DNA of 64,000 bases from the human T2T-CHM13v2.0 reference genome, Homo sapiens, in assembly GCF_009914755.1 (NCBI RefSeq), contig NC_060926.1; one strand, given 5' to 3'. Positions 1 through 64,000 of the stretch are shown here, one piece after another (the first letter of the stretch is position 1; the number at the start of each line of letters is the position of its first letter). Position numbers and translations under genes: made by a program. The notes under the pieces were generated by a model. The model was not told the origin of the DNA and made no database searches. It was given only the letters and a program-made list of their open reading frames with translations.

Positions 1-38
1 TACTGAAGAATGGCAAGTCAGAAAAATGGTAACATTCA

Positions 39-1136
<1,098 letters not shown>

Positions 1137-1249
1137 CTATCCTGGTCCTCTCCTAGCAGGTCTGCTTTCTGTGCTTTCTCTCCCTGCCCTCCTGCCTGTG
1201 CGTCCCCTCCATGAGGACCACCCTGGAATCTGACTAAACCTGTCCCCTG

Positions 1250-1555
1250 GGGTCGGGCGCAGTGGCTCACACCTGTAATCCCAGCACTTTGGGAGGCCAA
1301 GGTGGGCAGATCATGAGATCAGGAGATCAAGACCATCCTGGCCAACATGGTGAAACCCCACCCCGTCTCTACTAAAAATACAAAAATTAGCTGGGCATGG
1401 CAGCACATGCCTGTAACCCCACCTACTCGGGAGGCTGAGGCAGGAGAATCACTTGAACCAGGGAGTCAAGGGTTGCAGTGAGCTGAGATTGTGCCACTGC
1501 ACTCCAGCCTGGCGAGAGAGCAAGACTCCGTCTCAAAAAAAAAAAAAAAAAAAAA
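1250..1555 (+). mobile_element. Alu (AluSc-like)
   Basis: Full dimer with poly(A); flanking direct repeat AAACCTGTCCCC. Confidence 0.9.
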
Positions 1556-1637
1556 CCTGTCCCCATTGACACCAATCTGCTGGCTTCTCAAAAGCAGCTT
1601 ATCCAAACCCTAGCTCAAAAATCCACCCCCTCCTAAG

Positions 1638-1779
1638 AGAAAATATCTTAAAGACCTTGCGGTAGACAGAGAATTCTTAGAGATAACACACACAAACACT
1701 AACCAATAAAGGAAAAAAATGGGTAAGTTGGACTTTATTAAAAACTTCTGCTCATCAGAATACATAAGAAAATGAAAAG
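1638..1779 (+). mobile_element. Old L1 fragment
   Basis: A-rich L1 ORF2-like text (gtaagttggactttattaaaaacttctgctcatca). Confidence 0.55.
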
Positions 1780-2860
1780 TTCACTGTATCATCCTGCCTC
1801 AAACCTGCTCTTCCTCCAAGATTCTCTACCTCAGATAATGAACCCTATCCCCAGCCCAGCTCCCAATACCAGACAAATTTTTCCCTCCCCTCCAACCAGG
1901 ACCAGTTCTAGCAATTCCTTCAAGTTTGCCTCTCATTACCTCAACCCTCAGTCAAGGCCAAATGTAATGTTCTCCTACCTGGTCCTGCTTCTAAACTTCC
2001 TCTCTCTGGGGAATACTTATTGTCCTGCCAGGTTATCTTCCTAAACTATGTGTCCAATTCTCTTCCACCCCTGCTCTCCACTGGACAACGAAGCCTAAAT
2101 TTCTCACTATGGCAGGAAGACCACTGAGGATGTGACCATCTGCTTTCTAGTTCTGTCTCTTCTTGCCCATCCTCCCTAACCCCTGCACCCTAGTTACCAG
2201 ATCTCTTACTACTCCCTAAACAACCCAGAAGTCATGCCTCCTTCTCTTTGCCCTCAGTAGTTCCTTTTCCTGAAATGCCTTCCTCCTCTTTAACACTTTT
2301 TTATTTGTTTGTTTATAATTTATTGAGATAGTATCTCACTCTGTCACCCAGGCTGGAGTCCAGTGGCATGATCATGGCTCACTGCAGCCTCGACCTCAGC
2401 CTCCTGAGTAGCTGGGACCATTGGTGCACAACACCATGCCCAGCTAATTAAATATTTTTTTTGTAGAGAGTGGGTCTGGCCATGTTGCCCAGGCTGCTCT
2501 TGAACTCCTGGGCTCAAGCAATCCTCCCACTTTGGTCTCCCAAAGTGCTGGGATTACACTGCACCCAGCCTCTTTTGCACTTACTGAAATTCTCAAAGGA
2601 TGCCTGCCTCCTCCAGGAAGCTTTCCTGGAGTCCTCCAGAAGCTGCTCTCATGCTCCTTTATGCTTCATGTTGGGCTCTTTACACAGGAGCACAGAGCAA
2701 GCCCCACGCTCTGACTGCCACTGAGGCTTGTTGGAAACATTCCTGCCTCCTCCACTTGACAATGTGTGCCTCTGGGACAGGGACTATATCCAATTGGTCT
2801 CCCCCTACCCCGCCACTAGCATAGTATCATGTTTATTTACCAAGTACTGAATTACTAAGC
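1780..2860 (+). mobile_element. Degenerate L2, interrupted by a minus-strand AluJ (about 2297-2570)
   Basis: Pyrimidine-rich L2-like motifs (cctgaaatgccttcctcc; ctcctccaggaagctttcc) on both sides of the Alu. Confidence 0.55.
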
Positions 2861-3437
2861 AATCAGTAGTAAGTACTGAGGTCCATTAACTCCTTTAACG
2901 AGTGTACTGGCCTCTTAATAAAGCGGCAGAGGGCTCTGGCAGACCACCCCATATGTGAACATCCCACGGCCTCCCTGACAAGCAGTCTGGTTTTTAAAGC
3001 AGAGAGAACATTGGCTATTATATTTTCTGCTTTGTCAGCCCCATAGACAGTGCTATGGGAAAAACTTTGAGGCACTCTAGACTCCAAACTCCTAGAGGAT
3101 TTCTTTGACCACCTCCCTTAGGACCCCACTCCATGCCCTTCCCCCACTGTCCCTGCCAAGCAGTCCTGTTCAGGTCAATGGCGGTACACTGCCTCTCCCT
3201 AGGCACCGCCTTCCCTGAGGCCCTTAGGCAGGGCTAGGGAGTTGCTCGCACAGTCCTTCCCTTAGTATTTCTAAAACAACCCTGCCCTGGCTACAGCACA
3301 ATTCATTCATTTACCTACCAACCTCTCACAGGGGAGGGTAGAATTCTGACTTGCCTTTAAATTTGCTTCCTTAGTGTCTAGAAAATGTTGGAACATAGTA
3401 GACACCCAGACACACAAGGTGGTATCTTAAAGACTGA

Positions 3438-4113
<676 letters not shown>

Positions 4114-4888
4114 AAAAAGAGTTTTTATAAGGATGCTTCATGTATGTGCCTTTAGAAGAGACGTATATGCGAGGTCTGAGAATTCACTCAAATATTTAAT
4201 TTAGAATTTATGTACAAGGTAATCTAGGTAATAAAGAGAGTGCAGATCATGATTCCAGTCTCACCCCCCAACCTGCCGTGATGGAATTTTAGAATCTCTG
4301 GGGTCATCTCATCTATTTCTGTCGCATTATAAACCAGGAAACTAAAATGCCGAAAGCAGAAAGACCTCCTCACATCCATAGCTAAGGAGGGGCAGAAGCT
4401 GAGACGAGAAACCAGGCCTCCCAAATCTCATTCCAACATTTTCTTAATCCAGTTTCACAACATCATCCACATGGTCATGAAAAAACAGCAATTCAAGGGC
4501 AAGGGTTCAGGACCACATGAGTAGAGCAGGGAGGGGTGGTCGGGGAGGCTGAAAGGGACCTGAGCCTCCTGGCAAAGAGGCATGGGGAGCAGCCCCAACA
4601 ACTGCAGGCCGGGGGCGGGAAGAGCATGCGGCAGGCTGGAAAGCCGGGCCAGCTCTCTCCCTCTCTTCTAAATGCATTCTTCAATTTCATGACAATTTCC
4701 AAGCCAGGAAACCAGGAAAACTGGGAGTGTAGGTTAGTCATTTGGGTACACAACAGAAGCAACACGAGATTTGGAGTCTAGTTTTGCCCATTGGGCCACT
4801 CCATCAGGATACCCATGTGGCCGCAACCTACTTACCTAGATAAATCTTAATTTTCTAATAGCAAAATACAGGTTAAAAAAATACTTCT

Positions 4889-5208
<320 letters not shown>

Positions 5209-6009
5209 TTAGGATTGTGGTGAAAGCTAATGCTCCTGGCATAGTGCCTGATGTAAAGTAGGTGCTCAGTGAAGTTCAACACCCTTTCCCTGGTTCAGGC
5301 TTTGCTGTGGCCAGGAGTTGGCCCTGGGCCAGCAACTAGTCACCTACCCCACCCTGCCTCTTTTTTTCTCACCACTAAAAAGTAGGGGTTGTTCTAAGAG
5401 CTGTTCTCTCTGTGCCCCAGAAGTGAAGACTCTGGTGCGCAACCAACCCATCTACTTAAAGGACAATGGGGAGTCCCTCTGTGGCAACTTTAGTAGCCTA
5501 TGGTAAAGGCCAGCCCTCGAAGTCACTACTGCTTACAGGCTGTCATGGGAGCCTCTAGAACTTGTTCAGCCTTGGGTAAAGTATACTTGCTGTGCCTACT
5601 CCAAACATCATCATCTCCTTCAAGGGTGATGTTATTTTTGAGGCCACGCTGCAAAAGGTCAGGTAGGGCAAATAAGTGAGGAATGTCTTCCAGTCCAAAT
5701 GCTCTAAAACTGCTTCCCATACAGTTGGCTAATAATTTGTTTTGAGCCTTTACTGGTCTACTTTGCACTTCCATTTCTCCTGAACTAGACTAAAGCCCAG
5801 GAGATCACACCTTATTATCTCCTCCTTCCCATAGCCCCTAGCACAAGGCCCCTTTACTTAGTAGGTGCTGAGTGACTGCTTATTAAATGGAATATGACAC
5901 AGCATGGGGGACCTTCTGGACATTCATGGCCTGCTCTCCTCAGGGCAGACAGGAAGCACAGTCTGTTGAGACTGCAGGGTTGTAAAGTCAGAGGAGGCAA
6001 CATTTGCTA

Positions 6010-7030
6010 AGCTCATAGAAGCAGCAGCACAAATGGCCAATAAACATAGGAAAAGATGTTCAACCTTATTATCTGGGAAATGCCAATTAAAAGCATAACA
6101 AGATACTATTTTCCCACCCATTTGACTAGCAAAATATTGATGTTGGCAAAGGTCTTCTCATACCCTGTTCACAGAAGCATAAATTGGAGTGCCCTTTTTA
6201 GAGGGCAGTTTGGCAGATGTCATAAAATGTAAAATGCACATTCCCTTCAGCTAGGCCTTTTTCTTTCTAGGTATCTGTCTTAGAGAAACAGATGCACAAA
6301 GAGGTATGACTAAGGATGTTCACCGCTGCAATGCTAAACAGTAAAATATCATAAACAACATAAATGGCCACCAATAACAGAATGGCTAAATAAAACCATG
6401 GGAATCCACATGGTGGAATATAATAGTAATTACGTGGCTAGATTGCACAGACTTATTGGAAGTCAAAAACCAAGCTGTAAAATGAAACTACAGTGTGGTT
6501 CCATTTGTGTAAAAAGAACAGGAAAAAAAGAACCCCTGAAGCAAAATTATATATTTACACGCATACACACGGATAGGAAAAAATCATGACGTTACACCAA
6601 ACTGATAGCATCAAGTATTTCTGGTGAAGGAATTAAATTTTCAGGCCAGGTGTGGTGGCTCATGCCTGTAATCCCAGTACTTTGGGAGGTGGAGGCAAAA
6701 GGACTGCTTGAGCCCAGGAGTTCAAAGCCAGCCTGGTCAACATAAGGAGACCCCCATCTCTACAAAAAATTTAAAAATTAGCCAAGTGTGGTGGCACATG
6801 CCTGTGGTCCCAGCTACTCAGGAGGCTTAGGTGGGAGGATCACCTGAGCCAAGAAGTTGAGGCTGCAGTGAGCCATGATCATGCCATTGTACTCCAGCCT
6901 GGCCAATGGAGCAGGACCCTGTCTCAAAATAAAATTTTGGGGTGGCAAGTTTGGGCGGACTTTTTCACAAGAATGTATTTGTGTAATACTTATGTAATTT
7001 AAAATACTTTCTAAAAAATTATAAAGTTCC
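6010..7030 (+). mobile_element. Old L1M 3' fragment interrupted by an AluJ (6644-6934)
   Basis: L1 3' motifs (aaatggccaataaacatag..gatgttcaacc; aaataaaccatgg..atccaca..tggaata). Confidence 0.7.
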
Positions 7031-8390
7031 TATTATATGCTAGCTCTGTGCTAGGAGCTTTAAATGTTGTGTGTTGTCCACACAACTCTGAGATAAGAAT
7101 TGTTCATTCATTCAGCACACTTTCACCCTGCACCTCCCACATGCCAGCCCTGGGGGCAGGGGGTGCCCAGAATGCCTGTATTGAACGAGCTTAAATGCAG
7201 AAATGGGTAGAGGCAGAAAACAAGCTGGCGAGTGCTGCTGTCATGGAGATGCAGAGTACAGCCAAGTCCATCCACAGAGGAGGAACCTCAGCTGGGGTAC
7301 AGGGTAAGTGATGCCTAAGGTCCCACACCCAGTAAGTGGGACCTTTCTTAAGGCAGTATTTGAACTTGCCTCCAAAGGTCGCAGTAAACAGCAGCCAACC
7401 CTTAAGGTCCATGAAGGCTCTGCTATCTGCTGGGCAGCCCTGGGCGGAGGGAGTGGGTTGTATCTCAGTGTGGCGAGGGAAGGGAGGAGAGACTATGATG
7501 TTCCAGTCACAGATGTTTCATTATCACTATTCAATATTATTAAGCATCTAATAAGTATAAGGATGCATGAGTCAAGGGTCCCTACCTTCAGGTCGGAAGC
7601 AGGAAAGAGACCAGATCCTAGAACAATAGGACATGGTACCCGCTGCCTAGACGGAATTTAGAATCCGGCTGGGGTGAAGAGATTAATGAGCGAGTCATGC
7701 CATCAATGTGCTGTAACTGAGTCCTAAAACCACCAGCCGCGACACAAACTGGAGTGAGTGGCTTCCCAGGCGAGATGACCGCCCAGCTACTGACCCTGGG
7801 TCTCTGTGCTCATCTGCCTTGCAGAGCTACAGGGAGGGCTAATGAAGCGAGAGGCCCTTCCTAACCCTCAAGCCCTCCATCAGAGTGCATTTTGCTCTGA
7901 GAATTAGAAGGAAGAGGAGCTAAGGGAGTGCCTTCCTTTGGGAGGAGGAACTGCCCTACCCTGCCCTCCCCACAGCCCTGGCCAGCTCTGCCAGGCCAAG
8001 GAAGGTTCTCCTCAGCTCAGAAGCCTGGTGAGAATGGCAGGAATACAGGATGGAGGAGACTCTGGCCCCCCTTTACCCATGGAGGCTGTCCATACCAGTC
8101 CCCATGCCATCCTCCAGGTACACCTGTCAGCACCCCTGGAAAAACCACCTCGAAATCAAGTGTGTGGGCCCTTGTCATGGTGGAAATCTAAGATCTCATG
8201 TTCCCAGAGAAGTGGTCCCACATTCACCTACCTCCCAACTGCTTAGCCAGCCAGCAGGTATTCACTGGGCCTGTTCTCCCTGCCCATTGCATTAGGCCAG
8301 ACAGAGGAAGATGTGATCAACACATAAGAAACAGTGAAAAATACCCTGATGAAATATGATTGAGTGCTAAGTAATATTAACCGTAAGGAC

Positions 8391-8694
8391 AGTCTGAGTG
8401 CAGTGGCTCATGCCTGTAATTCCAGTACTTTGGGAGGCCAAAGCAGGCGGATCACTTGGGGTCAGGAGTTCGAGACCAGCCAGGTCAACATAGCAAAACC
8501 CCATCTCTACTTAAAATATAAAAATTAGCTGGGTGTGGTGGTGCGTGCCTGTAATTCCAGCTACTGGGAAGGCTGAGGCGAGGCACGAGAATCACTTGAA
8601 CCTGGGAGGTGGAGGTTGCAGTGAGCCAAGAGACTGCACCACTGCACCCCAGCCTGGGAGACAGAGTGAAACTGTCTCAGACAAACAAACAAAC
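8391..8694 (+). mobile_element. Alu
   Basis: Full dimer with (CAAA)n tail. Confidence 0.88.
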
Positions 8695-10209
8695 CCCAGT
8701 GAGGGTTACAGGGATTCAGGGAAGGGAAGAGGTCATTGTGGACTGGAGAAATCTTGGAAACCTTCCTGGAGGAGGCAGCAGCTCTTGGCCTCAACCCTGA
8801 AGAATGGACTGGGGAAATCACAGCAGGAACGATGACAGGAAGGAAGGAAGGAGCATGGCAATGTCCCTTCCTAGGGGACACCCTTCTATTAGAGGACTGT
8901 AGTGAAAGTGGGGTGGGCTGATTGTGGAGGTCGAAGGGTTGAAGACTTGAGAAATAGCCAGAGGGTATCTGACATGATGGGGGAGACAATGGGGAGCCAT
9001 TGGAGGTTCTATGGCAGGGTGTGATCATGATTAAAACAGAGCTTAGTCCTTACAGGACTAGTAAGCAGGTGAAGGAACAGCAACAGGAGATGGAACAGAC
9101 AGAAGACAACAACTTCCTTCCCAGCTCCAGCAGGAATTCTCACTTCAGCCTCAGGGACTGCAGAAATGTCTCATTTTCCCCGTTCACTTATTTTCCATTT
9201 CTTTCATTTTGTGACATTCTGAGTCGTCTTAAATCTTGGGGGAGGGAAAGCCTGAAGGGGGTAATCTGGGAGAGGCTCACTCAGTAACTGTGGTCCAACA
9301 AGGGTGGGCAAGGAGAAGGAAGTTAAGCTGGGGAGTGCGTTCCCAGGGAAGAAGCCCCCCAGGTGGGGCACACAGCCTAGGGGAAGGGCTGGTGCAGCCT
9401 GGGGTCTGGTGGCAGCTCCTCCTTCTGGCCCCTGCCCCACCTTCCAGCCACATTTCCTAGCTGCTTTCTGCCCACACCCGCTGTGCACCACCACAACAAA
9501 CTCCCATTCCTGAAAAGCCCAAGTGTCTTGTGCCTCGAGAGGTATGTGCCTGCTGTATTCCTCCCTCTGAAATGCCTTCCTCAGCCCTCCCCTAAATTCC
9601 AGTTCAACCGTCAAAAGCCAGAAGCCACCCCTGCTGATGCGTAGATGACCCCAGGCAGCATTCGTCTACGCCCCATTCAGGGCAGCTCTTTCTGCAGGTG
9701 CTATGAGCCCTCATCCTATCATGGGAAAACTAGGAATCCTCTATGCCTCTGGTAGTCCCAGTATCTTACATGTCACTCAGCTGTGGAGGCTTCTGGAAAC
9801 CGGCTCAGTAAAGGTGCCCTGAATGAAAGGTTGCAGGCGTTGCATTCTGAGATTAGGAAGCGCTGGCTGGCCCTTCAAGTGATATTGCCTGGGGAACAGC
9901 TGGAGCTGGGTCCTGAAGGCTGGGTGGTTTGTCAGGAGGGGAGGTGCCTTTTTTGGGAGGAGGAGGGTACTTGGATCTAGGAGGGTGGGTAAGGGGTCAG
10001 TGGATCAACACTGGCAGAGGGTGGGGGGTGGAGATCTGGGGATGCAGCTAACAGAGGTTGCCGCTTGAGATCAGCTGAAGGAGGTGGGGAGGAACCTGCA
10101 GCGGCCTTGGGAAGGCCCAGGGAGGCAGTTTCAGAAGGGCTCAAATGTCAGAGAGCAAAATGAGACTGAGAAAAGAGGAGAAATGTCTGTGCTGTTGTTA
10201 CACCACTTA

Positions 10210-10725
<516 letters not shown>

Positions 10726-11252
10726 AGGCCTGATAGCAACAGCTACTACTCTTGAGTCTGAGGGCGACTTGGGAATCTTGAAAGCTACCTGTGTTTTCCC
10801 CATTCTTGATACCTGCATCTAGCCCCTTCCTAACCCCAGGCATAGCCCAGGAGGAGACTGTGTGACAGTCAGGGCCTGGGCCCCACATTGGAATAGGAAA
10901 CGTAAATTCTAATTCCATTCTAGTCCTGTTCCCAATTCTTCATTGGGAGCTTGTGGCCAGTTATAAAACTCGGTAGCCCCAAGTCCCCTAGTCTGAAAAT
11001 GAGATCAGTAGTTCTAAAACTTGTACTGGAATTCATGGATTCTTTAATTACAGCATAGGAATAAGGAATAATGTTATTAGCAGAAAATATATTTTGTTTG
11101 GAGATCTCCACATTGCAAGTCAAGTGTACTAAAGTCTTTTAAATTAAATCAACATTTTGGTTTTTCTAATAATGCCCACTGCTACCTTCATTGGTTGGGA
11201 GTGGGGATGCAAATGCCAAGGGTTGAAGACTTACTAGAAAATCTTTTGATAA

Positions 11253-11639
<387 letters not shown>

Positions 11640-12018
11640 AAAAAAGTCTTTTTAAATTTTAGTAGAGACCTAAAATTGAGAAAATGTATCTATGATCTAA
11701 TTTTTCCTGGGAGTTGAGGAAAGAACCCTTTTTTTCACTGTAACTGAGGGCAGGCCTCCATACTGCTTCTTCAAGGGAGCAGAGTTTGAGAATCATGGAA
11801 TTTCTGAAAGTTCTTCCGGTTCCTAAAAGTCATAGTCTAAGCTTCTTGCCCCAGGGCTAAATGAGAACAGAAACACTTCGCTCACAGAACCAGGAGCTAA
11901 AAAGCAAAGCCCCTGTTTCTGGGTTGCGGGGAACCCAGGAGTGCAGCGACTGACTTGGAGAGAAGAGCCCCATTCCTGAATTTCCACCCCAAACACAACA
12001 TTCCACGCACAGGGGTAA

Positions 12019-12751
<733 letters not shown>

Positions 12752-12999
12752 CTGTTCTGCACTTTCTCTAGAGAAAGCTCTCACACAAAGGCGAACAGAC
12801 AAACAGGGCCGCCTTCCCCTGGAGGCCTGGGGTAAAGACGAAATGAGAGCTGAGTTCACGTGAAGTGCCCCACGTGGTGGCAGTTTCCTCTCTTTTCCTG
12901 TGCAGCTAGGTCACCACCCACTTCTCTTTGTACCCAGTTCTCTACTAATCAAACATACAAGACAGCTCAAAAATTGTGCGTGGCGAGTTGATTTCCCTC

Positions 13000-14158
13000 C
13001 TCAGTCTTTCAGCCTCCATTTTCTCACCTCTCTGCATGGCTGAAGCCCTCCACGGGCTGTTCCCACCTCCCCGACCCCCACAGAAGCTTCTCTATAAAGT
13101 CACCAGCTCCTTTCCAGGTTGTCCAACGCCATGGGCATGTCTCAGTGAATTCAGCTTTCCCTAGGGCTGGGCAGCCACCCTCTGGGAAAACCCCGTGCTT
13201 CCCCAGACACCGCTCTGTACTGCTTTCTCCCTCAGTCCCTACTGCCTGCCACTCCTCCTCTCCATGTGGCCCAGAAATGTCGGGGTTTTCATGGACATGT
13301 TCTGAGACTTCGTCTCTCCTCCTTCTCCCCTTGCTGAGCCCTTAAGTTCCCATGGATTTAAATGCCAGGGTTCTGCTCTCAAATCCCACCTCTGTCGCCC
13401 GTACTTCCCTACAGCCCAGACTCCAGGCACCTGGCATCTCACACGGAGCCCTCAATTCCCACCTGTCCCAAACTCATCCTCCCCTGGGTCTTCCCATCTG
13501 AGCAAATGGCACAACCATCACCAGGTGTTCAGGCCAGACCCCTGTGAGTCCTCCTTGAGTCCACCAGTTCCCCTCCCTGCCGGTCCATCAGCAAGCCCTA
13601 GCTATTCTAGCTCCAAAATACACCCCAAAGCTCTTCTCTGTCTCCACTGCTGCCTCTCAAATCCACATCACATCCTTCCTGTGCACAGAAACCTTCTATG
13701 GCTGCCCAGTATTGTCAGAAGTAAGCCAGCTTTTGGGCAGACTCTGCAGGTCTCCAACTGATGTGTGGAGCCCCGCCTGCCTCTCTGGCTGCATCTGGCC
13801 CTTTCTCCTTTGCCATTTCACCCTGGCATACAGTTTGCCAAACAAGTCAAGGCCTTGCTGGTGCTGTTTCCTCTGCCTAGAACACTCTCCCTGACCCCAC
13901 TCCTCACAGAGCCAGCTCTTCGGTTCCTTCAGACCTTAACTGAAATGCCACCTCCTCCAAGAAGCCTGTCTTGACCACCCCAACTAAAGCAGGCCTCTGC
14001 TATCTTCTATTTCAGCCCCTTGTTTCTTTATGTTCTGCCTGTCTCCCCCATCAGAATGTCAACTCCATGAGAGCAGGAACCGTATACGCCCAGGGTCTAG
14101 TACACAGCCAGGTATACAGTAAGTGTTCAATAAGCATCTGCTGAAGGAGCAGATGAAC
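13000..14158 (+). mobile_element. L2 3' portion
   Basis: L2 3'-end motifs (gaatgtcaactccatgagagcagg; cagtaagtgttcaataagcatctgctgaa). Confidence 0.65.
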
Positions 14159-14292
14159 CAGTCATCATGACTAGAGATTAAGAGGCTCCCAGTAAGTTCT
14201 AAGGGTTAGCCTGAAGGGGAAACTGAGGCCCATCACTTCTGGTTTTCCAGTTCTGCAGGACGGGCTGGGGCCCAGGCCAGAAGGCGCCTCAC

Positions 14293-14439
14293 CTCCCTTT
14301 TCCAGCGTGCCAGCCACTCGTCCCGCTTGCGCTTGCTGATGTAGTAGGGGTCCCCCGCCTGGAAGGTGAGCCTCGGCATGGGCCGCTGACGGAGGCTGGA
14401 CTCCCAGCCCAAGCCACCCCGCAGCCGGCCCCGGGAGCC
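14293..14439 (-). CDS. DNMT3A: DNMT3A exon 6, aa 165-213 ([49 protein letters not shown]), bulk of the ubiquitin-dependent recruitment region
   Basis: Acceptor ctgtctctctgtcctag|GGC, donor GAG|GTGAGG, 147 nt, phase 0-0. Confidence 0.97.
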
Positions 14440-14851
14440 CTAGGACAGAGAGACAGACATTAGGGCATTAGGGTGGGCACTGACGGACCCACCAAGGAGG
14501 CACTCGCCTCAAACACAATGTGGACACTGGCTCCTGGCCAGAGAGGGCACCCCTGGGAGTGCTGGGCAGGCCCCGTGTGGGCTGGAGGAGCGAGGGGCAT
14601 GTGTGGCGGGGGTGGGGGGGCACATGGACACGGCCACAGGCCACGAAGGGAGGCGTCTGGCCTCTGGAGGGGGATGAGCCGGCTGCCTTGTTGGGGGACT
14701 TCCAACCTCCACGCCCACTTCCTCTCCTTCCCACAGAGGGATGTGTAAAGAAGGAGGAGGGGCCCACCCTCCGCCCCCTCACACACACTCGCCACCCGTG
14801 TCCTTCTTCTAGAATCAGGATCCACAGAGCCCCTGGGGGTGGAACACTTGC

Positions 14852-14895
14852 CTCCATTTTCATGGATTCGATGTTGGTCTCCTTCTGTTCTTTGC
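14852..14895 (-). CDS. DNMT3A: DNMT3A exon 5, aa 150-164 (GKEQKETNIESMKME)
   Basis: Acceptor cttccctctccacag|GC, 44 nt, phase 1-0, non-canonical donor GAG|GCAAGT. Confidence 0.96.
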
Positions 14896-16468
14896 CTGTG
14901 GAGAGGGAAGAACAAAGGGACCAGTTCGTTGGTCGGCAGAATTACTGGAGTGGCTCACAGGCCCCACCTTGTGCCTGGGGTCCCTGCCACAGGGGATGGG
15001 GGTCCTCTGGCCGTTTAGCTGTTCATGTGTTAAATATGATGGCCCACCACATGCCAGGCACAGTGCTGACCCTGAGGACCCAGCAGGGCCTAGGGCAGAG
15101 AAAGAACTCGGGCAGGGGCAGGCCTTGAGGCCCAGGCAAGAGGGAACACGAGGAAATTCAGAGCTGGGTTTCTGGCCTGTCAACTCTGTCTCAGGTACAC
15201 AGAAGGGGACTAAAAATACCCCCATTCTGCTGCTCCCAGTCAAGAGACCTCCTTCCCCAAAGGAGGAGCAGGAAGGCAGAGGGGGTGCGGAAGGAGGAGG
15301 GGGTGCAGGAAGGCCTGGGCCAGAGGGCCAGCCTGAGCGGCCTCCCTGGCCCTGCAAGGGAGTGTTTGCAGAGGCCTTCTGGGCATAAGGGCATGTACTG
15401 GGGGGCGGTGGGTACCGGGCCAACTGGAACAAGACCCCGGTGAAGCAACTTCCTCTCTACGAGACTCAGTTTCCTCATCTGGAAAATAAGGATGCTGGAT
15501 GCGATTTCCAAGGTCCGCCTGCAGGTCCAAATATTATGATTCTATTACTAATCTCATTCTCCGTCCCTCCACTCCCTGCCCCATGCTCAGGCCCCTGAGC
15601 TCAGCCTTTAATCTAGAAGACTTGAGTTTGGATTCCAGTGTGACCTCTGTAACCTCTCCTGGCCTGTTTTCCCACTGAATCAAGGTAGATAAATGTTCTA
15701 AAATCATTAGGTTATGGTGAGCATTAAGTGCCTACTGTGGGGCCTGGCATACTGTAGGTGCTCAATACATGTTAGTGTGGTTCTCCTTCCCTAAGGATTC
15801 ATTTCCTCTACTGGGCCCTGATTCCAGGTCCTGGCAGGGAAGTCTCAATTTCCCTATTGAGACCTTGCCCTCTCCCTGTGCTTCTCCAAGCCCCCAGCAT
15901 GAGGGGAGCTGCGCTCCTCCCAGGCATCCCCCTGCACTCCCCACCAGGTCCTCACCACCCTTTCCAGGCACCCCTTCCAGGCCCAGCGCCCCGGAGGCTG
16001 CGGGGCTGGCTGATTCTGCCTCCCATAGCTTCTTGCTGGAGGTGGGGAAGTGAGCCCTCCTTCCACCTGGGCCCCTGAGCTTCTTTGTCGGGAACCGACA
16101 GCGTATCGGGCCTGGGCCCACTGCAGGAAGGTCACTAAGGCTGGCTCATGGTAGCTTGGGGTGGGGGGAGACAAAGAGCCTGAAACGGAAAAAACAGCCC
16201 CGACTTCATCTCCTGGCTGTGAAGCGGAAGCCAGCCACAGTGTTCACGCCGCGGGTCCTCAGCCCGGGAGGCCACTCCCTTCCCTCGTGACAGGGGGGTC
16301 CTGGACTGGTTTTGGGCTGACCCCGGGCGCCCAGGACAGCGCTGTCCTCCGTGGTTCTGTCCCTGGTGACAGCGACTCCCGCTAGCTAGGCCCGGGAGCA
16401 CCAGGGGGAGGGAGGCAGGAGGGCCACCGTGGGTGCGGGCCTGGCGCCGGGCTCAGCCCGCGGGGGCC

Positions 16469-16518
16469 GCGTGGGCGGGGACGGGGCGTCTTGTCGCGGG
16501 CACCTGTGCGCGTGGGCG
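16469..16518 (+). promoter_or_regulatory. Two EGR1-type sites overlapping Sp/KLF GC boxes
   Basis: GCGTGGGCG at 16469-16477 and 16510-16518, each running into GGGCGG. Confidence 0.55.
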
Positions 16519-16747
16519 GGCGCGCACTCGCCAGCGCTTTGTTCGTGACCGGCCTTTTAAGGGCTGTCTCACCCATCTTGTCTGGCTCTGCCTCCCTGTT
16601 TCCTTTCCGTCCTCTCTCCCACCACAGCCAGCTCCCCACTTTTTTCGCGGGGGCCCCCTCCAGCCTGTCCGGGGCCTCCCCGTTCCCAGGCCAGGGCTTC
16701 CCCCTCCTCCCAGACCTCGTTGCTCTGCCCGGTGAGGCCCCGGGCTC

Positions 16748-16761
16748 CCAGCAGGGGGCGC
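16748..16761 (+). promoter_or_regulatory. CTCF consensus motif
   Basis: CCAGCAGGGGGCGC matches CCASYAGRKGGCRS at every position; a weaker copy CGATCAGGTGGCGG follows at about 16769. Confidence 0.7.
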
Positions 16762-17352
16762 CTGCTCGCGATCAGGTGGCGGCCTGGGGGCGGCCTGGCG
16801 GTCCCGGCGGACCCTGACGCGGCGGGGCTCCGGGGCTCGCGGTGGCGCTGGGAACCACTGTGTCAGCCCTGCGGCTAGGGCGGGGAGTGGAGGACCCCCG
16901 GGCTGGCTCTCGGACCTGGACTTGGGGCTTCCGACTGCATTTTCTCCCCAGCCCGCTTTAGAACCTCAAACGTTTCCTACTTGGGACCCTCCATGGCATT
17001 TAATTACTTTTACGGATAATTATTTATTCATTAGAATATTAGAAAATCAGGGTTGAAAGGCTTTGCAGAGATCATTGAGTACTTGTTCAGCACTTAAATT
17101 TTGCAGAAAGCTGAGACCTGGGGGGTGGAGTGACTTAAGGCCGGAGCTGAGATGAGCTTTTCAGGGGTCCTGATGCCCCGGCAAGCTCCCTCTCCGCTGC
17201 ACCACTACTGTTATTTCTCAATGTGACCCCCTTCCTAATTTCCCAGCCCCCCAAGCTCCCCAAAACAGAACGATTTTTCCCTATGCAGTTTCCAACTGGC
17301 TTCTTTCTGGAATTTTCTCCCTGACAGACTCTGCGCATGCCCACTTGAGTGA

Positions 17353-17353
<1 letters not shown>

Positions 17354-17399
<46 letters not shown>
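17354..17399. repeat. (CA)23 microsatellite, (UG)n in the pre-mRNA
   Basis: Direct read. Confidence 0.95.
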
Positions 17400-17404
<5 letters not shown>

Positions 17405-17905
17405 ACACACGCTTTCCAGCCTGGCCGGGCCGCCTCGGAATGCGGCACTTGTCGTGAGTCAGGGAGGGTCAGCTGCTCTCTCAGTACGGCCTATGCAGCC
17501 CAACTGCTCCTGGCCCAGGCCCAGGGTCACCGCCAGGGCCAGGTGGTTGTGACCTTCCAGTGTGGCCCTGACAGGCCCGAACATGACCCTAGTGCATCTC
17601 AGGACTTGGGGGCAGGGGAGGCCAGGGTGCTTCTAACACTCGCCTTCGAGTCTGAGCTATACTCAGCCAGAGGCCACCCAAGTTCTCTTTAAAATGAACT
17701 CAAATCTCCATGACCAGGCTGTAGCCAGGTTTACCTCAGAGGGCAGTCACTGGCCTGAAAAGGGGCCCTATGCTCAGAGTAGAGAGGGGTTTTGTGCTGA
17801 CCCTAATCCGGTCTCTCACCAGTTGCATAATCTTGGGTAAGTAATTTAACCTTTCTGAAGCTTCAGTCTCCCCATCTGAAAAATGAGGATAATAAGAGTC
17901 TTCCA

Positions 17906-18220
<315 letters not shown>

Positions 18221-18244
18221 TCACACATGGGGCATAATACACAG

Positions 18245-18400
18245 CAGAGCTTCTGAAACTTTCATATACATGGGAAGCATGAGGCCCTCTTTAAAATGCA
18301 GATTCTGATCCAGCAGGTCTTCAGTGGAGCCTGGAATTCTGCATTTCTAAATTCCTGGGTGCTGCCAACACTGCTGGTCTATGGACCACTGTGAGTAGCG
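18245..18400. mobile_element. MER5-type hAT/Charlie MITE
   Basis: aaaatgcagattctg..tggagcctggaattctgcatttctaa..ggaccact. Confidence 0.6.
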
Positions 18401-19007
18401 AGGAGAGAGAATGCCCAATACAGTCAATACTCAATAAGGGAAAGCCACATCGCCACTGCCACCTGAATCATCATCATTATGGCATTAATGCTGGCGGGGG
18501 CAGGAACAGACCCAAGACAAGCACAGGCCTGTCGGGTGTTGGCTCCTGTCCCTATCACTCATCTCATCATCTCCCGTCTTCCTGATTCTTTCTCCTGGCT
18601 GTACTTTCAGCACATGCTCAGGCTACAAGAAACGCTGCCTTAAAAAGTCTGTTTTTGCTGTACAGGAGCTAATGAAAGGGGTTCCAGGAGAGCATCCCCT
18701 GAAAAGAGACCTGGAATAAGGGGAACTGAAAGGAGACCACGGCCGAGCCACATCCTCTCCGGGGCCTTAGTCTCCTTCCTCATCTGAATCAACCAGCTGA
18801 GCATGTGTTCTATGTCAGCTGACTGCTGGAACCGTGACCGAGCCTCCACACCCTGATTAAGCCACTGTCCGTTGCATATTGGCAGAGCCTAGGCCACTGC
18901 CCACCCCGCGAGGTAACATCTCACCAATTTCAGCTTCCAGGCAGTGCAGTGGCCTTCAGGGATCCTACCAGCTCTGATCCCTGCCAGAATCTATACTTCC
19001 TGGATAG

Positions 19008-19352
<345 letters not shown>

Positions 19353-20827
19353 TCAAGGCCAAATTTTGGAGGTCAAGGAGACTTAAAGAGTTTTTGCCCA
19401 CCACACTCAGCACTAAGATTCTAAGGAAGATCCACCTGTCTGAAAGTCCCAGACCCAGGAATCATCCTTGACAGCATCTCTCCCTCACCTCTCATGTTCC
19501 TGGCATTTGTCCCCTCCCTTCATCTCTGCTGCCATCCTGCTCATCAGCCCCTCCGATGTCATCCTGCTTCCCAGCTCCTCCATTCCATCCCAGGATCCAG
19601 ATGACATGAGCTTTTCAAATTGCAAAGCTGATTACATCACACACACTGCCCACTCCCCGCCTCCCCACCCCCCGCCTCCCCGCCCCCCCACCCCCCACCC
19701 CGGCAGCCACCTTTGAAGGCCTGGCCTGTCTGCCCCAGCACTTTCCACACCCTTCTCCTTTGCTCTCTGCACTCTAGCCTTGTGACATCTATCAGTTCCC
19801 TGGGTGCCCTGCTCCCTCCCACCTGGGAGCCTTCTTCCCTGTTCTCACTCTCTCCCTCTACCCCTCACCCAGTGGACTCCCTTCGCCCTTCAGCTCGCGC
19901 TGGACAGCCCAGGCCAACTCAGGTTCTTCGTTGCAGTTCCCCTGGACATGTTTCACTTCCCTTAGAGCGCTTATCTCCATGTGTAATCTCATCTTTTTAA
20001 GGGTGGATTTCTCATTAATGTCTGTCTCTCCAGCTGACTGTGAGGTCCTTGAGGGCAAGAAGCAGGTTTTTGTTCATAATAGTTTCCCCAGTCCCTGGTA
20101 TGGATCCTAGCACACCCTGAATGGGTGTTTTAAGAAACACCTGTTGACTGATCGATGCAGGAGCCCTTGAGAACAGCTAGAAATGGAAGTAGGGAAATCC
20201 CAAAGTGAAAACAAACCCTCAAGGCCAGAGAACAGCTTTGGGGCTATGGCTCCATGCTTCAGGGCAGGAAGGAATGCCGTGACCCTGGGTAGCAGCTCGG
20301 CAGGAGTCATGGTGGGGTCCTGGGAAGCGAAGTCAACTGCAGTCAGCCCATGGGAAGCACCACATTTGGAAGGGCAGGGCTGATGGGTTCTCTCACACAC
20401 CTGGCATTGTTAATGGGAAGGATGGTGTCTTCTCCCTTTCCTCATCTGTTTCACTCCCCTCAGGCCCTTCCCACTCTCGGGAAGTATCAGAATATGTGCA
20501 AGAGGCCTAGACAATTCAGGACCCGTCTCCGCACCAAGTCCCATTCCAGGACAGCGGAAAATAGTAGAAAGGCACAAGACCAGGACTGAATGAGCCCTGG
20601 ATCTGCCACTTAAGGTTGGGGCTCCATGAGCAAGTCACATCATTGTTTTAAGCCTCAATATTTTTCTCCTGAAATGAGGATAATCATATCTCTTGAATAA
20701 GATTGTTAGAGGAGTAAATAAAACAACTAATACAGATTCCCTCTGTAGTGTTCTGCACATAGTGGGAGCATCATACATATTTGTCGAATAATAAATGAAT
20801 AAAAGCTTCTTAATAAGTTTGGAAATT

Positions 20828-20833
20828 TGTATT
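20828..20833 (-). terminator. Candidate variant polyadenylation signal (AATACA) for the intron-4-terminating isoform
   Basis: Plus-strand tgtatt = AATACA on the sense strand, followed by U-rich TTTTATTCATTTATTATT at about 20787-20804; I found no canonical AATAAA between the stop codon and this site. Confidence 0.5.
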
Positions 20834-21479
20834 CTGGAAATGTTCTCTATCCTGCATGAACATTAGGTTGGATCCATGCAAAATAAGTTACGCCAATTAA
20901 TCAATTTACTCATTTCATCATACACGCTTGGAAGGAAGACTTTTTGAAATTAAAATGCACATATGCAAAACAACCTGGCAGGGCCCTGGGAGGATCAAAT
21001 GTGATAATGTATGAGAAAGCGCTTTGTAAACTGTGAAGCCCTGTACAAATGCTAGTTGTCCTCATTACTAACATGTTTACAGCTCGGTTGGCCCTGAAAT
21101 TGCTGGCTTAACCTGAAAGAGAAAAGTGGGCAACTTTCCAGGCTTCCAGGGTTAGGCCAAAAAGTCCCCAGATGAAGAGGCCTGGGCTGGGCAGTACACA
21201 GAATACAATCACCCAGCCCTCTCCCCACGCCACTGTCACAACCAAATTTCCAGTTGAGTCAGCCCAACTAGGGTGGGCTCAGGACCTCTGCACTCAGGGA
21301 GGCAAACAGGGTATCTGCTGCCCTTGAGTGCCCAGGCCAGGGGCTACAAATACAGCAACCCCCAGGAACTGCATGGCACGTGGGAGAGTAAGCAGGCCAG
21401 GTAGAGCTGCAGAAAACTAAGGCCCACAACCAGCCACAGAAGGCGATGGAGGGACCGCCATTATCCCAGTCTAGCAATC

Positions 21480-21700
21480 GTTGGCGTTATGAAAGCCCGC
21501 TGTTGCCAGATCTAGCTTTTTTTTTTTTCATGAGAAGCCAAAACTCCAGATTTTTATGTGAAATTTTTTGATTTTTAAATACTGGCAACTAATTTTTTAA
21601 ATGTTTAAAACACTCTATGGGCCAAATAAAACATATGCGCAGGCTGCATCCAGCCAGTAGCCTCCAGGCCATAGCCTTGGCAAGCAGACCTTTAGCCACG
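21480..21700 (-). mobile_element. MER102-like hAT element
   Basis: tgttgccagatct..gagaagcc..ccagatttttatgtgaaat..tttttaaatactggcaactaatt..gggccaaataaaaca resembles the reverse MER102 consensus as I recall it. Confidence 0.6.
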
Positions 21701-21749
21701 ACCCAGACCATCCTTCCTGGGACCTGCTGGAGAGCCAAGTCCCTGACTC

Positions 21750-22106
<357 letters not shown>

Positions 22107-22442
22107 TTAGATCAGTGGGCTTAGCCTGTTTTGGATCATTGACCGCTCTGAAATTCTAGAGAATGTTATGCACTTTCTGTCCAGAAACTGTGTTCATATA
22201 AACCTTCATGCAAACAGATACATTCACAATTTTGCTTTCAACATCAAAGGATTCCTGGGCTTGACCCCTTGAAATCACGAGTCTGTGGACTCCAGCTTCA
22301 GAAACAGGAAAAGAATCCAAGCAGGTTTGCCAGCCTGGTTGCACTTCTCAAGGGATCGGCTCCCCCATCCCACCGCCACTCACTGAGGTTACATAGGACG
22401 TCCAAGCCTTCTCTGCAGCCCCTGTTAAAAAAGAAATGCTCC

Positions 22443-22926
<484 letters not shown>

Positions 22927-23726
22927 TCATAGCCTAGCGTAGCCTTCTCCCCTGGCCTGGGCCGCCCCAGATTCTTTCAGGCACTCAGACCCAGAAGAGC
23001 CAAGGCTCTGGCAAACAGTTTTCAGGCTCTGCAACAACTCTTCCTGAGCACTGGGGTCTCTCATTCTCCCTTCAAGGGAAATCATTTCTTTATCCCCTAG
23101 AGTCTAAGAACTGAACTCGCTAAGGTTCCAGGTAATAAAAATCAAATAAAGAATAATCCTGGCTGTCTGTGTGTGTCACTGCGCAGTGGACAAAGCTCCT
23201 CACTTACTACCTCCTCAGAGTTTCTCAGCCTCCCTGGGAAGCAGGTGAGGAACCTGAGGCTCTCTGGAATTTTGTGATTTGCTCCAGGTCACAGGCTTTG
23301 CAAGGACAAAGCAAGAGCAGGAGAGCCGGGTGCCTGCTGTGTGCTCTGCTGTGTATATATATTCAGTCCTCAGCCATCCAGAGGCAAGTGGGCCAGGACA
23401 CCTCAAGAAGAATGGAGGTGTCCAGTGTGGGACAGGAACAGGCAGGGGTCCCCATGGCTCGGCACTCTGCCACACCCACAGGCACCAGGCTGCACTCAGC
23501 AACTCTGCCTCGCTGGCTCCGTATGCAGAACACCTACCCAGTAGAAAGGCAGGGACAGCATCAGCACGGCAAGCCTCAGATAAGGAAGGCACTGCTCTCA
23601 GCATCTCAGTTTCCCCACCTGTCAGGTGGAGATGACTGGTCTAGACCAATGGAGATTTTGTCTTTCTTGTCTTTTTTTTTCTACTTATAAAAGTCAGTCA
23701 CATATATCATAAAAAAATCAAACTGT

Positions 23727-24085
<359 letters not shown>

Positions 24086-26276
24086 TCAGCTCCCTACCCC
24101 CAAAATCTCTCCCCTAAGGTACCCATTATTAACAGTTCAGTGAGCATCCTTTCCAGATTTTTTCCTATGCATTGACAATCATGTGTAAGTTACATGTTTA
24201 TACATATGTATTCATATACACATTCAGATCCAGAAATGTTTTTTTCCAAAAGGGTATCATACTAGTCGTAATGTTCTGCAACTTGCTTTTTCACTTAACA
24301 AGCAGAGTGGGCATCCCTCCATCCCAGTGCAGATGGATCTGGATGCTCCAAAATGTATGCATGCCGTTCCCTGATGGTGGGCATTTGGGCTGATTTGCTT
24401 TTCACTGCAGTGAACACCCTTGCACTTACAGCTCTGTACAGCTGCGTGTTTCCATGGGACGGAGTTCCAGAAGTGGTCAGGCCGGGTGAAAGGGCCTGTC
24501 CAGCTAAATGTGCAGAGATACTGCCAAATTCCCTCCAGAGTTTCCCACCACTCAAGTGCACAGCCTGAGACAGCACTGGGTCCCCAGCCCCTCCCCTGCA
24601 AAGCCCTATTTCCAAGGCTGCTTTTGCTCTAACGGTCTAGGACCTGAACTCTCAACCCACTGTTATTTGGCAAGGAACGCCCAGAGGTGGCAATTAGGGA
24701 CAAGGGCCTTGGGAAAACAAAAACAAAAACAAAACCAGAGTCTTCTCAGGTATGCTTTCCTCCCTGGATGGGGACCCGGGCACAGGGAGCAGCCGGAGAG
24801 GGAGCAGAAGGAACTGCAGGGCCTGCCAAGCTCCTTTCCTGCTGTGCGGGGCAGCTGGGCAGGCCTGCTTCCAGGAGGGAAGCACCCACAGAAAGCTGCA
24901 TGTGTGTACTCCTCAGCAGTTGGAGGCAGGGGGCTGCAACGAGAGGAAGAGGAGGTGACTGGTAAAAGCGAGAAGTCCTCCACTGTGCTTGGGGGCTTGG
25001 GCTGATGCCAGCAGAGCCAGGAAGGCCAAATCCGGGAAGGAAAGTGGAACGGCAGACCCCTGCCTCCATCCTGTGTGTCAGGACCCTCCCCAGAACTCAG
25101 AACACCTCTCCTCCCTCCCTGCTTAAGCAAAGAGGGCATTTCCAGCCTAGAATGGTCCTCCCTGGTGTAAACCCTGTCTGTCACCCTTCAAGGCTCAGTC
25201 ATGAGCCCCAGCAGCCTGAAAAGTGGAGTGTACCCCTGCACTGCAGCCACCTTCTGGGATCCAGCTGTTCCAGGTACCCCAAAGCCCCCAACATGGCACT
25301 ACCATAGAGGTATGCGTGGGGTCCTGCCTGGCTAACTTGAGCTAAGAAGCTTAGGTCAGAGCCAGACTTTTTCATGGCTGCGTCTTCCTTTCTTCTCATC
25401 ATTTGCTGCCCTGCAGACACCTCAGATTGGGGCAGGCTCTGAGCCCCGCAAAGCTGCTGGAGGCAACTCCACTGTCACTCACTTCCTGCCTGGGACCACA
25501 TGGCCTCCTCTCATGCTGGGACTCACTTCCTGTTGACTGCTGGCTCCGTAGCATAGAGACCTATGAGGGCCGGCTCTGAGGCCCAACACAGCCCCAGGCT
25601 CCCGACCAACCCAGTCCTTCATGCACAAGAGTAAGCCCTGCCCTGGCCTTGCCCGCGGACCCCAGTCTGCAACAGCACCAGATGCGCCATTCTCCCAGAG
25701 ATGCCCCCAAAGCCAGGTGGGAGCCGGGCATGCTGGGCAGATGATGGGCGAGCGGGGCATGTTGCACATTTCCAGCCCCGGGTTAGCTCACCCGCTGAAA
25801 TCCCCACTCCCGCATCTGGTCCACACCATCCTCTGCCCAACCATCCCCTCCTGCTCACCTGCTCTCTCAGGTTCTGGATGAGATGATTCAGCCAAAGTTC
25901 TGGGATTTGGGGGGGAGGGCAATGACTTCTGCCACGCTCAACCCTTGATTCATCCTACCCATCAAGAACTCCCTCAAGCTAAGTGTGGCCCCTCAATGGG
26001 GCTCTCTGGGGCTCAGGGTGACCAGCAGGACAAAACCATCCAGAGGAAGGAAAAAGGTCCCAGTCAAATGGCCTGAAGCAACTGTCCAAGTCTCTGGGGA
26101 AGAGCTGGGTGCTCACTGAAGGAGCCATCCCTGGTGAGAAGGGCAGAAACCTCAGCCTGGAAGCCCAGGAGGGAGGGGCACCCCAGCCAGGCCTGGCCTC
26201 TTCTGCCCCCAACTCCATGTCCTCCTCCCAGCCACTCTCCTCCCCTCCTTTCCCCTGTCTCCACAGCTTGTTGACC

Positions 26277-26328
26277 TCTGGAGGGCAGAGACTTTGCTCG
26301 ATCTGGAGGGCAGAGACTTTGCTCGATC
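26277..26328. repeat. 25-bp tandem duplication
   Basis: tctggagggcagagactttgctcga twice. Confidence 0.93.
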
Positions 26329-26934
26329 CGGCTAGACTTAGCAGGGAGTGGGGCACCTGACAGGTGCTCAGACAATATTCACAATTGATTCGTGAATGGC
26401 AAAGACGAGGCTAAAAGTGAGAACCTCCTGCACTCAAGCTAGAGGGAGTTTCAGCTTTGCTGCCATGTCTGTTAAACAATCTGCTTTTGTTTGCTTTTGA
26501 CAGTCATCTTGAAAGAGACACAGCACACCCCCGAGATACTCATGTTGCCCATTATCTGGGAGAGGGCTGGGTTGGGGGTGCCGACCATTCTAGAAGGCAC
26601 CACCAGCAGGTGCAGCTGCAGGTGACAATTTCAGAATGGGAAAAGCCGCAGTAACTACCCATCACTTCTCCTCCCGTGGGGGGCCAGATGGGGGCCACAG
26701 GAGGGTTGTGAATCTAGTATCATTCTAGATTTCAGTACAGCTTGGTCCTATCACCCACTGTCCACCTATCCCCACCCGGTATACCACACTTTGGGTCTTC
26801 AAATCCTGCCCACCACTTCCTGGGGTCCCTCCGAGTTTGCCAATCTTCGCTTTCCTTCTGGGCAGAACCCCCACCTTGCCTCCGGCTTTTCCTCAGTCCT
26901 CTCCTGTGAGCAGCTTTTTGAGGCAGGTTAAGGC

Positions 26935-27971
<1,037 letters not shown>

Positions 27972-28467
27972 TAGAAACACTTTTTTAAACTTCTAAAAAC
28001 CTGGGGTAAAACATACATAACATTTACCATTTTAACCATTTTCAAGCATACTTTAAGTACACTCTCATGGTTATACAACCTTTACCCCCATCCATCTCCA
28101 GAACTTTTCCACGATCCCAAACGGAAACTGTCTCCATTCAACACTAACTTCCCAGTTGCCTCTCCCCCAGTCACCACTCTTCTACTTTCTGTCTTCTAAG
28201 GAGCATTTTAAAGGAATGCTCCTTTAAATGGAAGGATCTGGACCCCTCAGCCCCCTGTAGTTGGCAGGTGTGGACAGCTGCTGGCCCAGCCTTGCCCTGA
28301 AGGGTGGGGGTGAACCCACCGCAGCTGTCACTCCTGTCCCAGCCAATGCATGCCACGTTTGTTTACAAAGCCCTTTCTCACCCAATCTCCTTACAATTCA
28401 TACCTCTGAATCTAATTATCTGTTTACTGTGGCCTCCCTCCTCGACTGTGAGCCTTGCCTTATTTAA

Positions 28468-28900
<433 letters not shown>

Positions 28901-29326
28901 TGAGGCCTGCCTTGGGTCACACGCCTCTGAGCAGTAAAGCTTCCAGGATGGCTCAGGTACAGGCGAGGCATTTGAAGGCCGACTCCCGCTCTGGGTTGAG
29001 TCTCAGAAAAGCGCAAGCTCACAAATGCCCCCAGGGTTTGGAGAAGGCAGAGGTGGCAGTGCAGTGCCCAAGAAAGGCCGGGCAGAGGCTGCTGGCCCTC
29101 CCCTGAGCAGCGCTCAATTCAAGCAAAAGACAGAGGCAAGGCAAGGAGGAGCCCTCTGCTGTGGCCTGCCCAGCCGGAACCAATTCCCCAGCCCTGCCGC
29201 CGCCTCCTCTTCCCCCTTTGCCCAAAGTCTGGGCCAGACCCAGACCTCCTGCCCCTCCTTCACTCCAGGCAAAGCCTTGCGTCCCAGGGTGGGGCAATGT
29301 CTGAAACTCCCAATATGGGGAGGTGA

Positions 29327-29983
<657 letters not shown>

Positions 29984-31334
29984 AGAAGTGGTTTTTAAGT
30001 GTTGCTTTACTATAGTTATTTACACAGAAAAACTAAAATCCAGGAGGAGGAGAGGTGAAGGTCATGGCACAGGGGAGATGAGGCCCTGGCACCTGGGGCA
30101 AGAAGCCCTGTCCCCAGGCTGCAGCCCACCTGCAGCGATCACCGAGGAAGGGGGATCCTGTGGGGGTGGGGGGTGGGTAGATGCCATTCTCCCTCCTCCC
30201 CTGCCTCTTCCTTTCCCACTGGGAGCTCCTCTTGCCTTCTCCCCCAAAGCCCAGCAGATGCAGGGGCGACCTCACCTTGGTCACCCAGAGGGCCGGGCCT
30301 GCCATGGTGCTTTTAATGCCTCTGTGAGATCCATTCCATGCCAACCGGGAACCCTGGCATCAGGCCAGCCACGGACTCTTCACCGTCACGTGCACAGACT
30401 TGAGAAGGAGGCACCCCCACGCCTGCAGACACCCACTGCCAGCCACAGGACAGAGGGGTGCAAGGAAGCTGCGTGATGCCAACACAAACACGCCAGTGAG
30501 CCCCTCCACTCCCACCGCAACTCCTCGCTCCTTCCAGTTCCTCAGCTCTGCAGGCCCATCACCCCTCAACCAGCCTGAATTTTTCCAGGTTGACTCTAGT
30601 TTCAGGAAACAGCTGCATGTCCACGTAAGCAGGGCAGCTCTGCCCCCGAAGCATTGGCACGGGGCCATGACTGCCCGCCCCCGCCCTTCCGGCAGCCCCC
30701 TTTCCCCTGGCGGCCCTCACCAGAGATCTGATAGCAGCTGGAAGTGGCCTGTGGTAGGGAGAGCCAGAGATGCCTGCTCCATGCCCACTCCAGGAGGGGC
30801 CAGGGGGTCCCCAGATGCCCCCTTGTTCGGCCTTCCTGGGGTGGATGGAGCAAGCTCCAACGCTATGGAGCTAGGACCCTGACTCCTCCAATTTCCCTTT
30901 TCCCTGTGGGGTGGCTAAAAGCGCAGCCAGTGGGGTCAGGGATGGCGGGACCAGAGGCCACAGAGGGCCGACTCTGGAAACTCTGGTCCCAGCCTGGGCA
31001 CCCCCTCCAGGTCCTACCATTCCCCTTACCACATCTGCTGGGAGCTGCCTGTCTCCCTTCTCCCCAGAGATCTCTCCACCCGTGTGTCTGAGGAGAGAAC
31101 TCTGGGCTCTGCAAAGCCTTAGAGGTCACTCAGTCCATGGCCTGGCTAGGCCGTCACAAGCCATGGCAAATGGATGCCAGAATGACCATGCGTGGTGAGT
31201 GGCCGGCCCACTCAGGGTTCTGTTTCCAGCGGGGACACTGGTCCACCTGGAAAAGGGCCTGGTTGTGCTCTTTGAAGTCAACCTCAAAGGATTTCAGAGT
31301 GAGCTGGAGGCTCCCTTTAAAAAGCCATTATGCT

Positions 31335-31881
<547 letters not shown>

Positions 31882-32847
31882 TCATTTATCTTTCTGAAAT
31901 TTCTAATGGGTGTCCTCCCTCTGCCCCCCAGCTGTGCTGTGCTCAGCCCGCCGCACCCGACATGATTTCATAGCCTTAATCACATCCTCTGCCTTTGTCT
32001 CTGCAGACTGGGGAGTCCTAATCTCTTTAGCCTGTCCTCTCTTGGCAGCCTTGCCTTCCCCTTGATCAATTTAGTGCCCTTCTCTGGAGCTTTTCCAACT
32101 CGCTTATGTCTTTCTTGAGGTAGGAGAACCAAAATGTACAAAATTCTCTAGGTGGGGATGATGAAAGAAAGCCCATGTCAACAGCTCTCCTCCAATGGGT
32201 GTGCCGGCGCGTACCTGCAACAGGAGGAACAATGCAGGTGGAGCCCGGGCCCTAGAAAAGCTCATGGGGCCCCAGGAAGGCCACCAAGGCCAGGACCTGT
32301 GGGAATGAATGACTCGCTGAAGGTGGCCCTGGGATGTGGAGAGATGAAAATAAACAGAGGGATTATTTTTGGAAAAAAAAAAAAAGGAGATTCTGAGATT
32401 CTACTTAAATGCTCCCCAAGTAAGACCAGCTATGTAAGGTGGCCTTGACAGGGGCCCCTTCCCCATCTGCTCCCTTCCAGAAGCCTTGTCTCTGACAACA
32501 ACGCTGATGCTGTCCCTGTTGTGCCATTGCTAGGGCTTCCTTTCACCCCTTCCTCTCCAGCGTTCCCAGGGCCAGCAGCATAGGCTTGGCCAATTCTGCC
32601 CCGCCACTGCCACCCCCCACAGGCCCTGGGACTTTGCTGGCGCCCCTGCCCCCTCCCCTCTCCCAGCATGTGCTCATGCTCAGGGATGAACGCCATGCTC
32701 ATGGGTGCCAGAGCCAATTTCTCAAACACGACTCCCATCACGTCATATCCGCCTCCTCACAACCTTCCAGATAACACATTTTTCAGAGAGGATAAAGAGT
32801 AAAAGCCCCTCAGGCTGCCTGCAAACTACCTTTCCAATCAAGATTGA

Positions 32848-33331
<484 letters not shown>

Positions 33332-36300
33332 CCGTATACATTTTTCAATGAATCCCTAGTCCCCTCAGCCAGGCCTGTGCCTGTGTGCTCATGGCCCCTG
33401 CCTTTGGGCCTCCCCACACTCACCCTGCCCTGCATGCCTTCCTTCCTCCACACCCAGCTCAGCTGGGGTCGGGGGTGCCTCTCACTTTCCCCTTGACTTC
33501 TCCAAATGTCACCTCCCTTCTAAGGCCCAGGTCAAGCCCCACCTCCTCCATCTTCCCTGGCTTCCCCGGCATCCTTAGGAGTCCCACTGCACTTAAGTCC
33601 CCACCATGGGCTAGGCCCTTCCATGCAGCACTCCAGTAGCGGGCGTTGATTTCACCGCTCAGGTCGGGGAGTGGGTGGGTGGAGCTGCAAGGTTCATAAC
33701 CATAGGCTCTACCTCACAAGCAGTGTGTCGGCCTGTCTTCCTCATGCCTTCCAAAACATGAGGAGACAGAGTGGGCAGCAGCGTGTACTGATGCAGGCTC
33801 GCAGGAAGAAAAGCCACCTCTAGGGGTGGGCCAAGGGCTGCAGCCCAGGAGTGGGAGACACGATGTCAGGAAGTTATATGCATAAAAGGTAGGGGCACCA
33901 TATCACCCAGCCGAGGTCCGGAGGGTTAGCCCAGGAGCGGCTCTGATCTGAAAACAAGCAGGGCTGCTGAGCTCTGTCTTAACTTGGAGAAGAATCAAAG
34001 GTCCTATCAGGCTGGAAAGCTAGCCAGTGCTGCAAACCTCCAAGAGCTGCCATAAGCTGTACCTAGCTGACTTTTGCCTGCAGCAGAATGGTTCCCTGAC
34101 TTCCCCATTTAGGTTACCCCAAGTCATCTGCTCTGAAGTGGGGCAGTTTGCCCTCTTGGACTGGCTCACTCCTGCGGTGTTGGAGGGTCAGCCCTAACAC
34201 CAGCTTGGGCTCAGCTGAGCTCAGCACCAGCGCCCAGCCCCCTCCTCCTCCTCCCTCCCATTCTGGGTTATTCTTAGCAGGAGGTGACCTCAGAGTGCTC
34301 CCTCTGAGCAAAAATAACCCTGGAGGAAGTTGGTGGGTATAAATCGTCAATGAATAAATACGCATCGCTAGTAAATAGGGGATGGAGCCCCACAGGGCCA
34401 CTCACCCCCCAGGGCCTTGTGGGCAAAGGCAGAAACTCTCCCTTCAGGGCTCCAACCGGAACCACCCATGAAGGACAAAGGCCTCTGCAGGACTGTCTGG
34501 GCTGGCAACCAGGCAGGAACCAGCCTCAGACACCCACACTTGTCACCCTGCAACATCCTTAGAGGCTGCCCCTTCCTCCCCACCTCACACCCACACACGG
34601 GCTCAGCTCCACGCACCAGCCCCCGCCTCCCTATCATGGGCACTGGCCAGCCCGCAGGCCCTGGCCCAGGTGCCAGCTCCCTTCCTAAGCCCCGCCCTGC
34701 CCTGCAGCTGACTTCCTGTTTCCTGTTGCCGGCTCTGACTGCAGCATCCTGGCTCTCTGGCCAGTGCTGCAGACAACTAGGCCGTTGCCGATTTTAAGCA
34801 GGCGCACCTCTTTGCCCTCAGCCCCCTGCAGCCTTCGGCACTTACACACAGGCTCCCTGGTATTTGTGTCAATAACTCTCTTCAGTTCCATTTTCTTTGT
34901 ATGCTTTTTGGACCAGTTCCACACACTTTTTCCAGCAGCCCTGAATTCACATATTAACTGAAAGAGAACCCCTGGGTAGGTACCCAGTAGCCAAACTGCA
35001 CGGATGCAGTGATAAGGAGGAAAGAGCACCATAGGCTTTGCAGTTGGGAGGTGTGAAGTCCAAGTCCTGATCATCTTCTCTGAACCTCAGTCTCTTCTTC
35101 TGAATGTGGGGATAATGAAAGCGGTCCCCAACTACCTCACGCAGGTTTGTCAGCATCAAATAAGGTAACCCCTGTAAAACGCCTTTGTAGGCAGTAACAT
35201 GCTGCATAACCATGAGCCTTTACTGCTGGTCTCTGTCCTCAGTGAGGCAGGCAAACTCAGTGTGGCACAGCTCAGCGACTATGCAATGGCGGTGCATTTT
35301 CAAACTGTCAGGGATGAAAGCTCAAGCTTTGGTTCCAGATTTTTAAATTCTCAATGCACCAAGAAATGATACGGTTGTAAAATATAAAATCACAGCACGT
35401 GGATGTGGCAACATTGTCACACACACATAAAAGCTTCTGAATAGTTATACTCAGTTCTGTACCGACAGGTGACAACAAATGCTTCTCAAAGTGAGGTCTG
35501 CAGACCACTGCAGTCCCATGTGTGTGATCGGTGGGCTTGGAACTTGTCTTTATCAGTTCATTTTTATTAACTTTGGAGACAGTTGGAGAAGGGAAAGGCC
35601 AGTGTGGGTCACAGTGGCTGAACTGGGCTTCATTTTCAGGCTAGGTTCTACCGGGCTGTGGTGCTGGGGCAGGCGGAGAGAAGGCAGGCTGTGGAACTGT
35701 GTAAGGGGCGGGCAGGAGGAATGGCTGGCTAGTGTGTTTGGGGAGCAGTGAGAAGGTGAGGTTTCTGTGGCCAAAGGGGTGGCATCAGGCATAGCAGGGA
35801 AAGGAGTGGTCAGATGGTGAGGGGCTGGAATTCAGATCTTGTCCCCTAAAAAATGGAGTCCCGGGGGGTTCCTGAAGAAGGACGTGCCGGTGCTACATTT
35901 ACTGTGATTATGTGTGGCCTCCTCTCTCCAGCACACTTGACTGAAATAGAAGGCATCTTCCTCTGGTGGCTTCCCGCACATGGTCAGTGCTCAGGAAGTG
36001 GAAAGTGTTTGTCGTGAAGGGAGCACACTGGCCTGGGCATGCAAGGGGCAGGTGGAGTCTGGTTTGGGTGAGGGCAATGCCAGGGGGCAGAAGGCACCCA
36101 GGGACAGATGCCTGTTGAAGGCCAAGACAGACAGTCCTTGGGGGCAAAAGGAGGAGAGAGCCCAGGATTTCTTGGGCTTGGGGGTGGGACCTGGTGAGGG
36201 CACTAGTGGGTATATCTGGACCCTCCCTGTCCAGCGCTGGCTGTGGAAGCTCACAGCCTCCAGCCAGGGTTTCATCTCTTACTTCCCAGTCCCCATCCCT

Positions 36301-36767
36301 GTCACACCTGTCAGGACCTGAGCCAAGCTCCTTCCCCAGGCTTAGCTGGATGACACACTCAGCTGCTTTAAAGCTCCCTGGCAAATCTATTCCCAGGGCC
36401 ACAGCTGCAACAGGTCCTCAGAAGCCATCTCTCCTGTGCTCCTGCATGGGAGGGGAAGAGGCCAGGACCAGCACCTGCGACCACAAGGGCTGAGCCTTGG
36501 CTGCAGCAGGAATCCCCCAACATGGGCTCCCAGGAAGGGCCATGCTGGCTGCTGTCCTCGGGGTCAGTCTTTCTCGGTTCCTCCAATGTGCAAGGAGTTG
36601 CTTTCCCAACAGCTGACTTCCCAATCAGCTTCACCTTTACCATGCTCCTCCTCACCCTGGGCCTCTCCTGAGAGGCCAGGCGACGGCAGGTGTAACCTAG
36701 GACTTGGGCTAGAACACATCCAGACCACGAGGGGCACGGGATGCGCCCCGCCTCCCAGGGCTGCTGA

Positions 36768-37170
<403 letters not shown>

Positions 37171-38972
37171 CAGCCTGCACATTTGGACTCTTTTGCTGTT
37201 TGCCAAGTGCCCCAGGAGGTGGACAGGGCAGGTTTTACTGGCAGCCATATTTTCCCAATGAGGAAGCAGCCCAGAGAGGTTAGGTGACTTGCTCAAGGAC
37301 ACATGCTGGGAAGCATTAAATCAAGGTGCTGCTCTTCTGTCAAACTACAGTTGCCGTGGCCTCCTGAAGAGGAAAGGTTTGGCCAGGCGGGGGCAGGCCC
37401 GACCTTTGCTGAGGCTCCTTGGTGCTTGCACCATTTCGTTCTCACAGGGGCAAGGAGAAATGCATCCTTTTCTCCTCTATTTTTAGAAGGGGAACCTGAG
37501 GTTCAGGCAGCAGCAGTTCAAGGTTACACAGGTGGTCAGTGGTGGAGCCAGAATTTGAACTCAGGTCTCTTGGACCCCAAAGACAGTGTTTTTCCTTCTG
37601 CCCTGGAGCGTGCTTCAGGCCAGGGGATGTAGGACTGCCGGCCCCTCTCCCCTCACTCGGCTGTGCCCCTCTTCTCTGTCATTGTCTAGGTGATGTCCCC
37701 ACACTCCTGTCCCTGACTTCCTTGTACCTTTTCACCCGAGTGCTTCACTCCACCTCTCAGCGATGTGGCTACCCTCTGATTCCAGAGACTCACAAAGATG
37801 AGTCAAAGGGTTGCTGGGTCTTTATTTGCTACAGGTGGTGGCTCTTGTCCTCAGAAACTGGACGGGGACAGGGGGAGTTTGCTTAGCATATTGCACGTTG
37901 CCAAGCCTCAGGAGAGAGGCAGGGCACGCTGCAAATGTGGAGTCACCAGTGTGCTCTGACTCCGGCCTGGCTCTCCTCCCACACCTTCTCCATTAAGGTG
38001 CCCTGTGGGCAGAGGAGGGTGCAGGGGCCCTGGGAATCTGGAGTCTGCTGCCAGCCAGAAAGTCCTCTCTGAAGCCCCGTGTTATTTTTCAACATCACGT
38101 GAATTTTTCATTCCAGAATGAATTTCATTCATTACATATCCACGTTTGCTTTAATATTAAAAGGTTTAAAATTACTTACCAGTAAAATGACTTCACTCCG
38201 CCCCCCTGCCCCCCGCCTCAAATCTTCAGGCAGAACTGGCAGGGGTGCATCTCAGTACACAGCAGGTTCCCACACCCCCCACCTCCAGGAACTCACCACC
38301 CCCCCCGCCTCTACTGTCCCATTTCACTTCAGTCACCTTCAACCCGGCTCTCTACCCAAAGGGAGCAAGTCCTGGGCTCCATGCCTGCTGAGAACATTTC
38401 TTTGAAGGGCTGAGTAACAAATCCAGAGCCTCTGACTCCCCCTTACCTTCTTGCTCCAAGTTTACCATTCTCAGCTGGAAGGGGGGTAAAAGAAAGGAAC
38501 CAGCTGTCTCTGGTGCTGGGAAATAATGACTGCTCCACATCTGAGTTTAAGACATAAACCAGTTAGGCTCCTACAGCCCAGGGGTCTTGTTCTCCAGAGC
38601 TGCCCCCAGGCCTCAGCGGCACTGGTTCCCAGAAGCCTGGCGCTGGGGCTGGCCCTGCAGCCTACATGCCTGCAGGACTTCCTTCCCCAGGGCCCTGGTT
38701 CTCCTGCTGCCTCACAGAGACTCCTCAGCCTGCATCTCCCCCTTCCCATTTGATCAGACTCCCAGGCCTCAGTTCCCTTCCTCCAGGTGGGGGCTGAGAC
38801 CCTGGGTGAGAGTGTGGTAGGGAGGGGCCTTCATAGATAGTCCAGGGAGATCTTAGTCCAGCCTGGGATTCTGGCAGGCCCTCTTGCTTCCCTTCCAGAG
38901 GGAGGCCAGGAGTCAGGGGCCTGGTCCAAGTCTTAGGCCCAAGACCAACCAGCCAAGTCCCCTGGCTTCTCA

Positions 38973-39393
<421 letters not shown>

Positions 39394-39498
39394 TTAAATG
39401 TCTCCAGGTCCCTGCAGGACATACATCACTGCCATCGACAGGCCAGGCACGTGTGTGTTGTGTGTGTGCACAGGAGGGTGTGTAGGATGTGACACTCA

Positions 39499-40111
<613 letters not shown>

Positions 40112-40326
40112 TACATCCTTTGGGGAACTTCAGGGCAGACGCTGCTGTCCCCCCGGAAGGCATCTCTCTCTCTTTATGACCACATTTTCCGAACCATAAA
40201 ATCATAACACAAGCTCTGATAAAGGATTTGAGTTAAAAGTTTATTTATATGAGAAAGCTTTTGTTCACAGATACACAATTACATTTGTGATCTACTTAAT
40301 GAATCACCTTTATTGAAAATAAAATC

Positions 40327-40619
<293 letters not shown>

Positions 40620-43519
40620 TCAAGTGAAAAGAAATATTAAATTTAGCAATATCTATTTGAAGTCCAGGCAATACTCGAAATGGACAACTATGGAAAGTGG
40701 AGGACTTGTACAGCTGTGAACACCCCTGCCATGTGGAGCTGGCACCGCGCATGCCTGTCAGCCTGCAGGAGGATCTCAGGGACCGAATCTCAGCTCCTCT
40801 CCATCTCTTGCATTCACCGAGTTTGGAACAGAAGTTTGTTTTACTCCCCGCCCCTCACATAACACCTGTGCACGGCTGGGCCCTGACATGCTTGTCTCCT
40901 GGGGCACAGAGACATAAACCTAGAAAGTCCTGCCTCACTACTCCAGCCTGGCCACAAACCACCCACAAGTCCCTTCTGACTCAGCTGGGCTCTGGCATGA
41001 CTAATCCCCAGCAGAAATGATGCTGGGGAAGTGGGGAGAAAGACGTCCTGACCCTGCAGATGGGCCACAGGCTGCTCTTCATACCCTGCACGATGTCAGG
41101 AGCCAAAGATGGCTTTTGGGCCCTCCCCAAGGAGGGGCCAACCCAGGGCAGTGCTGGCAGCACAGAGGTAGAAGAGGGTCCACAGCTCTCCTGGAGACCT
41201 GAGTAAGATGGCCCTCAACAACCTACTCAACTTTCATTTTCTGTGATTGCAAAATACCTTGTGGTTTGCCACATTAATTTTTAGGTGACAGTGGGACACA
41301 CAAATGGAAACCTACTGTGACCAGCTGTAGACATAAGACCAGCGGGAAGAGCATCCCTGGCCCCTCCATCCATCCTCCAGCTGAGGCATGTCTGCAGGGC
41401 AGACCATCACGGCTCAAGTTCTGGGAGGCCTCCAAAGACATGCACATGGAGGGTGAACAGAGGTGCCCGGTCTTAGCATAGGTGGTGGCCACAGTCAAGC
41501 TGGAGAGAGGCAGAGCTCACACAGGAGATAGAGAGAGAATGCTCGGAGGTGCAGAAGAGGACCCTGGTGTGTTGTGGGAGCAAGGAAGGGGAGGGCTGCC
41601 AACACTGGAGACCAAAGCTGTCTGAGAAAGATACTGAGGATGAGGAGGCTTGGCTAGGGGTCAGAATGGCTGACCTTCAAGAGCACTGTCACTAAGCTGT
41701 GCAGAGTGACACGGCAGTGAGGGCTGGAGAAGGACCAAAGAGGGCAATTTAAGGAGCACAGCAGAGGAAGCATCTGGAAAGGATGCCAGGGGACTGGGGA
41801 GCCCCGTGCCGTCTGTGGAGGGAGAGGCCAGCCCCGAGGCCGGAGATCCTTCAGGGGCTCTTTTCAGGAAAGCACAGCAGACGGGCGGTGAGGGCAGAAA
41901 GGCTGTGGGAGGAGGAGCAAACTCGCGGGAGCCTTCATGAGGGCTCAGGGTGCCCAAGGGCACACGCCCCATGGGAGGGGAGGCCTGCTGCTTCTGAACC
42001 ATCTTCTGAAGACCCCAGACCCCCGAGTGTAAGAAAGGATCACACAGAGAGGACGTATTGCCAGTGCAGCTTAGTATTTGTGAAGGTTCTGATTGGATCT
42101 ACACAACTGCTAAGAATTTCAGGCTGAGGTGGGGCTTCTAATCCGATTCAACCAGTGCCAAATGGGCACCGTCTTGATCAGCACTTGTAAAATCATTAGG
42201 GGTCATGTGAGGTCATGGAAAAAGCAAAGTGGGCATGAGCCCAGCTTGTCCATTTCCTAGTTACAGGAGCAGCCTCTCGGAGCCTCAGTTTCCTCATCCA
42301 TAAAATGGGGGTAGGGAGGTGTCCATCCTGTCTGCTTCTCAGGTTTTGAGAAGACAGCTTCACAAAGGGTCTGCCCCTTTGTCTGTTTTGTTTACTGCTG
42401 AATCCCCAGCGCCTAGGGCAGATTCTGGAAAAACTCCTACTGCCCATAAATTCTGGGCTTTAAACTATTTCTTTAACAAGCTGCATTTGTGACAGAGGGA
42501 GTCATTTGACTTTCTTTTATTCTGAACTAATCAGAGATGTGAAAGCCAACCAGAGCGTCTGATCAGTGAAAGGGAACCACAGTTACCACACAGCAATGAC
42601 CTAAAAATAAAGACGCTTGACATTTCACGATGGGCACCAGCTTCCACTGGGCATGCGGAGAAAGCCTTTGGGGGCCCCGACAGGCCACCCCTCTGCCATA
42701 TGCAGTCCTGCTGGCATCTCTCACCTACACCACGTGTGCAGGGCCTGTAGGTGCTCGGCACATTTTTTTCCCTGTTGGATTCAATTCCGTGCAACCCAGC
42801 CCAGGAGGAAGGGGTGGACCCCCCGGTGCCAGGCCACCTCTCCAGGTCCTGACAGGTCCAGAGAGGGCGGGGAGTGCCAGGCAGGGGTGCTGTGTGTACC
42901 CCACACCTGGTGCAAGGAGCTTTACGGCTGGCCCAGCATTCAGGCCCCGCATGCTTCTGGGTCGTGCTTGGAGTCTCCACGAGAGCCAGGTCTGAACAAC
43001 TCCTGGCCCTTCCCCTTGACATTTGGCCCTAAGAGCAGCGTTGTGAAAAGCATGTTCTCTTCTGCCAACTCTTCCGCGATGGAGTCTTAGGGCAAAGTGG
43101 GAAGCGATGCTTCTGCTCTGGGCCTGCCTGAGGTTCCCTCTGCGGAGGGAGGGGGCTAACACGCCAAGAAGGGTGAGCAGATGGCTCGGGCCGTGCCCCT
43201 CAATGGCTCCAAGGAAGCGTAGCAAGTGGTTCATTCTCGCATCTGTCACGGGGTCTGTTTTATTCCATATCTTTGCTGATGGGTTGAGCAAAGGAATGTA
43301 AAACATGCTTATCAAATCTGCAAGTAGCCCTGAATTAGGAGGCGTTGCTAATACTCTGAAAGAAAAGAATCTGATCCGTGGTGACATGGGACAGCTGAAG
43401 AACAGTAACACAGTTCGCGGGAACAGATTTGAGCCCAGGTTGGTTTCCTCATCTGTCAAGCCAGGGGACTGAATTCGTCCACACTTCCAGCGCAGAGGGG
43501 AGGGGGTGGAAATTCCAGA

Positions 43520-43710
43520 CACGTAGGCTTTGGAGAGGGCAGAGCCGGGCTGGGAGTTTCGCTCTGCTCTTTGCTTAGGAGTAACCTCAAGCTCTTTAAC
43601 CTCCCTGAGTCTTGCTTTCCTCATCTATAAAATGGGATGATATCTACTTCACAGTGATGTTATAAGAATTAAATGAGGTGATGTAGCAAAAGCTGACACG
43701 TGATAGTCAC
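43520..43710 (+). mobile_element. MIR
   Basis: tttaacctccctgagtcttgctttcctcatctataaaatgggatga..aattaaatgag. Confidence 0.7.
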
Positions 43711-46667
43711 TCGAGAACTGCTACCTTCCCCCGCTCCACACATCCTGATTCGTACTTCACTCCCACTCCATCCTCCCCATCCCCCTCTCCCTGCCTCGTG
43801 CAAATCCCAGCACGCCGCCCACCATATGCAGCGATCCCTCACTATCACACAGAGCCCAACATCTGGCGGGCGCTCTTGCCGCAAGATATGTGGCAATACT
43901 GGGGCTCTAGGAGCTTTCCAAAATGCAAAGCTGATTATGCCACTCTGCAGAGCTTAAACCTTTGCCACGGGGGTTCCCGGGGGCCAGGAGGATCCAGCCA
44001 AGCTCCTCAGCTCATGTGCAGGGCGGTCCCCAGGATTTGGCTGGATCGCCTTGGTCTCTTCTCCACACTGTGGTCCCAACAGACAGCACCAAGCGCGAAA
44101 GCAAACTGCTTCCGGCCTCAGCCCCTAGGCATAGACTGTTCTTCTGACCACACCACCTTCCCCTCAGGTTTATCAGCAAACTGTTACTCGCTTTTCCAGC
44201 CTCCTATCCTGGATTCCCTGCCCCTAGGCCCCCTCCTCCCATCCCCTGCCTAGACTGAGCTGAAAGACCCTTCCTCTCCTATAGTTCCCCTACCCAGCAA
44301 GGCAACGGTCAGCTCCTTGAGGGAAGTGTGGGTGTCTGATTCATGCTGGCATCCAGAATGCCTAGACGGATGCATTTAGTCCAAGGCAGGCACTTGATGA
44401 ATGACTGTCACAGAGTAGGTGCCTGACGTGAGTCCATAGACGCAAACAGAGACACACGTACAAATCTACAAACCCGTACAAATACAACTGTGTACGAGGT
44501 TCCAGTGCCTCTCGGATCTTTACGATTCCAGATTAGGAAACAAGAGGACTAAAACGTCCCTTCTAGACTTAAACATAATTGTCACTTTGCATTTATGTCA
44601 TTCTTTGCAGCTTTCAAAGCACCTTCACATTTGGTGGCCTGTGAGATTAGGTGGTTCCTCTCTCTAAACATCTGAGGCTACGATCTGACCTACATTTCAA
44701 CACTGCTCACTGGATGGATTATTTTAAGCCATATACAACGTCTCATTCTGATGCGCTGGGCTATGACGATAATAATCTCTCACATTTGCACTGAACGTGG
44801 TAATTAACAAAGCATCTTCACATATGTTATTTCATTGTATTCTTACACTTTACAGAAAGCAGAGCTGGTATTATTTTTTTCTGTTACACAGATGAAACAC
44901 CTGAAGCTCAGAGAGATTATCTGACTTGCAGGGATCAGAGAGCCAGGAAAGGAGGCCTTTAGAACCAAAATTTACATCTTTTGTTTACCAGTCCATCGGT
45001 CTTTCTACTGCAACATGCCACTATACCCTACCATGTCAACAGGCACACACACAGTGACACCATAAAGATACAGGCAATCCAAGGTCAAGGCACACTGGCA
45101 TTCACAGGCACAGACACTCTGGGCTGGCTGTGCCCAGACACAGGACCCCTCCCCACAAGAGATTTATGTCTCTTGAGGCCCTCACCTAGAGACAGCCAGC
45201 CTGACATACGTGTATTCCCTTCAGTACTTAAACCGGATGCTACTGACCCAGCATCGGTTGAGCAGATGTCTCGAGTTGGTGCTTGAGTCGAGGGGATGAA
45301 CTTGCCGGATCTAGCCAGCTACTTGCCCGGGCCCCCTGGGACAAGAAGCATGCCCAGCCTTTGCCAGCTGGCTGGCTGGCCTCCCAGGGACTGTCTGTGG
45401 TCATGGAATTCAGTGAAACGAATTGGCTTCTGCAAGAGGCAGAGCCCTGTCCTGGGTTGCCTGAGCACCAGGCTCTGCAGAGCTACAGCCACACGCTTGC
45501 GTACCCCAATGCCACACAGACACTCACATATGCTTGCACACACACCCGTGCCCAGGCCAACCTGCAGAGGCTGATCCCAGCGTGAGGGGTCAGGCAGTGG
45601 GCTGGGAATCACTGTAGATGCGCATGGGCCCAGAGCCCTCCAAAGCCCCCTACTTTTTCTGATCTCAGTCACCTCCCAAGGCTCATCAGCCCTTTATTTC
45701 AATTATTCAACAATATCCGACAAGTAACCATTGACTGCTTAGGTCGTGTCATAATTACCGAGGAAAGCCTTCCATCCTCCTGAAAGGCCACTCTCCTGGA
45801 GGGGAGGGGCCGTGTCTCATTGGCGCCTCTGAGTCCCCCACAGCTCCTGGGTACTTGCACACAGAGGTGTTCCAGAAATGCTAAATAGCTGACAACGGTG
45901 GTGCCCATCTGGTTCCCAGGCCCTCGTGCCAGGGCTGCAGCCCCTTGTCCACAGCCTGTCCACCTGGCTGGGGCCTCATTGTCTTCTGGAGGTGCAGGGT
46001 GGGCCAGACCTCACACCCACGAGCAGCACACCTCAGCCCTGTCCACCTCTGAGGTCTCTATGTCACAAGGCCAGACACAGGGGTGCACTCAAAAAATCTA
46101 TTGAGCACCTACTGTGTACTGGATACAAAGATAAACAAATAGGAAACTCGGTTCAGAGGGAGACAACAACATGTAAACAAGTACCTGATGCCATGCTGAG
46201 CCCAGACTGGAGTGTGCTACTGCTCTGCCTGTGGCCACTTCCATGGCACCAAGCCCACACATGTCTGCTCCTTCAGTAGCACACCCAGCTCTGCCAGCCC
46301 TTGCTTAATAGAGGGGAAGATCCAGATAAAACTACTTTGTAGCCGTGTGGCCTCTCTAAGCCCCAGTTCCTCATCGGTAAAATGGGGATGAGGAACCTCT
46401 GACCATCATCCTGCTCTGGGCGCCCCCTAACTAATCATGATGACAGAATGAGTCAATTACCGTGCAGAGAACACTCCTTTACATGCCCTTCCACGCAGCA
46501 CAAACATTACGTGGGATGATTACAAGGAATATCCCTAATGCCCTGTGGCTCTCTGCAGAGGCAGCTGCAGGGTATGACCAGGACTCCTGTGCCAAGCCCA
46601 GGTACCAGAGAGGAAAGGCTCATTTCCCAATTATCCTGGGACACTGCTCCACCACTCAGCTCTATTC

Positions 46668-47100
<433 letters not shown>

Positions 47101-47495
47101 CATTCTTCTATTCTGCACAGCTGAGCCTGGCCTTTCCTGCCCTGGCCCTGGGCAACTCACCTTATCAGCAGGGCTGGGCTCCATCCCTAACCCGGCCATT
47201 AAGAGCAGGAGGGACCCAAGTGACTGTGGCCCCTCACCTAGGCCCCTGAAGGGATCTACAGCCCCTGCCATCAGGAGTTAGGTCTCATCACCACTTGCCT
47301 TGTTTTACTTTTGTTCAAGGGATAAAGGGAACTCAGGCCTTTAGTGACTGATGACCCAAAGAGAGACAACATTCCCTTCACGTGCTAGGCTCTCAGTGGA
47401 CTCTAAGCCCACACTCTGTCCCCACCCATGGTTTCCTACTCTTCTCCCACGCCCCTGCAATTCATGGGGCGGCAGTGGGTGTAAACCACAAAGGT

Positions 47496-47548
47496 GTAGG
47501 TAGGTAGGTAGGTAGGCAGGTAGGTGGGTGGGTGGATGGGTAGGTAGA
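47496..47548. repeat. (TAGG)n/(TGGG)n tetranucleotide repeat
   Basis: Direct read. Confidence 0.85.
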
Positions 47549-48301
47549 TATCCAAAATAAATTATAAAGCTAACTTAACATATGCTATGTCCTGGTGTTA
47601 ACCACTTGCACACACCATCTCGTCTGAACCTCTCAAGCCAACTAGGAGCTGTTTTCCTGCTCACAGCCATGTTGCCAAGTCACGTGACAGAGTCCAGCTT
47701 CAACACAGGCCCTTCTGCAGGGGCCAAACAACCCCCATCCAAGACTGTACTGACCAAGATTAACTACATTTGACATGTAATAATGTCCAATTTAAGAGAA
47801 TTTTAGAGAAACCGAAACCCAAAATGTAGGTCCTGCTCAGCTCAGGGATGGGCACTGTTTACATCACAAACCTGCTAAGCACGCCCAACCCTCTCCTAAC
47901 TCCCCCGAGATCAGAGTGAGCGCGCCATTATCGCTGGCTGGGTCTCTGAAGAGGTGAGGGTGCAGCGGCTTTTCTATAGCTATTTAAACATACTAAGAAG
48001 GATGCTCTTTGAAATGACCTTACCGCAACCACTGTCAAGCAAAGAGCCAGCCCTAAGTGACCATGTGGGGGCATCTGAGTGCAAGAAAGGCAGAACATGC
48101 CCAGGAGCAGGTGACAGACCGCGGGCAGCAAGAATGACTGCCACTGGAACTGGCAGGGACCCCACCCAAGGATGGAGGCCCTTGTACTTGCAGACCAGAG
48201 TGGAGAGAGCCCACGAGAAATCAGTGGCTGCCAGGCCTCTGGGCCGGACTTTGATGGGGAGGGGAAAGGAGGAACCGCAGCCCCAATGCTGCCCACAGAT
48301 G

Positions 48302-48304
<3 letters not shown>

Positions 48305-48346
<42 letters not shown>
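48305..48346. repeat. (AC)21 microsatellite, (UG)n in the pre-mRNA
   Basis: Direct read. Confidence 0.95.
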
Positions 48347-48351
<5 letters not shown>

Positions 48352-48959
48352 TGTGCAAACACATAAGTGCTGTGTTTCCCCAGCACAAAGATGCACCCCA
48401 GCTGCAGCTTCTACTACAGGCAGGAGAAGGCTTGATCAGAGGAGCTGCCCAGCAGGCCTCACCCACCCCTGGGGGGCAGGCATGGCTTACCCACCTCGAT
48501 GTCTTCCTACCCCTCTACTAGGCCCTCCAAGCACGGTCACTCAGTTCATCCAACAGCCTTGCGGAGCCCTGCTACATGCTAACTACCTGGAAAGGTACCT
48601 ATGTCTGAAGAAAGGGAGGGAGGAAGAGAAGAAAAGAGGAGCTGTATGTCCAGGGAGGGAGAGGCAGGGAAGGAAGGAGGGCAGGAGGCAGGAAGAAATG
48701 GTAAGAAGCTGCATGTCTGCAGCAGTGCCTCCATCTGGTGTGTGTGCCTGTACACGCAGGTGGTGTGTGCAGTTCTTGCTGGAGATGAAGTGCCCCCAAC
48801 TTCTCCCCAAGGGCAAGAGCGCCATTATGCAGTGAAAGGCTTTCTCCTGCAGCAAAAGTCCAGGGGAGGACTACGAATTCTCATCACATCACCACCGGGG
48901 GGCACTGTTCACTCCATCCCCCTTCACGCAGGAGACAGCCTAAGGAGCGCAGAAGCCAG

Positions 48960-49475
<516 letters not shown>

Positions 49476-50109
49476 GTTTCTGAGGCCAGAGGAAAGGGGA
49501 CAGAACTGAGAACAGGGGCCTGGCCTGGGGCTGTGGACTCCCCTCTGATTCATATTTGGGGATCTGAGGTGGCCCTTGGACTGTTCTTGGTCCCCTGTCC
49601 TGCTCCCTCTGCCCCCCACCCTCTGCTCCATACTCCCCTCTAAGCTCTCAGCCTCCCCACTGCTTGCCTCCCCACCCACCCTCCATGAGGCCAGCCCCCT
49701 CCCTCTGCTGCGGCAACATTTACCAGCTGACTCGCCCTGACCACAGCCCCAGAGCTCGGCCTGCCTCCTCCCCATCTCCCCAAGCAGCCCTGCTCTGCCC
49801 ACCATATGGATGGCGGGTAGGGCAGGCGGCAGGTGCCAGGGGGACACACACAGGCCACTCTGTACACTCCCAGCCACAGCATGGCTGCCTCAGCCCAGCA
49901 CCCACAGCTCTGCACTCCGCCTCCCTGATCCTGGGCTCCGGGATTATTCTCCTGTGGGAGGGTCTTGGCTACTCTCATTTTTCTTTCCGTTCTATCCGTA
50001 AAATATTTCCCAAGCACCCACTCTGTGCTATTCCAGGTCCTGGGGATTCACATGGAAGAAAAGGGCCGTGACCCTGCGCTCCAGGCTAGCAGTGGGCAGA
50101 AGTTATCTA

Positions 50110-50290
50110 CACCAATAGTTCTCAACATCTGTGCGCAACAGTATCCCCTGGAGGGATGGTTAAAGGTGCCCGGCTGGGTCCCATCCCCCGAGTTCTGGCT
50201 CAGCAGGTCTGGAATGGGGCCTGAGCTTTGCCTTCCCAGGTGATGCTGAAGTTGCTCATTTGGGGATCCCACTTTGAGAACCACTGGTCC
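50110..50290. mobile_element. MER5-type MITE
   Basis: aatagttctcaac...ccactttgagaaccactg inverted ends. Confidence 0.65.
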
Positions 50291-53170
50291 CCTGCAAACT
50301 ATAATACAAGGCCAACTACAGCCTGGGCTTTGAGGCTTTGACCAGGGAGGAGAAGAGATTAGGGAAAGGGCCCATGCGGCAGAGGGAGCAGCATAAACAA
50401 AGACCTGGAGACTCCAGGAAGTATGGGAGTGGGGCTGGAGTGAAAGGTGCATGGAGGCGGGGCTGGGGGCGGGGGCGGGGAGGGGGGGCGGCGGTGGGCA
50501 GAGGCTAGAGGGCCACATGGGGCCAGGCAGTGGAAGGGCCATTGGTTGGCCACACCCCTTCCATCTGGCTTGCCAAACAGTTCCTTTGTGCACAGTGCCC
50601 CTGGCACCTGTGCCAGGCTCCCTGGGCTGCAGACCAAGCCTGTGTCTTCCCCTCTGCAGCTACCAGCACCCCTGCCGCAGGCCTGGCTTTCATGGGCTGC
50701 TGTGGTGGCTGTCAGTGTCTCTCCCCACCCTCCCTGGGCGGCTCCCTGGAGGTGCTGGAGCCAGCCCAGAGGTGCCGGGGAAGTGTGCCAGGTGAGCCAG
50801 CATGCGTGGTGTAGGTGTGGGCGGCTGGGGAGGAGGCCTGGCTATGGCCCAGCCCTTATCTATCCAGATCACTGCCATCTTTTGGCATGACCCCTCCTGC
50901 TGGGGTGTGAGTGTGCACTCTATCAGCACCGGGATCTAGGGCTGGGTGTGTGTTTGTTGCCGCTTGAGCCAGAGCAGTTACTATGGGTAGATAATAATAG
51001 CAATCGTAATCCCTCATAATTGGACCAGACTTTGCTGTCTGCAGGTCACTTCCATGCCCATGACCTTATCTGACTTCCACAACCACCCTTTAAAACAGGC
51101 AAGGCTGGAGTCACTATCCCCATTTTCCAGCTGAGCAAACACAAGCCCAGATGGCCTGAAGTCACATCTCCAGTAAGTGGCATACTCAGGACTAGGACCT
51201 GGGATTTCTGACTCCTGGTCCAGCGTTGCTTCTCAGTCCTGAGCTATTATAATGCAGATCCTGACCTGCTCCCGTCCATTGGTGGTGGCCTGGGGCTCCG
51301 CAGCCCAGAGCAGCAGCAGCGGCGTGGGAGTACAGTCCAGTAACAGGAGGAGTTTGTCCCAGCTGTCCCCACCCTCCCCACCTGTGGGGAGCAGCTGACC
51401 AGTGACTGCCAGTGCATTGATGGGGAGCTGCGTCAGCAACTGTCAGGACATCGGACCCAGAGTGGGGCGACGCTCAGGGTCACCTTATCCGACAGAGAAA
51501 GCAAGCCAGGCCCAAGAAGGGGAGGGAGTCAGCCATGGCCACAGTTGCCACTCCAGAGCACAGACAGCGGCAGGTGTCCCCAACTCTACGGCCAAAGGGC
51601 TTGGGTCTTCATGCTGCTTGAGTCCTGAGCGGGGGCAGCCTAGGGGCCCGCAGGTATCCAGGACTATCAGTTCTTTTCCCATGGATTCAGAAGGGAGGAG
51701 CCTGATCGGTCGCCCCGGGCGTCCTGCCCAGTGGGCCGCAGCGCATGCTGGCTTTCTGACCTGCTCTGGCTGACTGGGTGCACACACCCCCACGGTGCTC
51801 TACAGGGTGCTGGGCTGGGAAGGCAGGTCCCTGGGCGTCATGTGCACTCCTGGGATGTGTACATGTGTCCCTAGCAGGACCTATGCAGGTAGGGCTGTGG
51901 GAAGGGCTCGGACCTGGGAGACAGGAGAACAGGCTGTCATCTGGACCTGCCACTGCCCAGCGGGGCTCAGCTTCCTCATCTGTAAACTGGGGCCATCTGT
52001 CCCTGCCCCATTTGTCTCAAGAGTTGTCCCCAAGGACCAAATAGAACCATTGATGGAAAACTAGGAAACAGAAACACACTCTGAAGAATGGTAAACCCAG
52101 GAAGGAGCTGAGCACGCAAGAGGGAGGTCTCAGAGCTGACACCCTTCAGGTAGGGTGCTGGCTGCCTCTAGCCCCAGAGTGCCCAGGGCCCCCAAAGCTG
52201 GTGCCAGGTGTCCACCTTTGTTCCAAAAGAACCAACTGGTGCCCCCATGAGCATGCCCAGCTACTCCCAGACACCACCAAGCAGCACAACCCCCAGCGCT
52301 ACTCAGGGGAAGGGGAGCAGGCAGGGGGAACTGTGGACAGAGGCACAGCAGACAGACATGCCAGGAAGGCCTATGGCCATCATAAGATCCCCTGGAGGGT
52401 GGCAGTGAGTTCACCATTCCACTGACAGAGGGCAACACAGTCCAGTGCTGGGGGTTAAGGGGCAGCTTTTCCTATCATGGGGACACAGCTTGGTAAGGTC
52501 CCAAGACAGCCTGTGGAGACCCAGCAGGGACTCCCATCAGTCTGATGTAATCTCCTCTGACTGATTCAGGCACAACCTGGAGTTCAGCAGAAGGGTGGAG
52601 AGGCCACCCCCAACTAGATTCTGAAAACATGGAGGTCACCAGCTCCGTGGCCAAAAGCCATACCAAAGATAACCCAGCGACATTCACCTGGAGTCTGGGG
52701 TGGGGGGCGGGGACAGGAAATCACCATCTCCAAAGTGTGCTGGCGCCACACTGAGCCCAGCCTGTGCCTCCGTCTGTGTGGGAGGGTGGGCCCCCGCGGC
52801 CTCGTGTCTGCCGTGCCCCACCCCAGAACTTGTCTTTGGTCCCCTAGAAGCTACTGAACACCTTAAGGAAACAGAGGCAGCTGAGAGAGAAAGTGATTCA
52901 CGTGAAGGCCCACGGCTAGTAAGAGGCGGGTCCGAGAAGGAATCCAGGTTCTGGGACTCTCTGTGAGGCCGAACCCTCACAATGGCACAGACCTGGGCTT
53001 TGAGCCACTGTGCGAATGCCATGGTGGTTAAAAGCCTGGGTCCTGGAACCAAATGCCTGCTCCATCACCAGAATTGAACCTCTGCAAGCCTCCGTTTCCT
53101 CATCACCCAAACAGGGATGTGATGGTCCCACACCCTGTCGTGAGCACTGAGTGATGCGGTCATGCACTCA

Positions 53171-53503
<333 letters not shown>

Positions 53504-56398
53504 CTGTGGGGGAGAGAAGAGGATCAGTGGGGCGGAGCACCCCACCCTCCCTGGGTCAGGCCCTCAGCCCAGGGCCACACCTGGCCTGTGAGGCCTGGGG
53601 TGTTGCTCCTCCTTCTGGCCTCACCAGCACCCCAGAGAGCAGAGAAACCGAGGCAGGCTCCCTTCAGGGCCACCTCCTACCCCAGCAGCCTCTGAGAGCC
53701 TTGGAGTGGCAGCAGTCTCCCCTCCGTGTCGCTGCGGCCAATGGGTGCCACTTCTGGGACCTCCAGCTGCCTCCGCCTCCTCCCTTCTCTTCATTCACAG
53801 CCTCTCTCTCCTTTGAAAGCTTCCCGCATCCTCCCTCCCACCCCAACCAGCCCCTGGGAAATCCCAGCCTCCCCCAGAGGCCCCTAGCCCAGCTACGTTT
53901 TCCTTCTAATCTGTCCTCACCCCCACCCCCACACCTCCCGCCACGTGGAGGAAGTGAGTGCAGTCACAGGATGTAGTGAAATGAATGTCACCTCACTTCA
54001 GGACCGGTGCCTGGGCCCAGAGAAAGCTGAGGTCTGAGCTCAGGCTGCAGGCCTGGTTGGCTCTGGCCTAGGAGGGAGAGGCCACGGCCACGGCCAAGGC
54101 CACAGGCCACGGCCACACTGAGGCAGGAGTGAGGCTGCTCTCTCCCCCACCCCATGAACCAGCCTCATTTGCCTGCAGAGTTGGTGGGCTTGAGGGGTCC
54201 TCTGAACCCACACGGCTGAGTTTAGGGGCTTTTCTTCCCTCTGCTCCAGGTGTAGGCCTCAAGCCAGAGAAATAACAAAGCCTGCAGCTCAGGCCACAGC
54301 TGGGGTGGGGGTGTTGCTGTCTCAGCCCCCTCACTCAGAGACACACAAGAGCTCCCCTGCTCCCCACCCCCGGAGGAGGCGGCCGCCAAGCCCCTGCCTT
54401 GAGTGTGCCAGGGCCCAGGAGGGGATTGGCAGGCAAGGGAGAGCGGGAGGCAGGCTGGATCTGGGCCCACCCACACCCTTCCCCTTCCAGTTCCTGGTTC
54501 TGCTTCCCCAGCTCCCCCTCCCTCCTGGGCTTCTCCTCCCATCCCCCTCCAGTCAGGGCTCCCTGGAAAACCAGGACCGGGAGAAAGCACAGGCTTGGCT
54601 CTCCTACAGGCCTAGCCCCTTTCTCCAGGGGTGCATTCTTGCCTGGGAGTGGGTGCCCCAGCCCTGGCTGTGCCCCAGGGGGTAGTGGGAGGAAGGAGCT
54701 GGCAGGAGGAGCTTCTTAGGGCCAGGACAGGAAGAGCTCCATCAGGTCAACCCAGAAAGGCTTGAAGCGGACCTGCCCCACAGCTGAGCCCTGAGGCAGC
54801 CCAGGTGCACTGCGTCCATTCCCCATACCCCTAGGCACAGCGCAGTGCTGGGCTTAAGGAAGGTTTGCTGCCCGGGTCCCGAGAGGGTGGACGGCAGCGG
54901 AGAGCAGCTCCATCGGCCACATGCCACTCAGGGCCTGGCTCGTGCTCTGCATCTGGGCAGCTGCTGTGCCGTGCCCAGTTTACAGGTGACGGTAAGATCA
55001 ACAAGGCCAGGACCCATCAGAGGCATGAACCCAGATCTCTCTGACACTAAAGTTCTGAGGGGTTGGGTTCACGTCCCCCAACACACACCACAGAAGCAAC
55101 TCTGAAGATCCCAAAAGAGAACTGGTCCAACCCAGAAGCACTCGGCTGCCAGCCCTTAGCAGCCAGTGATTCCCTGTCAAGCCTCACTCCCCATTTGTTA
55201 CCACAGACATCTCCAGCCACACTAAAACAAAAACCTTCGAAAGGGTCAGAAGCTAAGAGGGGCAGAGTCTGATTGGAAAGAACGTTGAGCCCAAAGTCCG
55301 CAGGGGTGGGATCTACTCCTGACGGAGGCTTCCCCGGCCCTCAGTTTCCCCACCAATGAAATGGGAGAGCAGGACCCCTTCTATTAATAGCTCTGACCGG
55401 CCAAGGAAGCTGTTGCGGCCCCACAGGCACAGTGGACACACAAGGGGCTGACAAGGACAGGGCACCCCAAATGGAGTCGGGGGAGACCCAGGCACAAAGG
55501 AAGCGGGGCGGGAGGGTTGTCTTGATGCTGCCCTAGGCTTAGGGACACCCAGAGGGCATCTGTGCCGCCACGGGTGTGGCGAGGTTCAGAGAAGCTCTGG
55601 AGAGGAAGGAAGCTGGAGGGAAAAGCAGAACTTCACAGGGCATTGGCCCCAAGGGCAGACACCCCAGACAGGAAAGGAAAGGAAGATTCTCTTCCTCCTC
55701 CCCTTCCTCCACCCAAGACTCTGACATCTGAGCTGCAGAAACTGTCCTCACAGAAAATGCAGCTGACCTGGGTCAACCCTTTCGTGTTGCTCAATGGACC
55801 AGCCCTGTCAGTAGCAGTCCCTCAAAATCATGTCCATCACCTAAAATCCTCCAGTATGTGTCTGGGCGGGCCATGTACTACACAACTCTAGGGGGCCCCA
55901 GTTGGTGGCCAAGGTCCCAGACCTTGACATAGCATTGCCCACCTACCCGTAGACGCTTCATTCTTCCTTCAGGCAGCCCAGCCATGGGGAGTGGGCTCTC
56001 CTGGGCCCACAGTCCCAACACAGCAGCGGGTGTCCACCACATCGGTCCTTCCACCGCACAGCCCTGGCTGCTTCCGATACCAAAGCGTTCTTCCCACCTG
56101 GGCCAAGGGCTGCACAGCCACCACCACTGCCACCAAAAAACCCTTGCCAAGAACCCTACCACCATGAAAAGCAGCTTTTATTTCCTCCTTTTAGAGTCCA
56201 CAGTGACCATGAATAATGTTTGTAACAGCCACTTAAAAAATTTCAAGGAATCCCACCATGAAAACATCTTCGTATCACAGCTGATATGATCACCATCTCC
56301 ACTGCGTCAACTATAAAACTGTTGTGGAAAAAGAACTGAAAGCTTTGAATATGCATACCAAGGCTCACTACCTTCTAAACTCAATGCAATAGAAACAT

Positions 56399-59410
<3,012 letters not shown>

Positions 59411-59719
59411 TGAATGGATTTTGATATGGACAGATGTGTGTCCTGGAAGATGTGCTCTAATGAGGGGAGTGAGCCAAGCATGAGGAGGACACGAAAGCCA
59501 GAAAACAGAGATTCCAACCGGAAAGTAATGGGAATTCCAAAGATGACCACAAAAGGAAGTCACAGAGCATCAGCTACAATGTGCCTAGAAAGCAACTAGC
59601 CCAGAGTGAAAGAGGATAGATAACTTAAAAAATGGAACTGAAACATCTTTTACCTGCTGTGACTGCCCGTGTGGAAAGCAATACTGATGGCTATTGGAAA
59701 GTGTGGTAGGCCCACCACA

Positions 59720-59870
59720 AAGAAGTGATAAATGCTGGAGGTGATGGATATACCAACTATCCTGTTTTGATCATTACACAATGTATGCATGTATTGAAAC
59801 ATCACATTGTACCCCATAGAGATGCACAATTATTATGTGTCAGTTAAAAAGAAAAAAAGAAAAAGAAGTC
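59720..59870 (+). mobile_element. L1M 3' end with A-rich tail
   Basis: gaggtgatggatatacc..tgatcattacacaatgtatgcatgtattgaaacatcacattgtaccccata..aattattatgtgtca. Confidence 0.75.
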
Positions 59871-60139
59871 CTAAGGTAACAGTATTGTTAAAGAAAAATA
59901 AAATTATATTAGAAGTTGTGGTAGGAATTAGCAACAGGTACAAAAAAATAAGGCAGATGAGAAACAAGGTAATTATTAACTTCAGGGAAAAAAAAACGAA
60001 AAGAAACTATTACAGTGCACCACAAGGCTCAGCTGTGAATAATAGTTTTATCGAAATAATAAAATAAACACTGTGTGTAGGTTTAACAAATATATGTGTG
60101 TGTACCTATATATGTATATATGCATGTATGTACACACAA

Positions 60140-60939
<800 letters not shown>

Positions 60940-60958
60940 ATGCACAAAACATTTTTGA

Positions 60959-61281
<323 letters not shown>

Positions 61282-62809
61282 TTAAGGAGGATGGCTGAAG
61301 AGCAGAAAGGTTGGACATGTAAGAGGATCTACTAAATAGGAAATCAATGGAAAATGTCTAAATAGATGAATCAAAAATATGCACTTTACTCAGAAATATG
61401 AGATGAAAATTGCTGGAAGAAACAGCCAAGAGAATCGAAAGCGGTTGCCTCTGAGAAGAGGATAAGGGTAGGAGTAGGCAAGGAATCACTGCATTTTGTT
61501 AGGAGGTTTTAGTACTATTCGACTTCTTAAATTATATGCATGTACTACTGTGAGTAAATAAAAATGAATTTTTAAACAGAGAGAGTGGGGATGGGAGAAA
61601 GGGCTTACGTCCCAACTGCAGCCATCGGTTGCGTTTGGCCTCCATTTCCTTCTCTATAAATAAGAGTGTAGCTGAGGCCTTTCCACCTCTGTTGTTCTAT
61701 GAAATCATCACGTCCCACAGAATAACCATCATCAGCTCCTCACACCCACACAGAGTTCCATCACCAGCTACAACACTGGTACCTCCCTCTCCACCCCCCA
61801 CCCTCACGAAATGTTTAATCCTCCAAACACATCATTCCCGCTGCGTCCAGCCCATGGGCAGCGCAAGTCAGTGCTGCCTGCATCCGTAACCCCAACCCCC
61901 GCTCACTCAGCCCCTTCTCAGACCAAAGAGCTACATCTCCACCATCTCCTGAAGCCTCAGGACTGCTCCCCTGCACCACACTGTCCCCACTGCCGCCCCC
62001 ACTTCCTCACCAACCCCAGCCTCATCAGCACCCCCGAGATGACCACCCAAGCCTCCTCTCCATCTTCAGATTGAGGACTGCTGGCCCCCCTGCCACCCCA
62101 CAGTCTCTCCTCAACAAGGGCTTGCACATAATTATCCTCTTCCAAAACCAAAACTGTCACGGCCCACAAACCTAAATCCTCACTCCACCAAACACGATCC
62201 CAATATTCTCACCCTAAGGGCCCCTTCTTCTCCGTCTCAAGTTCTCTGTCTGAATGGCTGAAAAATATCTGACCATTTCTGTAGCAGGTCCTTCTCCCTC
62301 CCTCTGCTTGCATTCTCCTTTTCCTCTAGTGGACTCTGGTTGTTCTGCTCTACCTAGATGCCTTCCCCTCCTTCCCGGTGGGAAACGCTTGTCAAAAGGT
62401 TTTCGTTGTGCCTGTGCTGACCTCAACCCTCACCCCAGGCAAGTGGTGAGCACGTGACCAGGCAGAGCCAATCAGAGGCCTCCCTGGAACCTTTTTATCG
62501 ATGCGATGGAAGGATGCTAACATGGTCGATGTGAGTCAGGGGCTGCCAGCTGCTGTCTTCCCGCCATGTGGGTGAGCCTGCCTGAGAACGAAGAGCTCAG
62601 AGATGAAGACAGAGGGATAAAGCGTTGTAGTCACTGTCTGGGCCCCTGGTCTTGCTGTTCCTGGAGGCAGGGACGTCTCTGAACTTCCGGGGACTGTGAG
62701 CTTTCACTACTTTGGTATGAGTCTATGACTTGTGGTTGACACCCTCCTGACCTAAGGGCTAATCTCAGTCCCCTCCAGGGCTCCCTGGGAGGCCAACTGC
62801 GGGGTTTCC

Positions 62810-63750
62810 AACACTGGCCTTATTTCTTACCAGCTGTGTGGCCTGAGGCGAAACTGTGCCTCAGTTTTCTCAGCTGTCGAGTGGGAGAAAGAACTTTCCA
62901 CCTCACAGCGCTGCTGTGAAAATTAAAATGGAATGCCCTAAAAATGCTTCCAAGAGCGCCTGGCACAGAGAAAGTACTCAATAAATCTTAACGATGATTA
63001 CTCTCAGATTCAACCAGCCCGCAGATTTCTCTCCTTTCTTGAAATCCCTGGAGTTCCTCTAAGTGGCCTTCGCTCAGGCAGGAGCTTGTACTTAAGCTCC
63101 TCCGACATGCCAGGCCCCGTGAGCAGAGCTTTACAATGTCAACATCTCATTAATCCTCACACCTCACCCCAACCCTTTGAAGTGGGTACTATTTTTATCC
63201 CCATTTTCCAGATGAGAATAATGAGGTATGGAGAGATTAATAAAACTGCCCAAGGTCACACAGTGGGTAAGGGGTGGAGCCAGGCACAGTCCAGGTCCAC
63301 CCCACTCAGAAGCTCACAGCTCTCCACTCCCTCTCTCACAATCAGCATGTGACTGCTGCAGATCTATATTAACTTTGGGCACGGACTGGCCAGAAAACAA
63401 AGTTTCCAGTCAGTCTCTCTCTCCTGGTCAGGCTTGTCTGCAGTGGGAGCGGGGAAGGAGGGCACTGGAGCATGCTAATCACAGTATTCAATGCCCTGCC
63501 CAATGCAGTGGTCATTCACTCATTCATTCATGCAGCTATTTCCTGAGCACCTACCATGTGCCAAGCACTGTGCTAAGGAACATGCACTATCCTCAATCCT
63601 CAAAACAATCCTATGAAGCAGGTCCTATTGTTATCCCCATTTTATAGAAGACATGGAGGCTTAAAGAGGTTTAATACCTCTCTAGGGTAGCACAGCTAGA
63701 AAGCCCCAGGGCAGGATTATAAATCCAGGTCCGTGTAACTCAGAACCCTT
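62810..63750. mobile_element. Several MIR fragments
   Basis: tgtgcctcagttttctcagctgt; atccccattttccagatgag; atccccattttatagaaga. Confidence 0.6.
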
Positions 63751-64000
63751 CGCAAATGTGGCAGTTCTTGGTCATGAATGAGCATGCTAAACACACATCT
63801 CAGAGCCAGCGCCATGATCGATGTTTGTGCCTCTGGGGTGACCCTGGCCCACAGATAACAGTCCCATGGCTAAATTTCCTATTTGAGCTTAGGAGGAGGT
63901 GCAAATGTGGGTGACAGAAGGCAGCAGAGTATCTTGTGCCCCACCCCCACCCCCTGCCCAATCATCTGCTAGGGTAGGGGTCAGCTAGGGGCCAGGAGAA

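What the first reader, a model, noticed from the sequence alone, without database searches (positions are those of the whole stretch)
16567..16930. Putative internal first exon in the intron-4 CpG island giving an in-frame intermediate DNMT3A isoform ([16 protein letters not shown]...)
Seen: the sense strand reads ...GACAAG ATG G|GTGAGA, with ATG at 16576-16574 and GT at 16572-16571. The ATG has a strong Kozak context (A at -3, G at +4). No other sense ATG occurs in the 360 nt upstream (next at 16940). The single G before the donor is phase 1, exactly what exon 5 (|GC AAA GAA) needs, and it rebuilds Gly150. The upstream sequence is CpG island with GC boxes and a CTCF motif. Backup starts exist in exon 5 (M161; M163 in AAAATGG). 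Established: DNMT3A1 (912 aa) has the exon-6 H2AK119ub-recruitment region and DNMT3A2 lacks it. Inference: a further promoter would make a ~764-aa catalytically complete enzyme that keeps this region but loses residues 1-149, including the exon-3 basic patch. Antibodies or primers against exons 2-4 would miss it. I cannot tell whether it is already annotated.
Basis: partly seen in the sequence, partly recalled or inferred. Interest (0 to 1): 0.85.

Follow-up and report, generated by a model that had tools for sequence, protein, structure and literature searches.

The report
Annotated alternative DNMT3A exon, intron 4

Summary
On the minus strand the sequence reads GACAAG ATG G|GTGAGA: ATG at 16576-16574, a single G at 16573, GT at 16572-16571. 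It lies in a CpG island (16284-16913: GC 0.73, CpG o/e 0.67). Spliced to exon 5 (14895), the reading frame continues as [16 protein letters not shown]... and gives 764 aa.

The hub's RefSeq table already lists an exon at 16573-16744.

The motif arrangement on its own is what chance gives:
- Intron 4 holds 4 in-frame ATG + phase-1 GTRAG sites; shuffles give 5.3.
- Neither the GC boxes nor the ATG-free stretch is significant.

The predicted protein would keep exon 6, which encodes the H2AK119ub-recruitment region (UDR, residues 164-219). It would lose residues 1-149.

I could not test transcription, the 16573->14895 junction, translation or conservation. A mouse CAGE lead turned out to be a different site, next to exon 6. 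No paper found describes a 764-aa DNMT3A; recent papers speak of two main isoforms.

Verdict: a correct reading of an already annotated alternative exon. The protein isoform is plausible but undemonstrated.

The parts
16573..16744 (-). Alternative DNMT3A exon ('exon A', 172 nt): 168 nt of G-rich leader, then ATG, then one G.
   Evidence: The boundaries come from the hub's RefSeq table. Sequence and composition: (G 80, C 38, A 42, T 12). The 168-nt leader folds at -71 kcal/mol. The stretch is unique in the genome (1 match, itself).
16574..16576 (-). Candidate start codon, context GACAAGATGG (after splicing, CAAGATGGGC).
   Evidence: It is the only ATG in the exon.
16567..16572 (-). 5' splice donor TGG|GTGAGA.
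   Evidence: With a rough PWM (frequencies recalled) it scores 3.0 and ranks 10th of 345 GT sites in intron 4. It is the best GT between 16744 and 16300. The constitutive donors in the window score 6.1-6.8.
16284..16913 (.). Intragenic CpG island (flagged roughly 16200-16950). RefSeq lists this span as a 'silencer'.
   Evidence: GC 0.73, CpG o/e 0.67, 57 CpG; the window as a whole has o/e 0.27. The silencer label comes from the hub table.
16748..16761 (+). CTCF core motif CCAGCAGGGGGCGC, 4 nt upstream of the annotated 5' end of the exon.
   Evidence: one exact match to CCASYAGRKGGCRS in 16400-17000. The consensus is recalled; occupancy was not tested.
15416..15518 (-). Second annotated alternative exon ('exon B', 103 nt). 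If it sits between exon A and exon 5, the ATG opens only a 15-codon uORF.
   Evidence: Hub table: A-B-E5 reads MGGPWKSHPASLFSR*, and the next in-frame starts are M161 and M163. Its donor CCG|GTACCC is weak (score -2.2). Placed after exon 4 it gives a stop at codon 164.
14852..14895 (-). Exon 5 (44 nt, codons 150-164), the proposed acceptor exon. Its own donor is GC (GAG|GCAAGT).
14293..14439 (-). Exon 6 (codons 165-213). It encodes the core of the ubiquitin-dependent recruitment region, which the isoform would keep.
   Evidence: PF22855 DNM3A_N, E = 1.8e-30, profile positions 161-209; literature mapping to residues 164-219 and 170-210.

Best explanation
The site is the 3' end of an alternative 5' exon of DNMT3A that RefSeq already annotates (window 16573-16744, T2T chr2:25,312,573-25,312,744, minus strand). 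The exon sits in the upstream half of an intragenic CpG island in intron 4.

The most likely mechanism has four steps:
1. Dispersed, TATA-less initiation in the island gives a 168-nt, G-rich, strongly folded leader. This step is inferred.
2. The only ATG of the exon lies 4 nt before the donor TGG|GTGAGA. This is shown.
3. Splicing to exon 5 restores codon 150 (G|GC) and the DNMT3A frame. The frame is shown; the junction is inferred.
4. Translation from this ATG would give a 764-aa protein, Met followed by residues 150-912. This is inferred.

That protein would lack residues 1-149, including the exon-3 basic patch. It would keep the UDR and, downstream of the window, the PWWP, ADD and methyltransferase domains.

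The transcript is probably minor or tissue-restricted.
For: - The hub's RefSeq table lists an exon at 16573-16744.
- the ATG, the G and the GT are at the stated places. The join to 14895 is in frame and gives 764 aa. The Kozak context has A at -3 and G at +4, and this holds after splicing.
- the CpG island is genuine (GC 0.73, o/e 0.67).
- the donor is the best GT within about 450 nt downstream of the annotated 5' end.
- the 5' boundary is a poor acceptor (GAG|, 50% pyrimidines in the last 20 nt, against 75-80% for exons 5 and 6). As a cassette after exon 4 the exon would shift the frame. Both points favour a first exon.
- exon 6 encodes the UDR.
- the island is single-copy.
Against: - The motif arrangement is no more than chance (4 observed against 5.3 expected; 1 against 0.88 with a strong Kozak context).
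- GC boxes and the ATG desert are not significant.
- The donor is much weaker than the constitutive ones (3.0 against 6.1-6.8).
- The leader is very stable (-71 kcal/mol), which would hinder scanning.
- RefSeq labels the island a silencer (hub table).
- I cannot tell which of the 24 RefSeq transcripts carries the exon, whether it is a curated or a predicted model, or what CDS it is given.
- The curated NM_001320893 is not this transcript. In PMC13064416 Table 1A the variant at hg19 25,457,287 is c.2144 in exon 18. With the recalled position of R882, this means a 152-codon offset and 18 exons. This isoform would need a 148-codon offset and 20 exons.
- Of the 120 DNMT3A-like cluster representatives listed, none starts at this ATG. 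Clustering at 90% identity would hide such isoforms, so this is weak.
- No protein in the 5.8-billion-sequence database matches the exon's upstream frame (50 candidates, none scored).
- Papers state five protein-coding transcripts (PMC6293073, 2018) or two main isoforms (PMC11624362, 2024). None is this one.
Confidence: 0.6

Rival explanations
1. The exon is transcribed, but its transcripts are mostly non-productive. They might pass through the second alternative exon (15416-15518), so that the ATG opens only a 15-codon uORF. Or they might be rare by-products of an unmethylated or Polycomb-marked intragenic CpG island whose main role is regulatory (silencer or CTCF site). No stable 764-aa protein accumulates.
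For: -: A-B-E5 gives MGGPWKSHPASLFSR*.
- The hub table lists exon B, a silencer over 16284-16913 and an enhancer at 15634-16225.
- a CTCF core motif lies 4 nt from the exon's 5' end.
- the donor is weak and the leader is very stable.
- the literature recognises no such isoform.
- After Met removal the N-terminus would be Gly. Recalled work on Gly/N-degrons suggests this could be destabilising; not tested.
Against: - Exon B's own donor is very weak (-2.2), so A-B-E5 is not obviously the favoured path.
- The direct A-E5 join is in frame with a strong Kozak context.
- The silencer and enhancer labels come from reporter screens and do not exclude promoter activity.
Confidence: 0.27
2. The annotated exon is not a first exon. 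It is an internal cassette ('poison') exon spliced between exon 4 and exon 5, and the ATG is irrelevant.
For: -: the exon's 5' end is preceded by AG (CTGGGAG|CCC).
- inclusion after exon 4 shifts the frame, as poison exons do.
- The hub table does not say where the exon lies within its transcript.
Against: -: G at -3 and only 50% pyrimidines make it a poor acceptor.
- the exon lies in a CpG island, a typical site of initiation.
- An AG before an arbitrary 5' end is expected 1 time in 16.
Confidence: 0.1
3. The exon model is an annotation artefact, for example a single spurious cDNA or read alignment, and the ATG-G|GT arrangement is coincidence.
For: -: such arrangements arise by chance about 5 times in this intron.
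- The hub table warns that predicted models can be wrong.
Against: A blind reading of the sequence and the annotation chose the same donor nucleotide, in a CpG island, out of 345 GT sites.
Confidence: 0.03

Closest known systems
DNMT3A2, the short DNMT3A isoform made from an intronic alternative promoter
   Same: It follows the same logic. An intragenic promoter with its own first exon gives an N-terminally shortened, catalytically complete enzyme from the same gene (PMC11624362 and PMC12789621, passages).
   Different: The DNMT3A2 promoter lies downstream of exon 6, outside this window, so DNMT3A2 lacks the UDR: 219 residues are missing in mouse. The exon studied here lies upstream of exons 5 and 6, so its product would keep the UDR. 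DNMT3A2 is shown experimentally; this isoform is not.
DNMT3A1, the full-length 912-aa enzyme (NM_022552)
   Same: Identical from residue 150 onward. Exons 5 and 6 in the window are shared.
   Different: The new isoform lacks residues 1-149, encoded by exons 2-4. These include [14 protein letters not shown] in exon 3 and part of the N-terminal region reported to bind free DNA (Suetake 2011, as cited in PMC11624362).
Cryptic intragenic Dnmt3a TSS in mouse Eu-TCL1 leukaemia B cells (PMC9359700)
   Same: An intragenic, polysome-associated TSS upstream of exon 6 of the same gene. The paper describes it as lying in 'the fourth intron' and causing the 'loss of three exons' (passages).
   Different: It is not the same site. 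The paper's primers (supplement 4) map to human exon 6 (14322-14343, 3 mismatches) and to the last 20 nt of intron 5 (14443-14462, 4 mismatches). That is about 2.1 kb downstream of exon A. The codon just upstream of exon 6 is an in-frame TAG, so that transcript cannot code upstream of exon 6.
RefSeq NM_001320893 (isoform d, 760 aa)
   Same: It is another curated N-terminally altered DNMT3A transcript of similar length.
   Different: The 152-codon offset and 18 exons (PMC13064416 Table 1A, combined with the recalled hg19 position of R882) imply a first exon spliced to exon 7. That makes it DNMT3A2-like, without exons 5 and 6.

Membership tests
Alternative first exon driven by a CpG-island promoter | CpG island criteria at the site (GC >= 0.55, CpG o/e >= 0.6, length > 200 bp) | tested here: met
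   16284-16913 has GC 0.73, o/e 0.67 and 57 CpG. Six of the seven 200-bp windows that start between 16200 and 16800 pass.
Alternative first exon driven by a CpG-island promoter | Capped 5' ends (CAGE, RAMPAGE or 5' RACE) on the sense strand | not testable with these tools
   No expression data are held. The only support is the annotated 5' end at 16744 in the hub table. It has no YR initiator (G at -1, C at +1).
Alternative first exon driven by a CpG-island promoter | A usable 5' splice donor at the exon end | tested here: met
   TGG|GTGAGA is the best GT between 16744 and 16300 and ranks 10th of 345 in the intron. It is weaker than the constitutive donors. The PWM frequencies are recalled.
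Alternative first exon driven by a CpG-island promoter | The exon is first in its transcript, with no upstream exon joined to it | tested here: inconclusive
   poor acceptor context (GAG|, 50% pyrimidines), and the frame shifts if the exon is placed after exon 4. The hub table does not give the exon's rank.
Alternative first exon driven by a CpG-island promoter | An observed splice junction to exon 5 | not testable with these tools
   No RNA-seq data. A proxy search for proteins carrying the exon's upstream frame found nothing, which is weak evidence.
Protein-coding N-terminal isoform of DNMT3A | An in-frame ATG with an open frame into the shared exons | tested here: met
   phase 1 matches and the frame is open through exons 5 and 6. 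The total is 764 aa by arithmetic from the 912-aa protein.
Protein-coding N-terminal isoform of DNMT3A | Retains the ubiquitin-dependent recruitment region | tested here: met
   exon 6 matches PF22855 positions 161-209; the UDR maps to 164-219, with contacts at 170-210.
Protein-coding N-terminal isoform of DNMT3A | Evidence of translation or of the protein (Ribo-seq, N-terminal peptide, western band) | not testable with these tools
   None is available. Searches found no paper describing such a protein.
Protein-coding N-terminal isoform of DNMT3A | Conservation of the ATGG|GT in other mammals | not testable with these tools
   No other mammalian genome is held. None of the 120 listed cluster representatives starts at this ATG, but clustering at 90% identity hides isoforms. 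One bird cluster of 749 aa (P0047, 96 member sequences) starts at the M163 equivalent; missing GC-rich 5' exons in bird assemblies could explain that.

The most novel reading that the evidence does not exclude
Human cells may make a third catalytically complete DNMT3A isoform of 764 aa (Met plus residues 150-912) from the intron-4 CpG-island promoter.

- It would keep the H2AK119ub-reading UDR, so it would still be drawn to PRC1-marked CpG islands. It would lack residues 1-149.
- It would be invisible to reagents raised against exons 2-4.
- It would survive truncating mutations or engineered deletions confined to exons 2-4. Some 'DNMT3A1-specific' losses would then be incomplete.

No paper in the searched library describes it.
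Probability: 0.15. Interest if true: 0.6.

Novelty: already known. Interest (0 to 1): 0.3.

Why it matters
DNMT3A1 and DNMT3A2 differ in the N-terminal region that carries the UDR. That region accounts for DNMT3A1's recruitment to H2AK119ub chromatin and for its postnatal essentiality (PMC11266573 and PMC11624362, passages).

An isoform that begins at residue 150 would separate the UDR from the first 149 residues in a natural protein. It would also complicate the reading of isoform-specific knockouts, N-terminal antibodies and early truncating variants.

As it stands, the exon is already in RefSeq and its use is undocumented. The practical value is a pointer to check existing CAGE, junction and Ribo-seq data.

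Tried and rejected
1. Mouse CAGE lead. [quoted passage not shown] I mapped its primers (supplement 4) onto the window. They fall in exon 6 and in the last 20 nt of intron 5, so this is a different site and I rejected it as an orthologue.

2. NM_001320893 as the carrier of the exon. Rejected on exon count and codon offset (plus the recalled position of R882).

3. Protein database search with exon 6 (294 hits among 310 candidates, 120 listed).
- Eight of the 120 have the GSRGR motif within their first 80 residues. None starts at the exon-A ATG.
- The second script printed 23 rows and then stopped on an error at P0038. I did not repeat it.

4. Search with the exon's upstream frame: 50 candidates, none scored.

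5. Chicken Dnmt3a3 (PMC7052267) is an internal-deletion variant and is unrelated.

6. PMC11006857, PMC4965872 and PMC11235174 held nothing relevant. The term matches were superscripts, reference-list entries or unrelated mentions of DNMT3A.

7. PMC12789621 has no mention of residual or truncated products.

8. PMC9295050 (Gu et al. 2022) is not held, so I could not check how the Dnmt3a1 knockout was built.

9. Rfam found no family in 14000-18000.

10. If the intron is retained, the ATG opens only a 64-aa ORF.

12. N-myristoylation of Gly2 was considered and rejected. Lys at position 3 and Lys at position 6 do not fit the recalled PROSITE pattern. This was not tested with a tool.

Full report
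**What is there**

Read on the minus strand, window 16580-16567 is CAAG ATG G|GTGAGA. The ATG is at 16576-16574, the single G at 16573 and the GT at 16572-16571, with A at -3 and G at +4.

A script confirmed that the sense ATGs between 17300 and 16400 are at 17075, 17031, 16999, 16994, 16940 and 16576 only.

Translating the annotated coding parts reproduces the DNMT3A N-terminus. It also shows that exon 5 (14852-14895) starts in phase 1 at codon 150 and that exon 6 (14293-14439) starts in phase 0 at codon 165.

Joining 16573 to 14895 reads [22 protein letters not shown]... with no stop. Met plus residues 150-912 makes 764 aa.

**Annotation**

The hub's RefSeq table lists, among 'exons of other transcripts', an exon at 16573-16744.

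The ATG is nt 169-171 of this 172-nt exon and is the exon's only ATG. So the exon is already annotated.

The table does not say which of the 24 transcripts carries the exon, whether the model is curated or predicted, or where the exon ranks in it.

It is not the curated NM_001320893. Table 1A of PMC13064416 (passage) gives hg19 chr2:25,457,287 as c.2144 in exon 18 of that transcript. With the recalled position of R882H (c.2645 at 25,457,242, last exon = exon 23 of NM_022552), this means an offset of 152 codons and 18 exons. That fits a first exon spliced to exon 7. The isoform discussed here would have an offset of 148 codons and 20 exons.

**Is the sequence pattern more than chance?**

No. 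The tests were these.
- In intron 4 (14896-21802, sense strand), 4 ATGs are followed in frame, without a stop, by a phase-1 GTRAG donor. 200 block shuffles give a mean of 5.3 (sd 3.0). With R at -3 and G at +4 there is 1 against 0.88.
- The four GGGCGG boxes in 16400-17000 compare with 2.4 expected; 107 of 500 shuffles reach four.
- The ATG-free 361 nt has P(0) = 0.10 in 2000 shuffles.
- The open frame upstream of the ATG means nothing. All three frames of the exon are open, because it has only 12 T in 172 nt.

Three things do stand out.
- Context. The CpG island is genuine: 16284-16913 has GC 0.73 and o/e 0.67, against 0.27 for the window.
- Donor position. The donor is the best GT in the roughly 450 nt downstream of the annotated 5' end. 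It ranks 10th of 345 in the intron, though it scores 3.0 against 6.1-6.8 for the constitutive donors (PWM frequencies recalled).
- Agreement with the annotation.

One exact CTCF core match, CCAGCAGGGGGCGC, lies at 16748-16761 on the + strand, 4 nt from the exon's 5' end (consensus recalled, occupancy unknown).

The island is single-copy in the genome. It holds no Rfam family.

**First exon or internal exon?**

The 5' boundary is preceded by AG, but with G at -3 and only 50% pyrimidines in the last 20 nt. Exons 5 and 6 have 80% and 75%. If the exon were placed after exon 4, its 172 nt would shift the frame.

Together with the CpG island, this favours a first exon. I cannot prove it from the table.

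**Alternative paths**

RefSeq also lists an exon at 15416-15518 (103 nt).
- In A-B-exon 5 the ATG opens a 15-codon uORF (MGGPWKSHPASLFSR*). The DNMT3A frame would then start at M161 or M163, giving 752 or 750 aa.
- Placed after exon 4, exon B gives a stop at codon 164.
- Its donor is weak (-2.2).
- If the intron after exon A is retained, the ATG opens only 64 codons.
- The 168-nt leader folds at -71 kcal/mol, which argues for modest translation at best.

**What the protein would be**

Exon 6 matches Pfam PF22855 (DNM3A_N) positions 161-209 with E = 1.8e-30.

PMC11624362 (passages) maps the minimal UDR to residues 164-219. It states that there are two main isoforms. PMC11266573 (passages) finds residues 170-210 contacting the H2AK119ub1 nucleosome.

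It would lose exons 2-4, including [14 protein letters not shown] in exon 3.

PMC11624362 also reports that deletions within 142-192 abolish the interaction and that the UDR fragment alone binds more weakly. Full affinity is therefore not guaranteed.

**Evidence for use**

I found none that bears directly.
- PMC6293073 (2018; passages) lists five protein-coding transcripts. None is this one.
- PMC9359700 describes a polysome-enriched cryptic TSS 'within the fourth intron' of mouse Dnmt3a (passages). Its primers (supplement 4, read whole) map to human exon 6 (3 mismatches) and to 14443-14462, the last 20 nt of intron 5 (4 mismatches). That is a different site, about 2.1 kb downstream of exon A.
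- A database search with exon 6 returned 294 hits among 310 candidates, of which 120 were listed. None of the 120 representatives starts at this ATG (the script stopped on an error after 23 rows). Clustering at 90% identity would absorb such an isoform, so this is weak evidence.
- A bird cluster of 749 aa (P0047, 96 member sequences) starts at the M163 equivalent. That may reflect missing GC-rich 5' exons rather than an internal promoter.
- A search with the exon's upstream frame found nothing (50 candidates, none scored).
- Eight literature searches found no description of a 764-aa or intermediate DNMT3A isoform. In one search, none of the five listed papers contains DNMT3A at all.
- Conservation could not be tested, because no other mammalian genome is held.

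**Verdict**

The mechanistic inference is coherent and consistent with the frame and domain map: an intragenic CpG-island promoter, a start codon split from codon 150 by the intron, and a 764-aa enzyme that keeps the UDR.

Transcription, the direct junction, translation and conservation all remain unshown, and the motif evidence offered is at chance level.

I rate the exon itself as already known. A functional third isoform is a minority possibility, about 0.15, which existing public CAGE, junction and Ribo-seq data could settle quickly.

Noticed in passing
window 14846-14852 (minus strand): By the RefSeq coordinates, exon 5 of DNMT3A (44 nt) ends GAG|GCAAGT. It therefore uses a GC-AG intron rather than GT-AG. 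From recall, GC donors are rare and often go with alternative splicing.
   Followed up: partly
window 14443-14462 and 14322-14343: The primers for the mouse 'intragenic Dnmt3a' cryptic TSS (Eu-TCL1 leukaemia, PMC9359700 supplement 4) map to the last 20 nt of intron 5 and to exon 6. A separate intragenic start site therefore seems to lie just upstream of exon 6 in mouse. The codon before exon 6 is an in-frame TAG, so the first usable Met there would be M185.
   Followed up: partly
window about 14500-14530 (minus strand, intron 5): A macaque protein model (P0027, 957 aa, 'hypothetical protein EGK_05123') replaces exon 5 with ...ASVHIVFE. This appears to be the translation of a stretch of human intron 5 (CCAGTGTCCACATTGTGTTTGAG|GCGAGT), again with a GC after the GAG. 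I judged this by eye. It is probably a mis-modelled exon.
   Followed up: no
window 15416-15518 (minus strand): The second annotated alternative exon (103 nt) gives a stop at codon 164 when placed after exon 4. Its donor is very weak, CCG|GTACCC. It looks like a poison exon or non-productive exon.
   Followed up: partly
window 16573-16579 (minus strand): The start-codon context AAGATGG also matches the core of the YY1 motif (recalled as AAGATGGCGGC), but the 3' half does not match. Probably coincidence.
   Followed up: no
P0047: A cluster of 96 bird DNMT3A sequences of 749 aa begins MEGSRGRL, the equivalent of human M163. This may reflect missing GC-rich 5' exons in bird assemblies, or a real internal start.
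   Followed up: no
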